Shown here in pieces: positions 1 through 64,000 of a DNA stretch of 64,000 nt; within the stretch, counting starts at the first letter, position 1; each line of letters begins with the position of its first letter. The notes below the pieces were generated by a model. That model ran no database searches. It saw nothing but the letters and a program-made list of their open reading frames with translations, and was not told where the DNA came from. Source of the stretch: Candidatus Kapaibacterium sp. (lineage in GTDB: Bacteria; Bacteroidota; Ignavibacteria; Kapaibacteriales; UBA2268); the NCBI GenBank assembly GCA_963665665.1, contig OY762428.1:288001-352000 (forward strand), written 5' to 3'. The position numbers and the translations under genes are program-made.

Positions 1-228
1 AAAAAGGATTTCACCCTTGAATCTGCTGTTTTTCTTAAATGTTTTGTAGGAGTCTTCGTTAGAAATTACCACACCCCGGGGATTAAAACTTTCAATCTGC
101 TTTTCCAGCAGATCTATATTTCCGTTTGCAGTCAGGTAATTAATTGCAAGACCGGGATTCCTGCTGATTACATCCAGAGCCTGTGTGCCTATTGAACCTG
201 TCGAACCGAGTATTGATATTTTTTTCAT
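1..228 (-). CDS. dxr: 1-deoxy-D-xylulose-5-phosphate reductoisomerase, 5' part (runs off window start)
   Basis: Manual translation from ATG at 228: MKKISILGSTGSIGTQALDVISRNP..., the Dxr NADPH-binding GSTGSIG motif; not in the ORF track because it is truncated. Confidence 0.92.
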   Translation of the reverse strand, partial: MKKISILGSTGSIGTQALDVISRNPGLAINYLTANGNIDLLEKQIESFNPRGVVISNEDSYKTFKKNSRFKGEILF

Positions 229-242
229 TATAATTTTAGTCT

Positions 243-1877
243 TTAAGAATATTCTCCGGTAATATCCTTTTGCCTTCTGGCAGAATAGAACCTGAAATTG
301 TCAATTTGCACGTGCTGGCTTTGCTGCACTTTAATTTTAACGAAATATTTTATCATAAGGCGTGAAAGCCGTGAAATAGTACCATCAGTAAGATATTCTG
401 CCACATTCGGGTGTACCTGTAGTATCAGCCTGAATTCGCGGGACCGTGAACGGAAATTCTTAAGCCATCTTTCTATTGAATTCAGCAGAACAACTTTTGA
501 AGTTACCCTGCCGGTGCCGTTGCACATCGGGCAGGATTCGCTTGTTTTTTCTGAAATATTCTGATTCACGCGCTGGCGTGTTATCTGAATAAGGCCCAGC
601 TGTGTAACGGGATATACAACAGTTTTGGCACGGTCTTTTGCCAGTTCCCTTTTCATATCGTTAAATATTTTTTTTCTGTTGCTTTCCTTAGCCATATCGA
701 TAAAATCAATAATTATCATTCCGGCAATATCGCGTAGCCTTATCTGGCGGGCAATTTCTTTTATAGCTTCAAAGTTTGTTTTTGCAGCGTTCTTTTCCTG
801 TTCTTTCTCGGTTGCCCTTCCAGAGTTAACATCAATAACTATCATCGCTTCTGTCTGATCGACTACGATTGAACCGCCGCTCGGCAGTTGAACTTTTCTT
901 TTATAAGTTGTAGCCAGTTCATTCTCGATACCGAAAGTATCAAATATCGGCTTTGTACCGGTATAAAGCTGAACTTTATCAATTTGTTCCGGTGATGTTC
1001 TTTTCAGGTAATTCACAATTTCTTTGTAAAGCTTTTTGGAATCAATAATAACCTTAGTAATATCTTTGCCAAGCAAATCCCTGATTACACTTGTTGCAAG
1101 CTGCATATCCTGATGCAGAAGTGCCGGAGGCCTTGACCTTTGAACTTTGGTTTCAATTTCTTTCCATTTATCAAGCAGTTCCTGCCAGTCATTCCGGAGT
1201 TCTTCGTCAGATCTTCCGGCCGATGCAGTTCTGATAATACAGCCAAATCCCTCGGGAAGAACTTTCCTTGCCATCTGCCTTAAGCGCCTGCGCTCCTGGT
1301 AGGAATAAATTTTTCTGGAAACACCTACAATATTGTCAAAAGGCAAGAGTACAACATAACGTCCGGGCAAAGCAATTTTTGTAGTTACTTTTACCCCTTT
1401 ATGGCCGTAAGCTTCACGAACCACCTGCACAATAACATCCTGGTTCGGTTCCAGGTTAATTTTTATCTTACCTGATTTCTTTGTTACGAAAACAGGCCTG
1501 TCCTTATCGTCACCAGTATTGGGCGAAGCTCTTCTTAAAGCAATAGCAGATCCTGAATCGAATTTCCTGGTATCAGAATTTTTTCCCGAATTTTTATCTT
1601 CATAAATATCCTCATCTTCGTCTTCTTCAACAAGGAAATCATTTTCCATTGATTCGTCAATATCAGAAAAATGCAAAAAGGCATCATGATTAAGCCCTAC
1701 ATTTATAAAAGCAGCATTTATCCCCTGAACGATCCTGTTCACCTTGCCAAGATAAATATTTCCTACATACCTTTCCTTATCAGGTAGTTCGATAAAAAAC
1801 TCGGCTAATCTCTCGTTTTCAGTAATGGCAACCCTGACTTCATTCAGGGTTGAATTTATAATAATTTTCTTATTCAT
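243..1877 (-). CDS. Rne/Rng family ribonuclease (RNase E/G)
   Basis: GNIYLGKV S1 start, DVNSG and IIIDFIDM catalytic motifs, CPMCNGTG Zn-link. Confidence 0.95.
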   Translation of the reverse strand: MNKKIIINSTLNEVRVAITENERLAEFFIELPDKERYVGNIYLGKVNRIVQGINAAFINVGLNHDAFLHFSDIDESMENDFLVEEDEDEDIYEDKNSGKNSDTRKFDSGSAIALRRASPNTGDDKDRPVFVTKKSGKIKINLEPNQDVIVQVVREAYGHKGVKVTTKIALPGRYVVLLPFDNIVGVSRKIYSYQERRRLRQMARKVLPEGFGCIIRTASAGRSDEELRNDWQELLDKWKEIETKVQRSRPPALLHQDMQLATSVIRDLLGKDITKVIIDSKKLYKEIVNYLKRTSPEQIDKVQLYTGTKPIFDTFGIENELATTYKRKVQLPSGGSIVVDQTEAMIVIDVNSGRATEKEQEKNAAKTNFEAIKEIARQIRLRDIAGMIIIDFIDMAKESNRKKIFNDMKRELAKDRAKTVVYPVTQLGLIQITRQRVNQNISEKTSESCPMCNGTGRVTSKVVLLNSIERWLKNFRSRSREFRLILQVHPNVAEYLTDGTISRLSRLMIKYFVKIKVQQSQHVQIDNFRFYSARRQKDITGEYS

Positions 1878-1994
1878 GCACCCGCATTCAAAATATTTTC
1901 AAAACCGGCCGAAAAAACACTTTTATAGAAGCGGCCGAAAATAACTTTGCAAAATAACAAAAGCATTTCGTATTTCATAGAATAAAAAAATAAA

Positions 1995-2091
1995 GGCCAA
2001 GTTGACCGTGGCACCCTGAGAACAAACTTACCGCTGCTTCCTTTCGGACCTGACGGAGTTGGGCTTGACTCAGCCGCACGGGACTTGACCC
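1995..2091 (-). ncRNA. ffs: Signal recognition particle RNA (4.5S)
   Basis: Minus strand contains the SRP domain IV core CGTCAGGTCCGAAAGGAAGCAGCG inside a long hairpin whose ends pair (GGTCAAGT...ACTTGGCC). Confidence 0.93.
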
Positions 2092-2211
2092 AAAACTTTT
2101 GATACAAACTTATCAATAATTTTTATTCAATCCAAATTATTTCTTAAAACATTTATTTTTTTCTTGTCAGATTAAAATATTTCCTTTAAATTTGTATTCT
2201 ATACTAATCGA

Positions 2212-2285
2212 GCGCCGGTAGCTCAGTTGGATAGAGCAACAGCCTTCTAAGCTGTGGGCCACAGGTTCGAATCCTGTCCGGCGTA
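2212..2285 (+). tRNA. tRNA-Arg (anticodon UCU)
   Basis: GCGCCGG/CCGGCGT acceptor stem, TAGCTCAGTTGGATAGAGC D arm, ACAGC-CTTCTAA-GCTGT anticodon arm, GGTTCGAATCC T arm; CCA not encoded. Confidence 0.97.
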
Positions 2286-2286
2286 C

Positions 2287-2319
2287 AAAAAGCTCCCAAA
2301 ACAGGGAGCTTTTTTTTTT
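2287..2319 (+). terminator. Intrinsic terminator after tRNA-Arg
   Basis: AGCTCCC-aaaaca-GGGAGCT stem followed by a T run. Confidence 0.85.
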
Positions 2320-2428
2320 GCAGAAACTCATTTTACTCGTCTTTATAGCGATATAAGATTTTAATTAGTAATTGCTGGGTAATATTTTCGTATATTACCA
2401 CTAAACAATATATTACTTTGGAGGCAAA

Positions 2429-5374
2429 ATGACAATAAGATATACTATACAAAATTATTTTTCCACCTTCCTGTTTCTTTTTCTTATCGGAGCATTATCA
2501 AATGCTTCTGCGCATCAAACAGAAGTGCAGCTTCCGGCATCAAAGTACACACTTGCTGATATACTACACAGTAACGTCGAAAATTTAAGCACTGACATTG
2601 GAAAAAACTTCGAAGGCTGGAATACTATAGGAAGCAGCTACGAAGCTCTTCCCCACTTTGCATTTGGTAAGCCTGTCCGAATTGATGGTTATAATGATAT
2701 TACAAAATCAAATGCAGCCGAAGCGGCGAAGGCATTTCTTAATCAAAATAAAATCCTTGATATTGATACCGAATCACTGATATTAAAAAGAGTAACTAAA
2801 GTCAACAATCTTTGGACAGTCGGCTATGCTCAAAAATTTAATAACATTGAAGTTCTTCTCAGCAGCGTTCAGATAATGATCCGCAGCGATGCTAAAGTAA
2901 TTTCATTTGAAAGAGACTATTATTCTAATATTGATGCCCCGACAACTCCTACAGTTTCAGTTGCAACTGCAATAGAACGTGCAGGCGAGTTCAACACTGA
3001 AATCAAAAATCGTGAAAGAATTCAGGCAAATAAGGAATTATTTATTATACCGGTTCATACACCCGGAAATGTTGATTTCAGGCTTGTTTATGACATTACC
3101 ATTGCAGGAAGTGATCTTATAACCCAGACTTTTGTTGACGCAAATAGTTCTGCACTTGTATGGAAAAGGGAATTAACGAGCAATATTGATACTAAAGTCA
3201 AAATTGCAGGTATGGTAAAAATGAACAACCCTCTGAACGAAGAAATGATCAAACCTTTTTACGATATAAACGTTCTATACAACGATTCCACTTATATTAC
3301 TGATATGAATGGCGAAGTAGTTTTGCCTGTAGAGGCAATTTCTGATTTTTCAGTATCTTTTACCGGGCCCTATGCAAATGTTTCCCGCTTAGGTTCTGAA
3401 AAAACAACTTTCACCAAAAAGATAGAACCGGGAGTTGATTTCGAAATGGAAATTTCTGACACCAATTCGCATTTGTTCGAAAGAATGCTTTTCTATCATA
3501 CAAACAAAGCCCATAAATTTTATACAGATATCGATCCGGAATCATCCGCCATGGATTTTCAGATAAATGTAACTCTTAGAAGTCAGGGTATGAGCCCCAA
3601 TGCTTCAAGCAATCTTGAAACCGGAGATATTAATTTTTATAAAGTTGATGACCCTGCTGCAAAAATGGCACAGACTCCGGGTATTCTTTATCATGAATAC
3701 GGACATAGTGTAAACACCAGGCTTTACAAGGAACTCGGATGCTCTAACGGTATGATAAATTTTGCTACTCACGAGGCCACAGCCGACCTGAACGCTGCTC
3801 TCCAGCTTAACGACCCGAGAATCGGCTACGGTACGTTTCCTGATACGAATAAGATTATCAGAACGATAAATAACAACAACAAATATCCCGATGATATTTC
3901 AGGCGAATCCCATCACGACGGCCTTATACTTGCAGGTGCGTTCTGGGATATGAAGAAAGTAATTAACGACCTTAACTATATGGCAAAACTTATTCATTAT
4001 TCAAAAAAGATAAGCCTGCCGGATGACGAAAATACGGGCGTAGCCTATGCCGAATGGCTTTTAGCTGCCCTTATTGCCGACGATGCCCTTGGAGAAGGCG
4101 ACAACGACCTGACCAATGGCAGCCCGAATGCAATGGAAATACTCGAAGCCTTCAACAAGCACCAGATCGGCCCGAGGCTTCTTGTTCAATCAACATTCAG
4201 CCACGATCCCTATCCGGATACTTATGACACAGAAAACAACTATGTAATTAATTTTCACTTAGACGGCTCGATTGCTTTTCTTGAAAATACTCCGAGCAAT
4301 GTTATGTTACATTATTCAATTAATGGCGGCGAATATATCGATGCTCCTGCAGAAATGTTAACAAAAGGAAATTATGAGGTAATTATCCCTGCACAGCCAA
4401 GAGGTACAAAGGTAAGATATTACTTCACTGCTGTTGAATCATATTCTAAAGCTAAAATGGAGTTTTTCAAGAACATGCAGTCCTCGACACCTTACCTTTT
4501 CTATGTCGGGTATAAAACAGTTTTTACCGACAATCTGGAAGAAATTGAAGGCTGGACAATAGGAGCAGATTCTGATAATTCGACTAATGCCGGTTGGGAA
4601 TACGGCGTACCATCAATGGTTGTTTTCAAAAGTGGAAATACAAAATACACAATGCAGCCAGGTGAAGATCACAGTTCTGACGGCACAAAATGTTTTGTAA
4701 CCGGCGCTGGTTTTGACGGCACAACAAGTGGTTTCTATACAGGGATGCCAAACGGCAAAACAACATTAACATCGCCGAAATATGATATATCAAATCTTAG
4801 CAAGCCATTGTTGACATATTATCAGTATTTTGTAAATATTCAATATTTCGGTCCCAACCATCTTTGCAATTGGATAACAGAAATCAGCAGTGATGGCGGA
4901 ATCACCTGGGTTACTGTTGAAAACACTAAGGAGTTTGACTGGAAATGGATTGAGAAAAAAATTGATATTGAAGAATATATCGAATTGACTAAAGAATTCC
5001 AATTCAGAATTATTTTCAATGCCAAAAAAGGCCAGAATATTATACCCGGAGCATGGAATGAAGGTCTGGTAGACGATATCGGGTTTCTTACTGCTAACGA
5101 TGGCTTAGTAAGTTCAAAACAGGATGAAATCTATGAAAACATCGTAATTTTCCCTAATCCTGCTTCTGACTTCATCACAGTAGGAAACATCTATGAAAAA
5201 ATTATTTCAAAAATTGAAATTTCAGATATGAACGGTATTACTATTCACTCCATTTCAGGAATTTCAGGAGATGAACTCAAAATTGACTTAAATAAATTTT
5301 CTACCGGAATGTATGTTCTTAAACTCTATTCCGAAACTGATGTAAAAACTCACAAATTTGTGATTATAAGGTAA
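2429..5374 (+). CDS. Secreted zinc metallopeptidase (M4/M36-like) with propeptide and T9SS type A C-terminal sorting domain
   Basis: Signal peptide, FTP/PepSY-like pro-region, HEYGH zinc motif, downstream HEATAD and ESHHDG, C-terminal IFPNPA...GMYVLK...KFVII. Confidence 0.8.
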   Translation: MTIRYTIQNYFSTFLFLFLIGALSNASAHQTEVQLPASKYTLADILHSNVENLSTDIGKNFEGWNTIGSSYEALPHFAFGKPVRIDGYNDITKSNAAEAAKAFLNQNKILDIDTESLILKRVTKVNNLWTVGYAQKFNNIEVLLSSVQIMIRSDAKVISFERDYYSNIDAPTTPTVSVATAIERAGEFNTEIKNRERIQANKELFIIPVHTPGNVDFRLVYDITIAGSDLITQTFVDANSSALVWKRELTSNIDTKVKIAGMVKMNNPLNEEMIKPFYDINVLYNDSTYITDMNGEVVLPVEAISDFSVSFTGPYANVSRLGSEKTTFTKKIEPGVDFEMEISDTNSHLFERMLFYHTNKAHKFYTDIDPESSAMDFQINVTLRSQGMSPNASSNLETGDINFYKVDDPAAKMAQTPGILYHEYGHSVNTRLYKELGCSNGMINFATHEATADLNAALQLNDPRIGYGTFPDTNKIIRTINNNNKYPDDISGESHHDGLILAGAFWDMKKVINDLNYMAKLIHYSKKISLPDDENTGVAYAEWLLAALIADDALGEGDNDLTNGSPNAMEILEAFNKHQIGPRLLVQSTFSHDPYPDTYDTENNYVINFHLDGSIAFLENTPSNVMLHYSINGGEYIDAPAEMLTKGNYEVIIPAQPRGTKVRYYFTAVESYSKAKMEFFKNMQSSTPYLFYVGYKTVFTDNLEEIEGWTIGADSDNSTNAGWEYGVPSMVVFKSGNTKYTMQPGEDHSSDGTKCFVTGAGFDGTTSGFYTGMPNGKTTLTSPKYDISNLSKPLLTYYQYFVNIQYFGPNHLCNWITEISSDGGITWVTVENTKEFDWKWIEKKIDIEEYIELTKEFQFRIIFNAKKGQNIIPGAWNEGLVDDIGFLTANDGLVSSKQDEIYENIVIFPNPASDFITVGNIYEKIISKIEISDMNGITIHSISGISGDELKIDLNKFSTGMYVLKLYSETDVKTHKFVIIR

Positions 5375-5377
5375 ACA
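5364..5377 (+). repeat. 14-bp direct repeat, left copy (TTATAAGGTAAACA), includes the peptidase stop codon
   Basis: Identical 14-mer at 5824-5837. Confidence 0.8.
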
Positions 5378-5823
5378 TATTTGGTAACATCAATCGGACA
5401 GATGATGTCCCGTGATGCCTCCTTATAATTACTATTAACCAATATTAACGATGTGAAGGATCTATAATAGAAAATAGTTATGGGTCCTTCTCTACGCTTA
5501 GACGAAGATAGAAGTCTGACCCGATTTATAATCTACCTGTAGGGTAATAAAAGTTTTTAAGCAAAAAAGCTTCTCTTACACTATATCCGGCAAAAGGCGG
5601 TCAGCGAAACTGTCACTGCACCGCAATATTCAATGTTACTCCAATGGACAGTTTTAACTAAAAGATAAATAATAAAGAGCCTTCTTTCGAAGGCCCTGAT
5701 ATTTTTGCCCTTTAAGATATCCGTTTTCTACCTTTAGCAATCTTTTGGGGCTTATAATTGGCTGCTCAAAGAACAGCAGCCATAAAAACTCGGTTTAGGG
5801 GAAATCCCTATTGGGATTGCTAT
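5378..5823 (+). ncRNA. Putative large structured non-coding RNA of unknown class
   Basis: No ORF of 60 aa or more; many helices with G-U pairs that form only on the + strand (5455-5467/5478-5490, 5589-5596/5702-5709, 5735-5744/5813-5822) plus nested hairpins; found by eye. Confidence 0.6.
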
Positions 5824-5837
5824 TTATAAGGTAAACA
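5824..5837 (+). repeat. 14-bp direct repeat, right copy (TTATAAGGTAAACA)
   Basis: Identical 14-mer at 5364-5377. Confidence 0.8.
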
Positions 5838-6211
5838 CAATTTAATACCTGAAAGTTACAATTTATTTTATAATTATACTGAAAATGATATAATAAGCAA
5901 AATTTATTAAACAATTATGCCATCGATTTTTTTATTTTTCCATCCATTTGGTCTTTAGTCCGGGCTGTTTTATCAAGACTTACAGGCATCAGGGCAAGTA
6001 GATTACATCCAAAACCTATTTTGGAAAGATAGCTGCATTTTCGAGATATTGTAATTTACAAGGTTTTTGTACTGTGTCTGTTTGGGAGCAATCTGAAAGT
6101 GTATTGTATTAATCATAAACTGCAACATCGACAATTACCTGGATATTGAATGTCAGGAAATTTTGTAACAATGTACCAGAAAAGTTTATGGAATATTTAG
6201 ATAAAAACAAT

Positions 6212-6246
6212 TAAGCCTTTGTAAGTATTTTATTTACAAAGGCTTA
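6212..6246 (-). terminator. Long inverted repeat downstream of tRNA-Ser (terminator and/or att-associated palindrome)
   Basis: TAAGCCTTTGTAAGTA-ttt-TATTTACAAAGGCTTA, 16-bp arms with one mismatch. Confidence 0.6.
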
Positions 6247-6258
6247 TATATTATTCTG

Positions 6259-6345
6259 CGGAGAAGGTGGGATTCGAACCCACGGTACCCCGAAAGGCAC
6301 AACGGTTTTCGAGACCGCCCCGTTCAACCACTCCGGCACCTCTCC
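6259..6345 (-). tRNA. tRNA-Ser (anticodon CGA)
   Basis: Minus strand GGAGAGG...CTTCTCC-G acceptor, GCGGT-CTCGAAA-ACCGT anticodon arm, long variable arm, GGTTCGAATCC T arm. Confidence 0.97.
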
Positions 6346-6408
6346 GTAAAAAGAACGAATACAAATATAAAAGTTTTTCAGCTAAGAATAAAATTAATAA
6401 GGCTGATT

Positions 6409-7452
6409 TTAATCTTCCATGCTTTCGAACAGGTAAATATAGCTTTCGTAGCGCCCCTCGTCGATCAGGCCATCCACGAAAGCCTGCTGAACAAGGCATC
6501 CCGGCTCATGGATATGGGAGCAGCTTGGATATTTACAGTTTAGCCTATATTCGTCAAATTCGTGAAAATACAGGGCGAGCTCAGATTTTTCCACTCCCCA
6601 AAGGCCAAACTCACGGATACCTGGCGTGTCTATAATAGATGTTCCTCCCGGCATTCTGAACATTTTCACATAGCTTGTGGTGTGGCAACCCTTGCCGGTA
6701 CGCTCGCTTATTTCTTTGACAGCCTGAACTTCTCCGCCAAGAATCCTGTTTAGAAGGGTTGATTTGCCTACCCCGGACTGGCCGGCAAATATCGTTCTTT
6801 TTCCTTCCAGATAATCTTGTATAGTTTCAATATTTAAATTCTCTTTGGCGCTGATAAAGAAAACATCAATACCAAGTGAATCATATACTTCAAACTGCTC
6901 GTAAAAGATATCGTCATCAACGAGGTCGCATTTATTTACACAAAGAGCTGCAGGGATTCCCCCAATTTCAGCTGCAACCAGGAAACGATCGATCAGGCGA
7001 CGATTAAAATCCGGTGTTATCATGGAGGATGTTATTAACAACTGGTCGGCATTAGAAGCAATTACATGCTCGTAGGGCCTCTTCCCCGCTGCCCTTCTCG
7101 ACAAACTGTTTTTTCTTTCATAAACTTTAACTATAACCCCTGACGGAATATCAGATTCTCCGTCAGATCCGGATTCGATATAAGCTACTTCGTCGCCAAC
7201 CGCAATGATTGTCGTATCCTGATGGGGAGTTACGATTGTTCCACCGGGAGAGCACTCAATAATATTGGCTTCATTATCCGAATCCGACTCAGTGGGCCCG
7301 ACAAGATACACACGGCCAATCGATGATATAACTACTCCCTTTTTATACCCGTCAGGAAGTTCACCATCTTTTTTTATCAGAGTTCTCCGCTGTGAACGCG
7401 TAGTCCTTATCGGAGTTTGTTTCCTTTGGAAAGTTTCTTTCTTTTTCGCCAT
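6409..7452 (-). CDS. rsgA: Ribosome small subunit-dependent GTPase A
   Basis: Circularly permuted GTPase: NKCD, GQSGVGKS, GCHTT, DTPG, C-terminal CKYPSCSHIHEPGC zinc finger. Confidence 0.96.
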   Translation of the reverse strand: MAKKKETFQRKQTPIRTTRSQRRTLIKKDGELPDGYKKGVVISSIGRVYLVGPTESDSDNEANIIECSPGGTIVTPHQDTTIIAVGDEVAYIESGSDGESDIPSGVIVKVYERKNSLSRRAAGKRPYEHVIASNADQLLITSSMITPDFNRRLIDRFLVAAEIGGIPAALCVNKCDLVDDDIFYEQFEVYDSLGIDVFFISAKENLNIETIQDYLEGKRTIFAGQSGVGKSTLLNRILGGEVQAVKEISERTGKGCHTTSYVKMFRMPGGTSIIDTPGIREFGLWGVEKSELALYFHEFDEYRLNCKYPSCSHIHEPGCLVQQAFVDGLIDEGRYESYIYLFESMED

Positions 7453-7618
7453 TAAAACTCGTTATAATACAAGTTATTTAAATCTGTCATTTCAATACAA
7501 TTATAAAAATAACAAATTATAAGGAAATTTTTTAAGTATCACATTAAAACCTGCATCTATGAATAAAACAAGGCTTTAAACAAAAAAAATACCAATTATT
7601 TAATCATAAAGTTCAAAC

Positions 7619-7659
7619 AGTGTGAAAAAAAACATATAGTGTCAAGTTTTTTTCACACT
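7619..7659. promoter_or_regulatory. Inverted repeat in the divergent rsgA/recJ promoter region
   Basis: AGTGTGAAAAAAAAC-N12-GTTTTTTTCACACT. Confidence 0.4.
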
Positions 7660-7727
7660 TTTTCTTTGATGAATCAGCATTTTTTTCGTATGTTTGTCTC
7701 AGTTAGTTTAAGTAAATAGGTTTTAAG

Positions 7728-9431
7728 TTGAATTATCGTTGGACGTTCAGAAAAACAAAAGATGATGATACAATACACAAATTAGCCAAGACACTGAAGA
7801 TCCCCAAAACGCTTGCGCATGTATTATCCGCAAGGGGGGTTGACACCGTGGAAGACGCGGTCAAGTTCTTTCATCCGGGAATACGTGATTTATACGATCC
7901 CTTCAGGCTGAAGAACATGGAAAAAGCAGTTGACAGAATTCTGAAAGCGATTGAGAATGAAGAAATTATCTGGATACATGGTGACTACGACGTGGATGGT
8001 ACTGCAAGCACCTCCATGGTTATGCTGTTTCTTAAGGAAATAGGAGCAAAAGTAGACTACTATATTCCGGATCGCTTTGACGAAGGCTACGGCTTATCTG
8101 TAAAAAGTATCTCAGAAGCCCAGAGAAGGGGCGCCAGTCTCATCTTAACAGTTGACGTGGGAATTACATCCTACGTTGCTATCGATTATGCAAATAAGAC
8201 GAAAGTAGATTGTATAATTTGCGATCACCATGAACCCGGAGAAAAGATTCCGGATGTTTTTGCTATTGTTGACCCATTACAGCCCGGATGCGATTATCCT
8301 TTCAATCATCTGGCTGCCTGCGGGGTGGCATTCAAATTAATTCAGGCGCTAAGTATAAAGCTTGGAGTACCGGATAAGCCATATTCTTATCTGGATTTTG
8401 TTGCTATTGCCTCTGCTGCCGATATGGTACCGCTTGTTGATGAAAACAGGGTACTCGTTCACTTCGGCCTTAAGCAACTTAATCATTCACCAAGGCCCGG
8501 ACTTAAGGGGCTGATAGAGTGTACTAATTTGAAGCTCGGCCAGATAGCTACTTCAAATATTATATACGCCCTGGCTCCACTTATTAATGCCGCCGGGAGA
8601 ATGGGCGATGCCCTTCGGTCGGTTGACATGATGACGCAGAAGAATGAAATTCAGGCTTTCAGGATAGCACAGCAGCTTGAACAGGAAAACCGCCGCCGCC
8701 GTGTTTATGATGAGCAGACATTCGAAGAATCTATTCCACTGGCAAAAATTCAGATCAAAGATTTCGACAGACGATCGCTTGTATTGCATCAGCCTCACTG
8801 GCATGCCGGGATTATTGGTATTGTTGCATCACGTCTCGTGGATAAATTTAATTTGCCGACCGTTCTGCTGACAACAATCGACGGAATGGCAAAAGGTTCG
8901 GCAAGAAGTATCAACAATTTTGATATCCATTCCGCTTTGAAGAAATGTTCCGAGTTTCTTATAGAATTCGGCGGGCATAAGCACGCTGCGGGACTTTCCT
9001 TGCCCGAAGAGAATATCGAGCCTTTCCGCGAGAAATTTGATAAGCTCGCAAGGGAAAATATTACAAAGGAAATGTTGGTACCCGAAATCCTGATTGACGC
9101 AGAATTGAAATTGAATCAACTATCGCCGGGATTTTTGTCATACCTGAACAAATTTGCACCTTACGGGTTTGAAAACAATAAACCGATATTTTTCTCCAGG
9201 GGAGTAACTTCAGCCAACGGGGTAAAAATTGTCGGTAACAGCAACCTTAAATTCAGGGCCTTCCAGTCAAACTTTGTAATTGATGCGATAGGTTACGGCC
9301 TTGCAGATAAGTTGAAATATTGTTCCGGCGGGAAATCGTTCTCGATTGTTTATAATCTTGAAATTAATACTTTTAACGGTCAGCGGACGCCTCAGCTTTG
9401 TATAAAAGATATCCGGCCTGACGTTTACTAA
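7728..9431 (+). CDS. recJ: ssDNA-specific 5'-3' exonuclease RecJ
   Basis: DHH motifs GDYDVDG, TVDVG, DHH, INAAGR, GSARS, GGHKHAAG; TTG start. Confidence 0.96.
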   Translation: MNYRWTFRKTKDDDTIHKLAKTLKIPKTLAHVLSARGVDTVEDAVKFFHPGIRDLYDPFRLKNMEKAVDRILKAIENEEIIWIHGDYDVDGTASTSMVMLFLKEIGAKVDYYIPDRFDEGYGLSVKSISEAQRRGASLILTVDVGITSYVAIDYANKTKVDCIICDHHEPGEKIPDVFAIVDPLQPGCDYPFNHLAACGVAFKLIQALSIKLGVPDKPYSYLDFVAIASAADMVPLVDENRVLVHFGLKQLNHSPRPGLKGLIECTNLKLGQIATSNIIYALAPLINAAGRMGDALRSVDMMTQKNEIQAFRIAQQLEQENRRRRVYDEQTFEESIPLAKIQIKDFDRRSLVLHQPHWHAGIIGIVASRLVDKFNLPTVLLTTIDGMAKGSARSINNFDIHSALKKCSEFLIEFGGHKHAAGLSLPEENIEPFREKFDKLARENITKEMLVPEILIDAELKLNQLSPGFLSYLNKFAPYGFENNKPIFFSRGVTSANGVKIVGNSNLKFRAFQSNFVIDAIGYGLADKLKYCSGGKSFSIVYNLEINTFNGQRTPQLCIKDIRPDVY

Positions 9432-9451
9432 GCTGAAAATATTGAAATATC

Positions 9452-9488
9452 AGGCTTGCGCGGTTCAAACTGCTCAGGCCTTTTTTTT
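9452..9488 (+). terminator. Intrinsic terminator-like hairpin after recJ
   Basis: AGGCTTGCGCGGTT...ACTGCTCAGGCCT stem with T run. Confidence 0.6.
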
Positions 9489-12400
9489 TGGTGATATTAT
9501 TGGAGAAGAAAGTGATAACCCCCGAATCAGCGGATTATTTTTATAAAGAGCTGGAAAATATTATACAGTCAGCAAGTTTTGATAAAAACTCAGCGCTTCA
9601 ATTAAAAGAGCTTCTCAGGCAGATTATTAACAAATCCGTTGATGATGAGATTCAATATTTCTCATCATTCTATGCCCGCCTCGTATATGTGCTTGACAGG
9701 TTTGAAATTCCAAAAGAAACATCCAATGCAATAATTCATCTTCGAAAAAGGAGCCGTATTGTCAGCAGGCTGAAAGAATCCGACATAAAGAAAGCTGATA
9801 TTATTCGGGGGATTACAGTACTATCACTTTTGCTTTCCGGTATTTCCGGTATTGAAATTCCCGGAAAAATAAAAAAATACATATCCGACAGAGTAGAATT
9901 CCAGGCTTTGGATTACGAAAAAAAGCAAACTAAAATCAATAAGCTAAGAGGTATAATCAGCCATAAGTACAAAAAGGAAGATAAGTTAATTACCGTGTTC
10001 AGTTCTGAAGAAACAGGGCCGGCGATATTAAAACTGAAAGGTATATGGAGCAACTCGGAAAACCTGCTTATGAAATTATCAACCATTAACCTGGTTGATG
10101 TTGATTTTATTCCGGGAAATCCACCTGAAATAATTGTTGGGCATGATTCATTGCTTATCCTTGAACCTGATTTCCTTCTTGATGTAACAGATATTGCCGA
10201 ATGCTTTACCGGAAACGGATTCAACGTTATGCTTTATTTCCTGAAAAAGTTCTCCGAATGGTCAACAGGACTCCCGCTGCTTCTCGGAAACATGGTAAAT
10301 ACATGTTTCGACAGATTACTTGAAGACCCAGATACAGATCCTAACCTGATTTATGAAGAAGCCTTAAAATCACGTCCGCTTCAGCTATTTGCCGTAGCAA
10401 CAAGAGACAGGGCTGCACTTAAAATGCTGAAACCATCATTTATAAAGCATTATAATTCACTGAAAAACGTTCTTTCCGAAACCGGACTGATTAAGCAAAA
10501 CGAATTACTTAGCGTCGAACCCTCCTTTATATCTCCTCTATTCGGAATTCAGGGACGCCTGGACCTTCTAATTGAATATCCTGAGGACAGAAGCAGAAAA
10601 GATATTATTGAATTAAAATCTGGCAGGGCTCCTTCAACTGACCTGAGTGCGGCATTGCCAAACGGCACAAGAATTACTACTGGTATCTGGCCTAATAATA
10701 TGGCTCAGACAACATGTTACAACCTGCTTTTGGATTCCTCTTTCGAAAACCGAACCGGTAGTTCCCAAATACTTTATTCTAAAGACGATGCTCATCCATT
10801 AAGAAACGCCCCGAATATTCAGGGAAAAAAGGCAGAAGTGATGAATTGCAGAAACTGGATAATTGCTTATGAGAAATCCATGCTGACTGGTTTCCACCAA
10901 CTTCTGAACGGATTAAGTTCCTCCGGATTCGGCTACAGACCCTCCTATGTGGAACGCGACATTGCAGAATTTCAAAGATATTACTCAGGAGCATCCGAAC
11001 TCGTCAGGGATTATTTCCATTCCTTTATATCATTTATTCTCCGGGAACTTTTTCATGAGAAGACGGGATCAACAGACGATAACCGGCGCGGATGCCACTC
11101 TTCTCTATGGCTTGACAGCCCTGAAGACAAAAAATTGAATTTCTCTATTATATCGGGGCTTGTTATCGACCACGAAAAGTCTGATTTCAAACAAATGCAC
11201 CTGATAATGACTACCGATCCGGATAATATTCAAAACTCTTCTTTCCGCAACGGGGACATATTTATATTATATCCCCAATCCGAAAAATCAGGCCCGGAAA
11301 ACAACCAGTTGATAAAGGGTGCCATAAAGAATATTGGTTACGATTATATTGAACTTACTCTAAGGAACAAACTTGTTAACCGCCGCCACCTTGAAAGTTT
11401 TGAATCATGGATTCTCGAACCGGATCATATTGATATAACAAATAAAAAATTATTCCAGTCGCTTTTCCAATTATTGAAATGCCCGGTTGAAAAGCAGGAA
11501 ATATTATTGGGAATACGGGAACCCAATGTTAGTTTGAAATCAGGTGACCTGATTGATTTCCCTCTTCCGGATGAACTGAACGATGTTCAGAAAGAACTAA
11601 TATTAAAAGCTATTAACGCTGAAGATTACTTCCTTTTGCAGGGGCCTCCCGGAACCGGAAAAACATCATATATGTTGAAGAATATTATCAAAATATTATT
11701 TGAATCAGGGCCGGCAAATATTCTTCTGCTTGCTTATACAAACAGGGCTGTTGACGAGATATGCTCAACACTTCTCAAGATTGACAACGATTTCCCTTTT
11801 ATTCGTCTTGGTTCAAGAGAGTCGTCTGTTCATAAGGACAAGCTAATTCCAAACCTTGTTGACCAATTGAGTATGAACGAAATATATAGCAAAGTTCTCG
11901 ATACGAGAGTTTTTGTAAGTACTGTTTCTTCTGTGATCACAACTCCTGAAATTTTCGAAATAAAGGAATTTGACATCGCCATTCTGGACGAAGCATCCCA
12001 GGTACTTGAACCGCAAATAACCGGAATTCTTTCCAAAGTGGATAAATTCATACTAATAGGGGATGAAAAACAACTACCGGCAGTAGTTACACAACCTGAA
12101 ACAGCAAGTAGCTGTGAAAATGATGAACTGAAAAAAATAAATATCACAGATTTCAGAAATTCATTTTTCGAACGCCTTATTGGATGCTGCATTCAAAACA
12201 ACTGGGATCAGGCCTATGGTATGCTTAGTTACCAGGGAAGAATGCATGAAGATATACAGGAATTTCCAAACAAATTTTTCTACGCAAACAAGCTGAAGAT
12301 ATTTCCTGATATGGCCTGGCAGACAGAATCGGATAATTTATTTGCCTCAGATTCGGATTACGGCCTGGAAAAACAACTTTCCTCCTCCAGACTAGTATTT

Positions 12401-12868
12401 ATTGATTCTGACAAATGTGCAACATTAAAAACCGACAGCTTCGAAGCAGATAAAGTAATAGAAATTATTAACCTGATTTACGAGAAAGAGGGTGAGACAT
12501 TTTCCACCGAAAGTGTTGGAGTTATTAGCCCCTTTCGTGCCCAATGTGCGGAAATTAACCGAAAGCTGCCGGTAAAATTAAAGGATATGGTATCTGTTGA
12601 TACCGTGGAACGTTTCCAGGGTTCTGAAAGAAAATGTATAATTATGTCATGTGCAGTAAATCATGAATATTTGCTGAAAAGTATTGCTGCCACTGCAAAT
12701 ATCAACGGTATTGAAATTGACCGTAAGCTAAATGTAGCGCTTACCAGGGCGAAGGAAAGAATTATTATTCTTGGAAATTCAAAATATCTTGAACGCCTTC
12801 CCTCCTACCGCAATCTGATTGATTTCATCAGGGATAAGGGAGGCTACATCATGGATTATTTTGGTTGA
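9488..12868 (+). CDS. Dna2-like PD-(D/E)XK nuclease fused to SF1B (UPF1/Dna2) helicase
   Basis: QGRLDLL...IIELKSG nuclease motif; QGPPGTGKT Walker A, DEASQ, GDEKQL, TVERFQGSE, LNVALTRA; start codon uncertain. Confidence 0.85.
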   Translation: MVILLEKKVITPESADYFYKELENIIQSASFDKNSALQLKELLRQIINKSVDDEIQYFSSFYARLVYVLDRFEIPKETSNAIIHLRKRSRIVSRLKESDIKKADIIRGITVLSLLLSGISGIEIPGKIKKYISDRVEFQALDYEKKQTKINKLRGIISHKYKKEDKLITVFSSEETGPAILKLKGIWSNSENLLMKLSTINLVDVDFIPGNPPEIIVGHDSLLILEPDFLLDVTDIAECFTGNGFNVMLYFLKKFSEWSTGLPLLLGNMVNTCFDRLLEDPDTDPNLIYEEALKSRPLQLFAVATRDRAALKMLKPSFIKHYNSLKNVLSETGLIKQNELLSVEPSFISPLFGIQGRLDLLIEYPEDRSRKDIIELKSGRAPSTDLSAALPNGTRITTGIWPNNMAQTTCYNLLLDSSFENRTGSSQILYSKDDAHPLRNAPNIQGKKAEVMNCRNWIIAYEKSMLTGFHQLLNGLSSSGFGYRPSYVERDIAEFQRYYSGASELVRDYFHSFISFILRELFHEKTGSTDDNRRGCHSSLWLDSPEDKKLNFSIISGLVIDHEKSDFKQMHLIMTTDPDNIQNSSFRNGDIFILYPQSEKSGPENNQLIKGAIKNIGYDYIELTLRNKLVNRRHLESFESWILEPDHIDITNKKLFQSLFQLLKCPVEKQEILLGIREPNVSLKSGDLIDFPLPDELNDVQKELILKAINAEDYFLLQGPPGTGKTSYMLKNIIKILFESGPANILLLAYTNRAVDEICSTLLKIDNDFPFIRLGSRESSVHKDKLIPNLVDQLSMNEIYSKVLDTRVFVSTVSSVITTPEIFEIKEFDIAILDEASQVLEPQITGILSKVDKFILIGDEKQLPAVVTQPETASSCENDELKKINITDFRNSFFERLIGCCIQNNWDQAYGMLSYQGRMHEDIQEFPNKFFYANKLKIFPDMAWQTESDNLFASDSDYGLEKQLSSSRLVFIDSDKCATLKTDSFEADKVIEIINLIYEKEGETFSTESVGVISPFRAQCAEINRKLPVKLKDMVSVDTVERFQGSERKCIIMSCAVNHEYLLKSIAATANINGIEIDRKLNVALTRAKERIIILGNSKYLERLPSYRNLIDFIRDKGGYIMDYFG

Positions 12869-12879
12869 GGATAGTTGTT

Positions 12880-13974
12880 TCAAAACCATCCTGATATGAT
12901 ACCTCCGCCAACAAGGTCATTGCCTTCGTACATAACAAGGGACTGGCCGGGAGTAATTGCTCTCTGACTTTCGGCAAACCTGACAATAAGCCTGCCTTCA
13001 TCATCAATTTTACATTTCCCCTGATGCCCCGGATCATTATACCTGATTTTTACGGTAAATTCTCTTTCTTCTGAAAGATCAGAATACTTGATAATATTAG
13101 GACTTTCTGCAATTACACCAATATGTGATAATTCCTGATTACGCCCTATTTTAACAATATTTTCCGCCGGGATAATCTCTTTCACATACAATGGTTCTTT
13201 GTATGTTACTCCCAGGCCCTTTCTTTGACCGATTGTATAGAAAGGAAACCCCTTGTGTTCTCCAATCTTCTGATTTCCAAACAATATATCTCCCGGCCCG
13301 ACAAGCTCTTCAATATTTGATACAGCTTCGCGCATAAATCTGTGATAATCATTATCAGGAATAAAGCATACTTCCTGAGATTCCGGTTTGTCTTTAACAA
13401 TCAGGTTAAACTCATCGGCCAATTCTCTGGTCTGAATTTTTGTCAGTCCTGATAATGGAAACAGGGTTCTGGCAATTTGCTCCTGGGCCATCCCCCAGAG
13501 GACATAAGATTGATCTTTTGAGCCGTCAGTACCTTTTGAAATAACCCAACGGCCGGTACTTTCATCAAGCCTGTTACTGATGTAATGGCCGGTTGCAACA
13601 TAGTAAGCATTCTCTTCATCGGCAATTCTAAGCATTTCTCCCCATTTTAATAATGGGTTGCACCTTGTACATGGATTAGGGGTCCGCCCTTTCATGTATT
13701 CATCAATAAAATAATTAATAATTTCATTTTTAAACAGATCAGCGCTCGTAATAACTCTGTGTTCTATCCCAATTGACCTGCAAACTTCAGCGGCATCATT
13801 AACATGCTGATCTAATGATGCTTTCTTGCTTTCCCCGGTTTTATTTACTTCCTTTTCATCAAAGAAGCGAAATGTTACCCCGATTACTTCAAAGCCCTGC
13901 CGGTTCAGGGCAGCTGCTGCTACTGATGAATCAACTCCTCCGGACATTCCGAGTATTACTTTATTCTTTTTCAT
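12880..13974 (-). CDS. mnmA: tRNA 2-thiouridine(34) synthase
   Basis: SGGVDS PP-loop, TPNPC, ATGHY, KDQSY, SQEVCF, TIGQRKG, ITPGQ. Confidence 0.97.
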   Translation of the reverse strand: MKKNKVILGMSGGVDSSVAAAALNRQGFEVIGVTFRFFDEKEVNKTGESKKASLDQHVNDAAEVCRSIGIEHRVITSADLFKNEIINYFIDEYMKGRTPNPCTRCNPLLKWGEMLRIADEENAYYVATGHYISNRLDESTGRWVISKGTDGSKDQSYVLWGMAQEQIARTLFPLSGLTKIQTRELADEFNLIVKDKPESQEVCFIPDNDYHRFMREAVSNIEELVGPGDILFGNQKIGEHKGFPFYTIGQRKGLGVTYKEPLYVKEIIPAENIVKIGRNQELSHIGVIAESPNIIKYSDLSEEREFTVKIRYNDPGHQGKCKIDDEGRLIVRFAESQRAITPGQSLVMYEGNDLVGGGIISGWF

Positions 13975-14282
13975 ATATATCAATATCTTTTTTAAATTAC
14001 AATTTTAAGATTAGCAATATAAGCAGTATTTTTTGTTAAGGCTAAAAAAATATTTATATGATAAATTGTTAAATTGCATTTTGTAAGAAAAATATTTTCT
14101 GATAAATCAAATAAAATTTTCCACATCTAAAAGATTTCTATGACATTTAGATAATAATTACTATCTTTGTAATCGGTTAATTTAACTATTACGATAATGT
14201 GTTTTGACATCTATTTTAAATTAACCGTTTGAAAATGAAAGACAGATAATAATTTGTAATATTCTAATATTCGAGGATTGAT

Positions 14283-14516
14283 ATGGCACGCAGATGTCAG
14301 TTGACAGGAAAAGGGCCGATGGTAGGAAACAATGTTTCTCATGCCCACAACAAGACGAAAAGGCGCTTTCTTCCTAATCTCCAGACAAAAAGAATCTGGC
14401 TTCCGGAAGAAAAGAAATGGATCAGAGTAAAACTTACAACAAGGGCACTCAGGACTCTTGATAAAAAAGGTTCCGGCGAGCTTTATAAAGAACTCAGAAA
14501 ACTCGCAGCCAAATAA
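14283..14516 (+). CDS. rpmB: 50S ribosomal protein L28
   Basis: [10 protein letters not shown]...[20 protein letters not shown]. Confidence 0.98.
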
Positions 14517-14521
14517 TTTTG

Positions 14522-14548
14522 AAGCCCCGTTAAAGGGGCTTTTTTTTT
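14522..14548 (+). terminator. Intrinsic terminator after rpmB
   Basis: AAGCCCC-gttaaa-GGGGCTT followed by T run. Confidence 0.85.
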
Positions 14549-14621
14549 GCCCGATATTCTTGCAATTCATATTATCTCTGATTATTTTGTTATAATCTGA
14601 ATTTACAGCAAAGATATCAGA

Positions 14622-15257
14622 ATGTATGAGCAGGAAAGAAGAAAATTAATACTGGGACTAAAGCAAAAAGGAATCAGGGACGAGAGGCTTCTCTCGGTAT
14701 TATCTGCTTTGCCCAGGGAGTTTTTCATTTCTGCAAATCTTAGAAAAAATGCTTATACAGACAATGCCCTGCCGATTGACTGCGGCCAGACTATATCACA
14801 GCCATACACAATAGCATACATGACTGAACTACTGAAAGTTGAACCCGGATCTAAAGTTTTGGAAATTGGTACCGGAAGCGGTTATCAGGCTGCTATTCTT
14901 CATCGATTGGGAGCCAGAGTTTATTCCGTTGAAAGAATTCCGCATTTATTCAATAGGGCAGTCAAACTTTTCAGAACTCTGGATATGGATATTTCCTGTT
15001 ATCTCGGTGACGGAACCGAAGGATTGAGTGAATTCTCACCTTACGACAGAATAATTGTGACGGCTGCAGCGCCTGATATACCTGCCCCCCTTATATCGCA
15101 ACTTGGCATTAACGGACGAATGGTTATTCCTGTTGGCGGCAAAGCCTGGCAATCGATGGTTTTGATTATTAAAACAGACAAAAATAGTTATAAAAGAATT
15201 GATTATGAATCTTTCCGCTTTGTGCCTCTTATTGGTTCCGAGGGTTGGGAAGAATGA
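14622..15257 (+). CDS. pcm: Protein-L-isoaspartate O-methyltransferase
   Basis: QTISQPY, VLEIGTGSGYQAA, PYDRIIVTAAA, FRFVPL. Confidence 0.95.
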   Translation: MYEQERRKLILGLKQKGIRDERLLSVLSALPREFFISANLRKNAYTDNALPIDCGQTISQPYTIAYMTELLKVEPGSKVLEIGTGSGYQAAILHRLGARVYSVERIPHLFNRAVKLFRTLDMDISCYLGDGTEGLSEFSPYDRIIVTAAAPDIPAPLISQLGINGRMVIPVGGKAWQSMVLIIKTDKNSYKRIDYESFRFVPLIGSEGWEE

Positions 15258-15277
15258 TATTATCAATAATTGATTGA

Positions 15278-16231
15278 ATGCAAACGGAGACAAAATTGGA
15301 AGAAAAAATACCACTGATAGTAATTCTGGGACCTACAGCATCAGGCAAGACCGGATTATCAATTGAATTATCTGCCGGTATGGACATTGAAATAATATCA
15401 TCTGATTCCAGGCAATTATATAAATATTTGGATATTGGAACAGCTAAGCCCGAAAAACATGAGCTTAAAGCAGTAAAACATCATTTCATTGATATTCTTG
15501 AACCCGATGAATATTTCAGTGCCGGCATGTTTGGTGAACAGGCTGCGATTAAAGCAGCAGAGATTTATAAATCAGGTAAAATCCCGGTTTTAGTCGGTGG
15601 AAGCGGATTATATGTAAAAGCCCTATGCGAAGGATTTTTTGAGGAAACGGGTTACTCCCGCGAAGAACAACAGTCCGCGAGAAAAAGAGTTGAAATAATG
15701 ATTAACGGCCTTGGAAATGATGCTGCCTTCGATGAATTGAAAAAAGTGGATCCGGATTCCGCAGAGTTATATTCTGACAAAAATCCACGCAGAATCCTTC
15801 GTGCTCTGGAATATTATCAACTAACCGGCAAACCTTTCTCTAAGGCAAAGCAAAACATGAAAGAACCAGCCGTTAATCCAATTTATTTTGGTATAGAATG
15901 GGAAAGAGAAGCGCTGTATAAAAGGATCAATATGAGGACTGACCTGATGTGGCGCGGCGGTTTGGTAGATGAAACAAGAAAAGTGCTTGGAATGGGATTT
16001 TCACCGGAACTTAATTCCCTTAATACCGTTGGTTATAAAGAGGCAATAGCGTTTATTAACGGAGAAATGGGAACTTTTGAAGCTGTTGAAAAAATAAAAC
16101 AAAATACCAGACGATACGCTAAAAGGCAAATGACATGGTATCGGAGGTATAACAACATAGATTGGATTGATAATAAAAAAGAAAAACACCTGCATATTAT
16201 TGAAAAATGTATGAAATGTTTCGGGCTTTGA
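15278..16231 (+). CDS. miaA: tRNA dimethylallyltransferase
   Basis: GPTASGKT, DSRQLY...DIGTAKP, VGGSGLY, TRRYAKRQMTW. Confidence 0.97.
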   Translation: MQTETKLEEKIPLIVILGPTASGKTGLSIELSAGMDIEIISSDSRQLYKYLDIGTAKPEKHELKAVKHHFIDILEPDEYFSAGMFGEQAAIKAAEIYKSGKIPVLVGGSGLYVKALCEGFFEETGYSREEQQSARKRVEIMINGLGNDAAFDELKKVDPDSAELYSDKNPRRILRALEYYQLTGKPFSKAKQNMKEPAVNPIYFGIEWEREALYKRINMRTDLMWRGGLVDETRKVLGMGFSPELNSLNTVGYKEAIAFINGEMGTFEAVEKIKQNTRRYAKRQMTWYRRYNNIDWIDNKKEKHLHIIEKCMKCFGL

Positions 16232-16302
16232 AGTGTTTATTTATATAATGGGGCAGCCTGCCTGGCAGGTTATGTTGGATTACTAAAAGAAATGGACTAA
16301 AA

Positions 16303-19300
16303 ATGAAGCAACTACCGGCTATTATAATATTTATATTACCGGTATTGCTATTTTCCGGAGAAATAAGCCTTTATGAAATCGATACTACTTCATATCCCCA
16401 TATCAATATGAGATGTGACATTTACAGCAATGATTACGGTCTTATAACTGACAGTACAGATGCCAATTTCGTTTTAAAAGAAAATAATCAGCAAATATTT
16501 GATTATAATATTCAATGCCATGATATTCTGAACCCTGTTGAAATCTCTGTTGTTGTTGCAATGGATGTTTCGGGATCTATGCTGATAGAAACTGAAGATG
16601 GTATTACAAGATATGAACTGATTGTTCAGGCCGTAAAGCAGTTCATTAATATTATTGATTTCCATGAAAATTCCGAAGCTGCAATTTTAACTTTCAGTAA
16701 TGAAATCGGGCAGAATAGTGGATTCAGCTCTAACAAATATATTTTGCGCCGCTTTATTGACACAGTGAAACTAACAGAACAAACAGCAACAAGTTATATA
16801 AATGCATTTACTTCGGAAAACGGAATTTTCTCAACATTGAAGAAGTCCCGATCAGACAATCAAAAAATTGTGATTTTTATTACCGACGGTTTTTCAGAAG
16901 ATTATATTAACAATGTTATTGATCAGGCAGTCAGGGAAAATATTAAGGTGTATCCAATTACTTTATCGGCTAAAATGCCTGATAAACTGGAAAGAATGGC
17001 CGAAAATACTAAATCCAAATCTTTTGAAATTTACAACCTTTCTTATGCTTTTGGTGTCTTTTCAGAAATACTACATCAGATACAGCCGGAGAGATATTGT
17101 ACTTTAACATACAAATCAAATGATTTTTGTTCAATTTCAGAACGAATTAAGCAATTAGATGTAAATTATATACCTGAAGATATTTCAGGAACAACCTGGA
17201 TTTATATTGATCCAAAAGAACGGGTGAAAATATCACAATCATTTTATAATAACATGTTTATTTACGACGGCTTTGAATTTAAATCTGATACTTTGTGGAT
17301 TTATGCTGAACAGAAAGATTCTTACCTTGACACTCTCTATTTTTCAACAAATTCTGACAAATTTTCTTACAGCCTCAGTGATAATCATTTTCCCATAAAA
17401 ATAGCTTCCGGGGATTCACTGCCTGTTTATCTGCATTATGAAAATGAAGATTTTACAGAACGTCTGATCACTAAGCTAAACATTTTAACATCTCCCTGCC
17501 CCCTTGAACCTGTAATTTGCAAAGCTCCGTATTCAGTTGAAACAAATCCCTCTGTAAATTTCGATGCCGTAAGGGTAAATTCTAAATTCCAGAAAAATTC
17601 AGTCTGCCTTTTTTCGAATTATTCCTATGAAGGAATAACTGTTCATCCTGTTATCAGGGGAAGTGACGAAACTTATTTCGAGCTTCAGGATGAAGGCAAA
17701 TATCATTATGTTCCAAGCGGAGACAGTTTATTTCTTGACATCATATTCCTGCCGAAAGAAATTCGTGAATATCATGCTTATATAGATTACGAACTGCCCG
17801 TTAATAATGAGAATTATTATACTTTTCTTAACGGGAATGGAACAATGTCCGACATACTTGCCAAAAACGTTGAATTCGGTAAAAGGCTGGTTGGCGGAAA
17901 ATTTGATACGACTTTGGCGATTATCAATACTTCCGTAATAGATATTGATATTTACCGGGTAATTGCTCTGGACAGAAACGATCCGGATTATGATATAAAA
18001 CAACTAAATTCAATCAAAATTCCATCCGGCGATACTTTGTTTTATCCTTTTTCTTTTACTCCTCAAACTGTCGGGCTTCATACTAACGCTATTGTAATAG
18101 ATTACACGGGAGCCAATTCTGATACTGTTGCATTAAGCGGTAACGGATTTTTCAGTGGATTCGAAAATTATAAAATTAACTATCCCGATAAAAGAATTTT
18201 AACCCAAAATGATACCAGCTTAAGTATTATAAACAATACAAACATTGCTTTGCGATTATCAGCTATCAATGAAATAATTAATACTTCCAATGCTTTTGAT
18301 ATTGTGGATATCACAGACCCAATAATACTTCAACCGGGAGATACCGCCAGGATTGAAGCATTTTTTACACCGCCAAATACAGGATATTTCGAGGCTGAAT
18401 ATGAAGTTGTAACTGAAACTTTAGAAGAAAATATATATATTAGTTTTAAGGGCAATGGTTTCCTGCCGGAAATTTTATATGGTACTCCTGTTTTCCAGCC
18501 TGTATCAAAGAATAATCAATCAATTGGATTTTTCGAAATATTGAATTCCTCGTCAAATACTGATTTATCAGTCACCGGTATTAGTATCATCTCAGGAAGT
18601 AATGTTTTCTCGGATGATATCACTATATCCTTTCCACATATAATAAAGCCGGGAGAAAATATTCCTGTAAATGTCACATTTAAACCTTCTGATTTCGGTG
18701 ATTATACAGGATCCATTGAAATATTATCCGACGCACTGCCGGGGCCTGAAACTTATCCTTTAAGAAGAGATACGATTAATTTCACTGCCATCAGTACCGG
18801 CTTTTCACTTGACAGTACCAGGCTGATTTTTCCTCCTATTCTTAGCTGTGATTCATCCGAAAAAGTTCTTAAGATTTTTAACGAATCATCTGTTGAATTG
18901 CAGATCGATTCAATTATTTTTATTCCGGATGACAATAACTTTATAGTTCAAAATCCGGTTTTAAATATCAAATCCTTTGACAGCCTGGAACTCCGTATTA
19001 TGTTTGTTCCGCTGGAAGCGATTAATTACCATACTAAAATGATAATATTTGCAGGTGAAACAAGTGATACAGTTGAGATTATTGCTGGAGCATATCACTC
19101 ACAGGCACAAATGTCCTTTTTTTACAACAGGCTCGTTGTTATACCAGGGCAGGCTGTTCAATTGCCGGTTCATATTGATATTCCTGAAGATTTTAATATT
19201 TATGTTAATGAACTAAAAATTTTCTTCGATTACAATCATCTGGGCTTAAGATACATGGAAAACTCTTTTTCCCCCGATCTTCCGGGATTTTCATGGATAA

Positions 19301-19803
19301 AATCAGATAATCAGGATCATACCATTGAATTTTCCGCTACAATTTCAGATCCTGCAAAATTACGCCCGTTTAATTTCAACATCAGGTTTATGACCTTTAT
19401 TCACAATGAAAATGAAATAACGATAAACTCAGGATTTGAAATTGGACAGAATCTGGATTGTATTAATAATATCGGGGATAATCTTGTTTTAGTTGAAGAT
19501 TATTGCCTGAGAGAATTGCGTAAACTTGTTATTAATTCTGAAAATTTCTACCTGAATGAAATATCACCTAATCCTGTTGAAGAGAATTTTAATCTGACAT
19601 ACGGCCTTGGTATTGATTGCCATGTGGAAATATCAATATTCAATACTTTGGGCCAGAAAGTATCCAAAGTTCGAAGCCAGAAATCAGAAAAGGGCGATTA
19701 TAATATCAATCATGATGTATCAAGCCTTGGTTCGGGAGTTTATACATTGCTGATGAAAGCAGGGCCTTTCAGCAAAGCAATACCATTAATAATAGAAAGA
19801 TAG
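16303..19803 (+). CDS. Secreted VWA-domain protein with tandem Ig-like (choice-of-anchor D/ASH-type) repeats and T9SS type A sorting domain
   Basis: MIDAS DVSGS...T...ITDG; repeated I-x-SGDS/T...F-x-P...G/Y modules; C-terminal ISPNP...IFNTLGQ...SGVY. Confidence 0.8.
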   Translation: MKQLPAIIIFILPVLLFSGEISLYEIDTTSYPHINMRCDIYSNDYGLITDSTDANFVLKENNQQIFDYNIQCHDILNPVEISVVVAMDVSGSMLIETEDGITRYELIVQAVKQFINIIDFHENSEAAILTFSNEIGQNSGFSSNKYILRRFIDTVKLTEQTATSYINAFTSENGIFSTLKKSRSDNQKIVIFITDGFSEDYINNVIDQAVRENIKVYPITLSAKMPDKLERMAENTKSKSFEIYNLSYAFGVFSEILHQIQPERYCTLTYKSNDFCSISERIKQLDVNYIPEDISGTTWIYIDPKERVKISQSFYNNMFIYDGFEFKSDTLWIYAEQKDSYLDTLYFSTNSDKFSYSLSDNHFPIKIASGDSLPVYLHYENEDFTERLITKLNILTSPCPLEPVICKAPYSVETNPSVNFDAVRVNSKFQKNSVCLFSNYSYEGITVHPVIRGSDETYFELQDEGKYHYVPSGDSLFLDIIFLPKEIREYHAYIDYELPVNNENYYTFLNGNGTMSDILAKNVEFGKRLVGGKFDTTLAIINTSVIDIDIYRVIALDRNDPDYDIKQLNSIKIPSGDTLFYPFSFTPQTVGLHTNAIVIDYTGANSDTVALSGNGFFSGFENYKINYPDKRILTQNDTSLSIINNTNIALRLSAINEIINTSNAFDIVDITDPIILQPGDTARIEAFFTPPNTGYFEAEYEVVTETLEENIYISFKGNGFLPEILYGTPVFQPVSKNNQSIGFFEILNSSSNTDLSVTGISIISGSNVFSDDITISFPHIIKPGENIPVNVTFKPSDFGDYTGSIEILSDALPGPETYPLRRDTINFTAISTGFSLDSTRLIFPPILSCDSSEKVLKIFNESSVELQIDSIIFIPDDNNFIVQNPVLNIKSFDSLELRIMFVPLEAINYHTKMIIFAGETSDTVEIIAGAYHSQAQMSFFYNRLVVIPGQAVQLPVHIDIPEDFNIYVNELKIFFDYNHLGLRYMENSFSPDLPGFSWIKSDNQDHTIEFSATISDPAKLRPFNFNIRFMTFIHNENEITINSGFEIGQNLDCINNIGDNLVLVEDYCLRELRKLVINSENFYLNEISPNPVEENFNLTYGLGIDCHVEISIFNTLGQKVSKVRSQKSEKGDYNINHDVSSLGSGVYTLLMKAGPFSKAIPLIIER

Positions 19804-19816
19804 CCTGATAATTGTA

Positions 19817-22800
19817 TCACTCAATTATTTCCAGTGTTTTCTTGATCTTCCATAAGGCGGCCACGCTGTCGTCCCTTGATTCAACCGGTATAGTCAGCAG
19901 CAGCCTGGGGCCGGCCTGTTTCAGTTTCGAACCGGGCATATCGTTCATGTACTCGGCAATAACCGGGAATGCTTTTGCATAATATTCGGCGTTTTCTTTT
20001 GAAGGAAGTTCGCAAACAATCCTGCCCTTGCGGAGCATTATCCGTATAAAACCGGTATAAAGCGCTGCTATCCTTACTTTAACTGCAAACACAAGTTCCT
20101 GCGCCTGGCGCGGCAGTTTGCCGAAACGGTCCGTGAGTTCTTCCACTATTTCCTGAAGCTCTGCATTGTTCGAAGAATTATACAGCCGTTTGTAGAATGA
20201 GAACCTGTCCGCTTCGTTTTTCACGTAATCCTTTGGAAGCAGTGCATCTGTTCCAAGCTCTATGGCTATATCCTCGTTCTGTAGCATCTTAGCCCGGGGC
20301 AGTTCGCCCTCGGCAAATAATTCGGAGAATTCCTCGGTCCGAAGTTCCCCAACTGCTTCATCCAGTATTTTCTGGTAAAGTTCGAAACCCATTTCATTAA
20401 TATACCCGCTCTGTTCCGGGCCGAGCATATCTCCCGCTCCGCGAATCTCAAGGTCGCGCAGAGCCAACTGGAAACCGCTGCCGAGGTCAGTGAATTCCTC
20501 GATTGCCTGGAGACGCTGAAGAGCATTTTCATTCAGTTTGTTGAACGGCGGTATCAGCAGGTAGCAATATGCCTGCTTATTTGCCCTGCCCACACGTCCG
20601 CGAAGCTGGTATAGCTCAGCCAGTCCGAACATCTGTGCCCTGTTGATGATCATGGTATTTGCATTTGGAATATCCAGGCCCGATTCAACTATTTTAGTTG
20701 AAATAAGTACGTCGTATTTCCTCTTTATAAATTTCTGCATCACGCTTTCAAGCTGGGAAGCTTTCATTTGCCCGTGCGCCACGGCAAACCGGACATGTGG
20801 CATAAGCTCCTGGAGATCATCGCGAATTTTTTCAATATCCTTCACCTTGTCCGATACAAAGAATACCTGCCCTTTGCGTTCAATTTCTTTATTAATAACT
20901 TCGGTGATGAACTCTTCATTCCATTCCATCACCTCTGTCTGAACCGGTATCCTATTCCTTGGCGGAGTAGTTATTATGCTTAAATCCCTTGCACCCATAA
21001 GCGAGAAATTCAGCGTCCTGGGAATTGGCGTGGCAGTCAGGGTAAGAGTATCAATAGCAGCCCGCATGGAACGTAGTTTTTCCTTGGACGAAACACCGAA
21101 ACGCTGCTCCTCGTCAATTATCAGAAGCCCCAGGTCTTTGAAATTAATATCTTTCGATAGCATCCTGTGAGTTCCTATAAGTATATCCACACCGCCTTTT
21201 TCAAGATTTTGAAGAATTTTAGTCTGGTCGGCTTTTTTCCTGAATCTGGATATAACTTCAGGTATTACGGGATATTTTGCCAGGCGGTCGCGGAATGTCA
21301 TATAATGCTGCTGTGCCAGGATAGTAGTTGGAACAAGCACAGCCACCTGCTTGCCGCTCTGCACAGTTTTGAAAGCGGCTCGGATAGCCACTTCGGTTTT
21401 TCCAAAACCAACATCACCGCAAACAAGCCTGTCCATGGGCGTTTCGGATTCCATATCTTTTTTTATATCAGATGTGGCAGTAGCCTGGTCGGGAGTATCC
21501 TCGTATATGAACGAAGCTTCGAATTCTTTCTGCCATACATTGTCCGAACTGAAAGCAAATCCCGGCTGCATTTTCCTTTCGGCATAAAGTTTTATCAGGT
21601 CGCGGGCAATATCTTTTAATTTTTTCTTTGTTCGGGCTTTTTTCCTGGCCCATTCTGTAGTTCCGAGTTTATTCAGTTTGGGCGTAACACCCTCAGATGC
21701 CTCATAAGGCCGTACTTTGTGCAGGTAGTTCAGATGAACGTAAAGCAGGTCTCCCCCGGCATATATTATTCTTGCACAGTCCTGCCTGTTGCCGCCGATC
21801 TCAACCGTTTCAAAACCGTCGAAGCGTCCAATACCCTTATCATCATGAACAATATAATCACCAATCTTTAGCTGCTTCAGTTCGCGAAGGGTCATACCGG
21901 GGCTTTTCTTACCTCCCCTGCTCTTTTTAACACGGACGCGTCCGAATATCTCATGCTCTGTTATCAAAGCCAGGCCGTCTTCATTCAGTATGAACCCTTT
22001 ACTTACTGCTTCATTGAGCCAGATCACAGAATCGAAAATATCGTCCGGTTTGATATTTTCCGGCAATTTGTTTTCTTCGTCAAGGATTGTCAGGGAATTT
22101 TTAACAATATCGCTGAATCGTTCAAGGTGAATCTTACCCTCGGCGCAAAGAATATATGTCATACCGGCGGAAATATCAGCTGAAAGTTGTGTGCAAAATT
22201 CCTTAATCGAACTGTTGAAACCCGGTTGAGGAGCCGAATGCAGTTTCAACCCGCCGCCCCTGATGCTATTCATATTAATTATCGCGTATTTTTCAGCTAT
22301 TGATGAAACAATAGCCGTTATTTCGTCGTCGTCAGGGAAAGTTTCCGGGCTGTTAAAAACCACTAATGTTTCTTCTGCCAGGAAATTATCTATTGTATCA
22401 GTTCTTTCGGTATCGTCGGAATAAAATACTGATTCGATAAATGTGATGCTTTTATGGTCGTTTATTGAACGTTGTGACATAGGGCTGAACTCGCGGATGG
22501 ATTCCACCTGGTCCCCCCAGAAATCCAGCCTGACAGGGTTGTCCCAACCTACCGGGAAGATATCTACGATACCACCGCGTACTGCCATCTCCCCCTGCGA
22601 GGCTACATAGTCGTTTCTTTCGAAACCATTTAATGCAAGGTTATTAGTAAATTTCTCAAATTCAATATTATCTCCGACGCTGACCGTTATTTTATGAGCG
22701 CTGATATCCTGTTTACCGGGGATCTTTATTTCAAAAATATCAGGAGTAGTTATAATTACCGGGCTATCAATCTCATTTACCCTGCTCAATCCCTCGACAA

Positions 22801-23122
22801 GCCACCCTAACTGCTCTTCCTGTATATCATCCTGGAAGCGGACGTTCTTTTCAGGCTTAACCAGGTATATTATTTCTTTATCATCAACAAATAGTGATAA
22901 GTCATTGCGTATTTCTCCGGCATCCTTCACACTTGCACAGACAATAACAATCGGGTTGGCAAGTTCGCCGCGCAAAAGCGTTATAATAACAGAAGGAAGC
23001 GATCCTGCTGCATTTTTGATCGTCAGTACGTCTTCAAAATCACTTATTTCGTTTTTTATCTGACGAAACAGTTTCGATCTTTTTAATTTCGAGATTATCT
23101 TATTTGTTTTCTGATTGTTCAA
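19817..23122 (-). CDS. mfd: Transcription-repair coupling factor
   Basis: UvrB-homology region (RGGIVDIFP), RID, GDVGFGKT, DEEQRFG, QLRGRVGR, DLEIRGAG; TTG start. Confidence 0.97.
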   Translation of the reverse strand: MNNQKTNKIISKLKRSKLFRQIKNEISDFEDVLTIKNAAGSLPSVIITLLRGELANPIVIVCASVKDAGEIRNDLSLFVDDKEIIYLVKPEKNVRFQDDIQEEQLGWLVEGLSRVNEIDSPVIITTPDIFEIKIPGKQDISAHKITVSVGDNIEFEKFTNNLALNGFERNDYVASQGEMAVRGGIVDIFPVGWDNPVRLDFWGDQVESIREFSPMSQRSINDHKSITFIESVFYSDDTERTDTIDNFLAEETLVVFNSPETFPDDDEITAIVSSIAEKYAIINMNSIRGGGLKLHSAPQPGFNSSIKEFCTQLSADISAGMTYILCAEGKIHLERFSDIVKNSLTILDEENKLPENIKPDDIFDSVIWLNEAVSKGFILNEDGLALITEHEIFGRVRVKKSRGGKKSPGMTLRELKQLKIGDYIVHDDKGIGRFDGFETVEIGGNRQDCARIIYAGGDLLYVHLNYLHKVRPYEASEGVTPKLNKLGTTEWARKKARTKKKLKDIARDLIKLYAERKMQPGFAFSSDNVWQKEFEASFIYEDTPDQATATSDIKKDMESETPMDRLVCGDVGFGKTEVAIRAAFKTVQSGKQVAVLVPTTILAQQHYMTFRDRLAKYPVIPEVISRFRKKADQTKILQNLEKGGVDILIGTHRMLSKDINFKDLGLLIIDEEQRFGVSSKEKLRSMRAAIDTLTLTATPIPRTLNFSLMGARDLSIITTPPRNRIPVQTEVMEWNEEFITEVINKEIERKGQVFFVSDKVKDIEKIRDDLQELMPHVRFAVAHGQMKASQLESVMQKFIKRKYDVLISTKIVESGLDIPNANTMIINRAQMFGLAELYQLRGRVGRANKQAYCYLLIPPFNKLNENALQRLQAIEEFTDLGSGFQLALRDLEIRGAGDMLGPEQSGYINEMGFELYQKILDEAVGELRTEEFSELFAEGELPRAKMLQNEDIAIELGTDALLPKDYVKNEADRFSFYKRLYNSSNNAELQEIVEELTDRFGKLPRQAQELVFAVKVRIAALYTGFIRIMLRKGRIVCELPSKENAEYYAKAFPVIAEYMNDMPGSKLKQAGPRLLLTIPVESRDDSVAALWKIKKTLEIIE

Positions 23123-23148
23123 TTTTCCGGCCCGGTATTGTTTGTCAA

Positions 23149-23337
23149 TTAAATATCATCAACAATCAAGGTTATCCTTGAATCTTTTTCAGGCATGCAA
23201 TGACATTTGTTTACAAGGTAGTATCTTATTTGCCTGAGCAATTGCTTTCTGTTCAGAGGCGTATTAGAATATATTGTATAAACAATATTCAGCCTCGTAT
23301 CAGTAATTATTTTACAATATTTAAAAACTCTGTTCAA
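23149..23337 (-). CDS. Small hypothetical protein (62 aa), paralog of 23341-23529
   Basis: Fills the operon gap before mfd; 21/53 ungapped identities with the neighbouring ORF; TTG start. Confidence 0.75.
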   Translation of the reverse strand: MNRVFKYCKIITDTRLNIVYTIYSNTPLNRKQLLRQIRYYLVNKCHCMPEKDSRITLIVDDI

Positions 23338-23340
23338 ATT

Positions 23341-23529
23341 TTAAGCAAAATCATTCGCTTTAATAGTTACTGTCGTTCCCCCTTTTTGTTTAATATTCAG
23401 GGGATTCATATTAAAATACCTAATCTGGCGAAGCATTTGTTTTCTGTCAAGCTTTTTATCTGCAAGAATTATATACTTAATATTTCTTCGTGTGTCCCTG
23501 ATAACATTTTTTACGGGTTCTTTATCCAT
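23341..23529 (-). CDS. Small basic hypothetical protein (62 aa), paralog of 23149-23337
   Basis: ATG overlaps the end of hflX; shares DTRxNIxY and RKQ(M/L)LRQIRY with its neighbour. Confidence 0.8.
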   Translation of the reverse strand: MDKEPVKNVIRDTRRNIKYIILADKKLDRKQMLRQIRYFNMNPLNIKQKGGTTVTIKANDFA

Positions 23530-24835
23530 CGTCTTCGTCCTCGTAATCTTTTAAAATGAATTCTTCGAATTTGTTAGCAAAAATCTCTTTTTTATCTTTG
23601 AAAACCCCGATTTCATAAATTGAACCGTCGTCCTTATCTTTCTGGGCAAATATTTCACCGCACTGATAAAGTTCGGCAAGCATTGACATTTTATCATAAG
23701 GCAATTTTACAAAAAATCTCTGATGCTGGGAATCATACATATCCTGCATCATATCAAGGAGTTTATTAATATTATTGCCTCTGGTTGAAGATATAAATAT
23801 TGATTTCGGGAACTCATCCTCAATTACTTTCAGCATATCCATTTCTTCAAGCATGTCAATTTTATTAAAAACGAGGATCGTTGGTTTATCAGCAATATTC
23901 AGGCTTCTGAGTGTTTTCTCCACAACTGCAAGCTGGTCGCGGAATTGCGGGTGAGTAACATCCACAACGTGAAGCAGAATATCTGCTTCCCTTGCCTCGG
24001 AAAGAGTAGAACGAAACGAAGCTACAAGATGGTGTGGCAATTTCCTTATAAAACCCACTGTATCGGAAAGAAGTGATTTCCGGCCATTCGGCAGCTTAAA
24101 TGTTCGTACCGTTGTATCAAGAGTCGCAAACAGCTGATCCTGAATATAGACATCCGCTTCGGTTATGGCGTTCATAAGAGTTGATTTACCGGCATTTGTA
24201 TAGCCCACGAGTGCGAACTGAGGCATTTGCTCTCTGCCTTTTCTCTGCTGGGCTTTATTGGTATCAATATCTGCCAGTTTATCTTTCAATCTCTGGATTC
24301 TGGTCCTGATAATACGCCTGTCAGTTTCTATCTGAGTTTCACCCGGGCCTTTTGTACCAATACCGCCATACTGTTTCGAAAGGTGAGTCCACATCCTGGT
24401 CAGTTTGGGCAGCATGTATTGAAGCTGTGCCAGCTCTACCTGGGTTTTAGCTTCGTTTGATCTTGCTCTCTGGGCGAAAATATCAAGTATCAGGCCGCTG
24501 CGGTCAATTACTTTGATCTTCAGTTTACTTTCCAGGTTTCTTGTTTGTGCCGGTGACAGGTCATCGTCAAAAATGACCAGGTCAATATCATTTTCAGTAA
24601 CTTCAAGAAGAATCTCCTCCAACTTACCTTTCCCAACAACCGTGGCTTTGTTAGGCACTTGTAATTCCTGGTAAATTTTTTCGATCACTTCGGCTCCGGC
24701 TGTTTCTGCAAGGAACTCCAGTTCGTCGAGATGTTCCTGAGCAACATCTCGGTCAGAACCTTTTTTTACAACTGATACTGCCAGGGCTTTTTCTTTTTGA
24801 GGTTCTGTTTCTGTAAATGTATTTTCTTTTGCCAT
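23522..24835 (-). CDS. hflX: Ribosome-splitting GTPase HflX
   Basis: LILDIFAQRA, GPGETQIE, GYTNAGKS, LFATLD, DTVGF, NKID. Confidence 0.97.
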   Translation of the reverse strand: MAKENTFTETEPQKEKALAVSVVKKGSDRDVAQEHLDELEFLAETAGAEVIEKIYQELQVPNKATVVGKGKLEEILLEVTENDIDLVIFDDDLSPAQTRNLESKLKIKVIDRSGLILDIFAQRARSNEAKTQVELAQLQYMLPKLTRMWTHLSKQYGGIGTKGPGETQIETDRRIIRTRIQRLKDKLADIDTNKAQQRKGREQMPQFALVGYTNAGKSTLMNAITEADVYIQDQLFATLDTTVRTFKLPNGRKSLLSDTVGFIRKLPHHLVASFRSTLSEAREADILLHVVDVTHPQFRDQLAVVEKTLRSLNIADKPTILVFNKIDMLEEMDMLKVIEDEFPKSIFISSTRGNNINKLLDMMQDMYDSQHQRFFVKLPYDKMSMLAELYQCGEIFAQKDKDDGSIYEIGVFKDKKEIFANKFEEFILKDYEDEDDG

Positions 24836-24853
24836 ATATTATTTTAATTTTTA

Positions 24854-25453
24854 TTAGCCAATTATTTTATTTCTTTCCTTTTTGATCTCGTTCAAAAGGT
24901 AGAGCAATTCTTTTGTTGCGCAGCTTTCAATAAGAGCAAAGTATTTCTTGCTTGTTTCAAGTATCAGGTTAATAGGATTATACATCGGATTGAAATCCAT
25001 ACTCCTGAACCTGTCAACAGTTTCGGCCATTCTAATTATCAGGTAATCATCACCCGGATTCCTTATCTTATCTTTGATATCAAAATCCAGTTCCTCTGGA
25101 TTCATTTCAAGGGTTTCCCTGTCTTCACGAAAATTCTCAATCAAAAGGCTTACATAAGGGCCAAAGTTGAAATCAACAATTTCTATCGTTATTTCCTCGC
25201 CTGTTTTGTGGCTGTCGTGAAGCAAAGTAGTAATAATTAAATCGGGATCGGAAATATGCAACTCCCTGATGAGAATACCTACAACCCTTGTCAAATGATA
25301 AAAGTAAGGAGATTTATCCACCATTCTGTGATTTTGGTGAGCAGCTTCTGCAATTTCATAAGCGCCCCTGATTTTATTTAATTCAAAAGGCGAAAGCCTC
25401 TCTCCGAGTTCATATTCAATATCATCAATTGACAAAAAGTGGTACTTGTTCAT
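24854..25453 (-). CDS. Stand-alone HD-domain protein resembling the RelA/SpoT (p)ppGpp hydrolase domain
   Basis: AYEIAEAAH...R...PYFYHL...LLHD...FGPYV pattern typical of SpoT/Mesh1 HD domains. Confidence 0.65.
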   Translation of the reverse strand: MNKYHFLSIDDIEYELGERLSPFELNKIRGAYEIAEAAHQNHRMVDKSPYFYHLTRVVGILIRELHISDPDLIITTLLHDSHKTGEEITIEIVDFNFGPYVSLLIENFREDRETLEMNPEELDFDIKDKIRNPGDDYLIIRMAETVDRFRSMDFNPMYNPINLILETSKKYFALIESCATKELLYLLNEIKKERNKIIG

Positions 25454-25497
25454 TGTTTTTCCCGCATTTAATTTAAAGACAGGTTAATATTAAAATA

Positions 25498-27216
25498 TCA
25501 GGCACTGCCTGCTTTAATCAATTCTTCAGCGCTTCTAACAGAAACTTCTGTTACTTCTTCTCCACTCAGCAATTTAGCGATTTCCCTGATTTTTTCATCA
25601 TTGTTTAGCGAAGAAAACTGTATTTCAGCACGTCCGTTAGTCTCATTTTTGAAAACAATATAGTTTTTATCTCCGATTGCGGCTATTTGCGGCAGGTGGG
25701 TAATAGCAATTATCTGATGAAAAGCTGACAGTTCTTTCATCGAAGCAGCAACCTTCCCTGCTATTCTTCCGCTTATACCCGTATCAATTTCATCGAAAAC
25801 AAAAAGTGGAATATCATCACTTTGGGCTATAACCTGCTTGATCGAAAGCATCACCCTTGAGAGCTCGCCACCCGAAGCAATATCTGATAAAGGCCCTGGC
25901 TGAATTCCTTTATTGGCAGAGATAAGAAATGTAACATCATCAATACCGCTATCATTTATCTCGTAATATTTACCATTGATTTTAGCGCAACTTATTTGAG
26001 AGTTGTCTTTCGGCTGAATCTCTTTTTTGCTTATATCAACATTGAAAACGGCACTGTCAATACCAAGTTTCGATAATGATTTAATTATACCTGATTCGAA
26101 CTTCTTTGAAAACTTCTCACGTCCGGAAGAAATTTCCTGAGCAATTTTTCCAAGATCAGTTTGATATAACTCAATTTGTTTTTTGTATGATAAAATATCA
26201 TCATCGAAATTATCGATCAGCAACAATTCACTTTCAATTTCATCTTTTTTCCTTAGAATCTCATCAATCGGACCGAATTTTTTGATCAATCCTTTTAGTT
26301 CCAAAAGTCTCAGCCTTACTTCTTCTATTCTTTGCTGGTCGAAATTAATCCCTGAGGAATAGTCAGAAGCAAAAGAAGCAACCTCATCAACTGAAATCAG
26401 GGCCGTCTTTATTTCCTCGACAAAATCAGAAAATGAATTATCAATTGAATTCAGGCTTTCGATCATCTCTTTGCATCTTGTCAGTATATCATGAGCCGAA
26501 ATCTCATCATTATATAGCAACCCGTTCAACTCAAGAGCGCCCGAGTATAAAGTCTCATAATTTTCAGCTATTCTAAGCTCATTTTCAAGTTTTTCATCTT
26601 CTTCCGGTTCTGGTGAGATTTTTTCTATTTCTTCAAGCTGATGGCGAAGAAAATCTTCTTTTTGCCTAAGCTCATTTTCTCTTTTCAGCAGTTTTCGGTA
26701 TTCTGCAAGCTTAACATCAAGATCAGATTTGAGCTTTGAAAAATCAGATAATAAAGGCTTATAATCCCCGGCATTATCAAGAATATTAATATGGTTTTCG
26801 CGATATAAAAGCGACTGATGCTCGTGCTGGCCATGCAAATCGGCAAGCCGTCTGCCAAATTCTTTTAAAATAGTGACAGTAACAGGAGTATCATTTATAA
26901 AGCAACGTGATACACCTTTTGAATTTATCTCTCTTCTCAGAATAAGTTCATCGCCGAAGCTGTCAATATCATTTGTTCTGAGAATATCTTCAGCAATTGG
27001 ATTAATATTTGCAAAGATCCCCTCAATAACAGCCTTTCTTGCTCCTGGCCTGACAAGTTCTGCAGAACCCCTTCCGCCAAAAAGCACAGATAAAGCCCCC
27101 ATGATTACAGACTTACCGGAGCCTGTTTCCCCCGTTATAATATTCAGGCCGTCCCCGAACACTGCGTCCACCCGGGAAATCAAAGTGTAATTTTCTATTA
27201 ACAAAGATTTTAGCAT
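25498..27216 (-). CDS. recN: DNA repair protein RecN
   Basis: ITGETGSGKS, HGQHEHQ, coiled coil, SGGELSR, FDEIDTG, ITHLPQIA. Confidence 0.97.
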   Translation of the reverse strand: MLKSLLIENYTLISRVDAVFGDGLNIITGETGSGKSVIMGALSVLFGGRGSAELVRPGARKAVIEGIFANINPIAEDILRTNDIDSFGDELILRREINSKGVSRCFINDTPVTVTILKEFGRRLADLHGQHEHQSLLYRENHINILDNAGDYKPLLSDFSKLKSDLDVKLAEYRKLLKRENELRQKEDFLRHQLEEIEKISPEPEEDEKLENELRIAENYETLYSGALELNGLLYNDEISAHDILTRCKEMIESLNSIDNSFSDFVEEIKTALISVDEVASFASDYSSGINFDQQRIEEVRLRLLELKGLIKKFGPIDEILRKKDEIESELLLIDNFDDDILSYKKQIELYQTDLGKIAQEISSGREKFSKKFESGIIKSLSKLGIDSAVFNVDISKKEIQPKDNSQISCAKINGKYYEINDSGIDDVTFLISANKGIQPGPLSDIASGGELSRVMLSIKQVIAQSDDIPLFVFDEIDTGISGRIAGKVAASMKELSAFHQIIAITHLPQIAAIGDKNYIVFKNETNGRAEIQFSSLNNDEKIREIAKLLSGEEVTEVSVRSAEELIKAGSA

Positions 27217-27302
27217 ATCGCTCAATTAGTGTTATCAGAAAAAAACAAATATACAGATTTTCGCTCTAATCTGCATGATGTATTGAGATAGAATTCTATG
27301 TA

Positions 27303-28433
27303 TCAGGCCGGTTGTTTAACTGGAAACTTTATTACAAAACTCGTGCCGGTACCAATTGCGCTCCGGCAGATAATTTCGGCATTAATAATATCAGCATACT
27401 TCCTTGCAATCGAAAGCCCAAGGCCGGTTGAATTTTCATTAGCAGTAGGCTTTGCTGACAAACGGGCGAATTTTTTAAATAATTTTTTCTGGTCTTCGGG
27501 ACTAATCCCGGGCCCCTGGTCGGAAATTTCCGCATGGAAATAATTATCCAGACAATAAGTTGAAACGGAAACGGTTTTCCCAACAGGGGAATATTTTATT
27601 GCATTAGAAAGTATATTGTCAATAATTTGAATTACTGCGTTCTGATCTGATTCAATTAAACATCCGTCCTTAAGATGTTGATCAATTGTAATATTTTTTC
27701 CGTTTGTCCAATCCGAAAAACCATAGATAACGTTTTTTATCAAAGGAACAACATCTATTTCAGAATATTCGGGTACAAACTGCCCCTGCTCAATTTTATT
27801 CAGATCCAGGAGATTAGCAATCAATTCAAGCATCCTGTCTGCGCTTTCAATTATATCCTGGCAAAATTCTTCTTCTTCATCCCTGCTCAAATCCATATCA
27901 TTTTTTATTACTTTTGCCAGCATGGAAATATTGAATATCGGATTCTTCAGGTCGTGAGCGGTCATTCCGATAATTTCATTTTTTTCATTATTCAGCTTTT
28001 CCAATTCCAGATTCTTACTGTTTATCTCATCCCGGTATCGATTCAATTTCAGGTGTGTTTTAACCTTTGCAAGAATAATTGCAGATGATACAGGTTTCAG
28101 CAAATAGTCCGAACCGCCTATTTCGAATGAGTTTATTACATTTTCCGTATTGGCATTTTCTGATGTAAAAATAATTGGAATATTTTTCGTTTCGGGTGAA
28201 TTTCTAAGTAAATCGCAAAATTGGCTATTCTGGCTCGTATAATATTGATAATCAATAATTATCATCCCGGGAATATCATCTTTTATTGATTCGAAAGCCA
28301 TTTCACAAGTATCGAACAGTCGTTGCTCAATTCCATAATCAGACAGATTCAGGCTACCATTGAAAATATGATTCTCAATAGGATCTATTATATAGATTAA
28401 AAAATTATTCCGTTTTAAATCTTCTCCCAGCAT
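27303..28433 (-). CDS. Cytoplasmic hybrid receiver-histidine kinase
   Basis: N-terminal REC (IIID, T/S, KP), H-box AHDLKNP, NAIKY, DQGPGI, TGLGL. Confidence 0.9.
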   Translation of the reverse strand: MLGEDLKRNNFLIYIIDPIENHIFNGSLNLSDYGIEQRLFDTCEMAFESIKDDIPGMIIIDYQYYTSQNSQFCDLLRNSPETKNIPIIFTSENANTENVINSFEIGGSDYLLKPVSSAIILAKVKTHLKLNRYRDEINSKNLELEKLNNEKNEIIGMTAHDLKNPIFNISMLAKVIKNDMDLSRDEEEEFCQDIIESADRMLELIANLLDLNKIEQGQFVPEYSEIDVVPLIKNVIYGFSDWTNGKNITIDQHLKDGCLIESDQNAVIQIIDNILSNAIKYSPVGKTVSVSTYCLDNYFHAEISDQGPGISPEDQKKLFKKFARLSAKPTANENSTGLGLSIARKYADIINAEIICRSAIGTGTSFVIKFPVKQPA

Positions 28434-28625
28434 ATAACTTCAACTATGGGTAGTTAAAACATTAAAATATCTTCAAATTTACAAAACTTGTCAGGAATAA
28501 TATATAACAATTGTTTTTTATTAAATAATAATAATTTTATAATAATTTGATGTTTATTAAATTGTAATAATTATTATCGAAGCTGTTAAAAGTAAATACT
28601 ATTAACAATAAAATCAGGAATTTCG

Positions 28626-29180
28626 ATGAGAATCACATTATTATTTATACTCCTATCGCTAACACTTTATTCCTGTAATCAGGAAAAAATCAAACCAGGC
28701 ACAGAGCAGAATATTCCAGGAATCGTAAAATTTTCGTTCGAACAGGATTACTCATATCCTGGAACACCCGATTTTATTTTCGAAAAAATAACCGGGGATA
28801 TTTCCCCATGGTGGGATCATTCATTCTCTGACAATCCTGACAGCCTGTTTATTCAGGCCTGGCCCGGAGGAGGATTCTATGAATACTTCGACGGCCCGGA
28901 AAACGGGGCACTGCATGCAAGGGTAATCTATTCGGATAAAGGTAAAATTCTCAGAATGAACGGGCCTTTTGGATTATCGGGCTATGCATTGGATATGACA
29001 GTTACATATAATTTTTCCAAGTTGGGTAAGGATTCTGCTAAACTATCTCTGTTAGTTAACGGAATTGGTAATATTCCAACCGGAATCGACACAATTATTG
29101 CTAAAGTATGGGATCATTTTCTGGGAAAAAGGTTTTCAGAATATATTGGTGGCTTGTCTCGATTCGAAACAACACAATAA
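28626..29180 (+). CDS. SRPBCC/START-like lipoprotein
   Basis: Lipobox LYSC; DISPWW...GGGFYE...ILRMNGPFG pattern. Confidence 0.6.
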   Translation: MRITLLFILLSLTLYSCNQEKIKPGTEQNIPGIVKFSFEQDYSYPGTPDFIFEKITGDISPWWDHSFSDNPDSLFIQAWPGGGFYEYFDGPENGALHARVIYSDKGKILRMNGPFGLSGYALDMTVTYNFSKLGKDSAKLSLLVNGIGNIPTGIDTIIAKVWDHFLGKRFSEYIGGLSRFETTQ

Positions 29181-29455
29181 TTTTTTAATACCTAGCCGTG
29201 ATTCAACCGGCAAGTATTGAAAAAAATAAAATTCTGTAACCATGGGTTTTTAATGAAAAAATATTCTATAATACCTTCAAAGCAAGTGTCAATCAGCACT
29301 TTAAGAAAAGAAGCATAGTATTTAAACAAATGTGTTGAAAAAAAAATTAAAAAATTTGTAAAAATCGATGAACTGCTTTTTCCGATATAGGAAAAAAATT
29401 TGTATCTTAACCTAATTGGAAACATGATTTTTTTTTCCCCGGGAGGAATTAATTT

Positions 29456-31219
29456 ATGCCGCAGATAGTAATTGACGGTAAAAGGGTCGAAGCCGGGCAG
29501 GGCGAGACTATTATTCAGGCAGCTTATAAGAATAAAATTGATATACCACATTTTTGCTGGCATCCGGAACTTTCTGTTTCAGGAAACTGCCGTATGTGCC
29601 TTGTGGAAGTTGGTATGCCCAAAAGATTGCCGGACGGCTCTTTTGCTAAAGATGACAATGGAGACACAGTAATTAATTATTTCCCAAAACTTCAAATTGC
29701 CTGTGCAACCAACGTAAGCGACGAAATGCACGTGAGGACTAAAACTCCAAAGGTTATTGAAGCAAGGGAAGCAGTGATGGAATTTATATTGATAAACCAT
29801 CCGCTTGATTGTCCGATTTGTGATGAAGCCGGGCAGTGCAAGCTTCAGGAATATGCCTTCAGGCATTCAAACGGGGAAAGCCGTTTCGAGGAAACGAAAA
29901 ATCATAATGATAAAAGACAAAAATGGGGCCCGAATGTCCTTTATGATGCTGAAAGATGCATATCATGTTCTCGTTGTATTCGTTTTTCGAAACAAATTGC
30001 CGGCCAGGATGTTTTGACATTTATACAAAGAGGCGACCACGTTACAATTAAATTATTTGACGAAACTCAGCTTGATAATGATTATTCAATGAATGTGATT
30101 GATATTTGCCCGGTTGGAGCTCTTACAAGCCCTGACTTCAGGTTCAAATCCAGAGTCTGGGACATGAGTTTCAACGACTCGATTTGCACATCCTGTTCCA
30201 GAGGTTGTAATATTCAGGTGGGTGTTCGTAATAATGAAATACTTCGGCTTGAACCCCGCACTAATATGTATGTTAATAAATACTGGATGTGCGATCACGG
30301 AAGGTTGAATTATAAAAATGTTAATGAGAACAGAATTACAGAACCCCTCATCAAAAAAGACAGCACACAAATTGCTGTTGAATGGGATGAAGCTTATTCA
30401 AAGGCTTTTGAACTTCTGAAAAAATATAAACCCGCCGAAATCATGTTCGTCCTCTCCCCTTCTTCTACTAACGAGGACAGCTATATACTCGGAAAATTCG
30501 CTTCGGAAGTTATCGGCTGCAAAAATGTTGATTATTTCCCAAGGGAAGATAAAACATTTGCCGATGATCTGCTAAAAACATCTGATATGTCTGCCAACAT
30601 CAGAGGAATAGACCTTTTAGGAATTTCCGGCAAAGGCATTAAGGCCGGTGAACTTGAAAAAGCTATTAACGAGGGTAAGATAAAAGCTCTGTTTATCGTA
30701 GATGAAAACTTCCTTACCCACTCATCTATCATTGAATCTTTCACGAAGCTTGACACTCTGATTGTTAACGTTTCGAACAGATCTAAACTAAGCGAAATGG
30801 CTGATGTTGTTCTGGCAGGCTCCACATGGGCAGAAAATGAAGGTAGTTATATAAATAATGATAACAGAGTACAGCATTTTGAACCTGTTATAACCACAAA
30901 GGAAAACCTTTCCAGAATGGGACTAAAACAAGGCCGGCTGGATAGGTTCGGAGCGCATAACGACAGATGGACACACCATGAGCTTCGCGGAAGCAGGCAG
31001 GCATGGCGTAACCTGTTTAACCTGGCAAGGAAATTCGGCGTTAACTGGGATTATAAACGTTCCGGAGATATTTTCAAGGAAATGTCCGGGAAAATAAACG
31101 ACTTTTCCGGGATGACATATTCTAAACTTGATGAATACCAGGGTATAGCTCTCGGTAAATCGGAAAATCCCGACCCGAAACTTGTTAATTACGAGTCTCA
31201 TTTTATGAAACCCGAATGA
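29456..31219 (+). CDS. nuoG: NADH-quinone oxidoreductase subunit G (short form)
   Basis: CWH...GNCRMC...AC 2Fe-2S, HPLDCPICD..C, CISCSRC...CPVGAL, CTSCSRGC...WMCD. Confidence 0.92.
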   Translation: MPQIVIDGKRVEAGQGETIIQAAYKNKIDIPHFCWHPELSVSGNCRMCLVEVGMPKRLPDGSFAKDDNGDTVINYFPKLQIACATNVSDEMHVRTKTPKVIEAREAVMEFILINHPLDCPICDEAGQCKLQEYAFRHSNGESRFEETKNHNDKRQKWGPNVLYDAERCISCSRCIRFSKQIAGQDVLTFIQRGDHVTIKLFDETQLDNDYSMNVIDICPVGALTSPDFRFKSRVWDMSFNDSICTSCSRGCNIQVGVRNNEILRLEPRTNMYVNKYWMCDHGRLNYKNVNENRITEPLIKKDSTQIAVEWDEAYSKAFELLKKYKPAEIMFVLSPSSTNEDSYILGKFASEVIGCKNVDYFPREDKTFADDLLKTSDMSANIRGIDLLGISGKGIKAGELEKAINEGKIKALFIVDENFLTHSSIIESFTKLDTLIVNVSNRSKLSEMADVVLAGSTWAENEGSYINNDNRVQHFEPVITTKENLSRMGLKQGRLDRFGAHNDRWTHHELRGSRQAWRNLFNLARKFGVNWDYKRSGDIFKEMSGKINDFSGMTYSKLDEYQGIALGKSENPDPKLVNYESHFMKPE

Positions 31220-31256
31220 TTTGAAAACATTTATTTTCACATTTTTGTAAAATACT

Positions 31257-32303
31257 ATGAATGATATTCTTTGGATCACAGTAGAAGCGCTAATAAAAAT
31301 TGTAGTTATAGCAACCATGGCTATTTCCAGCGCAGCCGTTTCTGTTTATCTTGAACGCAGGATCTCAGGTGTAATCCAGAACCGTTACGGTCCGAACAGG
31401 GTTGGCCCTTTCGGAACTTTGCAGCCCATCGTAGATGTGGTGAAACTTTTCATGAAAGAAGATATTGTACCCGATGCTGCAAATAAAAATTTTCACAGGG
31501 CAGCGCCAATAATATCCCTTGGTGTGGCAATAGCTGTTTATGCTGTTATTCCTTTTGGCTCTTATATTGATGTTAACGGGCACATGGTTCCCATGGGTAT
31601 TGCCCCTGATGTAAATATTGGAATATTATATGTGCTGGCTATGACTTCTGTTGGTGTTTACGGACTTGCTCTTGCAGGCTGGTCTTCGAACAACAAATAC
31701 TCTCTTATGGGCGGCCTTCGTTCCGCTGCACAGATGATATCCTATGAGTTATCAATGGGGCTTGCAATAATTGCAGTTGTTCTTATTTCCGGTTCACTTT
31801 CCCTTAATGGAATTACAGAATTCCAGGCAGGCTGGGGAGGCTGGCGCTGGATGGTATTCCTTCAGCCTTTGGGATTTATCATATTTATGATTTCTTCATT
31901 TGCCGAAGCAAACAGGGCTCCTTTCGACCTTCCGGAAGCAGAACCTGAACTTGTAGGCGGATTCAACACAGAATACAGCGGAATGAAATTTGGTATGTTC
32001 TTCCTGGCTGAGTATATCAATTTAGCAACAGCTGCCGCAATGCTCTCGCTTCTTTATTTTGGCGGTTGGAATATTCCATTCGATACCGGCCTTGAACCCG
32101 GAAGTATCGGGCTTGCAATCGGCCAGTTTGTATTTTTCCTTATGAAAGTTGTATTCTTTATTATCTTCTTCATCTGGGTAAGATGGACAGTTCCGAGATT
32201 CCGCTATGACCAGCTTATGAATCTGGGCTGGAAAGTTCTTCTGCCACTTGCTATATTCAATGTAGTTGTTACTGCCGTGGGAGTTTACATTTTCAATAAT
32301 TGA
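31257..32303 (+). CDS. nuoH: NADH-quinone oxidoreductase subunit H
   Basis: ERR...R.GPNRVGP.G.LQ, SYEL, NRAPFDLPEAE.ELV.G, PRFRYDQLM. Confidence 0.97.
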   Translation: MNDILWITVEALIKIVVIATMAISSAAVSVYLERRISGVIQNRYGPNRVGPFGTLQPIVDVVKLFMKEDIVPDAANKNFHRAAPIISLGVAIAVYAVIPFGSYIDVNGHMVPMGIAPDVNIGILYVLAMTSVGVYGLALAGWSSNNKYSLMGGLRSAAQMISYELSMGLAIIAVVLISGSLSLNGITEFQAGWGGWRWMVFLQPLGFIIFMISSFAEANRAPFDLPEAEPELVGGFNTEYSGMKFGMFFLAEYINLATAAAMLSLLYFGGWNIPFDTGLEPGSIGLAIGQFVFFLMKVVFFIIFFIWVRWTVPRFRYDQLMNLGWKVLLPLAIFNVVVTAVGVYIFNN

Positions 32304-32342
32304 TATGCTGTTTAATTAAAAAAGCTATTAACGAGGATATAA

Positions 32343-32840
32343 ATGAATAATAAAAATAACACCGAAGCAAAAAGATTATCATTCTGGGAAAAGCTTTATA
32401 TCCCGGAAATAGCCCGCGGCCTCGGGTTAACTCTGAAACAGGCTTTCAAGCCGAAATTCACAAGGCAGTACCCAGAGGAAAAATGGGAACCCGAAGGCTC
32501 ATACAGGGGGCGGCCCGTGCTGGTGCAGGAAGAAGAAGGCGAGCGTTGCGTAGCGTGCGGACTTTGCTCCAGGGTTTGTCCGGCACTTGCCATAGAAGTT
32601 CAGGCTGCTGAAACAGACAGGGAAAAAGAACGTTACCCTGAAAAATTCGAAATAAATATGCTGCGTTGCATTTTCTGTGGCTTCTGCGAAGAGGTTTGCC
32701 CAGAAGAAGCGATTGTAATGAGTAAAGAATACCACATGGTATTCGAATCACAGAAGGAAGCGATCCTTGGGAAGGACAGGCTGTTGATCCCTGCGGATGA
32801 GCTTCGCGACAGGCTCGATTACCTGCGTGATTACAGATAA
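32343..32840 (+). CDS. nuoI: NADH-quinone oxidoreductase subunit I
   Basis: QYPEE, CVACGLCSRVCP and CIFCGFCEEVCP. Confidence 0.97.
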   Translation: MNNKNNTEAKRLSFWEKLYIPEIARGLGLTLKQAFKPKFTRQYPEEKWEPEGSYRGRPVLVQEEEGERCVACGLCSRVCPALAIEVQAAETDREKERYPEKFEINMLRCIFCGFCEEVCPEEAIVMSKEYHMVFESQKEAILGKDRLLIPADELRDRLDYLRDYR

Positions 32841-32863
32841 ATTTCATTTTGTAAAATTTTTAT

Positions 32864-32893
32864 GGCTGTTCTGTTTCTGAACAGCCTTTTTTT
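32864..32893 (+). terminator. Intrinsic terminator after nuoI
   Basis: GGCTGTTC...GAACAGCC plus T run. Confidence 0.85.
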
Positions 32894-33249
32894 ATTACAA
32901 AAAATTAGAAGGCTAATCATTTATTTCATTTTTTACAAAACTTAAAAATGACCGTTTTTTTATTTAGCGGTTTTATCTAAAATTCATATTTATTGCTAAA
33001 TAATTGATACTTAATATTATTATATTATTTTTGCTAATTCAGGTCCCGATTATTCACTTAGATATCAGAATATCTCCCTTGCTAATAATTAAGCATGTAT
33101 AATTATTATATTAGTTACGCCTTGCAATTATTTACACATTTTTTCTTAAAATTATACCATTTTCCTGAAATATTGCCCTTTGATAATATGTAATCTTAAT
33201 TATATTGGAAATACAGTAATTGATATTTAAAAATACTAAGATCAAACCA

Positions 33250-33681
33250 ATGGACAAAAACAATAACCCCAGGATGTACAGCATCAGCCAAGCCGCCGAT
33301 CTGGCAGGAATATCAGTCCATACAGTAAGATTGTATGAAAGAACATACCTTATCAGACCATTGAAAAAGAAAAACAGAAACAGGCTTTATTCGCAAAACG
33401 ATATAAACAGGATAAACTGGATTAGAAATGCAATCAAAGTAAAAAAATATACAATTCCTTCACTGAATGTGATATTCTCACTAATTCCCTGTTGGCATGT
33501 TACAAATTGCGATTTGGAGGTAAGAAATGAATGCCCGGCATACCATAATACAGAAAGGCCCTGCTGGTCTTATAAAAATATTTGTATTGAATGCGAGAAT
33601 GATTGCAGAACCTGCAAAGTTTACAACGAGTATATCGAAGCGGAAAAAATTAAATCTATAATAAGAGAAAACCTAAAATAA
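33250..33681 (+). CDS. MerR-family regulator with C-terminal Cys-rich (two-CW-like) domain
   Basis: YSISQAADLAGISVHTVRLYE...RLYS HTH; C-terminal CW..C..CPAY..CW..C..C..CRTC. Confidence 0.85.
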   Translation: MDKNNNPRMYSISQAADLAGISVHTVRLYERTYLIRPLKKKNRNRLYSQNDINRINWIRNAIKVKKYTIPSLNVIFSLIPCWHVTNCDLEVRNECPAYHNTERPCWSYKNICIECENDCRTCKVYNEYIEAEKIKSIIRENLK

Positions 33682-33695
33682 TTCTAAGGTGTTTC

Positions 33696-35273
33696 ATGAG
33701 GAAAGTAATTATTGCAGTTATCGTTATGTCAGTTCTATGGCTGATTTACTTTATCAATTTTGATAGCAAGAACATGAAGCTGGCAATATTGAAACAGGAA
33801 ACGGAAAAAATTGCTGAAAGGCCCCAAGTTGTGGATCATTCAAAATTTGCCGTCCTGCAAAAGGATTTCAAAAGTGGGCAGGAAGTTACTGAAGCCTGCC
33901 TATCCTGCCATACCGAAAGGCACAAAGAGCTACTGAATTCATCGCATTTCAAATGGGAACGCGAAGAATATATCAAGGGGAGGGGAATTGTCAGTATTGG
34001 CAAAAAGAATCTTATTAATAATTTTTGTATCGGAATAGCTGGCAGCGAGGGTATGTGTAATAAATGCCACGCAGGCTACGGATGGGCCGATACAACATTT
34101 AATTTCGACGAAGCACATAACATCGACTGCCTTGTATGCCATGATAATTCCGGCGATTATAAAAAGGGAAATATGCTGGCCGGCAACCCGGCTCCGGAGG
34201 TTGACCTTGCGCACGCTGCCACAAATGTCGGGCTTCCGAAGAAAGAAAATTGCGGTAGCTGTCATTTCCTTAGCGGGGGCGGGAATAACGTAAAGCATGG
34301 CGACCTGGAAATGGCATTAGTAAGTACTACAAAAAATATTGATGTCCACATGGGACAGGATGGTGCTGACATGGAGTGTATTGTTTGCCATACTGCCGAA
34401 AATCACAATATCAAGGGAAAGATGTACTCTGTATCTTCCATGAATGAAAACAGGGTGGAATGTGAATCATGCCATTCCGAATCGCCCCACTCGGAAAGCA
34501 TATTGAACGAACATACCGTGAAAGTGGGATGTCAAACATGCCACATTCCAAAATATGCAAAAGTTAATTCAACAAAAATGCACTGGGACTGGTCTAAAGC
34601 CTGTAAAACTATGGATCCGAATTATCACGAAACCGACAGTCTTGGCAATCACGTTTACCTTGGAAAAAAAGGACGATTTGTATGGCAGAGAAATGTTGTT
34701 CCCGAATATGTATTTTTCAACGGAACGGCTGATCACTACCTTATGGGTGATAAAATTCCGGAGGGGGCAAAAGTTGTAAATATTAATACCCTGAATGGCT
34801 CTTATGCCGATAAGGACTCAAAAATTATCCCGGTAAAAATTCACAGGACAAGCCAGCCTTATGATCCTGTTAACAGGTTGTTGATACAACCCAAATTATG
34901 GGATGCGGAATATGGTAATAAAGCTCTTTGGGTTGATTGTAAAACAACTCCTATAGTTGAAATGTGGGGAGTTGCTTCGAAAGCAGGAATGGACTATATC
35001 GGGCTTCCCTATTCGGGAAAATATGATTTTATAAATTCCGCAATGTACTGGCCAGTTAATCACATGGTATCAGAAGCGGACTCTTCGTTAACATGTAATG
35101 ATTGTCATGTCCGTGAAAACGGAAGGCTTGAGCAATTAAGTGGTTTTTATATGCCGGGCCGGGATTACAATTCTATTATTGATTTCCTGGGAATATTTAC
35201 ATTTATCGCTTCAATTGCCGGAATTGCTATCCATGCAATCATAAGGGTAATAACATATAACAGAAACAAATAA
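33696..35273 (+). CDS. Octaheme c-type cytochrome, tetrathionate reductase (Otr) family
   Basis: Eight CxxCH motifs; GKKNLINNFC, GGGNNVKHGDL, MYWPVNHMV signatures; N- and C-terminal membrane segments. Confidence 0.9.
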   Translation: MRKVIIAVIVMSVLWLIYFINFDSKNMKLAILKQETEKIAERPQVVDHSKFAVLQKDFKSGQEVTEACLSCHTERHKELLNSSHFKWEREEYIKGRGIVSIGKKNLINNFCIGIAGSEGMCNKCHAGYGWADTTFNFDEAHNIDCLVCHDNSGDYKKGNMLAGNPAPEVDLAHAATNVGLPKKENCGSCHFLSGGGNNVKHGDLEMALVSTTKNIDVHMGQDGADMECIVCHTAENHNIKGKMYSVSSMNENRVECESCHSESPHSESILNEHTVKVGCQTCHIPKYAKVNSTKMHWDWSKACKTMDPNYHETDSLGNHVYLGKKGRFVWQRNVVPEYVFFNGTADHYLMGDKIPEGAKVVNINTLNGSYADKDSKIIPVKIHRTSQPYDPVNRLLIQPKLWDAEYGNKALWVDCKTTPIVEMWGVASKAGMDYIGLPYSGKYDFINSAMYWPVNHMVSEADSSLTCNDCHVRENGRLEQLSGFYMPGRDYNSIIDFLGIFTFIASIAGIAIHAIIRVITYNRNK

Positions 35274-35285
35274 AGAGAATTACAA

Positions 35286-35957
35286 ATGAAAAAAGTTTAT
35301 ATATATGATACATTCAACAGGTTCTGGCACTGGCTACAGGCATTGTTAATATTCTTCCTGGGCCTGACAGGCTTTGAAATACACGGTTCATTCCGGTTGT
35401 TTGGATTCGAAACTGCGGTATACTGGCATAATATTTCAGCAATATCATTGATCCTTCTTGTTGTTCTGGCCATATTCTGGCATTTTACCAGCGGAACATG
35501 GAAGCAATATATCCCTACAACTAAAAACCTGATTGCCCAAATCAGATATTATACTGTGGATATATTCAAAAACGGCCCACACCCCGTTAAGAAAACAGTG
35601 CTCAGCAAGCTTAACCCGCTTCAGAAACTGGTTTACCTCGGGCTGAAATTGCTTGTGATACCTGTAATGGTAATTTCCGGGCTTTTTTACATGCTGTACC
35701 GATACCCGCAAAGTGGCGAAATAAAAAGCCTGAATATTGAAGGTCTTGAAATTATTGCATGGGTACATACTGCCGGAGCTTTCGTTCTGCTTTCCTTCGT
35801 TGTTGTCCATATTTATTTAATTACAACCGGACATACATTAAGTTCCAACCTGAAAGCAATGGTAACAGGTTACGAAGAACTGGAAGATGATGATGAAAAT
35901 GATAAGAATAAGAATAAAGATATTTCTGACAACAATCTTGCCGGGGAGTTAAAATGA
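35286..35957 (+). CDS. Diheme cytochrome b (PhsC / Ni-Fe hydrogenase b-type)
   Basis: RFWHW, WHN, NPLQKL, WVH...VHIY heme histidines in four TM helices. Confidence 0.88.
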   Translation: MKKVYIYDTFNRFWHWLQALLIFFLGLTGFEIHGSFRLFGFETAVYWHNISAISLILLVVLAIFWHFTSGTWKQYIPTTKNLIAQIRYYTVDIFKNGPHPVKKTVLSKLNPLQKLVYLGLKLLVIPVMVISGLFYMLYRYPQSGEIKSLNIEGLEIIAWVHTAGAFVLLSFVVVHIYLITTGHTLSSNLKAMVTGYEELEDDDENDKNKNKDISDNNLAGELK

Positions 35958-36478
35958 AACAAACAGACAAAAACAAATATGCCAACCCTTATGTTGCAGG
36001 ATTTTTACTGGGGCTGGTATTGTTAGCAGCTTTCTATCTTACCGGCAGAGGCCTCGGGGCATCCGGTGCAGTCAAAAGCGTTGTGGTTACTGCCGTGAAA
36101 GGAGTGTCGGAAAGTCATGTTGAATCTAAAGAATTTTATGCCAAATACAACGAATCACACGATGGAATTCCAATTAAAGCCTGGCTTGTATTCCTTGCAG
36201 GCGGGGTTTTGCTCGGTGGAGCAGTTTCTGGTATCAGGGCCGGCAGGTTTGGATTTAAAATTGATAAAGGCCCGAATATAAGTGTAAAGCTAAGATTATT
36301 CCTGGCTTTGGCCGGAGGCGCCCTATTCGGGTTCGGAGCTCAACTTGGAAGGGGATGTACTTCCGGTTCAGCCCTGAGCGGCATGGCAGTTTTATCAACA
36401 GCGGGATTCGTATCAATGCTTTCAATATTCGGTGGTGCGTTCCTTTTCGCTTACTTTTTTAGAAAACTTTGGATTTAA
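35954..36478 (+). CDS. YeeE/YedE thiosulfate transporter family protein
   Basis: NPYVAG, GLGASG, LGRGCTSG; ATGA overlap with cytochrome b. Confidence 0.88.
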   Translation: MKQTDKNKYANPYVAGFLLGLVLLAAFYLTGRGLGASGAVKSVVVTAVKGVSESHVESKEFYAKYNESHDGIPIKAWLVFLAGGVLLGGAVSGIRAGRFGFKIDKGPNISVKLRLFLALAGGALFGFGAQLGRGCTSGSALSGMAVLSTAGFVSMLSIFGGAFLFAYFFRKLWI

Positions 36479-36498
36479 AACAAACTTGGAAATAGATC

Positions 36499-37701
36499 AT
36501 GGGACCTTTAGTGCCTTTTGGAATTATTGGATCAGAATTTAACTACCTGATTGCAGCCCTTATTGGTTTTGCATTTGGATATATTCTGGAAAGGGCTGGT
36601 TTTTCTACGTCAAGAAAACTTGTCGGCGTATTTTATGGTTATGATTTTGTTGTTCTCAGGGTATTTTTTACTGCTGCCGCAACAGCAATGACGGGATTGA
36701 TTGTTCTTGATTATCTTGGCTTCATTGATTTTAGTTTTATATATATCAACCCACTGTTCACATGGCCGATGATAGTTGGTGGCATCATTATGGGATTTGG
36801 ATTCATTCTTGGTGGATTTTGTCCTGGAACAAGTATGGCTGCTGCTGCAATTGGAAAAATTGACGCAATGGTATTTTTACTTGGCAGTTTTATCGGAATA
36901 TTTTTCTTCGGGGAAATATTCAGCGGAATTAAAGATTTCTACCTGAGCGGCTCGATGGGGCCAATATTCGTTTATGATTCTCTCGGTATCTCAAGAAGCC
37001 TCTTTGCAGCTATTCTCGGAGTTATTTCAATAGTATCGTTCATAGTAACTTCTGTAATTGAGAAAAAAGTAAGTTATGGCATCGAACCTAATCACCCGAA
37101 ATATAAAATGGCCATTCCGGCTATAACGATTGGATTCGCGGCGGCAATTATTATTTTGATCTTACCCGACGAACGCGAGGGATTAATTGATAAACCGGCT
37201 GATCAAATTGCTGCCGAATATAGTGATGATCTTCGTTATATATCACCGGAAGAAGCTGCTTACGAGATATATTACAACACAGGAAAATTCAATTTTATTG
37301 ATGTTCGAAGCCCTGAAGAATACAAGAAAATGTGTATGCCAAAAGCATTTAATATTGAAACCCAAAATATGCAGAACAAAGCAAACAGCGCATACCTGAA
37401 CCAACCGGGAAAAACAGCCGTATTCTATTCAAAAAACGAGGATGAAGCCGCCAAAGCATTTATTATTGCCCAAAAAGAGGGGTTTTCAAATATTGCAATT
37501 CTAAAGGACGGATTCAGTAACTTCGCGGATAAGTATATTACCGGGAAAGCAAAGATTGGCAGAGCTGCATTTATTGGCGGAAACACAGAAAACTTTCAGG
37601 ACAAAGTTATCAGTTTATTCAAATCGGATTCAACTTTGACCAAACCCAGAAAGAAAAAAGAAATAGTTGTAAAAGCAGTTAAAGTTCAGGGTGGATGTTA
37701 G
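36499..37701 (+). CDS. YeeE/YedE family protein fused to rhodanese-like domain with C-terminal GGC
   Basis: FGYILERAGF, GFCPGT; FIDVRSPEEY and LKDG rhodanese motifs; ends KVQGGC. Confidence 0.85.
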   Translation: MGPLVPFGIIGSEFNYLIAALIGFAFGYILERAGFSTSRKLVGVFYGYDFVVLRVFFTAAATAMTGLIVLDYLGFIDFSFIYINPLFTWPMIVGGIIMGFGFILGGFCPGTSMAAAAIGKIDAMVFLLGSFIGIFFFGEIFSGIKDFYLSGSMGPIFVYDSLGISRSLFAAILGVISIVSFIVTSVIEKKVSYGIEPNHPKYKMAIPAITIGFAAAIIILILPDEREGLIDKPADQIAAEYSDDLRYISPEEAAYEIYYNTGKFNFIDVRSPEEYKKMCMPKAFNIETQNMQNKANSAYLNQPGKTAVFYSKNEDEAAKAFIIAQKEGFSNIAILKDGFSNFADKYITGKAKIGRAAFIGGNTENFQDKVISLFKSDSTLTKPRKKKEIVVKAVKVQGGC

Positions 37702-37732
37702 GCAAACAAACGTATTGTAACTATAGAAAAAT

Positions 37733-37766
37733 AAAAGGGCTGTCAATTTGGCAGCCTTTCTTTTTT
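37733..37766 (+). terminator. Intrinsic terminator of the otr-YeeE operon
   Basis: GGGCTGTC-aattt-GGCAGCCT followed by T-rich tail. Confidence 0.75.
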
Positions 37767-37998
37767 GCAAAGTACCATCTCTTTTTTTAAAATTATTAGC
37801 GATATATTGAATATAAATATTTATTATCCGGCCTCTCCGCTCAGTATGACTTCATAAATTCAGAATAAAGAGACATTGCATCTAAAGAGGCGAACTGTTT
37901 TTTTCGCAAATAAAAGAAGTTTTATTTAAAATCGATATTAAAATTATATATTTGAATATAATACTTTCTTTCAATAATTTATTTAACTGGAAATACAA

Positions 37999-38673
37999 AT
38001 GTGCGGAAGATTTGCTTTATCTGCAAAAACTGAAGATGTTGAAAAACTGGTAAAACCTTCGAGGTTTACCAAAGAATTGGTGTCAAGATATAATATAGCA
38101 CCTTCGCAGAAAATTCATATTCTCAGGAATAATTCTGATAATATTGCCGAGGAATTCCGATGGGGGCTGATACCTTCGTGGGCAAAGGATATTTCTATCG
38201 CTAATAAAATGATAAATGCCCGCTCGGAAAGTCTTTCAGAAAAACCTGCTTTCAGGAATCTTCTGAAATCAAAGAGATGCCTGATTTACGCTGACGGTTT
38301 CTATGAATGGAGAAAAGGCGGACGGTCGAAAATACCGTATTTTATTCATTTCAAAGATTCAAGGCCCTTTACATTTGCCGGCCTCTGGGATAAGTGGATC
38401 AGCCCGGATGGAGAGATAATCGAATCGGCTGTTATCATTACCACCGAACCCAATTCTGTAGTCGCACCGATACACAATCGTATGCCGGTAATTTTGAAAC
38501 CTGAATTCAGGAAATCATGGCTGTATGAAGATTTTTCAAACATCAACACAGAAGAATTATTAATTCCTTGTAATCCAGATGAGATGGAAGCATTCGAGGT
38601 TTCAACAATGGTTAACAGCCCTGTAAATGATTCGCCTGAATGTATTCAGGCTCCGGAGGGCCGCTTATTCTGA
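37999..38673 (+). CDS. SOS response-associated peptidase (SRAP/YedK/HMCES) abasic-site crosslinking protein
   Basis: MCGRF N-terminus, RYNIAPSQ, WGLIP, INARSE, GFYEW, HNRMP. Confidence 0.95.
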   Translation: MCGRFALSAKTEDVEKLVKPSRFTKELVSRYNIAPSQKIHILRNNSDNIAEEFRWGLIPSWAKDISIANKMINARSESLSEKPAFRNLLKSKRCLIYADGFYEWRKGGRSKIPYFIHFKDSRPFTFAGLWDKWISPDGEIIESAVIITTEPNSVVAPIHNRMPVILKPEFRKSWLYEDFSNINTEELLIPCNPDEMEAFEVSTMVNSPVNDSPECIQAPEGRLF

Positions 38674-38741
38674 CAGCAATAAAGAGAAAGTTTAATCGTG
38701 CAGAAAATGTATATTATTGAAATTATCGAAACAGGGATTTA

Positions 38742-39548
38742 ATGAAGATTGTTACATGGAATATAAACGGCTACAGATCGATCAGCGGCCAGAACCCAAG
38801 CAAGCGCTATGATAAAGTAACAAAAGAAAACAAGCTTTTTGAATATGTTGAAAATGAGAAACCCGACATCCTGATGATGCAGGAAACAAAGGCAAACGAA
38901 GACCAGATAAACGAAGAATTACGCTGTCCGCCGGGTTACCATGCCTATTACCATTCCTGCGAAGTAAAAAAAGGATATAGCGGAACAGCAATATTCACAA
39001 AGGAAGAACCAAAAGAAATAATCAGGAAATTCGGTATCGACAGGTTTGACGGCGAAGGGCGGGTTCTTGGGGCTGATTTCGGAGAATTCATCATTTTCAA
39101 TGTTTATTTCCCCAAAGGATATGCTGATTCCGAAAGGCTGACCTTTAAGCTCGATTTTTACGATGAATTTTTTGATTATGTCGAGAAATTAAGATCCGGA
39201 GGCAGAAAAATAATTGTTTCAGGCGATTACAATACTGCTCATAATGAGATCGACCTGGCACGTCCAAAACAAAATACAGGCACATCGGGATTTATGCCCG
39301 AGGAAAGAGTAAAACTTGACGAGTTGCAAAGCAGAGGGTGGGTTGACGCATTCCGGAAGTTCGAAAAGGAAAACGGACATTATACCTGGTGGAGCCAGCG
39401 CGGACGAGCACGTGAAAACAACGTTGGATGGCGTATTGATTACCATTGGCTGACTGAAGACCTGCTGCCTAATCTGAAAAATGCCTACCAGCAACCAGAA
39501 CAAACAGGCAGTGATCACTGTCCCGTTGTTGCTGAAATGGAATTTTAG
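38742..39548 (+). CDS. xth: Exodeoxyribonuclease III / AP endonuclease
   Basis: WNING, QETK, GYSG, GDYNTAH, GWRIDY, SDHCP. Confidence 0.95.
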   Translation: MKIVTWNINGYRSISGQNPSKRYDKVTKENKLFEYVENEKPDILMMQETKANEDQINEELRCPPGYHAYYHSCEVKKGYSGTAIFTKEEPKEIIRKFGIDRFDGEGRVLGADFGEFIIFNVYFPKGYADSERLTFKLDFYDEFFDYVEKLRSGGRKIIVSGDYNTAHNEIDLARPKQNTGTSGFMPEERVKLDELQSRGWVDAFRKFEKENGHYTWWSQRGRARENNVGWRIDYHWLTEDLLPNLKNAYQQPEQTGSDHCPVVAEMEF

Positions 39549-39686
39549 TATCTACCGAAAATATTTTGTACAATTCAAAATATTGAAAATAATTTCCTAC
39601 TTTGAAAATTAATTGAAATATTAATCGTTATAGATTTTGTGAATATTATTTTTGATTTCTTCATTGAAAATTAACCGGGTTTGTAT

Positions 39687-40352
39687 ATGAAAGTTTTGAT
39701 ACTGAATTGTCATAAAGAAGATAATGATGATATTAACCGGATTCTTGATCCTTTTATTAAGGGTATTGAAGAATCTGGAGCCGAAGTAGAGCAGATCGAT
39801 ACCCGATCGCTTGAAATCAGTCCCTGCCGGGGATGTACCTCATCGATTAGCTTCAAATCTGATGGGCATTGTTTCTGCGAAGATGATATGAATTCCTTAT
39901 ATCCAAAATTCAGAGAATCTGATATTTGGGTTTTCACATCTTCCGACGACGGGAATTGCAATAATCCCAAACTGATGAACATAATGGACAGAATGGAACC
40001 TCTTTTTCCGAAAACATTTGAAGATGATACTGATATGAAAGGAAAAATTGCTTTTATATCTACAACAAAATCAAATACCGGCGAAAAAATCCAAACTGTG
40101 GCCGATGAGTTTATGAGCATAAGTGCCCTGTTCAATAAAGAATATGCCGGTGCATTACTCAGGCCCCAGGCTTCGTCGATCAAAGTTGTGCAAAATCTTG
40201 GAGGAAATATCGATGATATTTTCCAGGCCGCCAAAGACGCTGGAAAGCAAATAATTTTAAACGGCAAAATTGAATCCAATACGATTAAAACATTTGAGAG
40301 AAGCCTTTTTGATGATAAAAAGCTTCTAGAAGTTCTTGCGTCAAAAGTATAA
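39687..40352 (+). CDS. Flavodoxin-like fold protein (iron-sulfur flavoprotein / FMN reductase family)
   Basis: ISPCRGC...HCFCEDDM cluster-type motif, SDIWVF, MDR, AKDAGK; FMN-binding loops look degenerate. Confidence 0.7.
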   Translation: MKVLILNCHKEDNDDINRILDPFIKGIEESGAEVEQIDTRSLEISPCRGCTSSISFKSDGHCFCEDDMNSLYPKFRESDIWVFTSSDDGNCNNPKLMNIMDRMEPLFPKTFEDDTDMKGKIAFISTTKSNTGEKIQTVADEFMSISALFNKEYAGALLRPQASSIKVVQNLGGNIDDIFQAAKDAGKQIILNGKIESNTIKTFERSLFDDKKLLEVLASKV

Positions 40353-40373
40353 AATTAGCATTCAGAGCAATTT

Positions 40374-40402
40374 AAAAACCACCAGTTCTGGTGGTTTTTT
40401 TT
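40374..40402 (+). terminator. Intrinsic terminator
   Basis: AAAAACCACCAG-tt-CTGGTGGTTTTT hairpin with T run. Confidence 0.8.
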
Positions 40403-40647
40403 GTTAATCCTTTATTATCAACGATTACAATTGAAAACCCTCGGAAAATTTTAATGTAATATTCCTGAAAAGCAATATTTTTTCTAAAAACTTTAAACTT
40501 TTTCTTTTTCAATGTGTATATGAAACAAGAGTAATTTATCTTATTTTGAATTGTTATGATTTGTAACTATTTTTGAAATACACATATTGATTGCGAAATA
40601 TAGGTTTAAATGAAAGATTAACGAATATTAATGCAGAAGTCGGGAAA

Positions 40648-41990
40648 ATGAAAAAACAGTTTTGGATAGTATTGATTTTAATAATTGGTTCGGTAAATGT
40701 TTCCGCACAATGGGAATGCAGAAGTAAACTTGCAGCTCATCTTAGCCCTATAGCAGGATCTGATTTGCTATGGGCTGCCGAATTCACTCTTGGCGGCGGA
40801 GTTTTAAGCCATAATAATATATATAATTACCTTGGGCTTGTTGCTCTGGACTACAGCTTCGATAATAGTACTTTTTATATTGAAGGTGGCGGCAAATACT
40901 GGCAGAACAGACAGGAAAACCCGGATGTGATCTTCAAAAAAGGACGGCCCGGTTTACGTGAGGCATATTTTAAAAACAGATCAAAATTTGGCGATATTAC
41001 AATAGGCCTTCAATCAATTACACTTAATGATGACTACCTTTTGAATGAAAGAATACTCGGGCTGAATTACAAGCTAAATTCAGGTAAATGGATGATAAAT
41101 CTTACCGGAGGTACTGTTTCACAGGATTTTTCACGTCAGGGAACATTTTGCGGTACATGTTTCTTATACGACATTATACCCGGCAGACAAAGAAATTTAA
41201 TCAGCCACGAACTGGGCCGGTCAAATTTTACTGTAATTTCATTTAGTTATTCCCCGCGTTTAGAAGTTGATGAAGAATACGAAGAATTAGCGGACGATGA
41301 GTTTGCTGATGTTTCAGATGAGTTTTCTGACGCAGGGGATGAATTTGAAGATGTTTCAGACGTGTTTTCAGATGCATCTGATGAATTCGGAGAATTTGAC
41401 GAAACAGTAGCAAAATCTACCCCATTTGCGAAGATTGAAGAAACCGGAGCAGTTCTATATACAGAATTTGGAAGCATTTACAATAACCTTCCCATTTTGG
41501 GTGGATTATTCTTTGACTTGTCATTCTTTGAAGACTGGCATATCAAACCGGAATTATTATACCAGGCCCAGAATGAAAACAACGGAATTATATTTAACTT
41601 TTCTCTGAGAAGAGATATTATTTGGGAAAACACTCATAAAACAGGATTTGTACTTGAATATACGGGATTTTCCGCAATTGATGACAATGCTTTCGCGGCA
41701 AATTCATTTCAAATATTTTCGCCGGTGAAGTTTTAAGGCTGGATATTCCCGAATCTGACATTGTTTTGGTTGGTATAAGGCATATAATACCATCATCCAA
41801 ACTTCATTTCAAACTTCAGTACGCGGAACTGATAGATGAACCGGGTATGAGGGAAATTGACTTCCAGGCCGGTAAAACATTTTTTGACCACTTGCTGGTT
41901 AACGTTATATTTGGATATATTGAAAGTAATTTGATAATCAACAGGGATTCAGCGCTTCTTGCCAGGATGGAAATAAGGCTAAGTTTTTAA
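40648..41990 (+). pseudogene. Putative outer-membrane beta-barrel protein interrupted by a single frameshift (~447 aa if repaired)
   Basis: Signal peptide MKKQFW...VSA-Q, alternating beta-strand pattern; frame 1 stops at 41736 but the -1 frame is open from 41685 (SNIFAGEVLRLD...) to a beta-signal end MEIRLSF at 41990. Confidence 0.7.
41296..41388 (+). repeat. 21-bp / 7-aa acidic tandem repeat inside the barrel gene
   Basis: DEFADVS-DEFSDAG-DEFEDVS-DVFSDAS-DEF. Confidence 0.85.
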
Positions 41991-42010
41991 TATTTTGTAA
42001 GGAAAAAACG

Positions 42011-42277
42011 ATGAAAAGAAGAGAATTCTGCAGAAGCTTCCTTGGTTTTGGAAGCACAATTGTACTGGCCGGAGCAATAAGTTCATGTGGTGTACTCGAA
42101 GCAGGAGTTTACACGATAAACCAGGAAAATTGCGATGGTTGCGGAGACTGTGTTAACTCATGTAGTTACGGTGCTATCGAATTGAAAGATGATAAAGCAG
42201 CCATTCTGACATCAAAATGCGAAGGCTGCGGTAAATGTAAAAGTAAATGTGATAACGGGGCGATCAGTGAAGAGTAA
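42011..42277 (+). CDS. Tat-signal lipoprotein 2x[4Fe-4S] ferredoxin
   Basis: MKRREF twin-arginine, lipobox ISSC, CDGCGDCVNSC and CEGCGKCKSKC. Confidence 0.88.
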   Translation: MKRREFCRSFLGFGSTIVLAGAISSCGVLEAGVYTINQENCDGCGDCVNSCSYGAIELKDDKAAILTSKCEGCGKCKSKCDNGAISEE

Positions 42278-42296
42278 CAATAATTCAAACAGTTGT

Positions 42297-43655
42297 ATGA
42301 ACAGGAGAAATTTCCTGTCAGGAATAGGAAAAGTAACAGCAGTTGCTGCTTTTATGCCAATAATAAACGCCTGCGAAAACCCGAGCATGTATTCTGCTCT
42401 TGCAGTAAATGAGGAGCTTTGTACCGGTTGCGGAGACTGTCTTCCACATTGCTTTTACGATGCCATTGACCTGCCGGCAAAAAGTAAATACACAATACTT
42501 ACAGATACTTGTACCAGGTGTGGGCTTTGCCTTGATGCCTGCCCTGACGATGCAATTACACTTGTTCCGAGTTTATATTCAATAGATAGGGAAAAATGTA
42601 TTGAATGCGGGGAATGCCTGCCATTCTGCAAGGATAATGCCCTGATAATTACTCCAAAAAATTATACTATTAATGAGGATAAATGTATAGAATGCGGTGA
42701 ATGTATCCCATCCTGCCCCGAGGATGCTTTTGAAATTGCCGTTAAAGAATACCGGATTGATGATGACGAATGTACTGATTGCGGAGATTGCTTGAAAGTA
42801 TGCGAACCTGATGCGATCAAACTTCATATCACTGATCTGAAATATACGATTAATGATTCTTGCATTGGTTGTGGCGACTGCGTTGAGGAATGCAAAGAAG
42901 AAGGAGATGCTATCTTCTACGTCAGGGAGCATTATAATATCAGAAATGGCCGCTGCCACGGATGTATCCAGAAATGTAGTTCTGTTTGCGAGGATGATGC
43001 AATTTTTCTTGAGAGCGGAAAAGTAAAAATTGATGAAGATAAATGCACAAAATGCGGAAAGTGCCTTGAACGCTGCCCTTATGCAGCTATCAATAAAGCC
43101 TATGTCGAGATTGACCAGAATAGATGCACTAAATGTGGCGAATGTTACGGAGAATGTGAATATGATGCCATAAACAAACTGGGAACAGTTAACAACTTCA
43201 ATTCCCACATCGATCAGGATAAATGTACAAGTTGTGGTGAATGCTATACAGCATGCACCCACGAAGCAATTGATATAAAGCAGGCTTCCGAACCGGAACA
43301 TCCGGGGATTAACCAGGATAAATGCACCAACTGCGGGAAATGTATATCCGAATGCCCTTATGAAGCAATCGAAGTTGATGGATCTGACGGTGATCCTCAT
43401 ATTGACCAGGATCTGTGTACTAATTGCGGCGATTGCGTTCCCGGTTGCCCCTATGATGCAATTAATGTGAATGAATCTGAGATATTACCAAATATAGATC
43501 AGGATAAATGTTCCAAATGCGGTGATTGTTATGATGTATGTGAGGATGAATCAATTAACGCAGTTATCAGCACAGCCAGAATAATTGATGAGAACTGTTA
43601 CAAATGCGGTAAATGCCTGGAGGTTTGCCCGGAGCATGCAATTAAGAATGTTTAA
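42297..43655 (+). CDS. Tat-signal lipoprotein polyferredoxin with 14 [4Fe-4S] motifs
   Basis: MNRRNFL twin-arginine, lipobox INAC, thirteen CxxCxxCxxxC plus one CxxCxxxCxxxC motif; ATG 42297 preferred over the track start. Confidence 0.9.
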   Translation: MNRRNFLSGIGKVTAVAAFMPIINACENPSMYSALAVNEELCTGCGDCLPHCFYDAIDLPAKSKYTILTDTCTRCGLCLDACPDDAITLVPSLYSIDREKCIECGECLPFCKDNALIITPKNYTINEDKCIECGECIPSCPEDAFEIAVKEYRIDDDECTDCGDCLKVCEPDAIKLHITDLKYTINDSCIGCGDCVEECKEEGDAIFYVREHYNIRNGRCHGCIQKCSSVCEDDAIFLESGKVKIDEDKCTKCGKCLERCPYAAINKAYVEIDQNRCTKCGECYGECEYDAINKLGTVNNFNSHIDQDKCTSCGECYTACTHEAIDIKQASEPEHPGINQDKCTNCGKCISECPYEAIEVDGSDGDPHIDQDLCTNCGDCVPGCPYDAINVNESEILPNIDQDKCSKCGDCYDVCEDESINAVISTARIIDENCYKCGKCLEVCPEHAIKNV

Positions 43656-43656
43656 T

Positions 43657-44046
43657 ATGCGAAGGTCAATAATTATATTGTTGCTCCTTGTTCCCACATT
43701 TTTCATATCCGGAAAATTATTAGCCGGTTCCGGGAAAGCTGTTGCAAAAGTCAAAGTCATCTCTCCGGAAACTCATAAATATAACATCGGAGATACTCTT
43801 AATGTTATTATAATGATAAAACTGCCAAAAGAAATTTGCCTGGAAGGAATGAAGTTCACAAAAGTTTTTGCAAGTGGAATGGATATTATTAGCGAAAAAA
43901 ACTGGAAACCTGTAAAACCCGGTTTTTGGAAAAAGAAATTGAAACTGGTTTTTAATAATCACAATAACCAATTCGGACAACTTACAATATATAGAAAAGC
44001 TGATAAAGGCAGCCTTATTCATAAAGAAAAATTTTACCTGCAATAG
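43657..44046 (+). CDS. Small basic exported hypothetical protein
   Basis: Signal peptide MRRSIIILLLL...LLA; beta-rich, Lys-rich mature part; directly abuts both neighbours. Confidence 0.75.
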   Translation: MRRSIIILLLLVPTFFISGKLLAGSGKAVAKVKVISPETHKYNIGDTLNVIIMIKLPKEICLEGMKFTKVFASGMDIISEKNWKPVKPGFWKKKLKLVFNNHNNQFGQLTIYRKADKGSLIHKEKFYLQ

Positions 44047-45069
44047 ATGAATACTTTAGTTAACATATCGACAGGCAAAAAAAGCTTCAGGGAGTTACTT
44101 GCCCGCTGGATTGTCATTGGCGGAATAATATTAATGGCTGCCGATACAATATACATGGCTTACAACGGAATAAACGCTGCAAACCGGCAATTGTGTATTA
44201 TATACTGTTCGCTGCCGCGTTGGGCTTTTTTCACATGGGAATATATCATCGAACTTCTTCTTGTTGTCCTGGTAGGAGTTTTTGCAGGAGTTCTGATTGA
44301 GCACTATTCCAAAAAAATAAAAAGATTTTACCCCAAAAATCCGTTTCTAGCATTTGTTTACGCTTCAATTATTCCTGTATGTTCCTGTGGTGTCATTCCT
44401 GTTATTGATTCCCTGAAGGGCGATATTAAGTTGAAAACTATCATCACATTTGTGATTGCAGCACCTTTGCTAAACCCTTATATAATATTTATTTCATTCA
44501 GCGTTTTGGGTTGGGAATACGCTTTGATTCGAATTGCCGCCTCATTTGTGATTGCTGTTGGTGGAGGATTCCTGGCAGAAAGCGTTTTTAGAAAATTCAA
44601 CCTGAATATCCAGAACGGGAAAAAGCAATGCTCTTCAAGCTGCGCTGTCCATGAAAAAGACCTGTTCGTAAAGACACTCAAAATCATGCGCAAGCTTCTG
44701 CCCTATATAATAATTGCCGGAGCACTTACACTATCATTCGAATTTCTTACGCCAAAAAGATTTCTGGAAACACTGAATTTTTCTAATGAACCATTATCAA
44801 TGGCGCTTATGCTTGTTGTCGGTATTCCAATCTATGTTTGCAACGGAGCTGATGTATTATTTCTACGCCCGCTATTGGAATTCACTGATCTTTCCCTGGC
44901 ATCAGCCATGATCTTTTCCCTTGCTTCATCATCAGTATGTATTTCTTCAATCGTTATGCTTGCAAAATATCTTGGCCGAAAACAGACTGCTATTCTTATC
45001 GGAATATTGACCGTATTAATTTTCGGTGTAGCTTTTACAATAAATGTTGTAAGCGGTATCATGGGGTAA
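44047..45069 (+). CDS. Permease, ArsP/DUF318 family
   Basis: IPVCSCGVIP, AAPLLNP, IPIYVC motifs, multiple TM helices, central CSSSC linker. Confidence 0.8.
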   Translation: MNTLVNISTGKKSFRELLARWIVIGGIILMAADTIYMAYNGINAANRQLCIIYCSLPRWAFFTWEYIIELLLVVLVGVFAGVLIEHYSKKIKRFYPKNPFLAFVYASIIPVCSCGVIPVIDSLKGDIKLKTIITFVIAAPLLNPYIIFISFSVLGWEYALIRIAASFVIAVGGGFLAESVFRKFNLNIQNGKKQCSSSCAVHEKDLFVKTLKIMRKLLPYIIIAGALTLSFEFLTPKRFLETLNFSNEPLSMALMLVVGIPIYVCNGADVLFLRPLLEFTDLSLASAMIFSLASSSVCISSIVMLAKYLGRKQTAILIGILTVLIFGVAFTINVVSGIMG

Positions 45070-45227
45070 AATGTTTAATTCAATATCTGAAAAAAATAAT
45101 TCTCATATAATTTTTAAACAACTAATTCATTAATATATATTCATAATAAAAGCCATATTCACATCAGATTTTTTTGTATTTTGATATTACTATAAAGTAA
45201 TACTATTTACAGAGAAACGCCTGTTCT

Positions 45228-46082
45228 ATGAAAAAAAACAATCCTGCAATTACCGAGATATACATAAAAACAATAAGAAAAAAAATTGACAAACAGGATG
45301 TTTCTATCCCCGTCCTTTCAAAAGTTGCCTCGCAGGTATTTACAATAACAAAAGATATTAATGCAGGTATGGCTAAAATTGCGGATCTTGTTCACCGTGA
45401 TCAGTCGCTGGCGGGACACCTTCTGAAAGCTGCGAATTCTTCTGCCGTTTCTTCAAGGGTTGAAATTCAGTCAATTCACCAGGCAGTTCAGTTGCTGGGA
45501 GCAAGAATGATAAGCCAGGTGGCGATGTCAATTATTGTCGGTAAAAATTTCTTTAGAACAAATAGTTATAAGGATATTGTACAAAGGCTTCGGCTTCTGT
45601 CATTGATCTCTTCACAGTATGCCCGTGAGATCAGTTCAAATATGAATCTGAATACTGAACAACTCTACCTTTGTGGATTGATTCACAATATTGGCAAGCC
45701 CGTTATTGTTCAGCTCGTAGCACAAATTGATGAAAGATCAGGTGGAACTTTGAATGAAGATCAGTTTGATTTACTTTTCGATAATTATCATATAGAAATT
45801 GAGGAACTTATTGCCGAAAAATGGAATTTACCCCAAATGATAACAAGTGTCGCGCTAAATTACCATCAATATGATAAAATTGATGAATTCCAAACGGAAG
45901 CAGCAGTTATCAATCTTGCAGATAAATTGGCCCGGCTTTCTATTTCCGAAGATGATACCCAAAGAGAATCATTAACGACAGACCCGGTGGTTGCTTTCCT
46001 GGGACTAAGTGAAAATGATATAATTGACCTGTTTGAAAAAAGGGAGGATATCAAAGAAATTGCAAACGGCCTCATGTTTTAG
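45228..46082 (+). CDS. HDOD domain protein
   Basis: IPVL, DQSLAGHLLKAANS, AVQLLG, GLIHNIGK, WNLP, LAD. Confidence 0.9.
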   Translation: MKKNNPAITEIYIKTIRKKIDKQDVSIPVLSKVASQVFTITKDINAGMAKIADLVHRDQSLAGHLLKAANSSAVSSRVEIQSIHQAVQLLGARMISQVAMSIIVGKNFFRTNSYKDIVQRLRLLSLISSQYAREISSNMNLNTEQLYLCGLIHNIGKPVIVQLVAQIDERSGGTLNEDQFDLLFDNYHIEIEELIAEKWNLPQMITSVALNYHQYDKIDEFQTEAAVINLADKLARLSISEDDTQRESLTTDPVVAFLGLSENDIIDLFEKREDIKEIANGLMF

Positions 46083-46225
46083 TACCTGAAGATATTTGCT
46101 CAAAAAATATTTTTCCAAACCTGTAAATCAGCGTTTTATTAATCGGCTGAAATTATTAATTTTGTTTCTTGTAAATAATTCACATGTAATTGAATAGTTT
46201 ATCATATTAAAATGGGTCCAGGGTA

Positions 46226-47197
46226 ATGAAAAAAGAGATAAAAAAGATTTTAGTGATAGGCGCACTTGGCCAGATCGGTTCGGAATTAACCTTAGAGCTT
46301 AGAAAAATCTATGGAAATGACAATGTTATAGCATCGGATTGCAGGGCAACGCCCACTGCTGCAATAGCCGAATCCGGCGCTTTCGAGCAGATTGACGTGC
46401 TCGATCCTAAAGGAATGGAAGAAATAGTAAAAAAATATGAAATTGATACCATTGTTAATCTTGCTGCAATTTTATCGGGCATAGGCGAGCAAAACCCGAA
46501 CATGTGCTGGAATGTTAATATGAATGGATCTTTGAATGTACTGAACCTTGCCATGAAATATGATATGGCAAGAGTTATTATCCCGAGTTCAATAGCTGTA
46601 TGGGGACCGGATTGCCCAAAGGAAGCACCACAGGACACTGCCCTCCACCCTACTACAATGTATGGCGTAACAAAGGTCTCCGGCGAATTGCTAACTGATT
46701 ATTTTGTTCAGAAATTCGGCCTGGATGTACGAGGACTTCGCTATCCCGGTATTATCTCTGCTGAAACTTTCCCCGGTGGCGGCACAACTGACTATGCCGT
46801 AGCAATTTATTACGAGGCAGTTAAACAGAATCATTACAAATGCTTCGTAAAAGAAGATACACAGCTTCCTATGATGTATATGCCGGATTGTATCAAAGCT
46901 ACTATAGACCTGATGCAGGCTCCTTTTGAAAACCTGAACAGGCACAATGACTATAACGTCGGCTCCATGAGCTTTACAGTAAAAGAAATTGCTGATTCAA
47001 TCAGAAAATTCAAACCGGACTTCACGATAGAATACGAACCGGATTTCAGGCAGGCTATCGCCGATTCATGGCCGGATTCAGTTAACGATCAGCCGGCAAG
47101 AGACGACTGGGGCTGGAACCCGAAATACGACCTTGACGCAATGACAAAAGATATGCTGGAAATACTCGAGAAAAAACACGCCAAAGGTGAAATATAA
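46226..47197 (+). CDS. L-threonine 3-dehydrogenase (extended SDR type)
   Basis: GALGQIG, LAAILS, PSSIA, YGVTK, GGGTTDYAV, PMMYMPD, ADSWP. Confidence 0.9.
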   Translation: MKKEIKKILVIGALGQIGSELTLELRKIYGNDNVIASDCRATPTAAIAESGAFEQIDVLDPKGMEEIVKKYEIDTIVNLAAILSGIGEQNPNMCWNVNMNGSLNVLNLAMKYDMARVIIPSSIAVWGPDCPKEAPQDTALHPTTMYGVTKVSGELLTDYFVQKFGLDVRGLRYPGIISAETFPGGGTTDYAVAIYYEAVKQNHYKCFVKEDTQLPMMYMPDCIKATIDLMQAPFENLNRHNDYNVGSMSFTVKEIADSIRKFKPDFTIEYEPDFRQAIADSWPDSVNDQPARDDWGWNPKYDLDAMTKDMLEILEKKHAKGEI

Positions 47198-47220
47198 ATC
47201 GAATTTATTCGGCCTTTTTC

Positions 47221-47260
47221 AAACCTTCCGCCGGCAGCCTGCCTGCGGAAGGTTTTTTTT
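47221..47260 (+). terminator. Intrinsic terminator
   Basis: AAACCTTCCGC...GCGGAAGGTTT plus T run. Confidence 0.85.
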
Positions 47261-47485
47261 CAGTGTTAGAGTTAAAATTATTTGATGTAAAAAACAGATA
47301 AAATATCTTACTACTTCAAAATTATCCATACCTAAACCGGAGATATGCTTCCCACAAACTTAACATCTAATAACTTGCCATTTTTATAAGTGGAACTACT
47401 TAATTTAATTATTAATTATACTAAATATCATTAGAATGCGTTTTCACGTTATATTACTATTTTTTCATCTATTGTGGGGACTTAT

Positions 47486-48664
47486 ATGTTTAAAAAATCT
47501 ATACTCCTTTTGCTTATAGCATTTATTTGTTGGCCTTCTGGTTTATCCTTTTCTCAGGAAAAAGATTTATATCTTGGAATCGGAGCCGGTTTGTCGCGAG
47601 GCATGAACGAAGGCAAAAGAGACGAAAGAACCATTGGCGCTGTATTCGGGGCCAACGCACTAATTACTAATGCCATCGGAAAGGGTTTGACTCCGGAATT
47701 CAATTTCAACTATTTTAAAAATGGTACGGACGAATTCGGGCTTTATTCCCAATACGAAACTACTCACATGACATTCGACTTGCGTATGAGGTTTTATCCT
47801 TTTGAGCAGAAAGGCTTGCAGCCTTATGCTTTTGCCGGACTCGGAGCAATAATGTTCAATGTTGATGAAATGCCTCCAAATCCCGATCCCGAATCCGAGG
47901 ACAGTGGTGTGGCATTGAATATCCCTGTTGGGGTTGGTATTTCATATTTCTTCAACGAAACTGTCGGGCTGGACTTTAATGCCGGAGCTTACATGACCAG
48001 TACTGATGATATAAACCCGGTTTGGGATGATGTGACTGATGCAAACTGGGTTGGGAAGCTTTCGGTCCTTTTCAGGGTTCACAGGTTTGAAAAGGACACA
48101 GATGGCGACGGCCTTTCAGATAAAGAAGAAATGAAACTTGGAACAGATCCGAATAATCCTGATTCTGACGGCGACGGTCTGATGGACGGAGAGGAAGTTA
48201 ATGAATACAAAACAGATCCTCTCAATCCGGATACAGACGGCGGAGGAATAAAAGACGGCGTTGAAGTACAAAACGGAGCCGATCCTCTTGACGGGGATGA
48301 CGACATTCTAAGTATCAAACCCGGTGAAAAACTTATCCTGAAAAACATCGAGTTCGAATTTGCCAAATCCAGAATAACTAATAAATCAGAGAGGATTCTT
48401 GGATTTGCAGTTAAAGCTTTGAAAGCCGCTGAAAACATGGAAATTGAAATTGTTGGCCATACTGACGATGTTGGTGATATTGAAACCAACCTGAAACTCT
48501 CTCAGGACCGTGCTGATGCTGTTAAGAAATGGCTTGTTGACAATGGAATTGACGAGTCAAGGTTATCGACCCGTGGCGAAGGGCCTAATCAGCCTCTTGT
48601 TCCGAATACAAATGCCACAAACAGGCAGAAAAACAGAAGAGTGGAATTTATCAGAACAAAATAA
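47486..48664 (+). CDS. OmpA family protein: N-terminal beta-barrel, DxDGDG calcium-binding repeats, C-terminal peptidoglycan-binding domain
   Basis: DTDGDGL/DSDGDGL/DTDGGG repeats; GHTD...NLKLSQDRA...NRRVEF. Confidence 0.92.
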   Translation: MFKKSILLLLIAFICWPSGLSFSQEKDLYLGIGAGLSRGMNEGKRDERTIGAVFGANALITNAIGKGLTPEFNFNYFKNGTDEFGLYSQYETTHMTFDLRMRFYPFEQKGLQPYAFAGLGAIMFNVDEMPPNPDPESEDSGVALNIPVGVGISYFFNETVGLDFNAGAYMTSTDDINPVWDDVTDANWVGKLSVLFRVHRFEKDTDGDGLSDKEEMKLGTDPNNPDSDGDGLMDGEEVNEYKTDPLNPDTDGGGIKDGVEVQNGADPLDGDDDILSIKPGEKLILKNIEFEFAKSRITNKSERILGFAVKALKAAENMEIEIVGHTDDVGDIETNLKLSQDRADAVKKWLVDNGIDESRLSTRGEGPNQPLVPNTNATNRQKNRRVEFIRTK

Positions 48665-48682
48665 GAAATATACTAATTAAGC

Positions 48683-48717
48683 AAAAGCCCTTTGATCTGA
48701 ATTTCAAAGGGCTTTTT
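48683..48717. terminator. Bidirectional terminator between convergent ompA-like and dnaJ-like genes
   Basis: AAAAGCCCTTTGA...TCAAAGGGCTTTT. Confidence 0.85.
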
Positions 48718-48720
48718 CAA

Positions 48721-49698
48721 TTACTTTTTATCTTTCTTCTTCTTTCGCAGGTCTTTCCACTTTTTAATTATTTCAATTTCCTCATCACTTAAATTATCGG
48801 GCATATCAATATTCAGCTTAATGAACAAAGCTCCTTTTTTGTCCGGATCATTATAGTCAGGCATACCAAGGCCGTTAAGTTTCAATTTTTTTCCCTGCCC
48901 TGAACCTGGCGGGATAGTTATTTTCACTTTACCGGCAAAGGTAGATATCATAGTAGTGCCGCCAAGCAGAGCTTTGAAAAGATCGATATTAATATCAACA
49001 TACAGGTCATCCCCATTCCTTTCAACTCTCGGGTGTTCATTTACTTTAACCTTAATTATCAGGTCGCCCTTCGGCCCTCCTGTTTTGCCGGGCAATCCTT
49101 TTCCGCTGATTTTCTGGACATGTCCGTCTTTTATTCCCTGCTTAAATTTTATATCGAATTTATCTCCATTCACAGATAAAAGCCTGGATGTTCCCTTAAA
49201 AGCCTCCTCGAGAGAAATTTCAACTTCTGTTTTGTAATCCTCTCCCTTTTTGGCTTGCTTTTTAAATCCTGCTCCCGGGTTAAAACCTTTACCACCGCCA
49301 AATCCGCCAAATATCTTCTCAAAAAAGTCCGACATGCCTCCGGAATCGAATATATCACCGACAGTTTTACCTGACCTGCCAAATCCGCCTCCACCGCGAG
49401 GCCCGCCTGCATTTTTCTGGTTGAACCAGTCCTGCCAGTTGAAGTCAGAACTATTTCCTCCGGACTGACGAAAATTATTGAAAGAGGATCCCAGGTTGTC
49501 ATATTTGGCCCTTTTTTCAGGATCCTTCAATACCTGGTATGCTTCGCTTATATTTTTGAATTTCTCCTCAGCAGAAGCATCGCTTTTATTTTTATCGGGA
49601 TGATACTTCTGAGCAAGCTTGTGATATGCTTTTTTTATCTCCGCATCGCTTGCTTTCCTGTCAACCCCCAGTATTTTATAATAGTCCTTAAAATCCAT
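48721..49698 (-). CDS. DnaJ-class co-chaperone without zinc finger (CbpA-like)
   Basis: [12 protein letters not shown] domain with HPD, G/F-rich linker, C-terminal domain; no CxxCxGxG repeats. Confidence 0.92.
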
Positions 49699-49964
49699 AT
49701 CAAACCTGAAAAATTTATTTTTATCCCAATACAAATTGCAAAATAATAAACGAAAATTGGCCTAAAAAATTGGTTTTCCAGTTTTCAAAAATATTCATTC
49801 CTTTCAACCTAATGGATTTTGATAAAAATTAACAAATTTTTTAATATTGTCTATAAGTCACTTTTAAATTACAATTCATATTATTATATTTCAGGAAGGG
49901 AATGTTACACATAACCTTTTGATACTGTTTCTGAAGTTATTACTTATCAATCAACGGTGAAAGT

Positions 49965-51461
49965 ATGCCAGGGAAAAAAATTATTATTATTGGTGCCGGA
50001 CCAGGTGGACTGTCTGCCGGGATGATATTAGCAAAAAAGGGTTTTGACGTAAATATCTACGAAAAACAAGAAATAATTGGCGGCCGTAACGGATTTATCA
50101 AGGCCGGTGATTTTAAATTTGACATCGGCCCCACATTTTTCCTTATGAAAGACGTACTTGAAGACATCTTCAACATTTGTTGGCGCCATCTTAGTGGTTA
50201 TGTTGATCTTGTTGAAGTTGATCCTATGTACAGGCTTGATTTCAAGGACAAGGTTCTGTTCCCTACAACCGATAAGCAAAGAATGGTAAAAGAACTTGAA
50301 AGGGTTTTTCCTGGTTCTTCTAACGGTTACTTACGTTTCAGAGATAATGAAGATAAAAAATATAAAAAACTTATACCCTGCCTTCAGGTTCCATACGGAA
50401 AGGTAAGTGATTACTTTTCGATGAGAATTTTAAAATCTCTTCCCTACCTTGATGCTCACATCAGCCTTTACGATGTTCTGGGAAGATATTTTGATAATGA
50501 AACGCAAAAAATATGCTTTACATTTCAGGCGAAATATATTGGCATGTCGCCTTGGGAAGCACCCGGGACTTTCAGTATTATTTCATATATCGAACACGGC
50601 GGAGGTATTTACCATGTGACAGGTGGCCTGAACAAACTTTCCGAAGCAATGGCAAAGGTGATTCAAGAGGAAAAGGGCCAGATCCACCTCGGCTGTGAAG
50701 TTGATGAAATTATTGTTGAAAATGGAGAAGCAAAGGGCGTTAAACTAAAAGACGGAACGATTGAAAAAGCTGATTACGTGATAGTTAATGCCGACTTCGC
50801 TAATGCAATGACCAAACTTGTCGGCCCGGAAAAAAGAAAAAAATATAACGACAGGAAACTTGAAAAAATGAAATATTCCTGCTCAACTTTCATGCTTTAT
50901 CTCGGATTGGATAAAGTGTACGATCATTTAGACCATCACAATATATTCTTTGCTGAAGATTACGCGAGAAATGTAAAGGAAATTTCCGAAAATAAAGTAA
51001 TTTCCGAGGATACATCATTTTATGTGCATAACCCCAGTAAAATTGATCCCACAATGGCTCCGGATGGAAAATCTGCTGTATATGTTCTTGTACCGGTAGG
51101 AAATCTCAGTAAGGGTATAGACTGGGAAGGCAATAAAGAAAAGTTCAGAGATAAAATTCTTGGACTTCTGGAAACAAGAGCAGGAATGAAAAATCTAAAA
51201 GAACATATTGAAGAATTAAGAGTAATTACGCCCGTAGACTGGCGGGATAAAATGGACGTCCACTACGGGGCAACTTTTAATCTCGGGCATAATATCGGGC
51301 AGATGCTTTACTTCAGGCCACATAATGAATTCGAAGAATTTAAAAACTGCTATCTTGTAGGAGGTGGTACTCATCCGGGCAGCGGACTCCCGACAATCTA
51401 TGAATCAGGAAGGATAAGCGCCGAAATGATTTTGAAAAATGAGGGAATGCAGTTAAAGTAG
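49965..51461 (+). CDS. Phytoene desaturase (CrtI/CrtN) family flavoprotein
   Basis: IIGAGPGGL, FDIGPT, SCSTFMLYLG, YLVGGGTHPGSGLP. Confidence 0.9.
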   Translation: MPGKKIIIIGAGPGGLSAGMILAKKGFDVNIYEKQEIIGGRNGFIKAGDFKFDIGPTFFLMKDVLEDIFNICWRHLSGYVDLVEVDPMYRLDFKDKVLFPTTDKQRMVKELERVFPGSSNGYLRFRDNEDKKYKKLIPCLQVPYGKVSDYFSMRILKSLPYLDAHISLYDVLGRYFDNETQKICFTFQAKYIGMSPWEAPGTFSIISYIEHGGGIYHVTGGLNKLSEAMAKVIQEEKGQIHLGCEVDEIIVENGEAKGVKLKDGTIEKADYVIVNADFANAMTKLVGPEKRKKYNDRKLEKMKYSCSTFMLYLGLDKVYDHLDHHNIFFAEDYARNVKEISENKVISEDTSFYVHNPSKIDPTMAPDGKSAVYVLVPVGNLSKGIDWEGNKEKFRDKILGLLETRAGMKNLKEHIEELRVITPVDWRDKMDVHYGATFNLGHNIGQMLYFRPHNEFEEFKNCYLVGGGTHPGSGLPTIYESGRISAEMILKNEGMQLK

Positions 51462-51633
51462 CTTTTTTCTAATTAATTATTTTTTACATAAGTTTATATA
51501 ATATACTTCGGCTAATCGATAACCGGATAGGAAAATATTTTTGCTTTGATTTTTCTATTTTGAATCCAAAGCTAAATATCGAATTTTATATAATGATTAT
51601 TTAAGATCACAAAAGACCGGAAAATTTGAGATT

Positions 51634-52770
51634 ATGACCCATTTAATACAAATCAGAAAAAAACTACACCAAATGGCTGAAATTTCGGGCAAAGAGAAAA
51701 ATACATCTAAATTTATTGCTGACTATCTGAAATCGACATCTCCGGCAAGAATTATTGAGAATATCGGAGGATATGGCGTAGCGGCAGAATATGGAACAGA
51801 TTCTCATTCACCTGTTATAATGCTGAGGGCAGATATCGACGCTCTGCCAATAACTGAAACTAATAATTTTGATTATATAAGCATTAACAAAGGAATATCC
51901 CATAAATGCGGACATGACGGCCATACAACTATACTTCTCGGGATTGCACAAAAAGCAAAATCTATTGCAGATAAATATTCCTGCCGAATAATTTTACTTT
52001 TCCAACCGGCAGAAGAAACTGCAACTGGCGCTAAGGCCATTCTGGAAGATGAGAAATTTGAAAGTATTCAGCCGGATTATATTTTCGGACTTCATAATCT
52101 TCCGGGCTATCCAAAAGGCAGTATTATTGTAAGGGACGGTGTATTTTCATCTGCCTCAAAAGGATTCAGTGTTCATTTTCAAGGCAGAACATCTCACGCA
52201 GCACATCCCGAGGAAGGAAAATCACCTGTTCTTGCTATGATTAATACAATCCAGGGATTAATGGCTTTGCCATCGCTTCACACCAAATTGGAAGATTCTG
52301 CTAATGTTACAATAATTCATGCCAGTCTCGGCGAGATTGCTTTCGGTACATCTCCGGGAAAAGCCGATGTTATGGCTACATTCAGATCATATAAAAACAG
52401 AGATATGGATAAAATAAGTACCGAAGCAGCAAAAATTTGTGATAATTTTGCAGCAGCCTATCATTTGAAGCATAATATCGAATGGCATGAGGAATTTCCT
52501 GCAAATGTAAATCATGAATTTTGTAATAGTATCATCAGGAAATCAGCAGAGGATCTCGGAATGGATATTGTTCAGCCTGAAATTCCCTTTCCCTGGTCTG
52601 AAGATTTTGCTTACTACACCGGGAAATATAAAGGTGCTTTTTTCGGGCTTGGTGCAGGACTTGAATGCCCGGGGCTGCACAATCCGGATTATGATTTTCA
52701 AGATGATATTATTGATAAGGGAATAGAAATATTTACCAGTATCATTACTAACATTCTGGAGAAAGGATAA
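51634..52770 (+). CDS. M20D family amidohydrolase
   Basis: LRADIDALP, HKCGHDGH, FQPAEE, GLHNLPG, SEDF, LHNPDYDF. Confidence 0.92.
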   Translation: MTHLIQIRKKLHQMAEISGKEKNTSKFIADYLKSTSPARIIENIGGYGVAAEYGTDSHSPVIMLRADIDALPITETNNFDYISINKGISHKCGHDGHTTILLGIAQKAKSIADKYSCRIILLFQPAEETATGAKAILEDEKFESIQPDYIFGLHNLPGYPKGSIIVRDGVFSSASKGFSVHFQGRTSHAAHPEEGKSPVLAMINTIQGLMALPSLHTKLEDSANVTIIHASLGEIAFGTSPGKADVMATFRSYKNRDMDKISTEAAKICDNFAAAYHLKHNIEWHEEFPANVNHEFCNSIIRKSAEDLGMDIVQPEIPFPWSEDFAYYTGKYKGAFFGLGAGLECPGLHNPDYDFQDDIIDKGIEIFTSIITNILEKG

Positions 52771-52777
52771 TTTTTTC

Positions 52778-53932
52778 ATGGTTCCTTGTTCTTATATTGA
52801 ATTGGATAAAAAAGCTTTAAAAAAAAATATACAATATTTAAAAAAGAGAATTGGTTCCGCGGAATTTGTTTCTGTAATTAAAGGTAACGCATACGGACAT
52901 GGAATTGAACCATACCTGCCCCTTGCTGAAGAATGCGGAGTGAAATATTTCGCTGTATCAGACAGCAATGAAGCAGAAAGAGCCTTCAGTGTTAAACGCC
53001 CTGAATCGCATATAATAATAATGAATATGGTTGACAACAGTGATTTAAAAGAAATAATTGAAAGTGGTATTTCTTTCTTTGTTTTCAATTTTGACAGGCT
53101 AAGGAAAACAATTGAAGTAGCAAAATCTATTGGAATACCTGCAAAGATCCATTTAGAGCTGGAAACTGGTTTAAACCGAACCGGGTTTAATGAAAAAGAA
53201 ATTCTGAAAGTAATTGATATTGTGAACGACAATAAGCAATGGCTTGAAATAATGGGTATATGTACTCATTATGCAGGAGCGGAAAGTATTGCAAATTATT
53301 ACAGAATCCAAAATCAGAAAACAAGTTTTGAAGAGTTAAAACTGCTTATTAGAAAGCGAGGCATTGTACCCGGATTTTATCATACCGCCTGTTCGGCAGC
53401 TGCTCTTACCTACCCGGATACAATAATGGGTATGGTGCGCTTTGGAATTGCTCAATATGGTTTTTGGCCCAGTAATGAAACCAGAATATATAACATGCTG
53501 TCTGATGAAGCACATTTTTCCAGCGATCCGCTAAAAAGAATTTTATCCTGGAAAAGTTCTGTAATTTCTGTTAAAGATATTCCTACAGGCGAATTTATTG
53601 GCTACGGAAATAATTATCTGGCAACCAAAGATATGAAAGTCGCAGTTATTCCTTTGGGATATTATCACGGTTATTCACGCAGCCTAAGCAACCTTGGATA
53701 TGTTCTTATTAATAAAAAGAAATCTCCGATAGTTGGAATGGTTAATATGAATATGATAATTACTGACGTAACTTGTATTTCAAATATTAAAATCGGAGAC
53801 GAAGTTGTGATAATCGGTAAGCAGGGAAAACATGTGATAACAGTTTCATCATTTTCCGACTTGTCGAATTATGTAAATTACGAAATGCTGGTCAGGCTTC
53901 CTTATGAAATACCAAGAAAGATTATTGGATAG
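52778..53932 (+). CDS. alr: Alanine racemase
   Basis: VIKGNAYGHG PLP lysine motif, ETGLNRTG, VRFGI, IGYG, GMVNMN. Confidence 0.92.
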   Translation: MVPCSYIELDKKALKKNIQYLKKRIGSAEFVSVIKGNAYGHGIEPYLPLAEECGVKYFAVSDSNEAERAFSVKRPESHIIIMNMVDNSDLKEIIESGISFFVFNFDRLRKTIEVAKSIGIPAKIHLELETGLNRTGFNEKEILKVIDIVNDNKQWLEIMGICTHYAGAESIANYYRIQNQKTSFEELKLLIRKRGIVPGFYHTACSAAALTYPDTIMGMVRFGIAQYGFWPSNETRIYNMLSDEAHFSSDPLKRILSWKSSVISVKDIPTGEFIGYGNNYLATKDMKVAVIPLGYYHGYSRSLSNLGYVLINKKKSPIVGMVNMNMIITDVTCISNIKIGDEVVIIGKQGKHVITVSSFSDLSNYVNYEMLVRLPYEIPRKIIG

Positions 53933-54216
53933 GGATATCAGCAAGATAGTGTTTATGATTATGCCCTTGCTGACTTTTTAGTTTGATTACTGCTATTAGC
54001 CCTAAAGCAATCTTTGATACAAATTCCAGAGCATACTGCCGGGTTTATTGAATCAGGTTTTGCCGTGCATTGTACACCTGGTAGATTTATTATCGTTTCG
54101 CTTATGAAATTTCATTAGCAGGAATAAATTCTTATATCTCAAAAATTTTTGTATATTTCCAGTATTAGAATTATATTCATTAGTTAGTATTAAAATCATT
54201 TCAGGAAGTTAACCAA

Positions 54217-55554
54217 ATGAAATTATTCAAGCCTTTTTACTTCGTTTTTTTATTTGTATTTTTTTTAGGAATTTCATGCAGCAAGCAGGAACCTGCTGAA
54301 AAATTTATCGATGAAAAGCCTTATCAAATTGGTAAATGGAATTCGTCAGATCAGAAACATTTAAATAAATGGCTGACAAATATTATTAATGAAAGTGGTA
54401 GAAACAAAAAAGATTTGCATCCCGTTATTCAGGAATTTAAGGAGATGATAGAGAACGATGCCCATCTGTTCATGCTTTTTACTCAAATGTTCGAACAGAT
54501 ACCGCAGGATTCAATTTTTCTGAGCGACCCAACAGGAAAACCACAGGTAAGGGATTACAAACACATGCTTGAATTACTCAACCATATAATAACCAGGGCA
54601 CCGGAATTCAATAAAACCGGGCTTGTCGGATTTCCGATTAATGCTATTCTTGACTGGCCAATGGGTACAAAAGCCGGTACAGAAGCATTTATGATAGAAA
54701 AAGTTAACCGGCAACTGAAAAAGATATTGAATACCTGGGCTGTATATCTGAACTCGGAAGACTCCCGTTATGTATTAAATGACGACCCGCGCAAAGGCTG
54801 GTTCGGAGAAGATGCACGCGAAGCTATGCCTACCTTTGTAGAAGATTTTGTTTGCGACCCCCAACTGCCATACTACGGATTTAGCTCATGGGATAATTTC
54901 TTCACCCGTGTTTTCCGCGATGGAAAAAGGCCCGTTGCCAGTCCCGACAATGATAATATTATTGCTAATGCCTGTGAATCCGCGCCATACCGCTTAGCTG
55001 AAAATGTAAAACTGACAGATAAATTCTGGATAAAATCACAGCCCTATTCACTTAAACACATGATGAACAGCGACCCTTTTACTGAAAAATTTATTGCCGG
55101 AACGATTTATCAGGCGTTTTTAAGTGCTGAAAGTTATCATCGCTGGCACTCACCTGTTAGCGGAAAAATAGTAAAAACTGAAATAATTGACGGCTCATAT
55201 TATGCAGAAACTCTCGCCGAGGGGTTCGACCCGGCCGGCCCAAATAATTCTCAGGGATATATCACTCATACCGCCGCAAGAGCATTAGTTTTTATCGAAG
55301 CAGACAATCCAAAAATCGGATTGATGGCTGCAATGTTTGTTGGAATGGCAGAAGTATCATCGAATGAATTTACTGTGGAAGCCGGGCAGCATATCAACAA
55401 AGGAGATCAGCTCGGAATGTTCCACTATGGTGGTTCAACTCATTGCCTGTTCTTCAGGCCGGAAGTAAAACTTGAGTTCAATCTTCGAGGACAAACTCCG
55501 GGGCTTGATACAAAGAATATTCTTGTCAGATCTGAATTGGCAGTGGTTAAGTAA
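54217..55554 (+). CDS. Phosphatidylserine decarboxylase family protein with long N-terminal domain (PsiD-like), predicted lipoprotein
   Basis: LVGFPIN, FFTR, YHRWHSPVSG, GMAEVS, GGST self-cleavage motif; lipobox GISC. Confidence 0.85.
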   Translation: MKLFKPFYFVFLFVFFLGISCSKQEPAEKFIDEKPYQIGKWNSSDQKHLNKWLTNIINESGRNKKDLHPVIQEFKEMIENDAHLFMLFTQMFEQIPQDSIFLSDPTGKPQVRDYKHMLELLNHIITRAPEFNKTGLVGFPINAILDWPMGTKAGTEAFMIEKVNRQLKKILNTWAVYLNSEDSRYVLNDDPRKGWFGEDAREAMPTFVEDFVCDPQLPYYGFSSWDNFFTRVFRDGKRPVASPDNDNIIANACESAPYRLAENVKLTDKFWIKSQPYSLKHMMNSDPFTEKFIAGTIYQAFLSAESYHRWHSPVSGKIVKTEIIDGSYYAETLAEGFDPAGPNNSQGYITHTAARALVFIEADNPKIGLMAAMFVGMAEVSSNEFTVEAGQHINKGDQLGMFHYGGSTHCLFFRPEVKLEFNLRGQTPGLDTKNILVRSELAVVK

Positions 55555-55812
55555 TTAGTTTTCTTTGAATATATGTTTAAAAAATTAAAATACGAAGCTG
55601 CCATTTCATATCATATCGGTATATTTGATTGAGTAGCATATCCCGAGGGTATTATTCTCCCGCAAATCCAGTGGGAAATAAAGGCTGTCAAGACTTCCGA
55701 CAATTGCCGTTACATGAAATATAAGCGCAACCGCCCGGAAAGAAACTGCCATAAACTATAAATATTTCATGAAAAGAAAAAGGAAATTTGAGTTAGGGAG
55801 AGATTTAAATTA

Positions 55813-56238
55813 TTAATAAGGCTGTTTTTTTTCGTTGAATACGGCATAATTACCGGATTCAATTATTTCATATTGGTCAGGATTGAGATTAAGAAGATAG
55901 GCCCATGCGAATATTGTTTTCCTTCCGTCGCTAACACGTATTATTTTTCTCTCATATTCGTTTTCTGCCATATCATACTCAATAATTCCTTCATATTCAT
56001 CCATTAAATTCAAAATATTCTGCTTATTTTTTGTTATTCTAAACAAATCTGCACTAATATAATCTGATGAATCAGGGTCATAAATCGCACCGGGATATTC
56101 TCCGAGATCATACAACTTTCCCGGAAAAGATACTTCAGAAATAAAATCGGCATTTTCAGATAATAATTTCGAATATTTATTATCATTGCCTCTCATCAAT
56201 GTTCCGTAAACAACAATATAATCAGAATCATTTATCAT
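55813..56238 (-). CDS. Gamma-glutamylcyclotransferase (AIG2-like) protein
   Basis: VYGTLM, LYDLGEYPG, MDEYEG, YER, AWAY. Confidence 0.88.
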   Translation of the reverse strand: MINDSDYIVVYGTLMRGNDNKYSKLLSENADFISEVSFPGKLYDLGEYPGAIYDPDSSDYISADLFRITKNKQNILNLMDEYEGIIEYDMAENEYERKIIRVSDGRKTIFAWAYLLNLNPDQYEIIESGNYAVFNEKKQPY

Positions 56239-56728
56239 TTAAAGCCATTTCCTTTGCCAAATTCAATGTTATATCAAACTGTTCTTCTTCCATATATTTA
56301 ATAACCCATTCATACTTTACTAACAGACGAAGATAGTAATCGAACATTTTTCTAATTTCATTGATTTTGAGCTGCTTCAAATCTTTAAATGTTGCAATAA
56401 GTTGGAAGAAATTCAGATAAATTGTTAAATATTCAACCAATTCCTTTTCTTCATCAAGAACGTTTTTATTATCCAGTACCTTTTCAACCGATAATTTCAG
56501 TTTCTCAAATTTACTATGCTGATCGCCCCAGTCAAGGATCTCACGTATTTCTTTGTATAGTATGTTTTCATAAAATTTTTCAAACATCTTGTTTAGCCAT
56601 TCTGCCTTCTTCAATTTTACCGTATGTCTGTAATTCAGAAATGTAAAAATTATTATCAACAGAGTACATGGATAAAATACAATCTCAAAAATTAGCTTTA
56701 TGACGTTAAGATATGATATTTCAGGCAT
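56228..56728 (-). CDS. Hypothetical membrane-anchored protein (DUF4760-like)
   Basis: N-terminal TM helix, YLNFFQ pattern; GGAG upstream of ATG 56728; overlaps the GGCT start. Confidence 0.6.
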   Translation of the reverse strand: MPEISYLNVIKLIFEIVFYPCTLLIIIFTFLNYRHTVKLKKAEWLNKMFEKFYENILYKEIREILDWGDQHSKFEKLKLSVEKVLDNKNVLDEEKELVEYLTIYLNFFQLIATFKDLKQLKINEIRKMFDYYLRLLVKYEWVIKYMEEEQFDITLNLAKEMALNDK

Positions 56729-57003
56729 AAAGAATTCTCCAAGGGTATGATTCGATAAAGTCTTATAAAATAAAAGATAAAAATAATTCCATGACTGCAA
56801 AATTTTTTTTTCATGTAAAGGTTTTTAGGCTTTAAAGAAATATTTTTAAAATTAGCTATGTGCAGATATTTCTAAAAGGTTCATGCGCAATATGCCCCGT
56901 ATAAATAATATGCCCAACACTAATTAATGTTGAGCATCTTTTATCATTAATTCAGGTTTTCGCTGAAAACATGAATAATTTCAAAATTGATAATTCGCAA
57001 TAA

Positions 57004-57019
57004 TGGCACATAATTTGAT
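57004..57019 (+). promoter_or_regulatory. Possible sigma-54 -24/-12 promoter
   Basis: TGGCAC-ATAAT-TTGAT matches TGGCAC-N5-TTGC except the last C; 35 bp before ATG 57055. Confidence 0.35.
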
Positions 57020-57054
57020 TAATGAAAATTAAATATTAATTAAGGAGTTGAATT

Positions 57055-57693
57055 ATGTTTAAAACGTATTTTATACCAATTATAGCACTTTTTATAGGTT
57101 TTTTCGGCCTTGGCAGCGGTGCTGACAGCGATTCAGAGAACCTGCTTCACCCTGACGGGAACAATATTGACAGCATGATAACACGATTCGGGCAAAGTGC
57201 TTACAAATCTTTTTATTCTATTGAGGAATTAAGGCCGATCTCGATTATTCACTTAGACAAAACAAGCGAGATGTATGCTAATAAATGGATTTCCCCGGAT
57301 GAAATTATCCCACTTCTAAACAACGAGGAAAAAAAATCATTGAAATCACGCATCGGGGATATTATTGAAACTATGGAACCGGAAAGACGCAAAAACATGA
57401 CTTTGCAGATAAATAATTGGTGTATGGCCGACATTCAGTTCAGTGTTCTGCTAAATACAATGGGATTTGCCCCTTCTGAACTATTGAAAGCTGTTTATGA
57501 AAATGACAGAACAAGATATATATTTCATGAATTTGGTAAGCAGGGGAATACTGAAATTAACCTTATGGAACCAAATGATAAGGACAAGGCTCTGAATAAG
57601 GCAAAAAATGCAATATCATACATGACTAAAAAAGAGCAGATGGATTACTACTCAGATATATTTTCTAAGTTGGCCCTGATCGTTAAGAATTAG
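57055..57693 (+). CDS. Exported hypothetical protein
   Basis: AAGGAG RBS, N-terminal hydrophobic signal, own terminator; no family recognised. Confidence 0.75.
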   Translation: MFKTYFIPIIALFIGFFGLGSGADSDSENLLHPDGNNIDSMITRFGQSAYKSFYSIEELRPISIIHLDKTSEMYANKWISPDEIIPLLNNEEKKSLKSRIGDIIETMEPERRKNMTLQINNWCMADIQFSVLLNTMGFAPSELLKAVYENDRTRYIFHEFGKQGNTEINLMEPNDKDKALNKAKNAISYMTKKEQMDYYSDIFSKLALIVKN

Positions 57694-57712
57694 TTAGCCG
57701 ACAATTCACAAC

Positions 57713-57739
57713 AAAGCCCCGGAGTTATTCGGGGTTTTT
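57713..57739 (+). terminator. Intrinsic terminator
   Basis: AAAGCCCCGGA-gtta-TTCGGGGTTTT. Confidence 0.75.
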
Positions 57740-57851
57740 ATTTTTAAACCAAAACTTTCAGAAAATTTTTACGTAAAGCCAAGTGAATAATTGACAAATA
57801 TTTTCCTTATATTGTAGTTTGTGTATTAACAAAAAAAAGATACGGAATATC

Positions 57852-58520
57852 ATGGATATCAGAAAAATTGTTGGCATCATAATTATCATACTCGGAATAG
57901 GTTTTCTGCTGAATCGTTTTGATGTTATCGACTTTCCATTCAGCATATTTGAATGGTGGCCTACAATACTGATAATTATGGGCTTGCTGAAAATCAGCAA
58001 GAACAAAGAAAGTATGACAACCGGATTTGTTCTGATTGGGCTCGGTGTGATTTTTCAAGCTATTGAACTTGATATTCTGCCTGGCAACTTCTGGGATTAT
58101 TTCTGGCCTTTGCTACTGATTATTATCGGGTTAAGCCTGATCCGTGGCAGAAGGAAAAAAAAGCATGGTGCTTTTGAAGATAAGGAAAAACTTAACGAAT
58201 TTGTAGTTTTCGGTGGATCCGACCTCCGGGTAAATTCAACGGATTTTAAGGGTGGCAATCTTGGAGCAGTTTTCGGAGGACTTACAATAGATCTGAGAGA
58301 TGCAGAAATCTGTATGGGCCAGGCTGAACTTGATATATTCACTGCTTTTGGAAGTACCGAACTTTTCGTACCGGAGAACTGGAAAATAGTTACCAGCGGT
58401 ATGCCTATACTCGGGGCCATGGAAAATAAAACAAGGCCTTACTTCGGCGATAAAAATGATATCAGGCCGGTTCTTAACATTAAATACACTGTTCTTTTCG
58501 GAAGCATAGAAATTAAATAA
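57852..58520 (+). CDS. LiaF-like cell-envelope stress membrane protein (DUF2154-type)
   Basis: Repeated WPxxLIIxG TM motifs; FGG...IDLR...FG...VP..W adhesin-like C-terminus. Confidence 0.85.
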   Translation: MDIRKIVGIIIIILGIGFLLNRFDVIDFPFSIFEWWPTILIIMGLLKISKNKESMTTGFVLIGLGVIFQAIELDILPGNFWDYFWPLLLIIIGLSLIRGRRKKKHGAFEDKEKLNEFVVFGGSDLRVNSTDFKGGNLGAVFGGLTIDLRDAEICMGQAELDIFTAFGSTELFVPENWKIVTSGMPILGAMENKTRPYFGDKNDIRPVLNIKYTVLFGSIEIK

Positions 58521-58551
58521 ATCAGTATTGGAAATTTAAGACGCATAAGTT

Positions 58552-59547
58552 ATGGAAGAGAAAAAAATTATTTTAAGCGGCATTCAGCCATCAGGAAAAC
58601 TTCATATAGGAAATTTATTCGGAGCTATTCAAAACTGGGTTAAAATGCAGGATGAGTTCAAATGCTTTTTTACTGTTGTTGACCTTCATGCAATTACTGT
58701 TCGCCAGGTTCCCGCAGATCTTAGAAAAAATACACTTGATCTGGCTGCATTATTACTGGCTTGCGGAATTGATCCTGAAAAGAGCTCACTTTTTGTTCAG
58801 TCGCACGTTACAGAGCATGCTCAGCTTGCCTGGGTGCTTGATACTTTTACCCAGATGGGTGAACTTAGCAGGATGACTCAGTTCAAGGAAAAATCCCGTC
58901 GCCATGAAGATAATATCAATGTCGGGCTTTTTGCCTATCCGGTACTTCAGGCTGCCGATATTTTGTTATACCAGGCTGACGCTGTTCCTGTTGGTGAAGA
59001 CCAGAAACAACACCTGGAGATTACAAGAGACATTGCAAACAGGTTCAATAATGCGTACTCGCCTACATTCAAACTACCCGAGCCATATATTCCGCCAGTT
59101 GGAGCAAGGATTATGAACCTGCAGGAACCGACAAAGAAAATGTCTAAATCAGACGACAATGAGAAAGCAACTGTATATGTTACTGACTCTGATAAAGAGA
59201 TCATAAATAAAATAAAAAGAGCAGTTACCGACTCCGGCGAGGGGATAACATTTTCAGACGACAAACCCGGAGTAAAAAATCTAATTTCGATTATGAATGC
59301 TGCAACAGGAATGAGCATTCAGCAAATTGAAGAAAAATACGGAAGCTATGGCTACGGAGATTTTAAACTTGCTGTTGGCGAGGCTCTGGCAGAGCATATT
59401 AACCCGATCAGAACCAGATATGAAGAAATAAGAAAAGACAAAAAACGTCTTCAGGAAGTGCTGGCCGGTGGTGCCGAGCAAGCTCGCAGGACAGCGTTCA
59501 AAACCCTAAGGAAAGTATATAAGAAAATAGGGTTCGTTCAGTTTTAA
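58552..59547 (+). CDS. trpS: Tryptophan--tRNA ligase
   Basis: SGIQPSGKLHIGN, YPVLQAADI, VGEDQKQH, KMSKS. Confidence 0.98.
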   Translation: MEEKKIILSGIQPSGKLHIGNLFGAIQNWVKMQDEFKCFFTVVDLHAITVRQVPADLRKNTLDLAALLLACGIDPEKSSLFVQSHVTEHAQLAWVLDTFTQMGELSRMTQFKEKSRRHEDNINVGLFAYPVLQAADILLYQADAVPVGEDQKQHLEITRDIANRFNNAYSPTFKLPEPYIPPVGARIMNLQEPTKKMSKSDDNEKATVYVTDSDKEIINKIKRAVTDSGEGITFSDDKPGVKNLISIMNAATGMSIQQIEEKYGSYGYGDFKLAVGEALAEHINPIRTRYEEIRKDKKRLQEVLAGGAEQARRTAFKTLRKVYKKIGFVQF

Positions 59548-59579
59548 ATTATAGATTTGGACAATAGGAGTGATAAAAG

Positions 59580-59915
59580 ATGCCGACATATCTGTACAAA
59601 TGCAGGAAATGTGAAAGAGAATTTCAGGTTGAACAAAGAATAACAGAGGATGCTCTGACAGAGTGTATCCTTGAGGATGAAAACGGTAATAAATGTGGAG
59701 GCGAAGTTTTCCGCAAGATCAGCCGGAATGTTGGTTTGATATTTAACGGAAGCGGATTTTACCTGACTGATTATGCCAATAAAAAAGGCTCGACTGCTTC
59801 GAACGGAACAAACGGACATAATGGGAACAGCAGCTCTAAGAAAAACGGAAGTACAGAAAAAACCGAAACAAAAGCAAAAACCGAGACAAAATCCCCTGCT
59901 AAATCAGAAGCATAA
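59580..59915 (+). CDS. FmdB family zinc-ribbon protein
   Basis: MPTYLYKCRKC...C...CGG...FNGSGFYLTDY, low-complexity tail. Confidence 0.9.
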   Translation: MPTYLYKCRKCEREFQVEQRITEDALTECILEDENGNKCGGEVFRKISRNVGLIFNGSGFYLTDYANKKGSTASNGTNGHNGNSSSKKNGSTEKTETKAKTETKSPAKSEA

Positions 59916-59933
59916 AAATTATTTATAATAAAC

Positions 59934-59968
59934 AACCTTCCAGATTTTCATATCATGGAAGGTTATTT
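59934..59968. terminator. Hairpin between convergent genes
   Basis: AACCTTCCA...TGGAAGGTT. Confidence 0.6.
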
Positions 59969-59986
59969 GTTTAATATATTAAGTGA

Positions 59987-60610
59987 TCAATAAATCGCAT
60001 CTTCAAGGAAATCAACTTTTCCACTGTCCATATCATACATCGCTCCTACAACTGCCAGCTTTTTTTCTTTAACGAATTTTGCTAAAAGCTCGCTTCTTTC
60101 AACAGATCTTTTCATTTGAAAAAGGGTATTTTCCTTTACAACTGTATTAACATCAACTTCTTTGCCGCCATTTTTCTTAATTGCTATTTTCATAGCCGGC
60201 TTAATGGAATCAATTATCCTGTTCAGGAAATGAGATCCTGTAGCTCCGGCAAGAGTATCAGTTACAGCTCCGCAGCTTGTATGGCCGAGCACTACAAACA
60301 GGGGAGCGCCAAGGTGCTCTGCTGCGTATTCAATACTTCCGATAGCAGTTGTTCCTATTACATTTCCGGCTTTTCTGATGATGAAGCATTCGCCTATCTC
60401 TTCGTCAAAAATATAATGCGGAACAACTCTCGAATCCGAACATGTGAGTACAATAATATCCGGATTCTGGCCTTTTAGCAAAGCTTTTCTTTGAAGCTGA
60501 AAGTCCTGGTTAATTCTTGTGTTGGCAACAAATCTGGCATTTCCTTCTTTCAGGTGGGCAATTAGTTCGCCCTGTCTGCCGCCAAGATCTTTAATGTTTT
60601 TGAATTCCAT
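59987..60610 (-). CDS. Beta-class carbonic anhydrase
   Basis: EGNARF, GQNP, CSDSRV, AGN, LGHTSCGAV. Confidence 0.95.
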   Translation of the reverse strand: MEFKNIKDLGGRQGELIAHLKEGNARFVANTRINQDFQLQRKALLKGQNPDIIVLTCSDSRVVPHYIFDEEIGECFIIRKAGNVIGTTAIGSIEYAAEHLGAPLFVVLGHTSCGAVTDTLAGATGSHFLNRIIDSIKPAMKIAIKKNGGKEVDVNTVVKENTLFQMKRSVERSELLAKFVKEKKLAVVGAMYDMDSGKVDFLEDAIY

Positions 60611-60646
60611 AATTATTCCTATTTTTATCAACGTAAAAAATTAATA

Positions 60647-61960
60647 TTATCTTCCTAAAGTGCCGGAAAGGTTATTCCAGGCAATTCCAATCAGCGAGTA
60701 GTATCCGCCGAAGTCAATTTCTTTGTAATACACAAATCCCAGCCATGTATGGCGTGTCGTAACAGTGTTTCCTTCATATTCATCGGTCGATAATCTTTCT
60801 ACCCTGTTGTTTCTTTCGTTGTATCTTCCTGTAAAATACAAATAATTATGCCTTGCCCTTCTTACCCATTGCCGCAATATATAAAGCCTGCTTTCCTCAT
60901 CATAGAACATTCGCCAGTTTCTGTCAGGTTTCCAGTTGTTGAAAGATCCGCTAACGTAAACATCATCCCTTGAAACAAGTCCGTCAGGATCCAGAACAAA
61001 CTCAACGTAAACATATTCGTCATACGAATGAGTAATCATTCCCGAGTACATTGCGCCGTCGTCATCTGATTCAAGAAAGGATCCGGTACGCCTGAGGTCA
61101 GAGAAAGGTATTCTAACCGGATCCGAAATTCTCGGAAATTCAGCCAGATTAGCCATATCGAGGATTCTGTAACCGTTTTCAGCCGGAATCTGTCGTATAT
61201 TAAAACGCTTTTCCATTCCCGAAAAACCTCCTATATTTCTATCAAACCGGTAACGATAAAGTTTTTCATTAATGTCCGCGTCATATTCCGAAGAAACAAC
61301 ATAGGGTTCGTTCCATCTGTTATTCCTGTAGAATGTAACTGTACTGAGCCGGTTGTCGATTATACCGTGGGTACTGGCTGTAATAAGTTCAAGGTTGAAT
61401 GCTGAAGATGTAACATTCATGTCAGGTTCGTACATATCCGAATAGATTGCCAGGCGCGATTCTATTTTCGGGCTGAAAACAAAAAATCTTCCTTCGGCAA
61501 GCGGTGTTTCACTGTCGTAATCCTCATAGATCAATACTTTCCAATTTCCCGGATATTTAAATTGCACAGTTGAATTAGGGACTTGCAGATGTCCCCGGTA
61601 AGTATAATTCCTGGCAGAAACCGGCGCTGAAACCCAGTCAATATTTGAAGTACTGGAAAATGCCTGATTGTTTATAAAAGCATTTTCGGTTTTATTCCAA
61701 TTAATGTCGCAGTGTATGAATTTTGCGTATAATCCGGGTAAAGATCGTGAATCGACATCAATTTCAATAGTGATGTATTCGCTTCCGATATCAGTTTCAA
61801 TATTGCTGTCATTACTTAATAAAACAACCGGAGGCAAGAGTTCGTTATCACCGCCATATATTCTAAGAAACTTCACGGAAGGAGATACTTCCGGTATTTC
61901 CTGCCCAAATCCCTGAATGAATTGAAAAAATAATATTATGATAGCAAGAACGAATTTCAA
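60647..61960 (-). CDS. DUF5103 protein (T9SS plug-like) with C-terminal E-set/CBM48-like domain
   Basis: Signal peptide; HCDINW...YTY..PGNW; VYVSGSFNNW...YLY...EGN pattern. Confidence 0.65.
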   Translation of the reverse strand: MKFVLAIIILFFQFIQGFGQEIPEVSPSVKFLRIYGGDNELLPPVVLLSNDSNIETDIGSEYITIEIDVDSRSLPGLYAKFIHCDINWNKTENAFINNQAFSSTSNIDWVSAPVSARNYTYRGHLQVPNSTVQFKYPGNWKVLIYEDYDSETPLAEGRFFVFSPKIESRLAIYSDMYEPDMNVTSSAFNLELITASTHGIIDNRLSTVTFYRNNRWNEPYVVSSEYDADINEKLYRYRFDRNIGGFSGMEKRFNIRQIPAENGYRILDMANLAEFPRISDPVRIPFSDLRRTGSFLESDDDGAMYSGMITHSYDEYVYVEFVLDPDGLVSRDDVYVSGSFNNWKPDRNWRMFYDEESRLYILRQWVRRARHNYLYFTGRYNERNNRVERLSTDEYEGNTVTTRHTWLGFVYYKEIDFGGYYSLIGIAWNNLSGTLGR

Positions 61961-62003
61961 TTTTTATCTCCAATTATTGTCATAAATTGAAGATAAGAAT
62001 TTT

Positions 62004-62666
62004 TTACCGGATATTGAAGAGATAAATAAATCCCAACTGAACAGAAGCCGCCCTCGGATTAAAATCATCAGTTATCGGATCGGATTGTTCCGGTATTATT
62101 TCTGCCAGTGGGTCATTTTCTCTGTAATTATCGTAAATACCATTCAACATATACCCGGCTTTCAGAAAAATATGAAGGGCTCCGGTTTCATCCTCGAAGA
62201 GAGGATAGTGACCGCCAATTCTGAATTCAGCCAGCATATTAAGTGTTTCAGTGTCAATTTCACGGTCAAAATCAGCTGCCATAGGCAAACCGAAGTTAAA
62301 ACCGAAACTAAAATATCCAAAAATAAATTCCGGGGCGAAAGTCAGATACGAATAGGAGTGTTTGAATGCTTCGTCGTCAATATGGCGTATAATATTGTAA
62401 GAGTAAGTGCTGTACCCCAGGCTGAATGAAAGCTTAAGATCACTCTCGGCAGAAAGTGAAGACTGTACGGTCATTCCAAAATCAGGTAGTGAATTTATGG
62501 TAAAACCATTCCTGCGCCCCGATGGGGTATCAACTCCGTTCACACCGGCTTTCAGAGACAAATAAGGGCCTGTTTCGAGAAATATATCATTATCCGCCGA
62601 AAATAGATTTATCTGCAGGCAGAAAAATAAAATCAGTGTCAAAATTTTCAGATAGATATTTTTCAT
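62004..62666 (-). CDS. Outer-membrane beta-barrel protein (small barrel, PorT-like)
   Basis: Signal peptide, LKAGVN, alternating strands, C-terminal SVQLGFIYLF. Confidence 0.7.
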   Translation of the reverse strand: MKNIYLKILTLILFFCLQINLFSADNDIFLETGPYLSLKAGVNGVDTPSGRRNGFTINSLPDFGMTVQSSLSAESDLKLSFSLGYSTYSYNIIRHIDDEAFKHSYSYLTFAPEFIFGYFSFGFNFGLPMAADFDREIDTETLNMLAEFRIGGHYPLFEDETGALHIFLKAGYMLNGIYDNYRENDPLAEIIPEQSDPITDDFNPRAASVQLGFIYLFNIR

Positions 62667-62882
62667 TGCAATTACCCAATAATTTTCAATTTGTTGATAT
62701 TCAGCCAATATTCGATTAAAAATTTCAATATTTCTTTTACCGAAAAAAATCAATCCGGATGTAAAATATTTTATATCATATATTTATAAAAAATAAAAAA
62801 ATCATATAACTACCAAAATTAAAGGCTGTTATCAACCTTTTACTTCAGTAGAAAAGAGAATCAAAAACCGTGCTAAATATTA

Positions 62883-63659
62883 TTAATTATTTTGGGGTAA
62901 AGATAATTTTATCGTTTCAATTTGCCCCGACAAAGATCCGGCTTTTTCTGAAAATTCGCTGCCGGGAAACCTTTTCTGATAAATATCAATAAGTCCTTCC
63001 GCCTCATCTAATCTGCGTAATCTGATTAAGATATCAATCTTGCCATAGAATGCAGGCTCAAAATACTCTGTGTCAGGGTAGTCATCAATCACCGAATCAA
63101 AATAAATCAAAGATGAATGATAAGAATAAAGCTTTGTATATAAAATTGCAGTGGAATATTCCCTGTGAGCAAGTTTATTTCTTAGTTCAGAAATATATTT
63201 GTCCGCTCCGTTTGCAAGTGAGTCGCTCGGGTAAAGCCTTTGGAACAGGTTGAAAGCATCAATAGCTTTATGTGTATATTCCTGGTCACGTTCGTATGAA
63301 GGGGATAATTCGTAAAAACTGATAGCTGCTTTGTACAAACTGGGTTTTACGTATTCACTGCTCGGATAAATAGACCGCAACCTGCTGTAATTAAATGCTG
63401 CAAGAATAAATTGCTCCATTTTGAAATTAATCTCTGCTAAGTAATATTGAGCGTCATCTGCATACTGACTGGCCGGATATTGCAATTTGATAACATCAAA
63501 AAGTTTTCTGGCTTCCAGGAATTCTTCCTCGTTAAAAAGGTCTACGGCTTTCAGGTAAACTTCCTGGGCAGTTTTTGGTACCTGTGTTCCTGATGACCCG
63601 CAAGATTGAAAAAAACATGTGCTCACAAATAATAAAGCCAGAAATAGCTTGAATCTCAT
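62883..63659 (-). CDS. bamD: Outer membrane protein assembly factor BamD
   Basis: Lipobox FQSC, TPR repeats, YP.S.Y motifs, RDQEYT. Confidence 0.9.
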   Translation of the reverse strand: MRFKLFLALLFVSTCFFQSCGSSGTQVPKTAQEVYLKAVDLFNEEEFLEARKLFDVIKLQYPASQYADDAQYYLAEINFKMEQFILAAFNYSRLRSIYPSSEYVKPSLYKAAISFYELSPSYERDQEYTHKAIDAFNLFQRLYPSDSLANGADKYISELRNKLAHREYSTAILYTKLYSYHSSLIYFDSVIDDYPDTEYFEPAFYGKIDILIRLRRLDEAEGLIDIYQKRFPGSEFSEKAGSLSGQIETIKLSLPQNN

Positions 63660-63862
63660 ATCAAATCCCGATTATTCATTTTCAATGTGTCAATATCATA
63701 AAATCCGGATATTCCGGAAAATATATCTACAAATTTACATTTTAATTAAATAAGTTTAAAAAAAATGTACTCCATATAGACAAATAGATGAGGAAAAAAT
63801 TTGATTTAGATGAAAATTACTCTTATTTTCAATAAAAATTTTAAACTTTTAAAGATAATACA

Positions 63863-64000
63863 ATGAGCAGCGAACAATTTTTAGTATTTGATATTGAAAC
63901 AATCCCGCAGGATTACGATTCTTTTTCGGAATCCCAGCAGGAATATATATTGCGCCGCGCCGAAACCGAAGAGGAAAAAGAAAAAAAACTCGGTGAAATG
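63863..64000 (+). CDS. DEDD 3'-5' exonuclease (PolB-exo-like), 5' part (runs off window end)
   Basis: Manual translation MSSEQFLVFDIETIPQD..., ExoI motif VFDIET. Confidence 0.75.
   Translation, partial: MSSEQFLVFDIETIPQDYDSFSESQQEYILRRAETEEEKEKKLGEM

Follow-up and report, generated by a model that had tools for sequence, protein, structure and literature searches.

We describe here a rare, conserved and, to our knowledge, undescribed gene set of anaerobic bacteria that is predicted to place iron-sulfur electron carriers outside the cytoplasm beside a dedicated outer-membrane channel, most likely to reduce a small inorganic compound in the cell envelope. Five of its genes lie at positions 40648-45069 of the analysed window (a 64,000-nucleotide stretch of a Candidatus Kapaibacterium sp. 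genome, positions 288,001 to 352,000 of contig OY762428.1), where they form the distal half of a seven-gene module that recurs, in whole or in part, in fifty related loci, mostly from anaerobic Bacteroidota. We found no description of such a set in print, and three of its protein families match no Pfam model. The features of the window cluster, all on the forward strand, are as follows.

40374-40399 (+), a terminator-like hairpin (11-pair stem followed by TTTGTT) that closes the upstream FMN_red-like gene (39681-40352; PF03358, E 3.1e-7) and sets the cluster apart.
40648-41990 (+), a predicted outer-membrane beta-barrel of a small family without Pfam match, with a Sec signal, a mature N-terminus QWEC, an RNGxFC loop, an acidic DEF loop and a C-terminal ...RLSF; read in the window record as two frames (40648-41736 and on to 41990).
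42011-42277 (+), Fd2, an 88-aa lipoprotein ferredoxin with a twin-arginine signal and two CxxCxxCxxxC motifs (2 x [4Fe-4S]), at residues 41 and 70.
42297-43655 (+), a 452-aa polyferredoxin lipoprotein with a twin-arginine signal (NRRNFLSG), a lipobox (IINAC) and 14 cluster motifs.
43657-44046 (+), small2, a 129-aa basic exported beta-sandwich protein (invariant Cys61, Trp83 and Arg113), paralogous to the small1 lipoprotein that accompanies the NapH-like protein.
44047-45069 (+), a 340-aa ArsP_1/DUF318-type permease with the CSC motif (PVCSCGVIP) shared with the SO_0444 and SaoE metal-efflux families.

The genes are separated by only 20, 19, 1 and 0 nt, and the gene layout given in an earlier, sequence-only note is confirmed. 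The polyferredoxin features 13 canonical CxxCxxCxxxC motifs and one variant (C220-C231), with 57 Cys in total, and profile searches with Pfam Fer4 return E 3.5e-74 for this protein (12-13 stretches) and 5.3e-12 for Fd2. Both ferredoxins start with RRxF-type twin-arginine motifs followed by a lipobox (MNRRNFLSG...IINAC and MKRREF...ISSC, as read from the sequence). An orthologous Tat-type Fd2 sits at the same place in one related locus (L016), whereas homologues of the polyferredoxin carry only generic names. The small2 protein has a mature pI of 9.9 and no hit in the family searches; its AF2 model (pLDDT 87.1) shows 8 strands and retrieves only generic Ig-like fold matches (E>=1.2e-3), and an alignment of both paralogue groups relates it to small1. 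The permease matches PF03773 ArsP_1 at E 6.6e-28 (98.1 bits against a cut-off of 32.3), but scores far below the cut-offs for SO_0444 (74.4 against 300 bits) and SaoE (54.6 against 325 bits). No CxxCH haem motif occurs in any of the five proteins, and no catalytic subunit is present in the window cluster, although the conserved flanking families of the related loci were only partly annotated.

Several details of the earlier note require correction with respect to the barrel. Its frameshift, for which the note envisaged a repaired reading frame, is an assembly error rather than a biological feature: contigs of 4 of 4 public sequencing runs (three from one sample, possibly the assembly's own source, and one from another study) carry one extra T behind 41706, which yields a single ORF of about 447 aa. 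The highlighted CGTC motif is not conserved, as only its first Cys (in RNGxFC) is invariant, while the Cys of the mature N-terminus AQWEC is present in at least 90% of the 21 aligned homologues. Similarly, the long acidic loop varies from 16 to 78 residues, with only a DEF core being invariant. The first gene nevertheless encodes a beta-barrel, as judged from the AF2 model of a homologue (pLDDT 77.7), which features 18 strands and retrieves porins as its best PDB folds (MOMP, OmpM1, AlgE and OccD; TMq 0.43-0.57); the nearest named Atlas cluster is Alginate_exp. None of 52 homologues carries a Pfam domain, and the family is tiny and sharply bounded, with 174 representatives at E<=1e-3 among 1.84 billion. 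Many invariant charged residues suggest a specific channel.

To place the cluster in context, we compared 50 related loci containing the barrel (L012-L061), which share the order small1, NapH-like membrane Fe-S protein, barrel, ferredoxin lipoprotein(s), small2 and permease. Upstream of the barrel, small1 is present in 48 loci, the two misses being at contig starts, and a NapH-like gene in 39, of which 30 encode a separate protein and 9 a fusion to the barrel. Downstream, a same-strand ferredoxin lipoprotein is found in 38 loci, with 6 of the 12 misses having less than 800 nt of contig left, and small2 together with the permease (42-57% identical orthologues) in 27, small2 always being paired with the permease. 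The NapH-barrel ORFs of about 880-930 aa keep the signal-like helix and AQWEC, three more fused forms appear among the database representatives, and two database proteins join small1 to NapH through a linker. These fusions tie small1, NapH and the barrel together, and place the ferredoxin domain of NapH in the cytoplasm and small1 in the periplasm. The NapH-like identity rests on PF12801 (E 8.6e-14) and TIGR02163 NapH/MauN (E 1e-21), although the latter hit is far below the curated NCBIfam cut-off (77.7 against 213 bits). The genome analysed here holds a single small1/NapH-like pair (G000:C1:3417563-3419225), 3.09 Mb away from the window cluster, and no significant upstream motif shared between the two was found. 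TatC is encoded, and the RRxF[LI] motif plus lipobox Cys is conserved at the same alignment positions in 22 related loci; the RRxF and lipobox Cys are also conserved in an alignment of 21 orthologues of the polyferredoxin.

Together, these data support a model, to which we assign a probability of about 0.5, where the seven genes form an envelope redox module. In this view, a NapH-type membrane Fe-S protein, encoded here at a distance together with the Cys/His beta-sandwich lipoprotein small1, would take electrons from the quinol pool or the cytoplasmic side and pass them to the Tat-exported, lipid-anchored ferredoxins (2 + 14 clusters), as NapH does to NapG. The Fe-S chain would then carry electrons through the periplasm and there reduce a small thiophilic inorganic substrate without a separate catalytic subunit, a metal or metalloid ion or sulfane sulfur being our guess. 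This substrate would cross the outer membrane through the dedicated 18-strand AlgE/OprD-like channel and the inner membrane through the CSC-motif permease with its own beta-sandwich partner, small2, so that the barrel would serve as a solute channel and docking site rather than as a sheath around the wire. Gene content, export signals, the barrel fold of a homologue, synteny and gene fusions are shown by our analyses, whereas the direction of electron flow, the link to quinol, the nature of the substrate and all protein contacts are inferred, in the absence of experimental or expression data for any member. Precedents for Fe-S clusters acting directly on such substrates include CcoG, a NapH-family cupric reductase (PMC7558416); the archaeal MBS sulfane reductase is another.

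Some observations fit this model less well. In this genome the NapH-like half is unlinked, with no significant shared upstream motif, and the NapH hit is far below the curated cut-off. The permease is optional, as 7 Tat-type loci with about 8 kb of downstream sequence lack it, so metal(loid) traffic through it cannot be the core function. In 16 loci the ferredoxin lipoproteins have no twin-arginine, even though TatC is present in the 3 such genomes tested, which the model does not explain. Finally, 12 loci add a DUF2271-like protein with a T9SS sorting tail, 9 of them with a TGAT flavinylation-type motif, which hints at chemistry on the cell surface rather than in the periplasm.

The interpretation offered in the earlier note, a haem-free Fe-S wire crossing the periplasm or outer membrane for extracellular electron transfer or metal(loid) redox handling, is partly supported. 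Of the outcomes named beforehand as speaking against it (cytoplasmic ferredoxins, a first gene that is not a barrel, or genes that do not co-occur elsewhere), none was observed, and the electron-transfer reading gains a partner outside the window, the NapH-type protein. The analogy to MtrAB, with a wire threaded through the barrel, is in contrast not supported. A true trans-outer-membrane conduit, with electrons delivered through or beside the barrel to surface-exposed ferredoxin lipoproteins or, in some species, to a T9SS-attached flavinylated DUF2271 protein for reduction of extracellular acceptors such as Fe(III), Mn(IV), humics or electrodes, remains possible, but we consider it unlikely. 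It would agree with the adjacency of barrel and ferredoxin lipoprotein in 38 of 50 loci, the NapH-barrel fusions, the absence of haem motifs and catalytic subunits, and the DUF2271-like proteins, as DUF2271 is an ApbE flavinylation substrate with an [S/T]GA[S/T] site (PMC8238504). In addition, in Bacteroidales-type loci the ferredoxins are beads on Ser/Thr-rich linkers, two tested proteins (from loci L043 and L053) carry Big_2 domains, typical of surface proteins, and many have acidic residues just after the lipid-anchor Cys, resembling the Bacteroidota lipoprotein surface-export signal. However, the modelled 18-strand barrel has two long conserved loops of 28-30 residues and is unlikely to accommodate a two-cluster ferredoxin domain, whereas the MtrB sheath has 26 strands; the acidic loop sits, by our reading of strand order, at a periplasmic-turn position; the window genome has no DUF2271; and [4Fe-4S] ferredoxins at an exposed surface would be very oxygen-sensitive.

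We regard the remaining alternatives as still less likely. The same hardware could run inward, with Fe(II), sulfide, polysulfide or a reduced metal being oxidized and its electrons flowing along the ferredoxins to the NapH-like protein and into the quinone pool or the cytoplasm, as FtrABCD-type systems are thought to dispose of an electron from Fe(II). NapH-like modules are described as working with both reductases and oxidases (PMC8238504), FtrABCD couples Fe(II) oxidation to transport and includes FtrD (PMC11966278), and the carriers live in anoxic, reduced habitats, judging by the titles of their sequence records; FtrD is a NapH-like polyferredoxin. Yet 2x[4Fe-4S]-type ferredoxins usually have very low potentials, poor for accepting electrons from Fe(II) or sulfide, and no Ftr1, P19 or cupredoxin family was detected in the cluster. 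About equally doubtful is an extracytoplasmic Fe-S or sulfur trafficking system, in which the permease, the Cys-bearing beta-sandwich proteins and the NapH-like electron input would build or repair clusters, or carry persulfide sulfur, for ferredoxin lipoproteins exported unfolded by Sec. The 16 of 38 ferredoxin-containing loci without a twin-arginine, although ORFs were taken at maximal length, would be consistent with such a role, as would the presence of the permease in 15 of these 16 loci against 12 of 22 Tat-type ones (a contrast between related genomes and not an independent statistic), the conserved HRxC and RxCxKEGG of small1, and the one invariant Cys kept by both paralogues. On the other hand, extracytoplasmic Fe-S assembly is not known to us, the window's own ferredoxins are Tat-type and need no such help, and hitch-hiking export or atypical Tat signals could explain the others. 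That the genes lack any joint function, being chance neighbours or encoding cytoplasmic ferredoxins with miscalled starts, might be suggested by the lack of experimental data and by the missing NapH-like neighbour in this genome, but is close to refuted by the recurrence of the same order in 50 loci at 26-57% protein identity, by three kinds of gene fusion, by the alignment-conserved signal peptides and by the sharply bounded barrel family.

Among characterized systems, the NapGH quinol dehydrogenase module of periplasmic nitrate reductase, together with NosR, PceC and the NapH-like extracytosolic electron-transfer systems of Meheust et al. (eLife 2021, PMC8238504), likewise pairs a polytopic NapH-family membrane protein (PF12801, CX3CP-type motifs, C-terminal 2x[4Fe-4S]) with an exported redox partner, the genes being adjacent here in 39 of 50 loci; NapG is also a Tat-exported multi-cluster ferredoxin. 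Here, however, no NapA or other terminal enzyme is present, the ferredoxin partner is lipid-anchored with up to 14 clusters, the N-terminal periplasmic partner is a Cys/His beta-sandwich (small1) rather than an FMN-binding domain, an outer-membrane barrel is part of the unit and sometimes fused to NapH, and the NapH score is below the curated cut-off. In MtrAB, PioAB and porin-cytochrome (Pcc) conduits a barrel gene also neighbours one for an exported multi-centre redox protein with an inner-membrane electron input encoded nearby, and PioABC uses a periplasmic Fe-S protein, the HiPIP PioC (PMC5566968), but the set described here has no haems, an AlgE/OccD-like barrel of 18 strands, no indication of redox protein insertion into the barrel and no encoded extracellular cytochrome.

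The methanogen polyferredoxins (MvhB/VhuB, FwdF, EhbK) share the tandem CxxCxxCxxxC[P] units, with VhuB (126 bits) and FwdF (131 bits) among the best NCBIfam hits, far below the cut-offs of 600 and 375, and one homologue automatically named EhbK in its source database; those proteins are cytoplasmic subunits of hydrogenase or formylmethanofuran dehydrogenase, whereas the one here has a Tat signal, a lipobox and no such partner. The ArsP, SO_0444 and SaoE permeases (PF03773) share the CSC motif, read as a thiophilic metal site (Haft, bioRxiv 10.1101/2022.07.06.499078), but the putative transporter described here, of unassigned substrate and direction, does not reach the SO_0444 or SaoE cut-offs, is always paired with small2 and is embedded in a redox cluster. 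CcoG (FixG) and FtrABCD also involve NapH-family Fe-S membrane proteins, which act on a metal ion directly without another catalytic subunit (CcoG) or belong to a metal transport operon (FtrD), and CcoG carries an Ig-like periplasmic domain, a FixG-related protein (2r39) being among the weak fold matches of small2 (E 7.8e-3); no Ftr1, P19, cupredoxin or P-type ATPase partners are present here, no CcoG-level match was found (TIGR02745, 30.8 bits against 316.7), and those systems have no barrel and no ferredoxin lipoproteins. Finally, the AlgE, OprD (Occ) and MOMP porins match the modelled barrel in fold and strand number (TMq up to 0.57, probability 1.00; Alginate_exp score 0.95) without sequence-level membership (0 Pfam and 0 NCBIfam hits), the family described here having its own signature (QWEC N-terminus, RNGxFC, DEF and SFSNLFxGEVLRLD) and lying in a redox gene context.

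The cluster analyzed here comprises five co-oriented open reading frames separated by gaps of 20, 19, 1 and 0 nt and preceded by a terminator-like hairpin, which closes an unrelated FMN_red-like gene:

40374-40399, plus strand: terminator-like hairpin
40648-41736, continuing in another frame to 41990, plus strand: gene 1, predicted outer-membrane barrel with a Sec signal
42011-42277, plus strand: gene 2, 88-aa Fer4 protein (E 5.3e-12) with 2 cluster motifs
42297-43655, plus strand: gene 3, 452-aa Fer4 protein (E 3.5e-74) with 14 cluster motifs
43657-44046, plus strand: gene 4 (small2), basic exported protein without a family hit
44047-45069, plus strand: gene 5, PF03773 ArsP_1 permease (98.1 bits against a cut-off of 32.3) with a PVCSCG motif

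Of the 14 motifs in the polyferredoxin, 13 are canonical CxxCxxCxxxC and one is a variant, with 57 Cys in all, and both ferredoxins begin with a twin-arginine motif followed by a lipobox Cys, as read directly from the sequence. None of the five proteins carries a CxxCH haem motif. The arrangement described in the earlier note is confirmed. About 70 nt upstream of the barrel start, at 40568-40575, TATTTTTG fits the Bacteroidota-type -7 promoter box TAnnTTTG. In the flanking DNA, a Sulf_transp (YeeE/YedE-like) membrane domain is fused to a rhodanese domain at 36499-37701 (E 4.9e-14 and 2.7e-12), upstream of the cluster but not conserved with it in other loci, and an SRAP (SOS response-associated peptidase, E 7.7e-72) gene followed by an Exo_endo_phos nuclease gene (E 6.3e-32) at 37999-39548 looks like a small DNA-repair pair. 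An HDOD/HD-domain protein lies directly after the permease (45228-46082), and further on (47474-48664) is an OmpA-family protein with bacterial TSP3 repeats and an N-terminal small barrel.

The interruption of the barrel frame was resolved by aligning Logan contigs of four public runs to 41300-42100. All four show one T inserted behind 41706, in a T-run, at word depths of 42, 50, 25 and 3.4; three of the runs represent one sample and may be the source of this assembly, whereas the fourth is from another study and differs at five other positions. With that T the barrel is a single reading frame of about 447 aa, the C-terminal part of which aligns with intact homologs through the conserved SFSNLFxGEVLRLD block. 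We thus reject both a pseudogene and a programmed shift and attribute the frameshift to an assembly error, and the single-contig assembly probably carries other homopolymer errors that break genes.

The barrel family is small and sharply bounded. A word-indexed search found 53 proteins including the one studied here, none with a Pfam domain, and the few that carry a source name (10 of 53) are called 'hypothetical protein'; an exhaustive profile search of 1.84 billion representatives found only 174 at E<=1e-3, 149 at E<=1e-10 and 113 at E<=1e-30. Among 300 further genomes drawn evenly from the same phylum only one has it (2 of 301 counting G000, the genome of the window). AlphaFold2 on a 21-sequence alignment, with the intact homolog from the related genome G017 as target, gave a model with 18 strands (pLDDT 77.7, pTM 0.75), for which Foldseek against the PDB returned 18-strand porins, namely C. 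jejuni MOMP, OmpM1, AlgE (TMq 0.57) and the OccD/OprD family, while the nearest named ESM-Atlas cluster is Alginate_exp. Two Cys stand out in the alignment, with that of RNGxFC invariant and that of the mature N-terminus AQWEC present in at least 90% of the 21 sequences. By contrast, the CGTC motif highlighted in the earlier note is not conserved in its second Cys, which leads us to reject it as a metal or cluster site. The acidic loop varies from 16 to 78 residues and only a DEF core is invariant; by our reading of the strand order it sits where a periplasmic turn should be, whereas the two long conserved loops (RNGxFC and SFSNLF...) are at extracellular or in-pore positions. A complex prediction of the barrel (residues 27-448 of sequence A1) with the polyferredoxin (residues 31-297 of A3) gave a score of 0.05 (mark 0.32), which counts neither for nor against binding.

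To examine whether the genes co-occur, we scanned one genome per species and found 52 loci, 50 of which (L012-L061) hold a usable barrel; reading frames were called and compared with the proteins of the window and of the G017 locus. The recurrent order is small1, NapH-like membrane Fe-S protein, barrel, ferredoxin lipoprotein(s), small2 and ArsP-type permease, so that the set is larger than the window shows. Of the 50 loci, small1 is present in 48, with both misses at contig starts, and a NapH-like protein in 39, as 30 separate genes and 9 fusions to the barrel. A same-strand ferredoxin lies downstream in 38, and of the 12 misses 6 have under 800 nt of contig left and 6 have at least 7.8 kb without one; five loci lacking a downstream ferredoxin (L049-L052 and L059) have a divergent 92-106-aa ferredoxin lipoprotein upstream. 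Small2 and the permease are present in 27 and are always paired. Most carriers are Bacteroidota by record title (Saccharicrinis, Draconibacterium, Carboxylicivirga, Plebeiibacterium, Prolixibacteraceae, Bacteroidales MAGs, Bacteroides reticulotermitis), and the barrel search also lists Zixibacteria. Beyond these genes no flanking gene family is widespread, the next most frequent after a DUF2271-like family occurring in 7 loci. At L027 (9224-10926) and at the same place in L030, two extra lipoprotein genes (121 and 410 aa, no Pfam hit, the larger with acidic residues right after the anchor Cys) are inserted between the barrel and the polyferredoxin. In the Draconibacterium loci L018, L022, L028 and L029 (about 10.5-15.2 kb, minus strand), genes with N-termini that by eye resemble hydrogenase subunits (597, 583 and 168 aa) lie just downstream of the cluster on the other strand.

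Gene fusions further link the components. In 9 loci one reading frame of about 880-930 aa joins the NapH-like protein to the barrel and keeps the hydrophobic signal-like segment and AQWEC, three further fused forms of 856-904 aa are among the database representatives, and two database proteins (424 and 480 aa) join a small1 domain by a Ser/Thr/Pro-rich linker to the N-terminus of a NapH-like protein. These fusions tie small1, NapH and the barrel into one functional unit, and also fix the topology, with small1 and the acidic region outside and the 2x[4Fe-4S] domain of NapH inside.

The genome studied here has the missing half elsewhere: it encodes one pair of small1 (142 aa) and NapH-like protein (406 aa) at C1:3417563-3419225, 3.09 Mb from the window, with no barrel or ferredoxin beside it. 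The periplasmic N-terminal region of this NapH-like protein is rich in DEF repeats like the barrel loop, and a PDB sequence search with it matched ferredoxin domains only. A comparison of the regions upstream of the two halves revealed only 2 matches of 16 nt with 2 mismatches, against a shuffle mean of 0.43 and maximum of 5, and thus no significant shared regulatory motif. Next to the NapH-like gene (8587-13363 of L069, the extracted locus; G000:C1, about 3.4196-3.4244 Mb) there is a tandem duplication of a pair formed by a ~505-526-aa protein, with a T9SS sorting tail confirmed for the first copy, and a 226-237-aa Cys-rich exported protein with no Pfam hit. Among the 40 related genomes searched (24 of the same family, 16 of the same order) only G017 has a comparable polyferredoxin (E 1.4e-29), every other match being a generic Fer4 hit at E>=8.2e-10, and a search for polyferredoxin homologs returned only generic or clearly automatic names.

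Small1 and small2 are paralogs. The AF2 model is an Ig-like sandwich (pLDDT 87.1), but Foldseek searches with small2 gave only generic Ig-like matches (best E 1.2e-3; AmoB-like, FixG-related, pilins, MHC) and a PDB profile search gave a single hit at E 0.4, from which no function follows. Small1 is itself a lipoprotein with conserved HRxC and RxCxKEGG, whereas small2 keeps one invariant Cys, a Trp and an Arg; 24 of 30 have a pI above 8.4 over their last 100 residues.

The ferredoxins vary in an instructive way. In 22 loci they are Tat-type with 6-12 cluster motifs (the 4-motif reading frame of L021 is cut by the contig end). In 16 loci, mainly Bacteroidales (L025, L035-L038, L040-L046, L053, L055-L057), they have ordinary, Sec-type lipoprotein signals without a twin-arginine and carry 2-6 motifs, often as beads on Ser/Thr/Gly linkers, some of them Thr-rich; of the three that exceed 270 aa for only 2 motifs (L043, L045, L053), the two tested (L043, L053) carry Big_2 domains. 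We considered whether such signals occur in genomes that lack Tat, and reject this, as TatC was found in all 5 genomes tested, including those of L025, L036 and L040, which are of the type without a twin-arginine. The permease is present in 15 of these 16 loci against 12 of 22 Tat-type loci, although these are related genomes and the contrast is not an independent statistic. These variants raise a sharp question as to how Fe-S proteins can mature outside the cytoplasm. An additional surface component is found in some relatives: 12 of 50 loci carry a protein of one BLAST family next to the cluster (for example L031:10325-11152), the one member tested having DUF2271 (E 4e-11) and a T9SS sorting tail, with TGAT in nine, TGST in two and neither in one. 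DUF2271 is an ApbE flavinylation substrate with an [S/T]GA[S/T] site (PMC8238504).

The NapH family is described as a modular transmembrane electron-transfer device that works with exported partners (PMC8238504), and NapH with the Tat-exported ferredoxin NapG is the classical pair (Brondijk 2002, as cited in PMC8238504). While gene content, synteny and fusions come directly from the analysis, the electron transfer, the role of the barrel and the substrate are inferred. The conserved adjacency and fusions argue that here a NapH-like protein feeds, or is fed by, lipid-anchored periplasmic ferredoxins. As the predicted barrel is of solute-porin size and has conserved in-pore loops and many invariant charged residues, we take it as the channel for the substrate rather than as a sheath like the 26-strand MtrB. 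The permease belongs to the ArsP/SO_0444/SaoE group, whose CSC motif is linked to thiophilic metals (Haft, bioRxiv 10.1101/2022.07.06.499078), but it is optional. Fe-S clusters can act directly on such substrates: CcoG reduces Cu(II) (PMC7558416), and the archaeal MBS complex reduces sulfane sulfur. We therefore favor, at a probability of about 0.5, an extracytoplasmic Fe-S electron chain that reduces a small thiophilic inorganic substrate, which would pass the dedicated channel and, where present, the permease.

The true trans-outer-membrane electron transfer proposed in the earlier note, whose interpretation is only partly supported, remains possible but unlikely, and inward electron flow from a reduced donor or extracytoplasmic Fe-S or sulfur trafficking are less likely still, with the absence of any joint function very improbable. 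A more far-reaching reading, which we consider doubtful, is that anaerobic Bacteroidota and relatives possess a haem-free, purely iron-sulfur envelope-spanning pathway, from the NapH-like protein through lipoprotein (poly)ferredoxins to a dedicated barrel and, in some species, a surface DUF2271 flavoprotein, that would carry respiratory electrons to the cell exterior, and that in the Bacteroidales variants the ferredoxins are exported by Sec and receive their clusters outside the cytoplasm, helped by the CSC permease and the Cys beta-sandwich proteins. Both extracellular electron transfer without cytochromes in a diderm and extracytoplasmic Fe-S maturation would be new biology.

Known routes that move electrons beyond the inner membrane of diderm bacteria rely on multihaem cytochromes, flavinylated proteins or thiol relays, to which this module would add long iron-sulfur chains anchored by lipid in the periplasm and coupled to their own outer-membrane channel. 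It is conserved in marine-sediment, groundwater, digester and gut Bacteroidota, groups usually regarded as fermenters, and could therefore reveal an overlooked capacity for metal, metalloid or sulfur transformation, or for extracellular respiration; several carriers are cultured isolates, among them Saccharicrinis sp., Draconibacterium aestuarii, Carboxylicivirga caseinilyticus and Plebeiibacterium marinum, such that the question can be tested directly. Literature searches with limited coverage of subscription journals found no paper describing a cluster of barrel, Tat-lipoprotein polyferredoxin and NapH-like protein, although the supplementary tables of PMC8238504, which list NapH-like and DUF2271 clusters, may include some of these loci. 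A study by Tooke et al. (PMC5449189) concerns membrane proteins integrated jointly by Sec and Tat.

Compared with MtrAB-type porin-cytochrome conduits, the cluster shares the adjacency of the barrel gene to that of the exported redox protein (20 nt apart in the window, adjacent in 38 of 50 related loci), but the modeled G017 homolog has 18 strands against 26 in MtrB, which sheathes the periplasmic redox protein, no Mtr entry is among its listed best PDB folds, and Fer4 ferredoxins take the place of a multihaem c-type cytochrome. The polyferredoxin resembles those of methanogens (VhuB/MvhB, FwdF) in its tandem motifs, yet scores far below the curated cut-offs (NF045874, 126.4 against 600; NF042909, 131 against 375), carries a Tat signal and lipobox where those are cytoplasmic subunits, and has no adjacent hydrogenase or Fwd genes. 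The permease, with its vicinal-Cys motif (PVCSCGVIP), belongs to PF03773 but reaches neither the SO_0444 Cu/Zn efflux (74.4 against 300) nor the SaoE (54.6 against 325) cut-off, and the barrel, with 0 Pfam and 0 NCBIfam families, resembles Alginate_exp/OprD porins in predicted fold only. With the NapGH-type quinol dehydrogenases and NapH-like extracytosolic electron-transfer systems the module shares a NapH-family polytopic membrane protein with two [4Fe-4S] motifs, encoded outside the window in the same genome (L069 7005-8225; PF12801 E 8.6e-14; TIGR02163 E 1e-21, 77.7 bits against the curated 213, a match at superfamily level only), as well as an exported partner with predicted Tat signals, TatC being present in the genome. 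It differs in that no terminal oxidoreductase (NapA, NosZ, RdhA, NirS, ExaA) appears among the window genes, the five most widespread gene families of the related loci being four cluster components and, in 12 loci, DUF2271 (by Pfam on one member only); of the flavinylation parts (ApbE, FMN_bind, DUF2271) used to define the systems of PMC8238504, a PF10029 (DUF2271) match is absent from the genome of the window. We place the module with these NapH-type systems, from which it is set apart by three protein families (the barrel, small1 and small2) with no Pfam or NCBIfam match and by an unprecedented association with an outer-membrane barrel.
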